Translations under genes and position numbers: made by a program
In this document: one piece after another, positions 1 to 64,000 of the stretch
Position numbering within the stretch: the stretch's first letter is position 1
Layout of the letters: the number at the start of each line of letters is the position of its first letter
Assembly (NCBI RefSeq): GCF_003334305.1
Contig: NZ_QOWS01000007.1
Strand: one strand, 5' to 3'
DNA: 64,000 nt
DNA from: Escherichia coli
GTDB lineage: Bacteria > Pseudomonadota > Gammaproteobacteria > Enterobacterales > Enterobacteriaceae
Notes under the pieces: generated by a model
What the model saw: the letters and a program-made list of their open reading frames with translations, nothing else
Database searches by the model: none
Told to the model about the DNA's origin: nothing

Positions 1-156
1 CACAGCGAAAAGTTGTATAGCCTGGCAAAAGAGCCAAAACGGTTGATCCTAATCCCGGATGGCGAACACATTGATGCTTTTTCCGATCGCCACAGCGATG
101 TTTATCGCGAACAGATGGTGGACTTTATCCTTAGCGCGTTGAATCCGCAGAACTAA
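1..156 (+). CDS. yfhR: 3' end of an upstream gene (partial; last ~51 codons), hydrolase-like; position matches yfhR
   Basis: Frame-1 is open from the window edge to TAA at 154-156 (…LILIPDGEHIDAFSDRHSDVYREQMVDFILSALNPQN*); lies immediately upstream of csiE. Confidence 0.45.
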   Translation, partial: HSEKLYSLAKEPKRLILIPDGEHIDAFSDRHSDVYREQMVDFILSALNPQN

Positions 157-346
157 CCCATGATCGCTAGCACGATAATCATTCACAAAACCACCTTAAG
201 ACATGCTAATCCACTGGTCAGAACAGTTTAAGATGAGAAAAATTCTGTGACGCTTGCCAACATTTCTGATGATTAGCATTCCCTTCGTCATTTCCCTGAG
301 CAAACTTTAGCTATTCTTATCAATTATGCTTATGGGAGATCTACAG

Positions 347-1627
347 ATGATGCCTACGCTTGCTCCACCATCTGTCCTTTCGGCTCCCCAGCGCCGCTGC
401 CAGATCTTGCTGACGCTCTTTCAGCCGGGGTTGACCGCCACCATGGCAACCTTCAGCGAGCTTAATGGTGTGGATGATGATATTGCCAGTCTTGATATCA
501 GCGAAACAGGACGGGAGATCCTGCGCTATCATCAACTCACACTGACGACTGGTTATGACGGTAGCTACCGGGTTGAAGGTACAGTGCTTAACCAACGTTT
601 GTGTTTATTTCACTGGCTACGACGTGGTTTCCGTCTGTGTCCATCATTTATTACCAGCCATTTCACCCCCGCCCTGAAGAGTGAACTGAAGCGGCGCGGA
701 ATTGCGCGTAACTTTTACGACGATACCAATCTACAAGCGTTAGTGAATCTCTGCTCCCGACGGCTGCAAAAACGCTTTGAAACGCGCGATATTCATTTCC
801 TGTGTCTGTATCTGCAATATTGTTTGCTGCAACACCACGCTGGAATTACGCCTCAGTTTAATCCGCTCCAACGTCGCTGGGCGGAATCCTGCCTTGAATT
901 TCAGGTAGCGCAGGAAATTGGACGCCACTGGCAGCGTCGGGCGCTCCAGCCTGTACCACCTGATGAGCCACTGTTTATGGCACTACTTTTTTCCATGTTG
1001 CGGGTTCCCGATCCACTGCGGGATGCGCATCAGCGAGACAGACAATTGCGTCAGTCTATCAAACGTCTGGTAAACCATTTTCGTGAGCTGGGAAATGTTC
1101 GTTTTTATGATGAACAGGGGTTATGTGATCAGCTTTATACCCACCTCGCCCAGGCGTTAAATCGCAGTTTGTTTGCCATCGGTATTGATAATACCCTGCC
1201 GGAAGAGTTCGCCAGACTGTACCCACGCCTGGTGCGCACCACCCGCGCGGCGCTGGCCGGATTTGAAAGTGAATACGGCGTCCATCTTTCTGATGAGGAA
1301 AGTGGTCTGGTCGCGGTGATTTTCGGTGCCTGGCTAATGCAGGAAAACGATCTGCATGAAAAACAGATTATTCTACTGACCGGGAATGATAGCGAGCGAG
1401 AAGCGCAGATTGAGCAGCAGTTACGCGAACTAACGTTACTGCCGCTCAACATTAAGCATATATCGGTAAAGGCATTTTTGCAGACAGGCGCTCCGCGTGG
1501 CGCGGCACTGATTATTGCGCCTTATACCATGCCATTACCGCTCTTTTCACCACCGCTGATCTATACGGACCTGACGCTGACAACACATCAACAGGAGCAG
1601 ATCCGCAAAATGCTCGAATCAGCATGA
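347..1627 (+). CDS. csiE: Stationary-phase inducible protein CsiE
   Basis: 433-aa track ORF; start placed at the MMPTLAPP Met pair to give the expected ~426 aa; gene order. Confidence 0.8.
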   Translation: MMPTLAPPSVLSAPQRRCQILLTLFQPGLTATMATFSELNGVDDDIASLDISETGREILRYHQLTLTTGYDGSYRVEGTVLNQRLCLFHWLRRGFRLCPSFITSHFTPALKSELKRRGIARNFYDDTNLQALVNLCSRRLQKRFETRDIHFLCLYLQYCLLQHHAGITPQFNPLQRRWAESCLEFQVAQEIGRHWQRRALQPVPPDEPLFMALLFSMLRVPDPLRDAHQRDRQLRQSIKRLVNHFRELGNVRFYDEQGLCDQLYTHLAQALNRSLFAIGIDNTLPEEFARLYPRLVRTTRAALAGFESEYGVHLSDEESGLVAVIFGAWLMQENDLHEKQIILLTGNDSEREAQIEQQLRELTLLPLNIKHISVKAFLQTGAPRGAALIIAPYTMPLPLFSPPLIYTDLTLTTHQQEQIRKMLESA

Positions 1628-2758
1628 GGGAACAACTTTCGGGCGCAAAAACATTGCCGGAAGCGCCACCAGCGCCATTACCCAGAACACGCCGTGGCCC
1701 AGATATTGATACAGGAAACCGGCGAAAACGGTCATGATAGCGATACTGCCGCCCATCGCGACGGCAGAGTAAACCGCCTGTAAACGGATGACTTCGCTAC
1801 CCTGGCGAGCAGCAATATAACGCATGGCGGCCAGGTGGCAGACCGTGAAGGTGCCGCAATGCAGAATTTGCACCACTATCAACCACGGCAACGCCGTAGT
1901 TGCTCCCATAATGCCCCAGCGCACTACGCCGCAAATCGCCGAGATCAACAGCATATCGCGTGCACTACAACGGCGGAAAAGTTTATTACTCAGCGCAAAG
2001 ATAATGACTTCCGCCACCACGCCCAGCGACCACAAATACCCCACCGCCGAGGCCGAGTAGCCAGCTGCCTGCCAGTAAATGGCGCTAAAACCGTAATAGG
2101 CCGCATGTGCCCCCTGCAATAAACAAACGCAGGCCAGAAAGCGCCAGTTCTGGCGAACCAGCGCCAACCACGCTGACCAACCGGTGCTCTCCTGCTGGCG
2201 GCTTGCCCCTTGTGGCTGAATCGTCGGACGGATGAGAAAGCCGAGCAGCATGGATGCCACGCCCAACGTCAACAGCGCGAGGATCACCCGATAATCAAAC
2301 ATAGTGACCAGTTTGCCCGTCAGCGCCGAGCCAATGACAAACGCCACCGAGCCCCACAGTCGCACTTTGCCGTAATCAAGCGGGAACTGCTTTTGCCACG
2401 TATTCGCCAGTGCATCGGTCAACGGTACCAGCGGTGAGAAAAAGAGGTTAAAGCCAATCATCACCAGCATCAGCCACGCTACGTGCGCCCCCGCCCAGAA
2501 GGCGACAGCAAAGAGAAGTGTCAGCAGTGCCAGCACGCGCAAGGCGGAAATCAGGCGGGAAGGATCGCTGACGCGGGGCGCGATGAGCAAACTCCCGAGA
2601 AAACGGGCAACCAGACCTGCCCCCAATAACAGGCCGATGGTTTCTGGCGTTAAACCAATCCCTTTAAGCCAGACGCTCCAGAAAGGTAGAAAAATGCCGT
2701 AACTAAAAAAGTATGTGAAATAGCCGAGCGCCAACCAGCGCGTGGATTGCAAAACCAT
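1619..2758 (-). CDS. hcaT: MFS-type transporter of the 3-phenylpropionate locus
   Basis: 379-aa polytopic hydrophobic ORF, convergent with csiE (9-bp tail overlap); adjacent to hcaR. Confidence 0.9.
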   Translation of the reverse strand: MVLQSTRWLALGYFTYFFSYGIFLPFWSVWLKGIGLTPETIGLLLGAGLVARFLGSLLIAPRVSDPSRLISALRVLALLTLLFAVAFWAGAHVAWLMLVMIGFNLFFSPLVPLTDALANTWQKQFPLDYGKVRLWGSVAFVIGSALTGKLVTMFDYRVILALLTLGVASMLLGFLIRPTIQPQGASRQQESTGWSAWLALVRQNWRFLACVCLLQGAHAAYYGFSAIYWQAAGYSASAVGYLWSLGVVAEVIIFALSNKLFRRCSARDMLLISAICGVVRWGIMGATTALPWLIVVQILHCGTFTVCHLAAMRYIAARQGSEVIRLQAVYSAVAMGGSIAIMTVFAGFLYQYLGHGVFWVMALVALPAMFLRPKVVPSC

Positions 2759-2917
2759 GAGTCCCTCCCGTCAGGAGGCGTTAGTCTGGGGTTAATCGAA
2801 TGTTGGTGCAAGTTGAAAAATAAGAATATTCGAGCCTGCTTCCCGATGTCTGTAACGCCAGTTCACAAGCACTAAAAAACTGCGATCCGCGACGCATGTT
2901 GCAAAAATAATGCGTAA

Positions 2918-3808
2918 TTATGCCGTTACGTTTGCCAAACGTTCCTGCACAATGGCGATGAAATCGCGTAATGCCGGCTTCATCTCCCCTTTCTTCCACG
3001 CCATCAGTAAAGCAATGGAAGGCACATTTCCGGCAATGGGACGAAAAACAACCTGTCCGGTATTAAAATTATTCATATAACCGGGTATCAAAGTGACGCC
3101 CAGCCCCATGCCCACCAGATTCATGGTCACCAGAATATTCGTTGCCACCTGGACGATATTTGGCTGGCTGTTTTCTTGCGCAAACCACGCTTTAACGATC
3201 GGCGCAAGCGAACCGGAATACGCCGGATCGGTACTGACGAAATTCACGCCATCCAGTTGCGCGGCGGTGATCTCTTTTTCATGTGCTAAAGGGTGATCAA
3301 CCGGTAACACAACCACTAATGGTTCGTCAAAAAGCTCCAGATAATCAATCTCCGGGCTATAAACAGGATGGCGCATTAAGCCGACGTCGAGTTCACCACG
3401 GCGAATTTTTTCCTCCTGTTGCGTGGTGATTAAACTCACCAGCTCAATCAAGGTGTCTGGCTGTCTGAGACGAAACATCGGTAATACTTTTGGCAGTAAA
3501 TTCACTTCCGCCGATGGCACAAAGCCAATGGTTAATTGTCTGTCTTCCTGAACAATTTTCCGCGCCCGTAATTTGGCATTTTCCGCTTGTTCGAGGATTG
3601 CCAGCGCGTCCTGGAGAAAACATTCTCCCGCCGCCGTCAACGCGACTTTGCGCTTATCCCTCACCAGTAACGGAACACCGACACAGTTTTCAAGATCGCG
3701 GATCTGGCTGCTTAACGAAGGCTGTGAGGTATGCAGTTTTTCCGCCGCACGGGTAAAGTTCAGTGCCTGCGCCACTGCGACGAAATAGCGTAAATGCCGT
3801 AGTTCCAT
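2918..3808 (-). CDS. hcaR: LysR-family transcriptional activator of the hca operon
   Basis: N-terminal HTH LRHLRYFVAVAQALNFTRAAEKLHTSQPSLSSQIRDLE; true start MELRHL (ATG at 3808), the track ORF is extended by 31 codons; divergent from hcaE. Confidence 0.9.
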   Translation of the reverse strand: MELRHLRYFVAVAQALNFTRAAEKLHTSQPSLSSQIRDLENCVGVPLLVRDKRKVALTAAGECFLQDALAILEQAENAKLRARKIVQEDRQLTIGFVPSAEVNLLPKVLPMFRLRQPDTLIELVSLITTQQEEKIRRGELDVGLMRHPVYSPEIDYLELFDEPLVVVLPVDHPLAHEKEITAAQLDGVNFVSTDPAYSGSLAPIVKAWFAQENSQPNIVQVATNILVTMNLVGMGLGVTLIPGYMNNFNTGQVVFRPIAGNVPSIALLMAWKKGEMKPALRDFIAIVQERLANVTA

Positions 3809-3907
3809 CACCTTCCCCTTGTTATCGAAAAAACGTCTCAGCTGGTAGAAATTAACTATTTCACATATTAGCAACCAACCAGCAACATCCTTATGGCACA
3901 AAAATAG

Positions 3908-5819
<1,912 letters not shown>

Positions 5820-5820
<1 letters not shown>

Positions 5821-6140
5821 TGAATCGAATTTATGCGTGTCCCGTTGCGGATGTGCCGGAGGGTGAGGCTCTCCGGATCGATACCTCGCCCGTCATCGCC
5901 CTGTTCAACGTTGGCGGCGAGTTTTATGCCATTAACGATCGTTGCAGCCATGGTAATGCGTCAATGTCAGAAGGGTATCTGGAAGATGACGCCACGGTGG
6001 AGTGCCCGCTACACGCCGCCAGTTTTTGCCTGAAAACGGGGAAAGCGTTATGCCTGCCCGCCACCGATCCGCTCACCACTTATCCAGTACACGTTGAAGG
6101 TGGTGACATTTTCATCGACTTACCGGAGGCGCAGCCATGA
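5820..6140 (+). CDS. hcaC: Rieske-type ferredoxin of the dioxygenase system
   Basis: 106 aa; [11 protein letters not shown]…CPLH Rieske ligands. Confidence 0.9.
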
Positions 6141-6949
6141 GCGATCTGCATAACGAGTCCATTTTTATTACCGGCGGCGGATCGGGATTAGGGCTGGCGC
6201 TGGTCGAGCGATTTATCGAAGAAGGCGCGCAGGTTGCCACGCTGGAACTGTCGGCGGCAAAAGTCGCCAGTCTGCGTCAGCGATTTGGCGAACATATTCT
6301 GGCGGTGGAAGGTAACGTGACCTGTTATGCCGATTATCAACGCGCGGTCGATCAGATCCTGACTCGTTCCGGCAAGCTGGATTGTTTTATCGGCAATGCA
6401 GGCATCTGGGATCACAATGCCTCACTGGTTAATACTCCCGCAGAGACGCTCGAAACCGGCTTCCACGAGCTGTTTAACGTCAATGTTCTCGGTTACCTGC
6501 TGGGCGCAAAAGCCTGCGCTCCGGCGTTAATCGCCAGTGAAGGCAGCATGATTTTCACACTGTCAAATGCCGCCTGGTATCCTGGCGGCGGTGGCCCGCT
6601 GTACACCGCCAGTAAACATGCCGCAACCGGACTTATTCGCCAACTGGCTTATGAACTGGCACCGAAAGTGCGGGTGAATGGCGTCGGCCCGTGTGGTATG
6701 GCCAGCGACCTGCGCGGCCCACAGGCGCTCGGGCAAAGTGAAACCTCGATAATGCAGTCTCTGACGCCGGAGAAAATTGCCGCCATTTTACCGCTGCAAT
6801 TTTTCCCGCAACCGGCGGATTTTACGGGGCCGTATGTGATGTTGGCATCGCGGCGCAATAATCGCGCATTAAGCGGTGTGATGATCAACGCTGATGCGGG
6901 TTTAGCGATTCGCGGCATTCGCCACGTAGCGGCTGGGCTGGATCTTTAA
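6137..6949 (+). CDS. hcaB: cis-dihydrodiol dehydrogenase (short-chain dehydrogenase family)
   Basis: 270 aa; ITGGGSGLG nucleotide-binding motif, YTASK catalytic Y-x3-K. Confidence 0.9.
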
Positions 6950-8161
<1,212 letters not shown>

Positions 8162-8257
8162 CCAGGATAATTAGCGAATATCTCAATGCCTGGGGCGTGG
8201 CGAGGTGCAAGAGTGTGTATTACGTTTAAATCACATTATCTTGCAAAGGGATTGGTT

Positions 8258-8680
8258 ATGAACACACTACGTTATTTTGATTTTGGAGCTGCCCGCCCCG
8301 TTTTGTTATTAATTGCCCGTATCGCCGTGGTCTTAATTTTCATTATTTTTGGTTTTCCCAAAATGATGGGCTTTGACGGTACGGTCCAATATATGGCCTC
8401 GTTGGGCGCGCCAATGCCGATGCTGGCAGCGATTATTGCGGTAGTTATGGAAGTGCCCGCCGCGATATTAATCGTGCTTGGCTTTTTCACCCGTCCGCTG
8501 GCGGTGCTGTTTATTTTCTACACGCTGGGTACGGCGGTGATTGGTCACCATTACTGGGATATGACCGGCGATGCGGTTGGGCCAAATATGATTAATTTCT
8601 GGAAGAATGTCAGTATCGCTGGCGCATTCCTGCTGCTGGCAATTACCGGGCCGGGGGCAATTTCTCTCGATCGGCGTTAG
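8258..8680 (+). CDS. yphA: DoxX-family inner membrane protein
   Basis: 140-aa hydrophobic protein from MNTLRYF; the track ORF carries a 24-codon upstream extension. Confidence 0.75.
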
Positions 8681-8684
8681 GAAA

Positions 8685-8719
8685 GATGCCGGATGCGGCG
8701 TGAACGCCTTATCCGGCAT
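8685..8719. repeat. REP (repetitive extragenic palindrome) element
   Basis: gatgccggatgcggcgtgaacgccttatccggcat, canonical REP sequence between convergent yphA and yphB. Confidence 0.8.
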
Positions 8720-8727
8720 TTAATAAA

Positions 8728-9600
8728 TTACAGCCACTCTACCCGCAACGACATCTCTGAAGTTGTTGATTCCCCTGGTGCTAGCGCAATGAGATCACCC
8801 CCTTCCGGGCGATGATGATCATCCGGCGCATGGCTCATCGGTTCCAGACAGAAGAAATCAAACGCATATCCTTTATCAAACGCAGGGTCGGAAACAAAGA
8901 TGAAATAACACGGTGCAGGTGGCGTCGTTTCCATGATGATGGCATAACCTTCCTGCGGCTGCTCGATGCGGGCCTGACCATTCCATCCGGCAAAACCATT
9001 GTTCACCCACTGGCGCGGCAACGGCGCGGGCTGGTTAAAATCCAGTTCCTGCGGTAGCTGCTCGCAAAACTCACCCGCCAGCCACTGCTCCCGCTCCAGC
9101 CAGTAACCGCTCGCCTGTGCCTGAATCCGCGTTTGCGGCGACAACGGAAAATAAGGATGCCAGCCGGTACCAAATGGCAGCGTCTCTGCCCCTTGATTGG
9201 TGACAGAGAGCGTCACCGTCAGCGTATCCGCCGTTAAATGAAACGCCTGACTTACCCGATAGTGATAGACACCGCTGCGATGTTCATACACCAGACACAA
9301 ACTATCATCGCTGTGCGAGACACATTGCCACTCGCCCAGCCAGCCATCGCCGTGTAGATAGTGCGCATCCCACTCAACATTCGGTTGCAGTTGATACTCA
9401 CGCCCCTGCCAGACAAAACGATTGCCGCTCACCCGGTTTGCAAATGGCACCAGCGGAAAACATGAGGCATCGGTTGCCACACCGCTTTTTTTACCAGGAC
9501 GTAAGAGCGGCGTCGTATCGCGCCAGAAGCCTTCGATTACGCCGCCCTGGTCAGAAACGTCCAGCTTTAGCGACCCGTGGGATAAGGTATAGATGGTCAT
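8728..9600 (-). CDS. yphB: Aldose 1-epimerase (mutarotase)-like protein
   Basis: 290 aa; last gene of the minus-strand yphGFEDCB cluster. Confidence 0.8.
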   Translation of the reverse strand: MTIYTLSHGSLKLDVSDQGGVIEGFWRDTTPLLRPGKKSGVATDASCFPLVPFANRVSGNRFVWQGREYQLQPNVEWDAHYLHGDGWLGEWQCVSHSDDSLCLVYEHRSGVYHYRVSQAFHLTADTLTVTLSVTNQGAETLPFGTGWHPYFPLSPQTRIQAQASGYWLEREQWLAGEFCEQLPQELDFNQPAPLPRQWVNNGFAGWNGQARIEQPQEGYAIIMETTPPAPCYFIFVSDPAFDKGYAFDFFCLEPMSHAPDDHHRPEGGDLIALAPGESTTSEMSLRVEWL

Positions 9601-9611
9601 CCGCTAACTCC

Positions 9612-10673
9612 TTAATCCGGGAAGTTAATCACAACTTTCCCGCATTTGCCGCTCGCCATCAGCGCATAGGCATCACCTGCCTGTTCCAGCGAGAAGCGAT
9701 GGGTAATGGCGTTACGCGGCCACAGTTTCCAGTCCGTCAGATCATGGGCGCATTTTTCCATATGGAACAGACTGGTCACCCAGGAGCCGATAATCCGCCG
9801 TTGATGGTGCATCAGATCGGCGCTGACCTCGAACTCCACTTTTCCGGTTTCTCCGATGTAAACCACCCGTCCCCAGTCAGCGGTGGATCGCAGTGCCAGC
9901 AAGCGACCTGCGGCATTACCAGAACAATCGAGCGCAACATCCGCGCCACCGTGGGTGAGTTCGGCGATAATCTGCGGCAGACCTTCGGTGGTTGCTAAAT
10001 AGCCGTGATCCATCACCCCTAACTGTTTTGCCATCGCCAGACGTTCCGGCAGCATATCAACGCCGATGATCCGTTTTGCACCGCGACCTTTCGCCAGCAT
10101 CATCGCCATCATGCCGACTGGCCCCAGACCGACCACCAGCACGTTATCACTGCCGGAAACTTCGCCGCGCAAAATCCCTTCATAGGCCGTGCCAACGCCG
10201 CAACTGATAAACGCACCATCTTCGTAGCTCAGCGCATCCGGCAGGAGGATCAGATCTTTTTCTTCCGCCAGCAGATATTCGGCATGACCGCCGTCACGCT
10301 GCCAGCCGTAAGCCGCTTTTCCTTTGCCAGTACAAGAGATAGGAAAGCCGCGGCGGCAGTTCGGGCAAAAACCACAGCCAGAAATGTGATACACCAGCAC
10401 GCGATCACCCTCTTTAAAATGGCGACAGCCTTGCCCCATCGCCACAATCTGCCCGCACGGTTCATGACCGTTGATAAATCCCTGGTATAACGGTTTATCG
10501 GGTGCCGCCGCCGTGGCACGGTGTTGATGATAGATATAGTGGACATCGCTTCCGCAAATCCCGGAGGATTTCATTTTGATCAGTACCTGGTTAATCCCCG
10601 GCGTCGGCACCGCAACTTCCCGCAGATCGACGGTTGAATTTCCTGGTAAATAAGCTGCCAGCATCGTTTTCAT
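9612..10673 (-). CDS. yphC: Zn-dependent alcohol/polyol dehydrogenase family protein
   Basis: Catalytic-Zn motif GHEPCG, structural-Zn cluster CGFCPNC, NAD fold VGLGPVG; start at MKTMLAAY (track ORF is 11 codons longer). Confidence 0.8.
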   Translation of the reverse strand: MKTMLAAYLPGNSTVDLREVAVPTPGINQVLIKMKSSGICGSDVHYIYHQHRATAAAPDKPLYQGFINGHEPCGQIVAMGQGCRHFKEGDRVLVYHISGCGFCPNCRRGFPISCTGKGKAAYGWQRDGGHAEYLLAEEKDLILLPDALSYEDGAFISCGVGTAYEGILRGEVSGSDNVLVVGLGPVGMMAMMLAKGRGAKRIIGVDMLPERLAMAKQLGVMDHGYLATTEGLPQIIAELTHGGADVALDCSGNAAGRLLALRSTADWGRVVYIGETGKVEFEVSADLMHHQRRIIGSWVTSLFHMEKCAHDLTDWKLWPRNAITHRFSLEQAGDAYALMASGKCGKVVINFPD

Positions 10674-10738
10674 AAATCCCTCATTAACAATACGATTAAT
10701 TTTCATCCCTGCCGCACCCGCGCCAGGGGCGTTAAGGT

Positions 10739-11737
10739 TTAGCGTTTCGCTTTACTGCTTCGCTGGGTCAGCAAGATATTCGCCAGCACCGCCACCACGA
10801 TGATGACGCCGCGTACCACCTGCTGGAAAAAGGAGTTAATACCGAGCAGCACCAGACCGTTACCGATTAGCGTAATCACCAGCACACCAAGCAATGTACC
10901 GAACAGGGAACCGCGACCGCCGGAAAGTGCCGTACCGCCGACCACGACCGCGGCGATGACGTCAAACTCCAGACCGTTTGCGGCACCTGCGTTACCAGAA
11001 CCGAGGCGCGCCGCCAACAAAATGCCGGTCACCGCCGCTAATAATCCCGAAAGGGTAAAGATAAGAATGCGCACCCGACGAACGTTGATGCCGCACAACT
11101 GCGCCGCCGTAGCATTACCGCCAACGGCAAAAACCGAGCGCCCGAAGGCGGTTTTGCGGCTGATGAACACAAACAGCGCAAACAACACAATCATGATCAG
11201 CGCGGATACCGGCACACCGAGAAATTGTCCGCCCAGCCAGTCCAGCACCTCGTTTTCGTCAATCGGCACTGGCAGTGCGTTCGTCATAAACAGCCCCATT
11301 CCGCGCAGGGCGCTCCACAGCCCCAGTGTGGCAACGAAACTTGGTACGTTAAACACGCCGCGCAGCACCCCGGCCAGCGTTCCCATCAGCGCGCCTAACA
11401 GCAACACCAGCAGACACGCCACCGCCAGCGGAACTTCAAATTGCAGCAAAAATGCCAGGCACACCGAGACAAAAGCCACCATCGGCCCAACGCTGACATC
11501 AATTTCACCGGAGATAATAATCAGCGTCATCGCCCAGGCGGCAATCCCAATGGTGGCGGCATCGCGCAGCACGTTCATCTGGTTATTCAATGAGATAAAG
11601 CCAGGCGCGTTCAGGGAGAAGACCAGATAAAGAATGGCGATTACCACCAGCAAACCGATCTCATTAATATGGCGACTGACAAATTGTTTGAGCGAGACGC
11701 TCTTGCCCTGCGGCAATGATAATGACGAAGCAGACAT
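10739..11737 (-). CDS. yphD: ABC transporter permease (sugar/RbsC-like)
   Basis: 332-aa polytopic ORF; the 276-aa plus-strand track ORF inside it is an antisense shadow. Confidence 0.85.
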   Translation of the reverse strand: MSASSLSLPQGKSVSLKQFVSRHINEIGLLVVIAILYLVFSLNAPGFISLNNQMNVLRDAATIGIAAWAMTLIIISGEIDVSVGPMVAFVSVCLAFLLQFEVPLAVACLLVLLLGALMGTLAGVLRGVFNVPSFVATLGLWSALRGMGLFMTNALPVPIDENEVLDWLGGQFLGVPVSALIMIVLFALFVFISRKTAFGRSVFAVGGNATAAQLCGINVRRVRILIFTLSGLLAAVTGILLAARLGSGNAGAANGLEFDVIAAVVVGGTALSGGRGSLFGTLLGVLVITLIGNGLVLLGINSFFQQVVRGVIIVVAVLANILLTQRSSKAKR

Positions 11738-11761
11738 CTTCAGGTTCCTCGGTAAAATTCA

Positions 11762-13273
11762 TCAGTGCACAGACAGAATGGCGGACATCAGCTCATCCAC
11801 ATTGACCGGCGAGTGAAACTCCTGCGAGAACGTACCGTGCTGTAACAACAGGATGCGGTCGCACACCAGCGGCAACTCCTCCACTTCACTGGAGATAAAC
11901 ACCACGCTTTTTCCTTCGGCAGCCAGCTCACGGACAATACGGTAAATCTGCTGTTTGGCTTCGATATCGACGCCGCGCGTTGGCTCGTCGAGCAACAAAA
12001 TCTGGCTGGCGGCATAGACCCAACGACCGATCACCACTTTTTGCTGATTGCCGCCAGAAAGCGTGCCGATGGGCGTTTCGCTACTGGCGGCCTTGACCGT
12101 CATCCGCTGCATCACCTCTTCGGTCAGGCGGCGGATGGTGGACCATTGCAGTACGCCGTTGGCGCTGATTTTTTGCCGATTGGTCAGCACTGTATTTTCG
12201 TCAACGCCCAACCAGGGAATGATCCCCGCTTCTTTGCGGTTTTCTGGCGTATAGCCAATGCCGCGTTTCAGCATGTCGCCGTAATCGGGGCGCGTGATTT
12301 TCTCGCCGTTGATAACAATTTCGCCCTGTTCATACTCCTCCAGCCCAACAATCGCCTTCAGCAATTCACTGCGCCCTGCCCCCAGCAGGCCAGCAATGCC
12401 AAGCACTTCGCCGCGACGTAACGTAAAGCTGATATCCTCCAGCTTGGGCTTATGGCGTAATGCACGGACTTCCAGCACGGCCTGATCCACAATTTCCTGA
12501 GGGGCTACCGGCGCAATATCAACGTGATCACGCCCTAGCATTAGCGACACAATATGATGCGTGGAGGTGTTTTCGAGCATCACATCGCCCGCCACCTGAC
12601 CATCGCGCATAACGGTGGCACAGGAGGCAATGCGGCGGATTTCTTCCATCCGGTGGCTGACATAAATCACCGCCACGCCCAGTGCCGACATCTTTTTCAC
12701 CGCACTGATCACCAGTTCAACTTCTGCACTGGCAAGCGAGCTGGTGGGTTCATCAAGAATGACCACGCGCGGCTCGCCCTTCATCACCCGTGCAATTTCC
12801 ACCAGTTGCTTTTGCGCCGGGCTTAGCGTTGAAACAAGTTGTTCAGGACTAACGTCAACGCCCAGCGCCTGTAAGCAACGTTGGGCATCCTGCGCCATTT
12901 GCAGGTAATCAATCATGCCGTTGCGGCGAGGCCATTGACCAAGGCAGAGGTTTTCTGCCACCGTCAGCCCTTCCACCAGACTTAATTCCTGATAAACCGC
13001 ACGAACCCCCAGTTCAGCGGCACGGCGAGTCAACGTAGCTTCGTCACCTTCCAGTCGCGTCTCGCCAATCCAGATATCACCGCTATCCGGGCGTTCGCTG
13101 CCGGTAAGCATTCGAATGAGAGTCGATTTGCCCGCGCCGTTTTTACCTAACAGCGCACGAACTTCGCCTTTATTGAGCGTGAAGTTAACGTTATCCAGCG
13201 CAACGACGCCGGGGTAACGCTTATTTCCTGCCACCACTTTTGCTACCGGGACTGCCTCTGTTGCCGTGAACAT
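11762..13273 (-). CDS. yphE: ABC transporter ATP-binding protein, tandem ATPase domains (sugar type)
   Basis: 503 aa; two Walker A motifs (GKNGAGKST, GLLGAGRSE) and ABC signatures (LSPAQKQ, LSGGNQQK). Confidence 0.9.
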   Translation of the reverse strand: MFTATEAVPVAKVVAGNKRYPGVVALDNVNFTLNKGEVRALLGKNGAGKSTLIRMLTGSERPDSGDIWIGETRLEGDEATLTRRAAELGVRAVYQELSLVEGLTVAENLCLGQWPRRNGMIDYLQMAQDAQRCLQALGVDVSPEQLVSTLSPAQKQLVEIARVMKGEPRVVILDEPTSSLASAEVELVISAVKKMSALGVAVIYVSHRMEEIRRIASCATVMRDGQVAGDVMLENTSTHHIVSLMLGRDHVDIAPVAPQEIVDQAVLEVRALRHKPKLEDISFTLRRGEVLGIAGLLGAGRSELLKAIVGLEEYEQGEIVINGEKITRPDYGDMLKRGIGYTPENRKEAGIIPWLGVDENTVLTNRQKISANGVLQWSTIRRLTEEVMQRMTVKAASSETPIGTLSGGNQQKVVIGRWVYAASQILLLDEPTRGVDIEAKQQIYRIVRELAAEGKSVVFISSEVEELPLVCDRILLLQHGTFSQEFHSPVNVDELMSAILSVH

Positions 13274-13295
13274 AGGGACCTCTGCGAATCAGCGA

Positions 13296-14279
13296 TTAGG
13301 GCAGACCATCAACGTGCGTTGCCAGCCACTGTTTACCATCTTCCGTTTTGGTATAGAGATCGATTGGCACCTGAATCACTTTTTCACCGTCGGCTTGTTT
13401 ATTGATAACCTTCAATGTTTGCGCGAAAACAGCATTGCCCATTTTCTTACCGGAAATATCCACTACCGCTTTCAGCACCTGATTGTTTTCCAGCTCCTGA
13501 GCAATTTCGGTTGTCATATCCGAACCGAAAACAGCAATTTTTCCGGCCTGATTTTGATTACGTACCGCTTTTACCGCGCCGAGTGTCGCACCGCCCGACT
13601 CCCCCATAATGGCGTTGAGATCCGGCGTGGAGATAATCAGTTTTTCACCAACGGAAATCGCTTTATCTAAAACAGTCCCTTCCTGATTAGCGACAATTTG
13701 CGCGCCGGGAACGCGGGATTTTAATACTTCTTCAAATCCTTTACGTCGCTGCACACAAACTTCAAAGGCTTCGCAATTGATGACGGCAATTTTCGGCTGG
13801 TCAATTTTATTGGCAATAAAATAATCGGCGGCAGCGTTACCCAGTTTTTTACCAAATTCCAGTGGATCGCCGACCAGATACGCCGAGACATATTTATCGA
13901 CACCCTTTTGATTAATACAGGTGTTGTAGCAAATCACCGGAATACCCGCTTCACTGGCGCGACGAACGGTACGGCTACTGCCATTTTCAGACACTGCCGA
14001 TAAAATAATGGCATCGACATTACGCGCCACGAGGGTATCAACAAAGGTACTTTCTTTCGAAATATCACCCTGGGCGTTAGTTTCAATTAACTGTACCTGT
14101 ACTGAAGAATCTTTTGCCGCATCCTGAACGCCCTGACGCACTCCAGCGTAATATCCCTGGGTATCAAGGTATATTGCACCAATGGTCATCTCTTTATCCG
14201 CAGCCCTGGCAAATAGTGCGCTACCTAATAGCGTACCCATTAATAATAGATTACGGGTTGTTCTCATTTTTTTAGGCAT
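13296..14279 (-). CDS. yphF: Periplasmic substrate-binding protein of the ABC transporter
   Basis: 327 aa; N-terminal signal peptide MPKKMRTTRNLLLMGTLLGSALFARA; AGGAGG ribosome-binding site upstream. Confidence 0.85.
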   Translation of the reverse strand: MPKKMRTTRNLLLMGTLLGSALFARAADKEMTIGAIYLDTQGYYAGVRQGVQDAAKDSSVQVQLIETNAQGDISKESTFVDTLVARNVDAIILSAVSENGSSRTVRRASEAGIPVICYNTCINQKGVDKYVSAYLVGDPLEFGKKLGNAAADYFIANKIDQPKIAVINCEAFEVCVQRRKGFEEVLKSRVPGAQIVANQEGTVLDKAISVGEKLIISTPDLNAIMGESGGATLGAVKAVRNQNQAGKIAVFGSDMTTEIAQELENNQVLKAVVDISGKKMGNAVFAQTLKVINKQADGEKVIQVPIDLYTKTEDGKQWLATHVDGLP

Positions 14280-14333
14280 AGTGCCTCCTGTAGGGTTTTT
14301 ATTAACAACGGCTTATTCTAATTATTTTGTGAT

Positions 14334-14354
14334 GAGCGGCAGCGCGTGCCGCTC
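14334..14354 (-). other. GC-rich intercistronic stem-loop between yphG and yphF (8-bp stem, 5-nt loop, no U-tract)
   Basis: gagcggca-gcgcg-tgccgctc perfect inverted repeat in the 96-nt yphG-yphF spacer. Confidence 0.5.
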
Positions 14355-14375
14355 AAATATTACAGTTAATAGGGT

Positions 14376-17300
14376 TTAGTGAACGTAGTTAAAAATAAAA
14401 GGCATCACGGTGGTGAATAATGCCGCTTTCGGCCAGGCCGGATTAATCGCCGTCAATTCAGCGCGAGCAGATTCATATTGCGCAACCTCCCCGAGTCCCG
14501 CGGACGCCAGCATCGCCACCATCAGGCATTTTTCTTTATGCTGCTGTTGTAAATCGCCATACAGCGACAACAGGTCAGGTTGTGAAACAGCAAAGAAATC
14601 CGCCTCAATACTGGTTTTCGCCATCTCTTGCGCCCACTGTTTCATTTCACTAAACAGTTGCTGTGCGGTTTGCTGTTCACCCAGCAGTCGCAGCGCCATT
14701 CCTTGCCAGAAGAGATAATCAACCGGCTGATCGTTGTAATAACTGTGGATGTTAATGGTGCGATCGCCGGTCGCCGCCAGACGTAAACAACGCATCGCTT
14801 CAGTTTCATCGCCCTGCGCGTTGGCGCATATCGCCTGCCAGAACCAGATGTCGTTATCAGTTTGCCCCGGTAAACGGCCTTCGCTTAAATTCTCCGGATA
14901 ATGCAGCGCGGCATGAAGCAGTTCGCTGGCCTGCTGCGGCTCTCTGGCATCAAGATGCTGCCAGGCGCGTAATAACTGGTTGAGGATAAACTGACTGGTG
15001 ACCTTCCCTTCCCCGCCTTCCCACGGGTGGAATTTGCGCGTGGCGAGAATGTCCGCCGCTTTGTCTGCCTGACCCGTGAGATGCCACAAATTGAGCAACT
15101 CTGCTGTCATGTCGTCGCGTTTCAGCGCAATTTCCAGATTATTTTCCAGACGCGCCAGTCGTTTCTCCGGTGTGGCTCCGCTTAACTTATCAAGCAAATC
15201 CCGTTCGAAAAGCAGACGTGCATCCTGCGGCGCAAGCTGATAAGCATTATCAAGATAACGCGCGGCCAGCTCATAATCGTGTTGCTTATTCCACGCATGG
15301 ATCGCTAACCCGCGCCAGCCGTCGGCAAACTCCGGCGACATCTCTACGCAACGTTGCCATAAGGTAATGGCTTTGTTGTAGCTACGCTTGTTGTAGTAGA
15401 AGCAGGCCAGTAAATGACGGGCAAACCAGCACTCTTCAATACTCTCCAGCGCCGCCACTTCTTCCAGCGTATTCGGGAAACGGACAAACTGCGGGAAGAC
15501 ATCAATGGCTTTTGCGACCAGTTCGCCGCGTTCGGCTTTCGGCAATAAACTCGCCTGCAGGTAAAGCGGCAGCGTGCGCTGGCAGTCCAGTGCGTTCAGC
15601 ATCTCTGCCGCCAGGGTGGGCATTCCCCAGTTAATCAGTTGCCCGGCGGTCATCAGAGCGTTAACGTCGCGTCCCTGACACAGACCGCGCCACTGCGCGA
15701 GAGCTGATTCGCTACGACCATCGAACCAGTTCAGCCACCACAGAGTGGCGTTCAGCGGATAATCGCGCAGCAGTTTCTCGCGCTGCACACGCGCGTTGTC
15801 CTGACGACCACTTAACACCAGCAGCAGATTATGCAGGCAAAGCACTTCCTGATTGGTTGGGCAGGCGCGAAGACTTTGTTGGCAAAAATCCAGACCAGCG
15901 TCGAAGTTACCATTACGCGCCGCCAGTCGTGCCAGGCCATAATAGCCACCGGCTTTGCTGTTGCCGCTCCAGACCGCACGCCAGAAATCCTCTTCGGCTT
16001 GTTGATATTGTCCCTGACGTTCGTAAGCACTGGCGCGAATCAAACTGGCCTGTCCGCACTGCGGATTTTTGTTCAGCGCATGTGCGCGTTTCAGCGCCTG
16101 AGTGGCATACGCCACCGCTTGCGGGAAATCGGCGCGGTTATATTCCAGCATCGCCAGCGCCAGGTTACAGCGGTAATCCAGCGGATCCAGCACCACGCCG
16201 CGCAGGTAGTAATCGAACGGTGAACGGCTGGCGTGATGATATTGCTCCAGATGCTGACCGATAAACCAGGCTTCATCTGTACTGGTAATGTCTTGTGCTG
16301 CCAGTGGCGCTTTGGCGACGTCCGGCAACGGCAACTCTTGCGGCTGATGTTCCTGATAACTCAGTACAATATTGCCGTCGGCATCGGAGAGCTCAATGGT
16401 CAGCCTTTCAGGATTGATACCGTGCAACACGCCCTGGATGGCGGTCGCAGGCATCAGTGCCACGGCATCATCAAGTAACGCGTTGCATTTGCCGATTTCG
16501 CGGATCGCCAGGCGGTATCCGTTCAACGGAGAGATGGCATACAGCCCCCACTCAATCCCCCGCTTACTACGCTGGAGTTTTATCACCGCATCGCGGGAGG
16601 CATTTTGCACCATGCCCAAAGAATGATAAGGCAGGAAATACTGCTCAAAACGCATCTCTTCGTAAGCATCAAGCCAGGTAAAATCGGGCTGGTTATCGGC
16701 AAAAATACCGGTCATCAGTTCGATATACGGGCCGTTATTGTCGGTCAGACTCTTATCCCACGCCTGGCCAAATTCACTGTGTCCCCAACTCCACTGTTTT
16801 TTACCTGGCGCGATATGGTGGTTGGCAACGTGCAGCAAACCGCCATCTTCATCGTGACACCACGCGCCGACAAAATCGTACTGCGATTTTTCGGCCATAT
16901 ATGAGGTTGGAACAGGCACATTTTTATAGCGAGAAATGTCCACTCCGGCGGAGTAGTCCACTTTGTAGTAAGTGCCGGTGGCGATGGGGAAAGCGGAGAC
17001 GGCCCGTTTGCCGTGATCAAACACCGCAGTCACATCCGGTGGGAAAACGCTCTGATGCCCTTCCCCCCCTTTCACTGCCGGGTTGGCCCACCACAAGAAA
17101 TGACGCGGCGTGGCGTTACCGTTATAGACGCGGCTGGCGATTTCCAGCGCCGCCCGTTCAGGACGCAGTGTGAAACCTGTCATCACCTGTAAACCGTGCA
17201 TCGGCTCCGTTTCGCCGACCCACACCGTCTGTGCGCCGTCTTCATGGGCTTCGAGGGTGAAATCAACGGGCATAAAGGTGGTCGGGCGATGGTGTTGCGG

Positions 17301-17657
17301 CCAGTTAAACTCAATCCCGCCAGAGATCCACGGTCCCAGCAGCCCCACCAGCGCAGGTTTAATGACTTCATTGTGATAGACAAAATCGCGTTGTTTCACT
17401 TTATCCCATGCGCGATGCACACGACCGCCCAGTTCCGGCAGGATCATCACTTTGATGTAGTCGTTTTCCAGCCACACCGCCTGCCAGGATTTCAGGGTTT
17501 TCTGCTCGCTCAGCGTATCGGTCACGCCGTAGGGATAAACCGCGCCGGACGATCCCTGATAAACGCGATTTTCCAAGAACATGGGATGTATATCCTGCGG
17601 CCCGGTTTCATAGGTCGGGATCTCAACGCGCTCTTGCCACACTTTTACTGGAGTCAT
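14376..17657 (-). CDS. yphG: Large (~1,093 aa) protein of unknown function with TPR-like helical repeats in the C-terminal half
   Basis: Continuous 1,124-codon ORF; start assigned to MTPVKVWQER (ATG at 17657); heads the yph operon. Confidence 0.75.
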   Translation of the reverse strand: MTPVKVWQERVEIPTYETGPQDIHPMFLENRVYQGSSGAVYPYGVTDTLSEQKTLKSWQAVWLENDYIKVMILPELGGRVHRAWDKVKQRDFVYHNEVIKPALVGLLGPWISGGIEFNWPQHHRPTTFMPVDFTLEAHEDGAQTVWVGETEPMHGLQVMTGFTLRPERAALEIASRVYNGNATPRHFLWWANPAVKGGEGHQSVFPPDVTAVFDHGKRAVSAFPIATGTYYKVDYSAGVDISRYKNVPVPTSYMAEKSQYDFVGAWCHDEDGGLLHVANHHIAPGKKQWSWGHSEFGQAWDKSLTDNNGPYIELMTGIFADNQPDFTWLDAYEEMRFEQYFLPYHSLGMVQNASRDAVIKLQRSKRGIEWGLYAISPLNGYRLAIREIGKCNALLDDAVALMPATAIQGVLHGINPERLTIELSDADGNIVLSYQEHQPQELPLPDVAKAPLAAQDITSTDEAWFIGQHLEQYHHASRSPFDYYLRGVVLDPLDYRCNLALAMLEYNRADFPQAVAYATQALKRAHALNKNPQCGQASLIRASAYERQGQYQQAEEDFWRAVWSGNSKAGGYYGLARLAARNGNFDAGLDFCQQSLRACPTNQEVLCLHNLLLVLSGRQDNARVQREKLLRDYPLNATLWWLNWFDGRSESALAQWRGLCQGRDVNALMTAGQLINWGMPTLAAEMLNALDCQRTLPLYLQASLLPKAERGELVAKAIDVFPQFVRFPNTLEEVAALESIEECWFARHLLACFYYNKRSYNKAITLWQRCVEMSPEFADGWRGLAIHAWNKQHDYELAARYLDNAYQLAPQDARLLFERDLLDKLSGATPEKRLARLENNLEIALKRDDMTAELLNLWHLTGQADKAADILATRKFHPWEGGEGKVTSQFILNQLLRAWQHLDAREPQQASELLHAALHYPENLSEGRLPGQTDNDIWFWQAICANAQGDETEAMRCLRLAATGDRTINIHSYYNDQPVDYLFWQGMALRLLGEQQTAQQLFSEMKQWAQEMAKTSIEADFFAVSQPDLLSLYGDLQQQHKEKCLMVAMLASAGLGEVAQYESARAELTAINPAWPKAALFTTVMPFIFNYVH

Positions 17658-17774
17658 GGTGCCCTCAATATTAACAAGACATACTGAATTAAAAGATTTG
17701 TGGCAGTGTATTGAACAATCTGGCAATGTTTTCGCGGAATAATCACGCAATTAACTAAACAAGGTTTAGTGAAG

Positions 17775-18968
17775 ATGAGAGCCTGCATTAACAATCAACA
17801 GATTCGCCACCATAACAAATGCGTGATTCTGGAACTGCTGTACCGGCAAAAGCGCGCCAATAAATCAACGCTGGCCCGGCTGGCGCAAATTTCGATTCCG
17901 GCAGTCAGTAATATTTTGCAGGAACTGGAAAGCGAAAAACGGGTGGTGAATATCGACGATGAAAGCCAGACGCGCGGGCATAGTAGCGGTACATGGCTGA
18001 TTGCGCCGGAAGGTGACTGGACGCTGTGCCTGAACGTGACGCCCACCAGTATTGAGTGTCAGGTTGCTAATGCTTGTTTAAGTCCGAAAGGCGAGTTTGA
18101 GTATTTACAGATTGATGCACCGACGCCGCAGGCGCTGCTGTCCGAAATCGAAAAATGCTGGCATCGCCACCGTAAATTGTGGCCGGACCGCACCATCAAT
18201 CTGGCGCTGGCAATCCACGGTCAGGTTGATCCGGTGACCGGCGTGTCGCAAACCATGCCGCAAGCGCCGTGGACAACGCCGGTGGAGGTGAAATATCTGC
18301 TGGAAGAGAAGCTCGGCATTCGGGTGATGGTCGATAATGACTGCGTGATGCTGGCGCTGGCGGAGAAATGGCAAAATAATTCGCAGGAACGGGATTTCTG
18401 CGTGATCAACGTTGATTACGGCATTGGCTCGTCGTTCGTGATTAACGAGCAAATTTATCGCGGCAGTTTGTATGGTAGCGGACAGATTGGTCACACCATC
18501 GTTAATCCGGATGGCGTCGTCTGCGACTGTGGACGTTACGGCTGCCTGGAAACCGTCGCCTCGTTAAGTGCTTTAAAAAAACAGGCGCGGGTATGGCTAA
18601 AATCACAACCGGTTAATACTCAGCTTGATCCTGAAAAACTGACAACCGCGCAGTTAATCGCTGCCTGGCAGAGTGGAGAACCGTGGATCACCAGCTGGGT
18701 TGACCGCAGTGCCAATGCCATTGGTTTGAGTCTGTATAACTTCCTCAACATCCTCAATATTAATCAGATTTGGTTGTACGGTCGCAGTTGTGCCTTTGGT
18801 GAGAACTGGCTTAATACTATTATTCGCCAGACAGGATTTAACCCGTTCGACCGCGACGAAGGACCGAGCGTGAAAGCGACGCAAATTGGCTTCGGGCAAT
18901 TAAGCCGCGCACAACAGGTGCTGGGAATTGGCTATTTGTATGTTGAGGCGCAGTTACGACAGATTTGA
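17775..18968 (+). CDS. yphH: ROK-family (NagC/Mlc-like) transcriptional regulator
   Basis: N-terminal HTH (…STLARLAQISIPAVSNILQEL) and ROK zinc motif CDCGRYGCLE; divergent from yphG; track start is a GTG two codons upstream. Confidence 0.8.
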   Translation: MRACINNQQIRHHNKCVILELLYRQKRANKSTLARLAQISIPAVSNILQELESEKRVVNIDDESQTRGHSSGTWLIAPEGDWTLCLNVTPTSIECQVANACLSPKGEFEYLQIDAPTPQALLSEIEKCWHRHRKLWPDRTINLALAIHGQVDPVTGVSQTMPQAPWTTPVEVKYLLEEKLGIRVMVDNDCVMLALAEKWQNNSQERDFCVINVDYGIGSSFVINEQIYRGSLYGSGQIGHTIVNPDGVVCDCGRYGCLETVASLSALKKQARVWLKSQPVNTQLDPEKLTTAQLIAAWQSGEPWITSWVDRSANAIGLSLYNFLNILNINQIWLYGRSCAFGENWLNTIIRQTGFNPFDRDEGPSVKATQIGFGQLSRAQQVLGIGYLYVEAQLRQI

Positions 18969-19031
18969 TGGCGCGATAACGTAGAAAGGCTTCCCGAAGG
19001 AAGCCTTTTTTCAACAGATTAACCGTTTCGC

Positions 19032-20285
19032 TTATGCGTAAACCGGGTAACGTGCGCAGATGTCGAGAACTTTACCTTTGATGCGCTCGATAACGGCTTC
19101 ATCATTGATGCTGTCCAGCACGTCACACATCCAGCCAGCCAGTTCTTTCGCTTCTGCTTCTTTGAAGCCGCGACGCGTAATTGCCGGAGTACCCACGCGA
19201 ATACCGGAGGTCACAAACGGGCTCTTCGGATCGTTCGGTACGCTGTTTTTGTTGACGGTGATGTTAGCACGGCCCAGAGCGGCGTCTGCTTCTTTACCGG
19301 TCAGGTTTTTATCGACCAGATCAACCAGGAACAGATGGTTATCAGTACCGCCGGAAACCACTTTGTAGCCGCGTTCCAGGAACACTTCTACCATCGCTTT
19401 AGCGTTTTTAGCGACCTGCTGCTGGTAAGTTTTGAACTCAGGCTCCATCGCTTCTTTCAGAGCAACCGCTTTACCGGCGATTACGTGCATCAACGGACCG
19501 CCCTGACCACCAGGGAAAACGGCAGAGTTCAGTTTTTTGTACAGCTCTTCGCTACCACCTTTCGCCAGGATCAGGCCGCCGCGCGGACCCGCCAGGGTTT
19601 TGTGAGTGGTGGTAGTAACAACGTGAGCATGAGGAACCGGGTTCGGGTAGACGCCAGCAGCAACCAGGCCCGCAACGTGCGCCATATCAACGAACAGGTA
19701 AGCACCGATGCTGTCAGCGATTTCACGCATTTTCGCCCAGTCCACCACGCCGGAATATGCAGAGAAACCACCGATAATCATTTTCGGCTTGTGTTCTTTG
19801 GCTTGTTTTTCCAGATCGGCGTAGTCGATATGACCGGTAGCATCGATACCGTAAGGAACGATGTTGTACAGTTTACCGGAGAAGTTAACCGGAGAACCGT
19901 GAGTCAGGTGACCGCCATGCGCCAGGTTCATACCCAGAACGGTATCACCTGGTTCCAGCAGCGCGGTGTAGACCGCAAAGTTAGCCTGGGAGCCGGAGTG
20001 CGGCTGGACGTTAGCGTAGTCAGCGCCGAACAGTTCTTTCGCACGATCGATCGCCAGTTGTTCAACGATATCAACATACTCGCAACCGCCGTAGTAGCGT
20101 TTGCCCGGATAACCTTCAGCATATTTGTTGGTCAGCTGAGAACCCTGCGCCTGCATTACGCGCGGGCTGGTGTAGTTTTCGGAGGCGATCAGTTCGATGT
20201 GCTCTTCCTGACGTACTTTTTCCTGCTCCATAGCCTGCCACAGTTCGGCATCATAATCGGCAATGTTCATTTCACGCTTTAACAT
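19032..20285 (-). CDS. glyA: Serine hydroxymethyltransferase
   Basis: PLP-lysine signature [16 protein letters not shown]; 417 aa from [12 protein letters not shown]. Confidence 0.95.
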
Positions 20286-20403
20286 CCGCATCTCCTGACT
20301 CAGCTAACAATAAAATTTTTGGCCTTTATAGGCGGTCCTGTTGGACAACGGCGAACAGTATAACCGAATCATTGTGCGATAACAGGTCTTGACAAAGGAA
20401 TTT

Positions 20404-20419
20404 ACGCAAACGATTACCT
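20404..20419. promoter_or_regulatory. Candidate PurR box in the glyA-hmp divergent control region
   Basis: acgcaaacgattacct resembles the pur operator consensus ACGCAAACGTTTGCGT (left half perfect). Confidence 0.35.
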
Positions 20420-20563
20420 TCAGGCTACGCAAGGCTTTGGAGAATAAAGAGCTTGCAACCGGAAACGGATTTCTTTTCAGGTTTGTGATGCAAATTTTTC
20501 ACTTCATCACATTCTTTCTGAAAAACACCAAAGAACCATTTACATTGCAGGGCTATTTTTTAT

Positions 20564-20586
20564 AAGATGCATTTGAGATACATCAA
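20564..20586 (+). promoter_or_regulatory. NsrR-type operator overlapping the hmp promoter
   Basis: aagatgcatttgagatacatcaa, an imperfect inverted repeat of ATGCAT/ATACAT half-sites ~30 bp upstream of the hmp start. Confidence 0.55.
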
Positions 20587-20612
20587 TTAAGATGCAAAAA
20601 AAGGAAGACCAT

Positions 20613-21803
20613 ATGCTTGACGCTCAAACCATCGCTACAGTAAAAGCCACCATCCCTTTACTGGTGGAAACGGGGCCAAAGTTAACCGCCCATTTCTACG
20701 ACCGTATGTTTACTCATAACCCAGAACTCAAAGAAATTTTTAACATGAGTAACCAGCGTAATGGCGATCAACGTGAAGCCCTGTTTAACGCTATTGCCGC
20801 CTACGCCAGTAATATTGAAAACCTGCCTGCGCTGCTGCCAGCGGTAGAAAAAATCGCGCAGAAGCACACCAGCTTCCAGATCAAACCGGAACAGTACAAC
20901 ATCGTCGGTGAACACCTGTTGGCAACGCTGGACGAAATGTTCAGCCCGGGGCAGGAAGTGCTGGACGCGTGGGGTAAAGCCTATGGTGTACTGGCTAATG
21001 TATTTATCAATCGCGAGGCGGAAATCTATAACGAAAACGCCAGCAAAGCCGGTGGTTGGGAAGGTACTCGCGATTTCCGCATTGTGGCTAAAACACCGCG
21101 CAGCGCGCTTATCACCAGCTTCGAACTGGAGCCGGTCGACGGTGGCGCAGTGGCAGAATACCGTCCGGGGCAATATCTCGGCGTCTGGCTGAAGCCGGAA
21201 GGTTTCCCGCATCAGGAAATTCGTCAGTACTCTTTGACTCGCAAACCGGATGGCAAAGGCTATCGTATTGCGGTGAAACGCGAAGAGGGTGGGCAGGTAT
21301 CCAACTGGTTGCACAATCACGCCAATGTTGGCGATGTCGTGAAACTGGTTGCTCCGGCAGGTGATTTCTTTATGGCTGTCGCAGATGACACACCAGTGAC
21401 GTTAATCTCTGCCGGTGTTGGTCAAACGCCAATGCTGGCAATGCTCGACACGCTGGCAAAAGCAGGCCACACAGCACAAGTGAACTGGTTCCATGCGGCA
21501 GAAAATGGCGATGTTCACGCCTTTGCCGATGAAGTTAAGGAACTGGGGCAGTCACTGCCGCGCTTTACCGCGCACACCTGGTATCGTCAGCCGAGCGAAG
21601 CCGATCGCGCTAAAGGTCAGTTTGATAGCGAAGGTCTGATGGATTTGAGCAAACTGGAAGGTGCGTTCAGCGATCCGACAATGCAGTTCTATCTCTGCGG
21701 CCCGGTTGGCTTCATGCAGTTTACCGCGAAACAGTTAGTGGATCTGGGCGTGAAGCAGGAAAACATTCATTACGAATGCTTTGGCCCGCATAAGGTGCTG
21801 TAA
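20613..21803 (+). CDS. hmp: Flavohemoglobin (nitric oxide dioxygenase)
   Basis: 396 aa from [12 protein letters not shown]; globin N-terminus and FAD motif RQYS; aaggaag ribosome-binding site. Confidence 0.95.
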
Positions 21804-21809
21804 TTTGAT

Positions 21810-21835
21810 GTTGCCGGATGGAAACATCCGGCAAC
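21810..21835. terminator. Bidirectional intrinsic terminator between hmp and glnB
   Basis: gttgccggatg-gaaa-catccggcaac hairpin between convergent genes. Confidence 0.6.
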
Positions 21836-21847
21836 CCTTGACGCGGT

Positions 21848-22222
<375 letters not shown>

Positions 22223-22246
22223 CTAAACGTAACACATAACGCCAAT

Positions 22247-23581
22247 TCATTCCTTGAAATCGTTTGCATCCAGCTCGTGTCGGGAAAGCAGTTTATAAAA
22301 TTCTGTCCGGTTGCGCCCCGCCATTCTCGCCGCGTGGGTGACGTTGCCTTTGGTAATTTGCAGCAGCTTACGCAAATAGTTGAGTTCAAACTGATTACGT
22401 GCCTCAACAAAGGTTGGCAGCGCCGTGTTTTCACCCTCCAGCGCCTGCTCTACTAATGCATCGCTAATAACCGGAGATGAGGTCAGCGCCACGCACTGTT
22501 CAATCACGTTGACCAACTGGCGCACATTACCCGGCCAGCTAGCGGTCATCAGGCGTTTCATCGCATCAGTGGAGAACGCGCGGACAAACGGTTTATGTCG
22601 CTCTGCCGCCTGGCGCAACAGGTGATTTGCCAGAAGCGGAATGTCTTCTGTGCGCTCTGCCAGAGCCGGAATTTTCAGGCTGACAACGTTGAGGCGGTAA
22701 TAGAGATCTTCACGGAATTCCCCGCGCGCCATCGCTTTTGGCAGGTCGCGGTGAGTGGCGGAAATAATCCGCACGTCGATATCAATATCGCGGTTGCTGC
22801 CCAGCGGGCGCACTTTACGCTCCTGCAACACGCGCAGCAGTTTGACCTGCAATGGTGCGGGCATATCGCCAATCTCATCGAGAAATAGCGTACCGCCTTC
22901 CGCCGCCTGGAATAAACCTTCGCGATTGCTGACAGCGCCAGTAAACGCGCCACGCGCATGACCAAACAGCTCCGACTCCAGCAACTGCTCGGGCAATGCG
23001 CCACAGTTAATAGCAATAAATGGTTTGCTGTTACGCGGGCTGGCGTTGTGGATAGCCTGGGCGAAAATCTCTTTCCCGGTGCCGCTCTGGCCATTAATCA
23101 ACACGCTGACGTCTGATTGCGCCACCAGCCGCGCCTGTTCCAGCAAACGCAGCATCAGCGGGCTGCGGGTGACAATTGCCTCGCGCCAGCGTTCATCGGT
23201 GGCTGGCGCGGATTGCTCCAGCGCATCGTCAATTGCCTGATATAGCGCGTCTTTGTCGACAGGCTTGGTGAGGAAACTAAAAACGCCCTGCTGTGTTGCA
23301 GCAACGGCATCGGGGATAGAACCATGCGCAGTAAGAATAATTACCGGCATTCCCGGCTGCACTTTCTGGATTTCAGCAAACAGCTGCATACCGTCCATTT
23401 CATCCATCCGCAGGTCGCTGATAACTAAATCTACTTTTTCGCGATTCAGTACCCGTAATCCTTCAGCGCCACTTTCCGCCGTGACCACACTGTAGCCTTC
23501 GCTGGTCAGGCGCAGGCCAAGCAGTTTCAGCAATCCCGGATCGTCATCGACCAATAATAAATGCGCAGGTTTATGGCTCAT
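22247..23581 (-). CDS. glrR: Sigma54-dependent response regulator (enhancer-binding protein)
   Basis: Receiver domain LLVDDDP, AAA+ Walker A GQSGTGKE, sigma54-contact motif GAFTGA, C-terminal HTH; start at MSHKPAHLL (track ORF is 34 codons longer). Confidence 0.9.
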
Positions 23582-24284
23582 CAGGAGTGACCTCATGGGT
23601 GGATGGCGCGGGCTTTTCACCCTCGTGCGGCGTATCCGGCGAGAAATTTCCAGCCGGTTTGCGGGTCGAGAGCTGGCGTTCAATATCAGTCAGGTTTTCC
23701 AGCTTGCGGGTGGTGAGTTCCAGTTGCTGCTGTAGAACGTGATGTTGCTGGCGCAATGTATCCAGCTCGCTGTCGCTGGCCTGCTGGAGCTTGCCGTAGC
23801 GTTGGCGCTCTTCCGCCAGTTGCAGTTGCAGCGCCTGACCGTCGCGCCAGAGTTGATACAGAGGGCGAACCTGTGCCGGGATCTCGGTACTTAGCGCATC
23901 AATGCGCGCGACCAGCTGGCGGCGCTCATACGGCGTAATTTTGGCGTCGGCGAGCAAAATCCCTTGTTTAAAGGTATTTTGCCAGCTGCCGTCGTCATAT
24001 TGGCGAGCTTGCTGACGTGACTGCGCAGGCATTAAACGATCAGCACAATCCATCGCCCGCAGCCAGTAAAGCGGATTGGTTTCGGTTGATTTACCTTGCA
24101 GCGCCCAGATGTCGCTACATTCAGTAGAAAGATAGTCAGCCAGTTGATAAACCGGAATTTTTTCTTCTGCTGGCGTATCAATGGCTGGCTTATTGTGACT
24201 CTGCACGCAACCCAGCAATGCCAGACATGGCAGCCCTGCCAGCCACAGCCGTCGGGGCAATAATCGTTGAAAAATGTGTCGCAT
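23571..24284 (-). CDS. qseG: Outer-membrane lipoprotein of the glrK-qseG-glrR two-component operon
   Basis: Lipobox LALLGC in the signal peptide; stop overlaps the glrR start by 11 bp. Confidence 0.8.
   Translation of the reverse strand: MRHIFQRLLPRRLWLAGLPCLALLGCVQSHNKPAIDTPAEEKIPVYQLADYLSTECSDIWALQGKSTETNPLYWLRAMDCADRLMPAQSRQQARQYDDGSWQNTFKQGILLADAKITPYERRQLVARIDALSTEIPAQVRPLYQLWRDGQALQLQLAEERQRYGKLQQASDSELDTLRQQHHVLQQQLELTTRKLENLTDIERQLSTRKPAGNFSPDTPHEGEKPAPSTHEVTPDEP

Positions 24285-64000: not shown

Follow-up and report, generated by a model that had tools for sequence, protein, structure and literature searches.

The yph locus of Escherichia coli appears to be an uptake and first-step module, controlled by the ROK-family protein YphH, for a neutral, monosaccharide-size sugar of the galactose series. 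D-galactose or a close galacto-configured analogue is the most likely substrate under this tentative reading, to which we assign a probability of roughly 0.45. YphF would capture the sugar in the periplasm, and YphD and YphE would bring it into the cell. Two mutarotase-fold proteins, YphB and YphG, would then act on its anomeric centre in the cytoplasm, with YphB serving as an ordinary mutarotase and YphG handing the next enzyme the free sugar it requires, whether in a particular ring or anomeric form or stripped of a small substituent. The NAD(P)-dependent zinc dehydrogenase YphC would oxidise the sugar, with C1 the most plausible position, yielding aldonolactone and aldonate. From there the aldonate would pass into the D-galactonate (dgo) pathway, whose genes lie elsewhere in E. 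coli. We infer the identity of the sugar, the YphC reaction, the link to dgo and all of the YphG chemistry, and set them beside observed gene content, folds, conservation, synteny and conserved DNA boxes. Assignment to the galactose series relies on two independent lines of evidence, namely the synteny of yphFEDCB with galactonate genes and the neighbourhoods of YphG homologues at 84 loci. These comparative sequence data suggest that the substrate is much less open than the initial annotation of this DNA assumed.

The window, a 64,000-nucleotide stretch of E. coli DNA, contains the locus at positions 8728-18968:

8728-9600, minus strand: yphB, aldose 1-epimerase (mutarotase) family, 290 aa
9612-10706, minus strand: yphC, Zn-dependent medium-chain dehydrogenase, 364 aa
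10739-11737, minus strand: yphD, CUT2-type ABC permease, 332 aa
11762-13273, minus strand: yphE, tandem-domain ABC ATPase, 503 aa
13296-14279, minus strand: yphF, periplasmic CUT2 (monosaccharide-type) binding protein, 327 aa
14376-17657, minus strand: yphG, cytoplasmic protein of 1,093 aa with a mutarotase-fold domain, a small beta domain and a TPR solenoid
17775-18968, plus strand: yphH, ROK-family transcription factor, 397 aa

The open reading frames, together with 100% identity to the yph locus as annotated in E. coli strain A7, confirm the six co-directional genes and divergent ROK gene described initially, and establish this as an already catalogued, uncharacterised E. coli sugar gene cluster. 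Gene content and the motifs of YphC, YphE, YphF, YphG and YphH likewise agree with a divergently regulated sugar-utilisation module. As the initial annotation supposed, no assigned ligand or pathway was found for E. coli: none of the seven proteins reaches an NCBIfam equivalog cut-off, their RefSeq product names are generic, and a full-text literature search returned neither a functional study of yph genes nor a paper giving a substrate. Other parts of the initial annotation require revision. The spacers within yphB-C-D-E-F-G are very short in four cases (11, 32, 24 and 22 bp), but that between yphG and yphF is 96 bp and carries conserved elements. With RefSeq start codons, the yphG-yphH intergenic region is 117 bp rather than 111 bp. 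The yphG start is the ATG at 17657, from which homologues align; the TTG at 17750 that begins the longest ORF was rejected on the same alignments. Nor is the module complete, since it provides uptake, two mutarotase-fold proteins and one dehydrogenase. Because it lacks a kinase, dehydratase, lactonase and aldolase, any product must pass to a pathway whose genes lie outside it. It is also not one classic unit, as it consists of two modules that are found separately in other bacteria.

The N-terminus of YphF resembles a signal peptide, as originally noted. YphF homologues carry the Pfam domain Peripla_BP_4, and the top PDB match is 5HSG (E 1e-24). YphE is a tandem ATPase as proposed, with a Walker A motif at residue 43 (GKNGAGKS), Walker B motifs at residues 170 and 425 and LSGG at 405, although its second Walker A motif is degenerate (GLLGAGRS at 295). 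The top NCBIfam matches are AraG, XylG and AlsA for YphE and RbsC and AraH for YphD, all of which fall short of the cut-offs. The E. coli ribose operon rbsDACBKR, which joins a CUT2 ABC importer to the RbsD pyranase, a kinase and a repressor, offers a close parallel. Both systems have a CUT2 binding protein, tandem ATPase and permease alongside a cytoplasmic enzyme whose sole effect is to alter the ring or anomer of the imported sugar ahead of an anomer-specific enzyme, and RbsA, RbsB and RbsC are among the top matches for YphE, YphF and YphD. However, no rbs equivalog cut-off is reached, yph has no kinase, its regulator is of the ROK rather than the LacI type, and the fold of RbsD differs.

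YphB is identical in sequence to PDB entry 3NRE. Its mutarotase motifs LHGDGW (H83), GWHPYF (H148) and FCLEP (E253) align with those of Bacillus subtilis YoxA and are invariant across 15 orthologues. In the gal operon with GalM, and in the sulfoquinovose cluster with yihQ/yihR, glycosidase action or uptake is followed by a dedicated mutarotase. YphB retains the catalytic His/His/Glu motifs of these enzymes, and GalM stands in for it beside YphG in Bacteroidota, whereas YphB scores only 41 bits against the YihR-type model (cut-off 251). In YphC, the reported GHEPCG and CGFCPNC motifs are present at residue 80 and, as the structural-zinc signature CGFCPNC...C, at residues 111-125. Its top NCBIfam matches, Tdh (171 bits) and IolM (168 bits), are each under cut-off, and its orthologues match Pfam Glu_dehyd_C. 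No archaeal glucose or galactose dehydrogenase appears among its best 60 PDB matches. The sequence of YphC is nearer to threonine, polyol and inosose dehydrogenases, which we count against the galactose assignment.

The first line of evidence for a galactose-series sugar comes from De Ley-Doudoroff D-galactose clusters of alpha- and beta-proteobacteria, which comprise galactose dehydrogenase, lactonase, DgoD, DgoK and DgoA. The yphFEDCB genes are syntenic with an Aquitalea block at 56-83% protein identity (YphC 83%, YphD 72%, YphF 69%, YphE 62% and YphB 56%). This block adjoins the galactonate dehydratase DgoD (NF010624, 649 bits versus a cut-off of 311), the KDPGal aldolase DgoA (NF006600, 285 versus 207), an SGL-family lactonase and an SDR. 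Agrobacterium and Rhizobium have F-E-D-B together with a GMC oxidoreductase, an SDR and a galactonate dehydratase, which scores 729 bits in Agrobacterium. YphF is 57-69% identical to the binding proteins of the galactonate-dehydratase-linked clusters in these three genomes, which together make up the link between FEDCB and galactonate genes. The E. coli locus differs in that it does not itself encode a dehydratase, lactonase, kinase or aldolase, that it adds YphG and YphH, both absent from those clusters, and that the activity of YphC is predicted. The galactonate-dehydratase family can also serve 6-modified galactonates such as sulfogalactonate (PMC12421959).

In Rhizobiaceae the slot of YphC is occupied by the GMC oxidoreductase, and this replacement, together with the Glu_dehyd_C matches, suggests that YphC may be an aldose-oxidising step. 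It is improbable that the substrate is instead a polyol or other non-aldose (galactitol, D-altritol or an inositol-like compound) on which YphC acts first as a secondary-alcohol dehydrogenase, leaving YphB and YphG to act on the resulting keto- or aldo-sugar. Such an order would suit the nearest family and PDB matches of YphC, which are threonine, xylitol, sorbitol and scyllo-inosose dehydrogenases, and CUT2 polyol systems with Zn-dehydrogenases do exist, for example the D-altritol/galactitol system of Agrobacterium. However, YphC is missing from most YphG loci, which rules it out as the first step of the conserved core. Furthermore, a GMC oxidoreductase beside galactonate dehydratase fits C1 oxidation of an aldose, and the substrates of mutarotases are free reducing sugars. 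D-galactose itself is already served in E. coli by GalP, MglBAC and the Leloir pathway, and a second route therefore needs a rationale; another analogue, another ring form or another niche are possible ones.

The second line of evidence comes from the neighbourhoods of YphG homologues, surveyed at 84 loci with our own crude ORF calls. A galactosidase-type GH2, GH35, GH36 or GH97 gene lies within five genes of the YphG homologue at 21 of 33 Bacteroidota and 15 of 27 Firmicutes loci, where GH2 cluster names denote matches below equivalog cut-off. Over the same distance, sugar porters occur at 30 of 33 Bacteroidota and 12 of 22 gamma-proteobacterial loci, and some mutarotase at 27 of all 84. In Merdimonas, the YphG gene is the first of an operon with galK-like, galE and galT genes. 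Ruminococcaceae and Lachnospiraceae loci adjoin UxaB and UxaA, or an IlvD-type dehydratase and an RraA-like aldolase, and these sugar-acid genes are compatible with other aldoses too. Transport is assigned to either CUT2 ABC systems or sugar porters, suggesting that the transported substrate is monosaccharide-sized.

Enterobacterales, Aeromonas and Photobacterium share a conserved core of ROK regulator, YphG, sugar transporter and, adjoining YphG, YphB. Aeromonas, Serratia, Lelliottia and a Sodalis-like contig have the order ROK< YphG> MFS sugar porter> Aldose_epim, and these MFS-type loci contain neither an ABC transporter nor a Zn-dehydrogenase. E. coli-type loci have no MFS porter, and Serratia quinivorans L093 carries both transporters (ROK< G> MFS> F> E> D> C> B). 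In E. coli we see a mosaic in which the yphFEDC(B) block took the place of an MFS sugar porter. Presumably, an ancestral cassette of ROK, YphG, MFS porter and YphB gained the yphFEDC block and later lost the porter.

The distribution of YphG suggests that it is the large, very widespread signature protein around which the locus is built. Its earlier description as a TPR-like protein of about 1,100 aa holds for its length and its repeats but undersells a mutarotase-fold domain fused to a TPR solenoid. Profiles assign DUF5107 and TPR repeats, and the regions correspond to a mutarotase fold (residues ~1-345), a small beta domain (~357-435) and the solenoid (~460-1092). No signal peptide was present in YphG or its homologues in any case examined. 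Every AFDB50 structural relative is labelled 'DUF5107 domain-containing protein'. PDB entry 5CD6 (BDI_1685 of Parabacteroides distasonis, a structural-genomics 'TPR-domain containing protein') has 580 aa, half the length of YphG, and is 21% identical. The N-terminal domain shares the fold of GalM and YphB, but YphG has no detectable sequence-profile similarity to mutarotases, these two included, and it is longer by a TPR extension of 630 residues. Over the N-terminal 440 aa, the E. coli protein shares 53-58% identity with those of Bacteroidota or Firmicutes. Polar residues E116, H122, H123, R124, D208, H215, K286, K287, D306 and E313 are invariant or nearly so, as are R782 and a FHPWEGGEG loop in the TPR part, and E116, H123, N192, H215, K287 and E313 are retained in the distant 5CD6 branch. 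We take YphG to be catalytic, with putative catalytic residues that may match those of mutarotases. A plain alpha/beta mutarotase role would be redundant given the second mutarotase beside it.

A doubtful but possible alternative is that YphG works in the cytoplasm as a glycoside hydrolase of a new type, or as another bond-cleaving enzyme, and frees galactose from a small galactoside or conjugate that the transporter has imported. Its substrates might then, with similar doubt, be glyceryl-, methyl- or inositol-galactoside or a disaccharide, and YphB would equilibrate the freed anomer, much as GalM acts after LacZ and YihR after YihQ. YphG is large, has many invariant carboxylates and is partnered by an ordinary mutarotase in three non-orthologous forms (YphB-type, GalM and DUF4432). 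Likewise, the usual Firmicutes layout of an AraC regulator with YphG alone or with GH2/GH35 is that of glycosidase genes, and the CUT2 protein MglB binds methyl- and glyceryl-galactosides too. However, YphG has true mutarotases, and not glycosidase or lyase domains, as its closest structural neighbours, and it matches no Pfam GH family. Both transporter types are classically monosaccharide systems, and the GH2 protein encoded beside YphG in Bacteroidota carries a signal peptide, so that a free monosaccharide is the expected import.

It is quite unlikely that YphG is non-enzymatic, a cytoplasmic sugar sensor or scaffold whose mutarotase-like domain binds sugar while the TPR part docks on the transporter, YphH/AraC or pathway enzymes. 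Approximately 630 residues of genuine TPR repeats do constitute a protein-interaction module, and 58 of the 84 loci have a regulator gene immediately adjacent to YphG or MFS-YphG. Nevertheless, conservation of the beta domain between phyla is very strong and includes invariant His, Glu, Asp and Lys residues, and the conserved loop in the TPR part resembles an active-site contribution. Moreover, YphG is constant while the regulator family (ROK/AraC) and transporter class (MFS/ABC) vary, which is hard to square with specific docking.

Control of the proposed galactose-series module by YphH is consistent with the gene arrangement, as the ROK gene is divergent from the YphG gene at 19 of 22 gamma-proteobacterial loci. 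Like the E. coli repressors NagC and Mlc, YphH has an N-terminal DNA-binding region, a ROK domain and a zinc motif (H240...C250-x-C-G-x-x-G-C, here CDCGRYGC), and its gene and target operon are divergent, with palindromic boxes overlapping the 5' regions. No DxGxT kinase motif is present, and YphH probably acts as a repressor. NagC and Mlc are its top matches, but at 109-112 bits they are far below the cut-offs of 530-650. The following elements were found in the window:

17743-17773, unstranded: conserved 31-bp block TCACGCAATTAACTAAACAAGGTTTAGTGAA with core palindrome ACTAAAC-N3-GTTTAGT, candidate YphH operator
17705-17710, minus strand TACACT: conserved TAnACT, candidate -10 hexamer of the yphG operon
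17671-17688, minus strand reads TTCAGTATGTCTTGTTAA: second, weaker operator-like box beside the yphG ribosome-binding site
14357-14382, minus strand reads GTTCACTAAACCCTATTAACTGTAAT: third operator-like box copy, overlapping the yphG stop codon and preceding yphF, with 3 mismatches to the pattern
14333-14355, unstranded: perfect 9-bp inverted repeat TGAGCGGCA-N5-TGCCGCTCA in the yphG-yphF spacer

Three conserved copies of the operator-like palindrome mark the yph control regions. The 31-bp block contains an inverted repeat, stops 1 nt short of the yphH ATG and shows almost no variation across a 12-genus alignment that reaches from E. coli to Aeromonas. Its ACTAAAC-N3-GTTTAGT box differs, we presume, from the NagC/Mlc consensus. 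The operator-like pattern with at most three mismatches matches seven times in the window, compared to 1.33 expected. The second box is a conserved block in the same 12-genus alignment and may be an operator. The third is kept at the same position in E. albertii, two Enterobacter species and Budvicia, and is almost identical to the Lelliottia form of the box upstream of the ROK gene. Nearly invariant alignment columns make TAnACT a putative -10 element, at which a generic promoter scan made no call. The inverted repeat is kept in E. albertii and two Enterobacter loci, is missing from Enterobacter ENT03 (30-bp spacer), and might form an RNA hairpin or attenuating terminator. YphH is called uncharacterised in two publications (PMC4288165 and PMC9308461), and its group has no conserved GR linker motif, which is present in nearly all other ROK clusters including those of NagC and Mlc (PMC4288165).

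This conservation also bears on whether E. coli yph is a cryptic remnant, never induced or decaying and with no current physiological role, which we regard as very improbable. No phenotype or inducer was found reported in the literature searched, some YphG clusters are shortened, yphG is split in one strain, and the composition of yphF is anomalous (45.9% G+C versus 54-56% in adjacent genes). On the other hand, all seven reading frames are intact in the window with catalytic motifs retained, and the operator-like boxes are conserved. The region is matched in all 5,426 complete E. coli genomes, with at least 80% of the query covered at 90% identity or more in 5,371 of them. In addition, the YphF protein has been detected, with a 3.0- to 4.6-fold increase, in a proteome study (PMC8753852).

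The seven genes of the yph locus occupy exactly the positions reported in the initial annotation, with yphB through yphG on one strand and yphH divergent from them.

Genes of the yph locus (all with RefSeq start codons) and the adjoining yphA gene
8258-8680, plus strand, yphA, DoxX family, between hcaD and yphB
8728-9600, minus strand, yphB
9612-10706, minus strand, yphC
10739-11737, minus strand, yphD
11762-13273, minus strand, yphE
13296-14279, minus strand, yphF
14376-17657, minus strand, yphG
17775-18968, plus strand, yphH

From yphB to yphG the successive spacers measure 11, 32, 24, 22 and 96 bp; yphG and the divergent yphH are 117 bp apart. Over a 12-kb stretch carrying these genes, the window matches the chromosome of E. 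coli strain A7 at 100% identity; RefSeq annotates yphA, yphB-G, yphH and glyA there, with the hca operon upstream. The yph stretch is matched in 5,426 of 5,426 complete E. coli genomes, chromosomal every time, with at least 80% query coverage in 5,371 of the 5,426. The less likely reading that yph is a cryptic locus has to be set beside this distribution. The cluster was correctly identified at the outset as a known group of y-genes with unassigned function rather than a new discovery, and it belongs to the E. coli sugar clusters still in this category and occurs in every complete genome examined.

None of the seven Yph proteins reaches a curated NCBIfam equivalog cut-off, and their RefSeq product names are generic. 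In the full-text literature searched, neither the yph genes of E. coli nor DUF5107 was the subject of any functional study, the term 'DUF5107' is absent, and matches for 'yphC' mostly concern a B. subtilis GTPase or an H. pylori MLST gene. YphH was termed uncharacterised in papers of 2014 and 2022 (PMC4288165, PMC9308461). The original statement that ligand and pathway are unassigned holds within the literature and databases searched. In a levoglucosan proteome, YphF is one of many binding proteins that increased, along with MalE, XylF, MglA, UgpB and YtfQ (PMC8753852). We attribute this joint rise to general catabolite derepression and do not take it as a sign that levoglucosan is the ligand.

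YphFED has the composition of a CUT2 ABC importer: one polypeptide contains two nucleotide-binding domains, the permease is of the BPD_transp_2 type, and the binding protein (Peripla_BP_4) has a signal-peptide-like N-terminus. YphE carries Walker A and Walker B motifs in both halves, and an LSGG motif. The two Walker A motifs noted at the start were found, although only one is canonical (GKNGAGKS) and the second is degenerate (GLLGAGRS). NCBIfam matches are to the CUT2 families AraG, RbsA, RbsC, AraH, AlsB and MglB, and the corresponding Pfam domains are seen on orthologues. All scores fall below the equivalog cut-offs of the characterised systems for ribose, arabinose, xylose, allose, galactose (Mgl), galactofuranose (Ytf) and AI-2. 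For example, YphE scores 456 against AraG (cut-off 689), YphD scores 227 against RbsC (398), and YphF scores 65 against AlsB (335), 59 against MglB (420) and 43 against YtfQ (510).

YphC carries the features of a zinc-dependent MDR dehydrogenase, including GICGSD, the expected GHEPCG (at residue 80) and CGFCPNC motifs, the catalytic zinc ligands (a Cys and the His-Glu of GHE), and structural zinc ligands C111, C114, C117 and C125. It lies below every curated equivalog cut-off for characterised MDR enzymes (Tdh 171 against 380, IolM 168 against 450, GatD 107 against 550, LgoD/YjjN 113 against 376, IdnD 89 against 469). YphB, whose structure was solved by structural genomics (3NRE), appears to be an aldose 1-epimerase (galactose mutarotase) by its fold and its putative His, His and Glu catalytic residues. 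These residues, H83, H148 and E253, match the YoxA motifs in alignment and do not vary among 15 orthologues. YphH has the sequence features of a ROK repressor, with CDCGRYGC at residue 250, H240 and no kinase DxGxT motif, and its Aeromonas orthologue matches ROK plus, weakly, a MarR-type domain.

Three informative loci reached through YphF homologues place the FEDCB block (yphF to yphB) in a metabolic context. Aquitalea carries F-E-D-C-B with no YphG, at identities to the E. coli proteins of 83% for YphC, 72% for YphD, 69% for YphF, 62% for YphE and 56% for YphB. Its block adjoins genes for galactonate dehydratase (649 bits, cut-off 311), 2-dehydro-3-deoxy-6-phosphogalactonate (KDPGal) aldolase (285 bits, cut-off 207), an SGL-family lactonase and an SDR. 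In Agrobacterium and Rhizobium, a divergent GntR gene precedes F-E-D-B, a GMC oxidoreductase takes the place of YphC, and the SDR seen in Aquitalea recurs together with a galactonate dehydratase, which scores 729 bits in Agrobacterium. The genes grouped at these loci are those of the oxidative De Ley-Doudoroff route for D-galactose. By analogy, we read the natural role of YphC as aldose oxidation and that of YphB as a mutarotase that would supply the appropriate anomer. The galactonate-dehydratase family can also serve 6-modified galactonates, as reported in a 2025 paper on sulfofucose (PMC12421959).

Clusters for the De Ley-Doudoroff pathway encode galactonate dehydratase and KDPGal aldolase together with the uptake and oxidation genes, whereas both enzymes are missing from the E. 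coli yph locus. The description of yph as a 'complete' catabolic module therefore could not be upheld. Since the pathway genes are absent here but lie beside the orthologous block in Aquitalea, with the dehydratase also present in Agrobacterium and Rhizobium, yph may feed this pathway without being a member cluster.

A second line of evidence comes from the neighbours of YphG. A scan of species-representative genomes gave 80 YphG loci from Enterobacterales, Aeromonas, Photobacterium, Bacteroidota, Firmicutes and Bifidobacterium, at which we called open reading frames, clustered the neighbours and named recurrent clusters by NCBIfam and Pfam.

Genes within five genes of YphG (loci with the gene out of loci in the group)
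XylE-like sugar porter: Bacteroidota 30/33; Gamma-proteobacteria 12/22; Firmicutes 0/27
CUT2 ABC genes: Bacteroidota 1/33; Gamma-proteobacteria 9/22; Firmicutes 8/27
AraC regulator: Bacteroidota 18/33; Gamma-proteobacteria 1/22; Firmicutes 19/27
ROK regulator: Bacteroidota 0/33; Gamma-proteobacteria 19/22; Firmicutes 0/27
Galactosidase-type hydrolase: Bacteroidota 21/33; Gamma-proteobacteria 3/22; Firmicutes 15/27

The neighbourhood of YphG is dominated by galactose-releasing glycosidases, which comprise GH2 (related to exo-beta-1,4-galactosidase), GH35, GH36 melibiase and GH97 alpha-galactosidase. GH2 is the commonest partner and has a signal peptide in Bacteroidota and none in Firmicutes, Bifidobacterium or Enterobacter; YphG itself is cytoplasmic in every case. 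At 27 of 84 loci, a mutarotase of the YphB, GalM or DUF4432 type is found no more than five genes from YphG. In Merdimonas, YphG is the first gene of an operon that also encodes a small cupin and a galK-like kinase and contains galE and galT. Some Clostridia have YphG beside the sugar-acid genes for a zinc dehydrogenase, UxaB and UxaA, and in others the neighbours are an SDR, an IlvD-type dehydratase and an RraA-like aldolase. We read the common thread as YphG performing a cytoplasmic step just before a kinase or dehydrogenase attacks C1 of a free aldose.

In Enterobacter ENT03 (locus L017, 595-8442), yphG-F-E-D-C-B is divergent from an oligosaccharide operon. After the ROK gene of this operon come a GPH symporter, a GH36 alpha-galactosidase, a ChiP-like porin and finally a GH2 that is cytoplasmic. 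Citrobacter sp. FP75 (locus L021, 490-8513) has the same symporter, GH36 and porin, with the GH2 replaced by an unrelated 974-aa protein without a family match. In two Lachnospiraceae loci (L031 4013-4426 and L072 5233-5646), the gene immediately after the YphG homologue encodes a cupin of 137 aa that weakly matches Ureidogly_lyase. It precedes the SDR, IlvD-type dehydratase and RraA-like aldolase genes in one locus and galK-like, galE and galT in the other.

YphG, rather than the transporter, poses the main question of the locus. Its family comprises thousands of sequence clusters with no characterised member, and it adjoins galactosidase genes and sugar porters in polysaccharide degraders of gut and soil. 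At E <= 1e-3 we obtained 3,870 representatives of 50%-identity clusters, most of which measure about 1,100 aa and align from end to end. Pfam recognises DUF5107 and TPR repeats and nothing else, AFDB50 holds no named relative, and the sole solved relative is a structural-genomics entry (5CD6). No YphG member examined has a signal peptide, and no match to described catalytic families of glycoside hydrolases or polysaccharide lyases was found.

A full-length model predicted from a 70-sequence alignment reached pLDDT 95 and pTM 0.93, compared with a pLDDT of only 30 for a single-sequence AlphaFold prediction of the N-terminus. The model consists of beta structure at residues 5-435, in which the N-terminal domain has an aldose 1-epimerase fold, and helical repeats at residues 460-1092. 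The DUF5107 profile of YphG gave no signal against YphB and GalM alignments (hhalign probability 0.1-0.2%), and Pfam Aldose_epim matched 0 of 35 family members, with no cross-match. Structure is thus the sole link to the mutarotases.

The beta domain of E. coli YphG shares 53-58% identity with that of Bacteroidota or Firmicutes. Residues E116, H122, H123, R124, N192, D208, H215, K286, K287, D306 and E313 are invariant or nearly so, the TPR part supplies a conserved R782 and an FHPWEGGEG loop, and six of the conserved residues of YphG are kept in the distant 5CD6 branch. The invariant H123, H215 and E313 occur in the right order and at plausible spacing for a putative His/His/Glu catalytic set like that of mutarotases. 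With the model, these features lead us to read YphG as an enzyme that would bind a sugar by its anomeric end in the active site; a non-catalytic role, as sensor or scaffold, is less likely.

The neighbours of the transporter block and those of YphG are two independent lines that converge on the galactose series, and the transporter types point to a substrate of monosaccharide size. A polyol substrate is a less likely reading. The substrate is narrowed to a short list of galacto-configured aldoses and small galactosides. In our main reading, to which we assign a probability of roughly 0.45, YphFED would import a galacto-configured aldose, and YphB and YphG would prepare its anomeric or ring form or free the sugar from a small substituent. 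YphC would then oxidise the aldose, and the product would enter the D-galactonate pathway, which E. coli encodes outside the yph locus. This proposal supplies a concrete route from YphB and YphC through galactonate to dgo.

The main rival casts YphG as a new type of glycosidase acting on small galactosides, which would account for an ordinary mutarotase escorting it; set against the absence of any match to described hydrolase families, we consider it unlikely. The idea of a lactonase arose because the SGL lactonase of Aquitalea is missing from E. coli, and it was rejected as the main reading since most YphG loci have no dehydrogenase at all. A role as the sole alpha/beta galactose mutarotase was downgraded in view of the second mutarotase that usually stands beside YphG.

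A broader proposal, tentative and in our judgement rather doubtful, is that YphG founds a new enzyme class in which a mutarotase-fold catalytic domain is completed by a loop from the TPR solenoid, performing a new cytoplasmic step in the use of galactose-rich glycans. The enzyme might cleave a small galactoside or conjugate, or it might convert a ring form. Such a step would be common to gut and soil Bacteroidota, Firmicutes, Actinobacteria and Enterobacterales, and in E. coli the yph locus would couple it to dgo, with YphC as a galactose-series 1-dehydrogenase providing an oxidative, De Ley-Doudoroff-type entry. Once defined, the YphG reaction would annotate a gene common in gut Bacteroidota and Lachnospiraceae, and it could expose a missing step in the use of galactan, arabinogalactan or raffinose-family sugars. 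The yph locus gains interest if YphG proves to catalyse a new reaction. The analysis narrows the substrate, brings out the mosaic origin and candidate operators described below, and shifts the main question to YphG, a very widespread mutarotase-fold and TPR family with no characterised member.

Gene order in other genomes shows that the ABC transporter does not belong to the conserved core of the locus. Aeromonas, Serratia, Lelliottia and a Sodalis-like contig have YphG opposite a divergent ROK gene and, after YphG, an MFS sugar porter and a YphB-type epimerase; none of these loci contains an ABC transporter or zinc dehydrogenase. One strain of Serratia quinivorans has a ROK gene divergent from the series G, MFS, F, E, D, C, B, a layout that stands between the MFS type and that of E. 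coli. This makes the E. coli yph locus a mosaic, in which the FEDC block was inserted between porter and epimerase and the porter was lost later. The G+C content of yphF is 45.9% (GC3 42.7%), compared with 54-56% (GC3 58-67%) for neighbouring genes, suggesting a separate or more recent origin of the binding-protein gene within the operon. The Lelliottia cassette occupies the same chromosomal site as in E. coli, adjoining glyA and yphA. Since yphA stays beside glyA in Lelliottia, it lies outside the yph sugar module. Its product has a weak match of about 40 bits to HvfX, a family of copper-binding RiPP-maturation proteins, which is below the cut-off of 80.

Altered forms of yphG also occur. In E. 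coli strain SCPM-O-B-8794 (locus L007, 2286-5657) the gene is broken into ORFs of 841 aa and 244 aa. Protein clusters P0009 and P0033 contain shortened YphG forms of 900 aa (1,109 members) and 692 aa (1,402 members), compared with 18,305 members in the full-length cluster. These forms may reflect lineage-specific decay or merely contig ends.

An operator-like palindrome recurs within the locus, and one unrelated match lies elsewhere in the window.

Candidate control elements and a similar palindrome
17743-17773, 31-bp conserved block with the palindrome ACTAAAC-N3-GTTTAGT, ending one base before the yphH start codon
17671-17688, weaker copy at the yphG ribosome-binding site, downstream of a conserved TAnACT
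14357-14382, third copy, overlapping the yphG stop codon
14333-14355, perfect 9-bp hairpin after the third copy
45182-45200, palindrome TACTAAACACTGTTTGGT, 16 nt upstream of a 540-aa ORF at 45216-46838

Across the range from E. coli to Aeromonas the 31-bp block hardly varies. When three or fewer mismatches are allowed, the palindrome pattern has 7 matches in the window compared with 1.33 expected by chance. The third box and hairpin are kept in E. albertii and two Enterobacter species, only the box is found in Budvicia, and both are absent from Enterobacter ENT03, where the spacer is 30 bp. The boxes are obvious candidate YphH operators, and their placement also suggests separate control of yphFEDCB. 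A generic scan for sigma-70 promoters and terminators gave nothing above shuffled expectation, and Rfam identified no RNA family in window positions 8000-20500. The match at 45182-45200 was picked up because it has TAAAC/GTTTA half-sites in common with the yph box. It is unrelated and lies upstream of nadB (L-aspartate oxidase, 1,052 bits), and it is probably a NadR box. Finally, the sequence ATTGCGTGA (17743-17752, minus-strand reading) lies beside the operator-like palindrome and outside it, and is invariant or nearly so in 12 of the 12 genera aligned.

Follow-up and report, generated by a model that had tools for sequence, protein, structure and literature searches.

A conserved stem-loop in the yphG-yphF spacer of Escherichia coli: a possible exonuclease barrier or weak terminator between two transcription units

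Background

In the yph locus of Escherichia coli a perfect GC-rich inverted repeat stands in the short spacer between yphG and yphF. Does this element act in RNA, at the end of the yphG message, does it act in DNA, or is it a relic, and how does it fit into a locus that looks like a simple six-gene operon? Its genes specify a dehydrogenase and a mutarotase, along with an orphan ABC sugar transporter and a large DUF5107/TPR protein. The stretch of DNA analyzed here, 64 kb in length and referred to below as the window, comes from E. coli: a 301-nt query around the hairpin matches 5,421 of 5,426 complete genomes, in which the flanking genes are annotated as yphG and yphF and the hairpin site carries no annotation. 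On the minus strand the gene order is yphG (annotated extent 14376-17657; DUF5107/TPR protein), yphF (13296-14279; periplasmic sugar-binding protein), and then yphE, yphD, yphC and yphB. The ROK-family regulator gene yphH diverges from yphG, and its product is NagC/Mlc-like. In PMC4288165 YphH figures only as a third ROK repressor of E. coli, still uncharacterised. In orthologous loci taken from one genome per species, the yphG-yphF arrangement is retained throughout Enterobacterales.

A search of the literature on yphF, yphG and yphH found no regulatory data, and the operon is probably silent in standard media. Should the reading favored below hold, yph would consist of two regulated units meeting at a compact junction, rather than of a simple six-gene operon, and 70 nt would hold an operator over the stop codon of yphG, the conserved hairpin and a -10 element.

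Results and Discussion

A stable GC-rich hairpin without a U-tract

The plus strand at 14334-14354 reads gagcggca-gcgcg-tgccgctc, which is exactly the perfect 8-bp stem and 5-nt loop described in an earlier note on this DNA. In the mRNA sense the element is GAGCGGCA-CGCGC-UGCCGCUC, and an outer U-A pair (U-GAGCGGCA-CGCGC-UGCCGCUC-A) extends it to a perfect 9-bp stem with seven G-C pairs and a 5-nt loop. The extended hairpin occupies 14333-14355 on the minus strand and is made up of the 5' arm UGAGCGGCA (14355-14347), the loop CGCGC (14346-14342) and the 3' arm UGCCGCUCA (14341-14333). The spacer that holds it is 96 nt long in the window and runs from the yphG stop codon TAA (14376-14378, minus strand) to the yphF ATG start codon (14277-14279, minus strand), the latter preceded by a Shine-Dalgarno sequence, AGGAGG (14284-14289, minus strand). 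The hairpin begins 20 nt past the stop codon and ends 43 nt before the Shine-Dalgarno sequence and 53 nt before the ATG, and so lies between the yphG stop and the yphF ribosome-binding site, as first noticed.

The in silico folding that the same note had called for yielded a stable structure. The 21-mer folds at -13.6 kcal/mol (z = -3.3; none of 200 shuffles as stable), the hairpin is the minimum-energy structure in 49 nt of context, at -16.0 kcal/mol, and it dominates the fold of the whole 96-nt spacer. Markov-shuffled sequence is expected to yield 1.9 +/- 1.5 hairpins with a perfect 8-bp stem and 6 or more G/C in every 64 kb, which amounts to about 0.003 in a spacer of 96 nt. There are six such sites in the window itself, so that this one could have been picked post hoc; the conservation of its arms, described below, removes that concern.

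The sequence 3' of the stem is UCACAAAAUAAU, which lacks a U-tract. A terminator scan did not call the hairpin, and directly after the stem UCACAAAAU falls short of five U in 8 nt. A GC-rich stem past the end of a gene is present, and with an intrinsic terminator the element shares a GC-rich stem of 8-9 bp, a short loop, a location just past a stop codon and, in a few relatives, a run of four or five U. It differs in having no U-tract in Escherichia or most other genera and no scan call. On these grounds we rejected a canonical intrinsic terminator in E. coli, in line with the original description.

Other identities were considered as well. A REP/BIME or other dispersed repeat is ruled out, the hairpin occurring once in each of 5,412 E. 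coli genomes and never on plasmids, in a genome-wide search that is blind to short copies with a different loop elsewhere. No second copy occurs in the 64-kb window at up to two mismatches, and no other exact copy of both arms in the fetched loci of about 9 kb. Rfam 15 gave no match in the window at the gathering threshold (osmY RNA reached 14.5 bits against a threshold of 46.9), and a search of seven orthologous loci with Rfam returned nothing. Pairing of the 3' arm, as an anti-Shine-Dalgarno sequence, with the yphF ribosome-binding site was dropped on inspection by eye, since only 4 bp can form. A long-range CUGUA/UACAG helix enclosing the hairpin, which appears in predicted folds, was dropped for want of covariation where CUGUA becomes CUGAA, and a 15-codon antisense open reading frame from 14331 was set aside because its start is not conserved.

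Conservation of the hairpin arms

We extracted the spacers of orthologous loci, one genome per species, and compared the hairpin arms across 12 lineages. The core GAGCGGC...GCCGCTC is found in Escherichia (coli, albertii and whittamii), RIT691, Pluralibacter, Phytobacter, UBA3516, Citrobacter, Raoultella and Entomohabitans, and also in two Enterobacter-like lineages. Over the 12 lineages, mean pairwise identity is 0.976 for the 7-nt core of the 5' arm and 0.933 for that of the 3' arm, as against 0.44 for the 13-nt spacer after the stem. It is 0.41 at the four-fold degenerate sites of yphG and likewise 0.41 at those of yphF, silent sites being saturated between these genera. The arms are the most conserved segment of the spacer, and their identity exceeds even that of the operator-like palindrome O2 (0.78) and the -10-like hexamer (0.75) described below.

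About 5,400 of 5,426 E. coli genomes carry the hairpin. Among the alleles that we read, the only substitutions are two C-to-U changes in the loop, and the stem is intact barring one isolate, E. coli 2018-05-5CC (L071 121-151), in which an IS1A element sits within the 3' arm, after GCCGC. In a second isolate with an insertion at this locus, E. coli UTME-10 (L004 3080-3840), an IS1B element lies at the 3' end of yphG, yphB, yphC and yphD are inverted, and yphF is missing. Judged from these comparisons of sequence, the hairpin is clearly real and under purifying selection, and it likely has a function. It is a common kind of element, and its interest is local rather than general.

The hairpin is absent from four lineages (L012, L016, L028 and L029), whose spacers measure only 26-33 nt and lack the right arm of O2, the hairpin and the hexamer. 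These lineages keep the operon, which indicates that the junction module is dispensable. The junctions of the four deletions differ; in Lelliottia the junction is marked by a GAG microhomology shared by the 5' arm and the Shine-Dalgarno sequence. The L028 record bears the title Chryseobacterium sp. 18061, probably through mislabelling or contamination: it holds an enterobacterial yphH-yphG-yphF locus whose YphF is 85% identical to that of E. coli.

Dispensability raises the possibility that the hairpin is a relic without present function in E. coli, for example an old terminator, its palindrome being kept by a low input of mutations or by template-switch 'correction'. The degraded hairpin of Raoultella ornithinolytica, whose A.G mismatch is a fixed feature of several contigs from metagenomes, would fit such a history, as would the interruption by IS1 in one E. 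coli isolate and a clustered 5-nt polymorphism next to the stem that resembles a templated, palindrome-extending mutation. Drift does not explain arms that are 0.93-0.98 identical where neutral sequence is 0.41-0.44 identical, however, and template switching would keep complementarity, not a particular sequence. We therefore regard a relic as very unlikely.

Paired operator-like palindromes and a candidate internal promoter

The spacer also contains features that recur upstream of yphG. In the yphH/yphG divergent region, a near-perfect 23-bp palindrome abuts the yphH start (O1; 17751-17773, minus strand; TTCACTAAAC-CTT-GTTTAGTTAA). O1 has one mismatch to the ideal palindrome, a quality of match that was not reached in any of 100 shuffles of the window, and it is conserved in every lineage. 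An imperfect 23-bp palindrome, O2 (14361-14383, minus strand; TTCACTAAAC-CCT-ATTAACTGTA), lies over the end of yphG: its left arm covers the last codons, the stop codon falls inside it, and from its end to the hairpin 5' arm there are 6 nt if counted to the 7-nt core, or 5 nt if counted to the extra U-A pair. The two share the core ACTAAAC-N3-GTTTAGT, and both are conserved across Enterobacterales. Scored with a weight matrix built from O1 sites alone, O2 reaches 25 bits in the window, and it is the best or second-best match per locus of about 9 kb in 16 of 22 lineages, with 18-30 bits against at most 12 for the next. The exceptions are the four lineages with spacers of 26-33 nt, RIT691 and Enterobacter BIGb0383.

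Each palindrome is followed at the same distance by a -10-like hexamer. TACACT (17705-17710, minus strand) stands exactly 40 nt after O1 as the candidate -10 of the yphG promoter, and all 17 lineages examined have TA(A/C/G)ACT or, in two of them, CAGACT at this offset. TAGAAT (14315-14320, minus strand), 40 nt after O2, is the candidate -10 of an internal yphF promoter; it lies 13 nt past the 7-nt core of the 3' arm and 12 nt past the full 9-bp stem. A TAnnnT hexamer at 39-40 nt after O2 was found in 15 of 15 O2-keeping lineages, out to Budvicia, Ewingella and Rahnella, in the forms TAGAAT, TAAAAT, TACACT, TACCCT, TACTTT and TATTTT. The offset is 39 nt in three lineages, each with a hairpin loop one base shorter. 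From the operator to the hexamer the sequence has otherwise diverged neutrally. An nGTGA-like motif (nGTGA/TTTGA) stands at positions 4-8 after both O1 and O2.

This layout makes it fairly probable that yphFEDCB has an internal promoter in the spacer, of the same design as the promoter of yphG. Such a promoter would probably respond to the same regulators. The coordinates suggest that the hairpin would then lie at about -46 to -26. A simple sigma-70 scan found no promoter in the spacer or at the O1 region, so that the putative promoters would need an activator.

O1 and O2 may be the operators to which the ROK regulator YphH binds. NagC is known for having two operators at each locus that it regulates, and the literature consulted yielded no operator for YphH. 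Like the operators of NagC and Mlc (PMC4288165), O1 and O2 are 23-bp palindromes, and they adjoin the gene of a NagC/Mlc-like ROK regulator; they differ in sequence, having ACTAAAC-N3-GTTTAGT where NagC/Mlc operators have TT/AA at +/-5,6. Their position is also unusual for simple repression, since they are centred near -64 of the putative promoters. This paired operator/-10 architecture, which predicts both an internal promoter and YphH operators, is the more useful by-product of the analysis: the candidate operators O1 and O2, the candidate internal promoter and a stem to mutate are handles on the signal sensed by YphH and on the substrate of the transporter.

The earlier note had further proposed that the hairpin could set the ratio of binding protein to YphG. 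This part is only partly borne out, in that a 3' hairpin would protect the upstream yphG message and would not raise yphF. With O2 and the hexamer found at the matching offset, the YphG:YphF ratio is more probably set by the internal promoter.

Stem variation and the choice between RNA and DNA

An inverted repeat located at about -46 to -26 could also be a DNA element. In that case GAGCGGC and GCCGCTC would be the half-sites of a palindromic protein-binding site, or the activator or -35 part of the yphF promoter, and the RNA hairpin would be a by-product. We consider this the main rival to the RNA reading set out below, but doubtful.

Five of the core pairs are invariant across lineages. Changes on both sides of a pair occur in none of the seven core pairs and are confined to outer pairs; the outer stem pair may be U-A, C-G or U.G. 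A shuffle control for covariation was not significant, 69 of 500 shuffles reaching the observed score with the core invariant. We also scanned metagenomes with O2 and the hexamer as anchors, so that stem variants were sampled without conditioning on the stem; the nine contigs recovered, mostly Raoultella-like or Citrobacter-like, held no new compensatory changes. Arms that keep their primary sequence without compensatory change, and whose identity exceeds that of O2 and the hexamer, are what two sequence-specific half-sites would give. The invariant arms are about as compatible with sequence-specific recognition as with selection on RNA structure, and computation does not separate the two readings.

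The remaining variation points rather to pairing. Three of four independent one-sided arm changes produce G.U pairs on the sense strand (A-U to G.U in E. albertii, G-C to G.U in Citrobacter and C-G to U.G in R. ornithinolytica), a bias that speaks against a DNA site. The 7-nt core arms are separated by 6 nt in three or four lineages at the least and by 7 nt in the others, the sequence between them being variable, and most dimeric regulators would not tolerate such a change in half-site spacing. Outside Escherichia the loop is nevertheless fairly conserved (CTGACC), which a DNA site would accommodate.

The surroundings of the hairpin likewise speak for both sides. The distance from the 3' arm to the hexamer is 13 nt in 10 of 11 hexamer-retaining lineages (14 nt in Entomohabitans; BIGb0383 has no hexamer) despite an identity of only 0.44 in the intervening sequence, the hairpin lies in the same register as the conserved block TTGCGTGATTATTGTGCGAAAAC that follows O1 in the yphG promoter, and the nGTGA/TTTGA motif follows both operators; all three would suit an element of the promoter. 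Against this, the palindrome persists where O2 and the hexamer have decayed, in RIT691 and Enterobacter BIGb0383, the sigma-70 scan finds no promoter in the spacer, and the palindrome does not recur in the window or, exactly, in the fetched loci. Nor does a known motif match: as judged by inspection, the palindrome fits no LacI-type, NagC/Mlc-type, CRP, FNR or sigma-54 consensus. A sigma-54 -24/-12 element in the loop was dropped by eye, the spacing from GG to GC being 2 nt too short, and so was a CRP or FNR site, of which there is a single acceptable half-site.

The two levels could also be combined, the RNA form ending or protecting the yphG message and the DNA form serving as the upstream site, at -46 to -26, of an internal yphFEDCB promoter under the control of YphH and an activator, with the arms specifically recognised. 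We hold such dual use of the junction to be unlikely. If it were true, one 21-bp palindrome would couple read-through from the yphG promoter with initiation at the yphF promoter, and YphH, the only ROK regulator of E. coli still uncharacterised, would gain its first assigned operators in O1 and O2.

A proposed role at the 3' end of yphG transcripts

Our preferred reading, to which we assign a probability of roughly 45%, is that the inverted repeat functions in RNA, as a stem-loop at the 3' end of yphG transcripts, where it would be an exonuclease barrier or a weak terminator at the point where two transcription units meet. We infer that transcripts from the yphG promoter would carry the stem-loop in their 3' untranslated end, just past the reach of the terminating ribosome, and that it would define and protect this end by blocking 3'-to-5' exonucleases. 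Such an end could arise by endonucleolytic cleavage in the AU-rich stretch 3' of the hairpin, the exonucleases then being blocked, or by inefficient termination at or downstream of the hairpin, the 3' end then being protected. The hairpin would thus mark the boundary between the yphG unit and an internally promoted yphFEDCB unit, whose transcripts would not carry it.

Several observations are consistent with this reading. A hairpin 20 nt past a stop codon is where a 3'-end hairpin is expected, and the variable gap, the changes that yield G.U pairs and the variable outer pair are signs of pairing rather than of a fixed geometry. A stem-loop is moreover general to this position and, as seen above, independent of O2 and the hexamer: all spacers of at least 90 nt have a predicted stem-loop soon after the yphG stop, which in Enterobacteriaceae is always this hairpin. 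The hairpins of Rahnella, Ewingella and bin27 are not homologous to it and show a compensatory G-C to A-U exchange between Rahnella and Ewingella, and the spacer of Budvicia folds only into a long imperfect composite stem. No stem-loop was predicted in the four spacers of 26-33 nt. Weighing against a role in RNA are the lack of covariation in the core, the lack of a U-tract in E. coli, the dispensability of the element and the mismatch in R. ornithinolytica. The downstream sequence, too, is AU-rich and not C-rich, and shows no evident Rho-utilisation site just past the hairpin.

The transcriptome maps consulted are silent on the junction. Adams et al. 2021 assign no 3' ends to yphG or yphF in their Term-seq tables, which is uninformative if the operon is silent under the conditions used; the only entry at the locus is the glyA terminator, antisense to yphH. 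The Cappable-seq, SMRT-Cappable-seq and promoter reporter-assay data consulted contain nothing for yphG or yphF, the operon probably being silent there.

REP elements between malE and malF act as intercistronic stabiliser hairpins. The element described here resembles them in lying within an operon for a binding-protein-dependent ABC transporter, where it could skew the levels of the flanking messages; it differs in being single-copy and of different sequence, and the protected gene would be yphG and not the binding-protein gene, so that its effect would be opposite to that in the mal case. Another parallel comes from stable stem-loops without a U-tract that mark and protect Rho-dependent 3' ends in E. 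coli (Dar and Sorek 2018, PMC6061677). Like them, the yphG-yphF hairpin is a stable, GC-rich stem-loop soon after a stop codon and has no U-tract, and the role proposed is that of a barrier to PNPase and RNase II. Unlike the case described there, yphF starts only 53 nt on and is presumably translated, and no C-rich, rut-like region is seen.

The same structure could have a different meaning if yphGFEDCB were transcribed as a single polycistronic mRNA with no internal promoter. The hairpin, which lies between the two cistrons, would then be a partial attenuator or processing signal that sets the amount of yphF relative to yphG RNA. Lineages with spacers of 26-33 nt must co-transcribe yphF with yphG, so that read-through would be the ancestral default, and the absence of a sigma-70 consensus promoter from the spacer points in the same direction. 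Partial U-tracts also exist among relatives: the sequence is GCCGC-UUUUCCU in Citrobacter, and AGUUUUCG (...CUCAGUUUUCG) follows the stem in RIT691, and these, with four or five U, are the only relatives that approach a U-tract. In some relatives, as the Citrobacter tail illustrates, the hairpin may be a weak terminator. In Escherichia and most genera, however, the U-tract is absent and intrinsic termination should be very weak; O2 and TAnnnT at 39-40 nt, which persist as far as Yersiniaceae and Budviciaceae, are difficult to account for if there is no internal promoter; and a 3' hairpin stabilises the upstream, not the downstream segment. A single attenuated transcript consequently seems improbable to us. 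The earlier suggestion of a stabiliser or partial attenuator is still our best single guess, qualified by the presence of O2 and a -10-like hexamer in the same spacer.

Other features near the junction

In relatives with spacers of 130-190 nt, a second strong hairpin, absent in E. coli, lies between the hexamer and the Shine-Dalgarno sequence. It was found in the Citrobacter/Raoultella group (L017 3886-3919, L018 3847-3880, L019, L024 and L070) and at other positions in L015, L013, L020 and L022. In Citrobacter and Raoultella this second hairpin, unlike the core of the first, covaries, one pair being G-C, A-U, G.U or U-A. It would fall in the 5' untranslated region of an internally initiated yphF transcript.

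A hairpin that resembles a terminator, complete with U-tract (GGCAUUAUUCACCACCGUGAUGCC UUUUAUUUUU), lies at 14391-14424 on the minus strand, inside the final 16 codons of yphG. The U-tract is specific to Escherichia, and the structure is probably due to chance, 2.2 such sites being expected in the shuffled 1.8-kb region (13200-15000).

Just 3' of the yphG-yphF hairpin, on the minus strand, a polymorphic block (14322-14332) reads ATCACAAAAT in the window allele and ACGCTCAAAT in a variant with five adjacent differences. The variant occurs in an estimated 29% of E. coli genomes, a figure derived from truncated alignments and not from a direct count. It is complementary to AUUUGAGCG and would form an alternative 10-bp hairpin of -16.1 kcal/mol, compared with -15.9 kcal/mol for the original. 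By its sequence, the five-base block looks like a templated multi-base mutation of the quasi-palindrome or template-switch type.

Follow-up and report, generated by a model that had tools for sequence, protein, structure and literature searches.

YphG of Escherichia coli, a DUF5107 protein with a mutarotase-like domain and a TPR-like solenoid, and its tentative link to the use of galactose-type sugars

We have analysed a window of 64,000 nucleotides, which is a stretch of the Escherichia coli chromosome, and have focused on the open reading frame at 14376-17657. This frame is the already annotated gene yphG, named "DUF5107 domain-containing protein" in RefSeq; an earlier note on this DNA had given exactly the RefSeq coordinates and had left out the strand, which is minus. 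The same note placed yphG at the head of a row of ABC-transporter genes, and the gene order bears this out, since yphG lies upstream of yphF-E-D, yphC and yphB on the same strand (Table 1). From this order and the short spacers, yphG-F-E-D-C-B is predicted to form a sugar-uptake operon. The binding protein YphF distantly matches the NCBIfam models AlsB, MglB, RbsB and YtfQ, all of them under cut-off. YphF has also been reported among many binding proteins induced on levoglucosan versus fructose (PMC8753852), which we read as general catabolite derepression and not as a clue to the substrate. As for the regulator YphH, the literature lists it only as an uncharacterised ROK regulator.

Table 1. 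Features at and around yphG, with coordinates in the window
Feature	Coordinates	Strand	Basis and remarks
yphB, canonical aldose-1-epimerase family protein	8728..9600	-	annotation, NCBIfam; structure PDB 3nre
yphC, zinc-dependent dehydrogenase	9612..10706	-	annotation and NCBIfam; Tdh-/IolM-like under cut-offs
yphD, permease	10739..11737	-	annotation; NCBIfam similarity to RbsC/AraH
yphE, ATPase	11762..13273	-	annotation; NCBIfam similarity to AraG/XylG
yphF, periplasmic sugar-binding protein of a monosaccharide-type (CUT2) ABC importer	13296..14279	-	annotation
RNA hairpin in the yphG-yphF spacer, 9-bp GC-rich stem, without U-tract	14333..14355	-	fold -16 kcal/mol, z = -3.8
yphG CDS, DUF5107 family protein	14376..17657	-	ORF list and RefSeq annotation of a 100%-identical E. 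coli genome; 1,093 aa + stop, ATG start
TPR-like solenoid, residues 460-1093	14379..16280	-	AlphaFold model; ~35 helices, ~17 hairpins
Small second beta domain, residues 346-440	16338..16622	-	AlphaFold secondary structure; weakly conserved (mean 0.32)
Aldose-1-epimerase-like beta-supersandwich domain, residues 1-345	16623..17657	-	most conserved part of YphG; putative sugar-binding/catalytic site
Pfam DUF5107 (PF17128) match, residues 39-323	16689..17543	-	Pfam scan, E 8.9e-55, model positions 5-280 of 310
Second conserved motif TDNNGPYIELM, residues 305-315	16713..16745	-	78-homologue alignment; D306, invariant E313
Most conserved motif of the family, GGIEFNWPQHHR, residues 113-124	17286..17321	-	78-homologue alignment; E116, H122, H123, R124
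Divergent yphG-yphH control region, 117 bp, with the 31 non-coding 'extension' codons	17658..17774		DNA ~90% identical between E. coli and Enterobacter sp. BIGb0383
Shine-Dalgarno GAGGG	17662..17666	-	direct sequence reading; 4-5 nt 5' of the ATG at 17657
Inverted repeat TTCACTAAAC-ctt-GTTTAGTTAA, directly 5' of yphH	17751..17773		repeat search; bases kept in three genera; candidate operator
yphH, divergent ROK-family (NagC/Mlc-like) regulator	17775..18968	+	annotation; NCBIfam matches under equivalog cut-offs

The gene is present in all of the complete E. coli genomes searched (5,426/5,426), i.e., it is a core gene. Its dN/dS value is 0.056 against E. albertii and 0.075 against Enterobacter sp. 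BIGb0383. That is, strong purifying selection acts on yphG, and values of 0.06-0.08 rule out a non-functional open reading frame. At the family level we have counted 1,145 clusters at 50% identity (E <= 1e-30), which come from Proteobacteria, Bacteroidota, Bacillota and Bifidobacterium. The searchable literature, queried under yphG, DUF5107, the other yph genes, and mutarotase with tetratricopeptide, gave nothing on function and no experiment with YphG or another DUF5107 protein. In it, yphG appears only as a PCR/typing marker for Klebsiella.

The AlphaFold model of YphG (mean pLDDT 95.3, pTM 0.92) shows a beta-rich N-terminal half and a helical C-terminal half, in agreement with the two-part layout that had been proposed. 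The C-terminal half is a solenoid of antiparallel helix pairs, the structural mark of TPR proteins. Pfam TPR_16 matches at residues 499-560 (E 2.9e-6) and 754-813 (E 5.1e-4), along with many weaker TPR matches, and consensus TPR proteins in the PDB match YphG at E 1.9e-36, with only few of the ~17 hairpins significant by sequence. The peptide WRGLAIHAWNKQHDYELAARYLDNAYQLAP, which the earlier note had quoted as an example of TPR-like repeats, is found at residues 781-810, inside the second TPR_16 match, and itself matches the PDB consensus TPR proteins. Overall, Pfam, the PDB matches and the model agree on TPR-like repeats over ~630 C-terminal residues. The supposed richness of the N-terminal half in aromatic and acidic residues did not hold, as the W/Y/F and D/E fractions are nearly equal in both halves. 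NCBIfam matches are confined to the TPR region and lie far under cut-off, and the hits of a fold search of AFDB50 were all either generic TPR proteins or DUF5107 proteins without a name. On the question of secretion or membrane topology, we have found neither a signal peptide nor a hydrophobic membrane segment in YphG. The absence of hydrophobic segments rules out a membrane or secreted protein in E. coli, and YphG is predicted to be a soluble cytoplasmic protein.

The three-dimensional architecture of YphG is that of PDB 5cd6 (BDI_1685 of Parabacteroides distasonis, a structural-genomics deposit entitled 'TPR-domain containing protein'), a solved member of the same Pfam family DUF5107, to which YphG matches in sequence at E 1.2e-19. 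With its 575-580 residues, 5cd6 stops ~490 residues short of the end of the YphG solenoid, and it also lacks the NQPD motif and H122 of YphG. A literature search gave neither a publication nor a function for 5cd6 or BDI_1685.

In addition, the N-terminal domain shares the galactose-mutarotase beta-supersandwich fold with the aldose 1-epimerases of PF01263, such as GalM (1l7j), YphB (3nre), YeaD (2hta) and hexose-6-phosphate mutarotase (2ciq). The structural neighbours of YphG are whole mutarotases, with a wide margin over all others. The earlier note had asked whether the N-domain is glycoside-hydrolase-like; no GH or PL family matches YphG in the Pfam or NCBIfam scans. At the sequence level, the Pfam scan gave no PF01263 match even at E <= 10, and hhalign comparisons of the DUF5107 N-domain with GalM, YphB and combined profiles reached a probability of 0.07-0.8%, against 98% for the GalM-versus-YphB control. 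At this probability of <1%, the comparisons detect no sequence homology to the canonical mutarotases. In L. lactis GalM, the catalytic His/His/Asp/Glu are H96, H170, D243 and E304. The alignments of <1% probability, which are unreliable, place H122/H123 of YphG opposite the 'HGG' histidine and, opposite the second catalytic histidine, a position occupied mostly by Tyr. Compared with the aldose 1-epimerases, the conserved residue set of YphG is family-specific, and YphG carries ~100 extra residues in this domain, a second beta domain and the 630-residue TPR solenoid.

We have derived conservation from an alignment of 78 full-length YphG homologues (27-75% identity). The mean conservation is 0.60 in residues 1-345 versus 0.32-0.40 elsewhere, and there are 43 conserved polar or aromatic residues in the N-terminal domain versus 9 in the 650-residue C-terminal half. 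The conserved polar set of the N-terminal domain consists of E116, H122, H123, R124, N179, N192, H215, K287, D306, E313 and N322-Q323-x-D325, and six of these (E116, H123, N192, H215, K287 and E313) also occur in the short relative 5cd6. The solenoid has sparse conserved polar positions, i.e., Q472, Y483, D491, W563, R782, E818 and E880, the last one within FHPWEGGEG. We infer from this pattern a ligand-site or active-site signature in the N-terminal domain, whose members are candidate catalytic residues. Since the 43 positions are packed in this domain, YphG does not fit well with the role of a pure scaffold. The TPR half probably serves the catalytic domain as a brace or cap, or else it brings about oligomerisation.

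The genomic context of the family was surveyed at 85 loci with cytoplasmic YphG homologues from three phyla, using our own open reading frame calls, a range of 5 genes and Pfam checks. A sugar importer of any type lies within 5 genes at 54 of the 85 loci and directly adjoins the homologue at 36. Therefore a large protein beside a sugar transporter, which had seemed unusual, is normal for this family. XylE-like sugar porters, mostly adjacent and co-directional, occur at 41/85 loci, among them 31 of the 35 from Bacteroidota; the porter, like YphF and YphC, matches known families only under cut-offs. AraC or ROK regulators are near at 55/85 loci (a ROK gene within 5 genes at 13 of the 15 proteobacterial loci), GH2 or GH35 genes at 33/85, GalM or YphB-type epimerases at 24/85 (including YphB-type at 14 of 15 proteobacterial loci), and Zn-ADH at only 6/85. 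Independent gene calls with precomputed Pfam assignments show the order ROK regulator, YphG homologue, Sugar_tr transporter, Aldose_epim in Aeromonas, Serratia and a third record. Within GH2, the partner enzyme falls into subfamily GH2_20, which has been described as beta-galactosidase (PMC12243196). Its closest PDB entry is 8u01 (GH2_20) at 1,022 bits, while the galactofuranosidase 9j6m scores only 47, and a galactofuranosidase was therefore dropped as a lead; a galactokinase was dropped as well, since the gene that precedes the porter at Prevotella loci encodes another MFS transporter. Proteobacterial loci such as that of E. coli are without GH2/GH35-type hydrolases.

The distribution of signal peptides adds a direction to this context. 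None of the 85 YphG homologues has one. At the Bacteroidota loci signal peptides are present on the glycosidases (GH2, GH35, GH36, GH97) and absent from GalM and the YphG homologue, which places YphG downstream of the inner-membrane porter. On the other hand, distant family members have signal peptides and different neighbours, so the DUF5107 family is not uniform in function.

Considering these observations together, we tentatively favour, at somewhat less than even odds, that YphG is a cytoplasmic sugar-converting enzyme which acts on an imported galacto-type sugar by mutarotase-type chemistry. A monosaccharide-sized galacto-type sugar would enter through the adjacent importer, which in E. 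coli is the ABC system YphDEF, whereas most other lineages have a XylE-like proton symporter. In Bacteroidota and Bacillota it may be set free locally by GH2_20 and GH35 beta-galactosidases, while E. coli-type Proteobacteria, with the ROK regulator YphH in control, may scavenge sugar that is already free. YphG would then act at the anomeric centre with mutarotase-type acid/base chemistry, opening the ring and interconverting anomers or ring forms, and its product would be handed to the canonical mutarotase of the locus, YphB or GalM, and enter central galactose metabolism. Several points speak against this reading: no sequence homology to the canonical mutarotases is detected, a plain mutarotase would be redundant beside the canonical one of the same locus, and a mutarotase requires ~300 residues, which does not account for the conserved 650-residue TPR half. 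We consider it possible, if on balance unlikely, that the YphG-type DUF5107 proteins form a new enzyme class, in which a TPR-capped domain of mutarotase fold with catalytic residues of its own carries out an undescribed galactose or galactoside step. Candidates for this step are furanose/pyranose or other ring-form isomerisation, free-sugar epimerisation, and cleavage of small galactosides by a new GH family.

A somewhat less likely explanation makes YphG a member of an unclassified family of glycoside hydrolases or lyases. Carboxylates of the supersandwich domain, e.g., E116, D306 and E313, would cleave an imported small galactoside (galactosyl-polyol, methyl-galactoside-like or galactobiose), the released aldose would go to the co-encoded mutarotase, and the aglycone would be oxidised by YphC in E. 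coli. Cleavage of this kind accounts for the co-encoded canonical mutarotase and for the Zn-dehydrogenase found in three lineages; several acidic residues are invariant, and the conserved surface exceeds the needs of a monosaccharide mutarotase. The export of distant members points the same way, as does the finding that DUF5107 is among the families enriched in phagotrophic stramenopiles, beside digestive enzymes (PMC8163842). Supersandwich domains do occur in GH38, in domain 5 of LacZ/GH2, in the GH174 fucanase, in the PL4 and PL26 rhamnogalacturonan lyases and in GH94. However, these enzymes match YphG through that domain only and with lower Z than the mutarotases; their catalytic domains are missing from YphG, which has neither a TIM barrel nor an (alpha/alpha)6 barrel, and its helical half, unlike their domains, matches TPR repeats by sequence. 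The lack of any GH/PL family match and the wide margin of whole mutarotases among the structural neighbours also speak against cleavage. Furthermore, the partner transporters are of monosaccharide type (CUT2 ABC, XylE-like porter), and the periplasmic GH2, GH35, GH36 and GH97 of Bacteroidota would already yield monosaccharides before import.

It is quite improbable that YphG is a non-enzymatic sugar sensor or scaffold, whose mutarotase-like domain would bind the imported sugar and whose solenoid would contact the transporter or the adjacent AraC/ROK regulator and so tune uptake or transcription. A regulator gene does adjoin the YphG homologue, usually divergently, at 43 of the 85 loci, and the alignments of <1% probability do not demonstrate that the canonical mutarotase catalytic set is kept. 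Nevertheless, divergent regulators are ordinary for any catabolic operon, and the regulator type switches between phyla (AraC versus ROK) while YphG stays constant, which argues against a specific protein-protein partnership. In addition, invariant His, Glu, Asp, Lys and Arg stand so densely in the N-terminal domain that it looks catalytic, conserved residues of surface type are few in the TPR half, and the exported relatives have no access to cytoplasmic regulators. In TPR solenoid proteins such as APC/C Cdc27 and Cdc16, the OGT/SPINDLY TPR domain, RapI, MamA and PilF/PilW, the solenoid is a protein-binding scaffold, whereas that of YphG is fused to a conserved sugar-fold domain and confidently packed against it (at the pTM given above). 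Of the earlier suggestion of a carbohydrate-active or scaffolding role, the carbohydrate side thus gains from a context in which the family goes with the import of sugars and the breakdown of galactosides, and the purely scaffolding side fits poorly.

The gene yphG and the DUF5107 family are already known; to these we add a testable frame rather than a function, made up of the fold, candidate residues for catalysis, a location in the cytoplasm and a connection with galactose. Among the uncharacterised genes of E. coli K-12, yphG is core, strongly constrained and a member of a very large family, and this family occupies loci that gut and soil bacteria use for beta-galactoside breakdown and uptake of the released sugar. 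If YphG, as a sugar-converting enzyme, fills a step between sugar import and the Leloir pathway, this would close a gap in how cross-feeding and the use of galactan and galactosides are modelled. For cross-feeding it is relevant that the E. coli locus has an importer, YphG and a mutarotase but no glycosidase. Such a step would also put a name to the substrate of the importer YphDEF and of the regulator YphH, and a new enzyme class would give a function to a y-gene operon of E. coli K-12 and to >1,000 sequence clusters from bacteria of gut and soil.

The translation start of yphG, which had been called ambiguous, is the ATG at 17657 and not the TTG 31 codons upstream. Read from that TTG, the frame spans 14376..17750 on the minus strand and encodes 1,124 residues. 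The proposed in-frame extension is indeed open from 17750, without interruption in E. coli and E. albertii, but it is extremely improbable that the real product is this longer protein, because the TTG has no preceding Shine-Dalgarno sequence while GAGG stands 5 nt ahead of the ATG, the TTG lies only 25 nt from the divergent yphH start and leaves no space for a promoter, all of the >100 homologues initiate 2-4 residues ahead of the conserved VKVWQE, and the corresponding stretch of Enterobacter sp. BIGb0383 has an in-frame stop and an indel. As this stretch is still ~90% identical as DNA with its frame broken, its pattern is that of regulatory and not of coding DNA; the synonymous sites of yphG, unlike the control region, are saturated between the same two genomes (dS 1.45). 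A consensus scan of 14000-18200 gave no sigma-70 promoter, and terminator-like sites in the same range occur at chance level only. In the 96-nt spacer between yphG and yphF, the stem of the hairpin is kept in E. albertii and Enterobacter while its loop varies.

The window matches E. coli chromosomes, and a 4-kb query around yphG is 100% identical to strain A7. Each of the 5,426 complete genomes of E. coli contains this query, 5,420 with at least 80% of its length; the remaining 6 lack such coverage. The ORF list holds a single long minus-strand ORF (14376..17750), which bears out the coordinates given in the earlier note and contains, as an open frame, the 31-codon upstream extension remarked on there. 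RefSeq annotates yphG at 14376..17657 as a "DUF5107 domain-containing protein" of 1,093 residues. Public resources already cover the gene and its Pfam family, the TPR repeats and a relative's crystal structure, and a literature search has found no functional study of yphG or DUF5107. yphG is therefore an already-known, annotated gene, and its large family has a member in the best-studied bacterium. Public data also hold shorter E. coli versions (clusters P0002, P0009, P0028, P0033 and P0038; 643-955 aa, 98-100% identity), some clusters having more than 1,000 member sequences; such versions may represent pseudogenised alleles or fragments cut off at contig ends.

In comparisons with E. albertii and with Enterobacter, yphG has dN/dS values of 0.056 and 0.075, respectively, and therefore a constrained protein is encoded. 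Since the peak 19-residue hydropathy is 1.36 and the N-terminus is hydrophilic, YphG is predicted to be soluble and cytoplasmic; none of 85 homologues shows a signal peptide.

The start codon, which had been considered ambiguous, is resolved for ATG 17657. This ATG has GAGGG 4-5 nt before it; TTG 17750 lacks a comparable Shine-Dalgarno-type site and is separated by 25 nt from the start of the divergent yphH. Across many genera, over 100 homologues start 2-4 residues ahead of the conserved VKVWQE, and in Enterobacter sp. BIGb0383 the stretch matching the extension is broken by an in-frame stop and an indel. Yet the 117-bp yphG-yphH intergenic DNA (17658-17774) keeps ~90% identity among E. coli, E. 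albertii and this Enterobacter, even though the synonymous sites of yphG are saturated (dS 1.45 in the comparison with Enterobacter). Because of this combination, the extension is assigned to conserved regulatory DNA, and yphG starts at 17657. The inverted repeat in this region is a candidate YphH operator, and a consensus scan of the region found no sigma-70 promoter. The hairpin downstream of yphG has no U-tract, and in E. albertii and Enterobacter its stem is kept while the loop varies. Its role may be to uncouple the expression of yphG from that of yphF, as an intercistronic stabiliser or a processing element.

Features of the yph locus and of the YphG protein
Feature	Position	Strand	Remarks
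Inverted repeat TTCACTAAAC-ctt-GTTTAGTTAA	17751-17773		Adjoins yphH start
9-bp GC-rich RNA hairpin	14333-14355	minus	yphG-yphF spacer; -16 kcal/mol, z -3.8
yphH	upstream of yphG	divergent	ROK-family regulator
yphF	downstream of yphG	same as yphG	Sugar-binding protein
yphE	downstream of yphG	same as yphG	ABC ATPase
yphD	downstream of yphG	same as yphG	Permease
yphC	downstream of yphG	same as yphG	Zn-dependent dehydrogenase
yphB	downstream of yphG	same as yphG	Aldose-1-epimerase family
All-beta region	residues 5-345		AlphaFold model
Second beta domain	residues 346-440		AlphaFold model
~35 helices	residues 460-1092		AlphaFold model
Motif GGIEFNWPQHHR	residues 113-124		Conserved, N-domain
Motif PGKKQW	residues 284-289		Conserved, N-domain
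Motif LTDxxGPYIELM	residues 304-315		Conserved, N-domain; E313 invariant
Motif NQPDF	residues 322-326		Conserved, N-domain

Pfam places DUF5107 at residues 39-323 (E 8.9e-55) and TPR_16 at 499-560 and 754-813, and NCBIfam gives nothing except sub-threshold TPR matches. At the sequence level the N-domain has a single relative of solved structure, the structural-genomics entry 5cd6 (BDI_1685; E 1.2e-19). Among 1.84 billion cluster representatives we have found 5,747 relatives, of which 1,145 reach E <= 1e-30; the majority of the top 150 span the whole length of ~1,100 residues, at identities down to ~28%. In an AlphaFold model based on a 78-sequence alignment (mean pLDDT 95.3, pTM 0.92), the N-domain is mutarotase-like rather than any recognised catalytic fold of glycoside hydrolases, and the C-half is a genuine TPR-type solenoid. 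The earlier note had described YphG correctly, and its quoted TPR-like peptide lies at residues 781-810. The possibility it raised of a glycoside-hydrolase-like N-domain finds no support, and its idea of a carbohydrate-related role finds partial support.

Canonical mutarotases such as GalM and YphB resemble the YphG N-domain in predicted fold but not in sequence profile. Profile-profile comparison of YphG with YphB, GalM or both gave a probability below 1%, while the control comparison of GalM with YphB gave 98%. By sequence YphG is thus no mutarotase, and it has no PF01263 match either. Low-confidence alignments put H122/H123 at the first catalytic-site histidine and a mostly-Tyr position at the second.

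A one-genome-per-species scan found at least 597 relatives, and 80 loci were retained from Enterobacterales, Aeromonas, Photobacterium, Bifidobacterium, and many Bacteroidota and Bacillota. Five genes on either side, from crude ORF calls, were clustered and checked by Pfam and NCBIfam, with counts covering 85 loci. A sugar importer of any type occurs in 54/85. A XylE-like porter is present in 41, lying adjacent in 32, and is found in 31 of the 35 loci from Bacteroidota; a CUT2 ABC system is present in 9. Regulators are of the AraC (43) or ROK type (14, of which 13 proteobacterial). GH2 is found in 29 loci, GH35 in 12, SusC/SusD in 11, GalM in 10, GH36, GH97 or GH95 in 10, a Zn-dependent dehydrogenase in 6, and a YphB-type epimerase in 14 (14 of 15 proteobacterial loci); no proteobacterial locus has a glycosidase. 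In precomputed gene calls (Aeromonas, Serratia and a third record), the YphG homologue follows a divergent ROK regulator and is itself followed by a Sugar_tr MFS transporter and then by an Aldose_epim gene. The GH2 partner has 8u01 as its closest PDB entry (1,022 bits), which belongs to GH2_20, whose characterised members are beta-galactosidases (PMC12243196); by NCBIfam it resembles the exo-beta-1,4-galactosidase BT4151, below cut-off. In Bacteroidota loci the glycosidases carry signal peptides and GalM does not. In our interpretation, the YphG orthologous group acts in the cytoplasm, at the step directly after a monosaccharide-type importer, and its loci are devoted to the release and use of galactose-type sugars, often with a canonical mutarotase alongside.

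The most economical mechanism, which we favour tentatively and at somewhat less than even chances, is that YphG is an enzyme applying mutarotase-type acid/base chemistry to the imported sugar. It would convert the anomer or ring form, and in E. coli the Yph system would scavenge free sugar. Its chief competitor, in which YphG would be a new glycosidase acting on a small galactoside after import, would better account for the mutarotase encoded in the locus and for the dehydrogenase that sometimes occurs there; it fits the transporter types and structural neighbours more poorly, and we consider it unlikely. A sensor or scaffold, less probable still, agrees with the TPR half and is at odds with how conservation is distributed. 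Averaged over alignment columns, conservation reaches 0.60 in residues 1-345, compared with 0.32 in 346-440 and 0.40 in 441-1093. The N-domain has 43 polar or aromatic residues conserved at >=85%, clustered in the motifs tabulated above, against only 9 in the C-half, including W563, R782, E818 and E880 (within FHPWEGGEG). From this pattern the N-domain appears to contain an active or ligand site, with a structural solenoid lending a few key residues.

Enterobacterales have two YphG lineages (~55% identical), one of which, represented by E. coli, goes with the ABC importer and YphC, and the other with an MFS porter; in Cedecea neteri (L013) and Enterobacter sp. Ag1 (L017), the ROK regulator and YphG pair is flanked by both a CUT2 ABC system and an MFS porter (~1-15600). 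In marine Flavobacteriia and Flammeovirga (loci L028, L029, L034, L063 and L070), several sulfatases, GH30 enzymes, a GDSL esterase and GH2_20 enzymes surround the homologue in SusC/D loci, which points to sulfated galactan as the polymer source there. Mucilaginibacter and Chitinophaga encode an exported ~735-residue protein (L018 6335-8560, L047 7783-9966), which has SusD (or AraC) on one side and the porter or the YphG homologue on the other, and a Bacillota locus encodes a 349-residue protein (L007 6859-7905) whose NE..EW motifs recall clan GH-A. Neither of these conserved neighbours has a Pfam match, and both may be unclassified glycosidases.

N-terminal signal peptides occur in more distant proteins that combine DUF5107 with TPR repeats (P0204, P0222, P0257 and P0264; ~30% identity, motif RVYQGAQG), and the gene for one of them (L089 8001-13487) is followed by AP_endonuc_2 (a xylose-isomerase-like TIM barrel) and a GFO_IDH_MocA oxidoreductase. 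These features suggest that an exported subfamily serves another sugar pathway, which may be oxidative, and the wider family is therefore probably functionally diverse.

Follow-up and report, generated by a model that had tools for sequence, protein, structure and literature searches.

Operators of the NsrR regulon, such as those of ytfE, hcp, ygbA and hmp, share an 11-1-11 inverted-repeat architecture, the 23-bp pattern AAGATGyATTT-N-AAATrCATCTT and the half-site AAGATGCATTT, and overlap the core promoters of genes that belong to the NO-stress response. Operators of the pur regulon, for example that of purL, are imperfect palindromes of 16 bp built on a GCAAAC/GTTTGC core, with CG at the centre; glyA is a listed member, at which PurR repression is reported to be about two-fold. 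MetR, a LysR-type regulator, has tandem sites in the divergent spacer between metE and metR, and a class of FNR repression sites overlaps the transcription start. NsrR repression of hmp is described in the literature, and repression of hmp by FNR, relieved by NO, has been reported as well (among other sources in PMC1274295). MetR activates glyA with homocysteine and affects hmp, and two tandem MetR sites are placed in the hmp-glyA spacer (PMC5002191). The Hmp protein is the main aerobic NO-detoxifying enzyme, and its uncontrolled expression is harmful, superoxide being made when NO is absent.

Here we describe the spacer between glyA and hmp within a 64-kb stretch of Escherichia coli DNA, the whole of which is called the window. 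The spacer is almost certainly the canonical E. coli glyA/hmp divergent control region, with two sigma-70 promoters that each have a repressor operator of their own, and with a central MetR region common to both. It is thus an already known regulatory region in which the known operators yield no new biology, and it serves as a positive control with the sites located to the base. Several signals meet in this short stretch between divergent genes, with NsrR and FNR responding to NO, FNR to oxygen, PurR to purines and MetR to homocysteine. The comparative data presented below modestly sharpen the picture by separating ancestral NsrR and PurR sites from two recent additions, an FNR overlay and a second NsrR half-site.

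The glyA-hmp spacer

The first-pass annotation placed a 327-bp spacer between the divergent genes glyA and hmp. Its coordinates and sequences hold, and the gene limits agree with the list of open reading frames and with the annotation of E. coli K-12 MG1655 mapped onto the window (Table 1). The spacer has 100% identity to that of MG1655 and is present as a single copy in each of the 5426 complete E. coli genomes, with at least 99% identity in 5385 of them. It is AT-rich, with a G+C content of 0.39 against 0.52 for the window. The window is not itself MG1655 DNA, as the 4.3-kb alignment in which the spacer lies has 45 mismatches (~1.1%); about 3.5 mismatches would be expected within the spacer and none are seen, which mildly suggests constraint. 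An AGGA/GGAG motif ahead of the hmp ATG is conserved in the spacer alignment, and the glyA ATG at 20285 lies 6 nt past an AGGAG ribosome-binding sequence.

Scanning positions 20000-20900 against Rfam gave no known RNA family (a match to mir-67 is meaningless, with E = 0.65 and a score of 17 bits against a 53-bit threshold), a terminator search within the spacer found none, and a repeat search of the spacer with a seed of 6 returned no direct or inverted repeats. Two short open reading frames are present, one of 58 aa at 20389-20565 on the plus strand and one of 42 aa at 20304-20432 on the minus strand, and both cross operator sites and variable parts of the alignment. The variable segment 20503-20529 has a conservation of 0.28.

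Table 1. Coordinates of the glyA-hmp spacer, its flanking genes and the sites within it; positions are those of the window.
Feature	Position	Strand	Details
glyA (serine hydroxymethyltransferase) coding sequence	19032-20285	-	Open reading frame list and mapped MG1655 annotation
glyA-hmp divergent spacer	20286-20612		327 bp; NC_000913.3 2685508-2685834; open reading frame list and mapped MG1655 annotation
23 nt before the glyA ATG	20286-20308	-	GTTAGCTGAGTCAGGAGATGCGG; ribosome-binding sequence and conserved upstream segment
Small GC hairpin in the glyA leader, predicted	20335-20346	-	GUCC-AACA-GGAC
glyA core promoter region, predicted	20357-20395	-	TTGTCA 20395-20390; AATGAT 20373-20368; TATACT 20362-20357
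PurR operator (pur box)	20404-20419	-	AGGTAATCGTTTGCGT; centre 126 nt from the glyA ATG
Conserved block CAAGGCTTTG	20430-20439		Conservation 0.80; flanked by the pur box and the MetR-like boxes
MetR-like box	20466-20480		cGGAT-TTCTT-TTCAg; 6/10 against ATGAA-N5-TTCAT
MetR-like box	20488-20502		ATGCA-AATTT-TTCAC; 8/10 against ATGAA-N5-TTCAT
Third MetR-like box, candidate	20531-20545		AAGAA-CCATT-TACAT; 8/10; overlaps the hmp -35
hmp sigma-70 promoter, predicted	20539-20568	+	-35 TTTACA 20539-20544
NarL/NarP-type heptamer, candidate	20549-20555	-	Inside the hmp promoter spacer; read from the alignment
hmp -10 option TATAAG	20561-20566	+	16-nt spacer
hmp -10 option TAAGAT	20563-20568	+	18-nt spacer; promoter scan
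NsrR operator	20564-20586		11-1-11 inverted repeat AAGATGCATTT-G-AGATACATCAA; centre 20575; overlaps the hmp -10 and the inferred transcription start
FNR box	20573-20586		TTGAG-ATAC-ATCAA; nested in the NsrR right arm
Second, weak NsrR half-site	20589-20599	+	AAGATGCAAAA
hmp ribosome-binding sequence	20601-20607	+	AAGGAAG; read from the sequence
hmp (flavohaemoglobin, NO dioxygenase) coding sequence	20613-21803	+	Open reading frame list and mapped MG1655 annotation

The NsrR operator of hmp

On the hmp side of the spacer the operator reads AAGATGCATTTGAGATACATCAA. Sequence comparison shows it to be identical to the published hmp site: its reverse complement is TTGATGTATCTCAAATGCATCTT, the 11-1-11 site of hmp in the glyA<>hmp peak of NsrR ChIP-seq in strain CFT073 (PMC5320621). 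The half-site at window positions 20564-20574 is listed in the same study, 44 nt before hmp (PMC5320621). The ATGCAT/ATACAT inverted repeat, flagged in the first-pass annotation as of the kind that NsrR binds, is thus the published NsrR operator of hmp with the same letters as the CFT073 site.

The operator fits the original comparative-genomics consensus for NsrR, gATGyAT-N5-ATrCATc (PMC1274295), perfectly at all 14 specified positions, and with at most one mismatch this consensus has a single match in the 64 kb against 0.05 expected. Motif scans had been proposed as a check on the annotation, and with a leave-one-out matrix trained on the remaining 25 distinct sites in the published table (training scores 12.1-32.3) the operator has the top score in the window, 17.0, which is within the training range. 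This score is reached by 10 of 100 random 64-kb windows and by 0.5% of spacer-sized, composition-matched shuffles. The centre of the operator is 38 nt before the hmp ATG. Read by eye, its 11-nt arms are complementary at only 7 of 11 positions and it is imperfect as a bare inverted repeat; the repeat search was blind to it because the dyad is too imperfect. What makes it significant is its match to the motif and its conservation, not dyad symmetry.

Like the other operators of the regulon, the hmp site overlaps the core promoter of its gene. It differs from that of ytfE (AAGATGCATTTAAAATGCATCTT) in its degenerate right arm, and from the other members in that it doubles as an FNR box and is followed by an extra, Escherichia-specific half-site. 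This second half-site is listed as 'hmp (19)', with a score of 5.0, 19 nt before hmp (PMC5320621). Together with positions 20563-20571 it makes up a direct repeat of 9 nt, TAAGATGCA, at a 25-bp spacing. Within the alignment the half-site is restricted to E. coli and E. albertii, and its mean conservation is 0.41.

The predicted hmp promoter has a -35 hexamer with a conservation of 0.96, TTTACA being kept in most of the displayed spacers, and two options for the -10. One comes from a promoter scan; the other corresponds to TTTACA-16-TATAAG, the hmp promoter proposed by Shimada (2014), in which glyA<>hmp has an RpoD-holoenzyme SELEX entry. The left arm of the NsrR operator covers the predicted -10 hexamer (TAAGAT/TATAAG). 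The FNR site of hmp is said to be centred at +5.5, a position reportedly given by Cruz-Ramos and colleagues in 2002, and from this together with the geometry of the promoter we infer that hmp transcription starts near 20575. An operator that lies on the -10 hexamer, with its centre at about the start point, would fit repression by occlusion.

The PurR operator of glyA

The box on the glyA side, positions 20404-20419, is ACGCAAACGATTACCT on the plus strand. Read on the glyA strand it is identical to AGGTAATCGTTTGCGT, the glyA motif in the PurR ChIP-chip analysis of Cho et al. 2011, where enrichment at glyA was 2.08 with adenine and 1.13 without it (PMC3159470). RegulonDB classes the glyA PurR site as 'confirmed' through independent cross-validation by footprinting, site mutation and ChIP-chip (PMC3548332). 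What had been annotated as a pur-box-like sequence is accordingly the published PurR site, letter for letter, and identity of sequence makes both flagged motifs published operators rather than mere lookalikes.

The box fits the 16-bp palindrome-like ACGCAAACGTTTGCGT with its central CG, and differs from ACGNAAACGTTTGCNT at two positions; when two mismatches are allowed, only this box and the purL operator are found in the window. The PurR matrix scan gave a leave-one-out score of 22.0 (training median 20.6), second in the window only to the purL operator at 30416-30431, which scored 23.2 and acts as a positive control. A score of 22.0 is reached by 2 of 100 random 64-kb windows and by no shuffled spacer. 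Compared with other boxes of the pur regulon, this one has a degenerate promoter-distal half (AGGTAATC). A gap of 8 nt separates it from a conserved TTGTCA hexamer on its downstream side, and its centre would be at about -50 or about -62, depending on the true glyA -10; the box is placed upstream of the -35 and not between -35 and -10, as in 44% of the promoters under PurR control (PMC3159470).

Conservation of the operators across Enterobacterales

One genome per species was scanned with a degenerate pattern in hmp codons 21-30, and this yielded 120 loci. As the anchor lies within hmp, the retrieval is unbiased by the spacer itself, and the hmp ATG was at the position predicted from the anchor in 118 of the 118 loci that were not cut by the locus end. 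A divergent glyA within 1.5 kb is present in 96 loci, all from Enterobacterales, and was not seen within that distance in the retrieved Vibrionaceae loci and a few others. Site counts refer to the 94 complete glyA-hmp spacers, which are 272-723 bp long.

All 94 spacers contain an NsrR site (scores 17.0-32.5, median 28.4; 99th percentile of shuffled spacers 16.0), mostly 27-55 nt before the hmp ATG, and all 94 contain a pur box (scores 14.7-25.9; shuffled 99th percentile 11.7), mostly 112-144 nt from the glyA ATG; a PurR score of 14.7 is reached by 0.3% of shuffled spacers. Conservation is 0.89 for the pur box, 0.93 for the left NsrR arm and 0.68 for the right arm, and the left arm together with the -10, ATAAGATGCATTT, is nearly invariant in the alignment. 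The pur box and the left arm are two of six blocks that stand out on the conservation profile, the others being the hmp -35, the 23 nt before the glyA ATG, the TATACT box and the TTGTCA block. Judged from these alignments, the NsrR and PurR operators are ancestral to the Enterobacterales glyA-hmp divergon, and the FNR box is recent, as is the second NsrR half-site.

An FNR box within the right NsrR arm

The FNR box TTGAGATACATCAA matches TTGAT-N4-ATCAA at 9 of 10 positions. With at most one mismatch this motif has 7 matches in the window against 2.4 expected, so that the match is weak evidence by itself. Among the spacers sampled, those of Escherichia and some Citrobacter are the only ones with a 9/10 box here, to which can be added the published Salmonella hmp site, TTTGATATACATCAT, also a 9/10 match; Rodionov et al. 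agree on this restricted distribution (PMC1274295). Such a pattern points to a lineage-specific site and not to a lack of function. Like other FNR repression sites that overlap a transcription start, the hmp box lies just downstream of the inferred start, but it differs from the usual ones in being nested in the operator of another repressor, phylogenetically young, and absent from most Enterobacterales. Several Xenorhabdus species have instead a perfect FNR box, TTGATTTAAATCAA, ~60 bp upstream of the NsrR centre.

In the alignment the right arm is TTTGAGATACATCAA in Escherichia and TTTAAAATACA in most genera, with endings in TTTAAAATACAACTT or ATCAT, and the common version of the operator is AAGATGCATTTAAAATACAACTT. 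The FNR overlay in this arm would thus account for the NsrR scores of E. coli and E. albertii, which are the lowest of the 94 (17.0 against the median of 28.4); on that ranking the Escherichia operator is a comparatively weak one, as far as matrix scores predict. The lineage-specific substitutions in the right arm look like a trade-off, in which they make the FNR box and leave an NsrR match weaker than in any other of the 94 spacers.

Candidate MetR sites in the centre of the spacer

Two MetR-like boxes, set 22 bp from one another, occupy the centre of the spacer, and both contain a perfect TTCA half-site (MetR motif taken from PMC4239095). MetR dyads, ATGAA-N5-TTCAT or TGAA-N5-TTCA, usually occur in tandem. 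The motif has 32 matches in the window against 30 expected, which is chance level, and assignment to MetR by motif alone was dropped. Conservation of the two blocks is 0.73 and 0.75, and they are near invariant in Enterobacteriaceae. We infer from position and conservation that these blocks are the best candidates for the two reported MetR sites. As at metE-metR, the boxes lie side by side between divergent genes, separated by about two helical turns, and both have a good TTCA half-site, but the matches are weak, and the boxes, at ~110-145 bp from the glyA start and ~80-102 bp from the hmp start, are farther upstream than the usual LysR-type positions (-65 and -35).

Alternative explanations

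Could both operators be chance matches in an AT-rich spacer, with no regulatory function? The NsrR matrix is AT-rich and degenerate, its score at hmp is matched in one out of ten random windows, and the seed-6 repeat search recovered no inverted repeat, all of which would be expected of a fortuitous match. However, published ChIP peaks cover sites with exactly these two sequences, both sites recur at corresponding positions in all 94 spacers, and shuffles seldom reach even the lowest scores seen among those spacers (0.5% for NsrR, 0.3% for PurR). For NsrR and PurR alike there is identity with a published bound site, statistical distinctness, and conservation at a fixed position across Enterobacterales; given this conservation and the published occupancy, we regard chance as effectively refuted. 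A more specific possibility is that positions 20564-20586 are kept mainly for the hmp -10 hexamer, or in E. coli for the FNR site, with NsrR binding secondary. The coincidence of the near-invariant left arm with the -10 hexamer, the much lower conservation of the right arm and the 9/10 FNR box that it contains in E. coli would all fit, yet the right arms of other genera vary while staying within the NsrR pattern ATrCAnnTT, with scores of 20-32, and this is more than a -10 hexamer alone would yield. The FNR-like box, moreover, is limited to Escherichia, Citrobacter and Salmonella, while an NsrR site is present throughout, and an NsrR ChIP-seq peak lies at the site (PMC5320621), so that we think this possibility very improbable.

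It is also conceivable that the pur box serves both promoters and that PurR modulates hmp besides glyA, as the box is within the common 327-bp spacer, ~164 bp upstream of the inferred hmp start, and the ChIP-chip binding region covers the whole spacer (PMC3159470). Cho et al. nevertheless assign the site to glyA only (PMC3159470), a literature search gave no report of PurR control of hmp, and the distance from box to glyA is roughly constant even though spacer lengths vary from 272 to 723 nt. A role for PurR at hmp therefore seems to us slightly less probable still.

A model for control of the two promoters

The canonical arrangement, with one repressor operator for each promoter and MetR between them, suggests how the region would work, with occupancy and effector responses drawn from the literature and the steric component from the arrangement of the sites. 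A dimer of NsrR, an Rrf2-family [Fe-S] protein, would occupy the 23-bp operator and, by covering the -10 hexamer and the start region, block RNA polymerase; damage to the [Fe-S] cluster by NO would take NsrR off the DNA and derepress hmp. FNR at the right-arm box would add anaerobic repression that is also relieved by NO, and because their sites overlap NsrR and FNR are probably never on the DNA together. PurR with hypoxanthine or guanine, bound to the pur box just upstream of the -35 region, would cause a modest drop in glyA transcription and in this way tie one-carbon supply to purine sufficiency. MetR on the central boxes (~20466-20502) would activate glyA in the presence of homocysteine, and depletion of homocysteine, for example by nitrosation, would lead MetR to favour hmp.

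The first-pass annotation had taken the regulation of this spacer to be known nitrosative-stress and purine control, and the published ChIP-seq and ChIP-chip sites support that description. Its NsrR and PurR sites stand, but it had passed over the FNR box, the second NsrR half-site and the MetR-like boxes.

Conserved elements on the glyA side

It had also been concluded that nothing in the spacer is unexplained. This is true of the NsrR and PurR sites, which are known, but is slightly too strong for the spacer as a whole: a literature search gave no assigned factor for the conserved TTGTCAAGACCT block, the TAYACTGT box, CAAGGCTTTG, the 23-nt segment before glyA or the leader hairpin. In the predicted glyA core promoter, the promoter scan pairs TTGTCA-16-AATGAT, of which AATGAT is not conserved; conservation is 0.93 for the TATACT box and 0.82 for the TTGTCA block. 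The distance from the conserved TTGTCAAGACCT block to the conserved TAYACTGT box is 27-29 nt, too far for the two to form a single -35/-10 pair, and on sequence grounds the true glyA -10 is ambiguous between AATGAT and TATACT.

Of 80 unique leaders, 66 have a hairpin comparable to the one predicted here (18.8 +/- 3.3 in shuffled leaders), most often 16 nt past the start of TAYACT. Its stems vary with compensation (GTCC/GGAC, GCCC/GGGC, ACCC/GGGT). The strand preference is weak (66 against 58), and RNAalifold on an ungapped leader alignment gave only 3 pairs. The glyA leader as a whole was ruled out as a stable structure (z = +0.66), the signal being confined to the small local hairpin. The 23 nt before the glyA ATG have a conservation of 0.92, which ranks first among the 305 windows of that length in the spacer, and contain the palindrome CTGA-G-TCAG (CTGAGTCAG). 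A literature search for sRNA control of the E. coli glyA leader returned only Neisseria, Vibrio and other organisms.

We put forward, as a tentative and rather doubtful proposal, that the glyA half contains an uncharacterised control module that is conserved throughout Enterobacterales and, separately, that the Escherichia NsrR operator embodies an NsrR/FNR trade-off. Putative parts of the glyA module may be the TTGTCAAGACCT block at its fixed distance from TAYACTGT, the hairpin at its fixed offset, and the segment directly before the glyA ATG. If the proposal is true, the module could represent an additional transcription factor, control of the start site, or an element that acts on translation or mRNA stability.

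Further candidate sites near the hmp promoter

The block AAAGAACCA (20530-20538) is conserved in Enterobacteriaceae and is part of the third MetR-like box; a literature search on the block and on this box found no assigned factor and no binding data. The NarL/NarP heptamer consensus is TACYYMT, and the candidate heptamer in the hmp promoter spacer is AGGGCTA on the plus strand (TAGCCCT on the minus strand) in E. coli and TACCCCT in Citrobacter, Enterobacter, Kluyvera and most Enterobacteriaceae. NarP control of hmp in enterobacteria was predicted by Rodionov et al. (PMC1274295).

Sequences flanking glyA

The 23 nt that precede the glyA ATG on the - strand (20286-20308) are near-invariant from Escherichia through Photorhabdus and Xenorhabdus. 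They include a palindrome, CTGA-G-TCAG, that adjoins the glyA ribosome-binding sequence, and the degree of conservation across this short segment exceeds what a ribosome-binding site alone would need.

On the other side of glyA, the yphH-glyA gap (19008-19021) lacks approximately 148 bp that are present in MG1655 (2597-2744 of its locus, L001). The missing MG1655 segment is 87.6% identical to 49067-49195 in the srmB-yfiE gap of this strain, a stretch that resembles REP/BIME palindromic units (GCCTGATGCGCTACGCTTATCAGGCCTAC...GCCGGATAAGGCGT...). Judged from this sequence comparison, the length difference looks like a presence/absence polymorphism of a REP element downstream of glyA.

Variation of the hmp promoter and glyA leader among genera

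Five loci of the comparative sample, from Xenorhabdus and a related MAG (L048, L064, L090, L098 and L120), carry a perfect FNR box, either TTGATTTAAATCAA or TTGATTTATATCAA, located 111-120 nt before the hmp ATG and about 60 bp upstream of the centre of the NsrR operator. This placement suggests that FNR activates hmp in the Xenorhabdus lineage rather than repressing it.

Enlarged glyA-hmp spacers of 420-723 bp are found in Serratia, Shimwellia and Yersinia (L020, L037, L075, L104, L110 and L116). In four of these six loci (L020, L037, L075 and L110) the glyA leader is itself expanded, to about 182-191 nt, and contains long palindromic stretches, which look like inserted repeat elements. We note that at one locus, L037 (Shimwellia pseudoproteus), codon 5 of hmp is an in-frame stop (MLDP*TIATVK...), possibly marking a pseudogene or else a sequencing error.

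Other matches to regulator sites in the window

The purL box, which has the highest PurR matrix score in the window and is the same as the purL motif of Cho et al. 2011 (PMC3159470), served as the positive control for the PurR matrix scan. A weak PurR-like box lies upstream of glnB, which was reported as a PurR target by He et al. 1993, as cited in PMC3548332 and PMC3159470; glnB was not detected by the PurR ChIP-chip of Cho et al. (PMC3159470).

Matches to PurR, NsrR and FNR sites outside the glyA-hmp spacer.
Coordinates	Feature	Sequence	Location	Matrix score
22254-22269	Weak PurR-like box	TTGAAATCGTTTGCAT	Upstream of glnB, within glrR 3' end	11.5
30416-30431	PurR box	ACGAAACCGTTTGCGT	purL	23.2
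30603-30625	NsrR matrix match		mltF 5' end	12.6
35272-35294	NsrR matrix match		Between shoB and ohsC sRNA gene, immediately upstream of ohsC	14.4
51353-51366	Perfect FNR box	TTGATTTAAATCAA	grcA-ung gap, upstream of grcA (yfiD)	
51406-51419	9/10 FNR box	TTGTTTTACATCAA	grcA-ung gap, upstream of grcA (yfiD)	

The matches adjacent to ohsC and at the mltF 5' end are the runners-up in the NsrR matrix scan of the window, and both score above the weakest training site (12.1); scores of this size are common by chance. The two FNR boxes in the grcA-ung gap are spaced 53 bp apart and fit the pair already known from the yfiD promoter, where FNR sites lie at -40.5 and -93.5.
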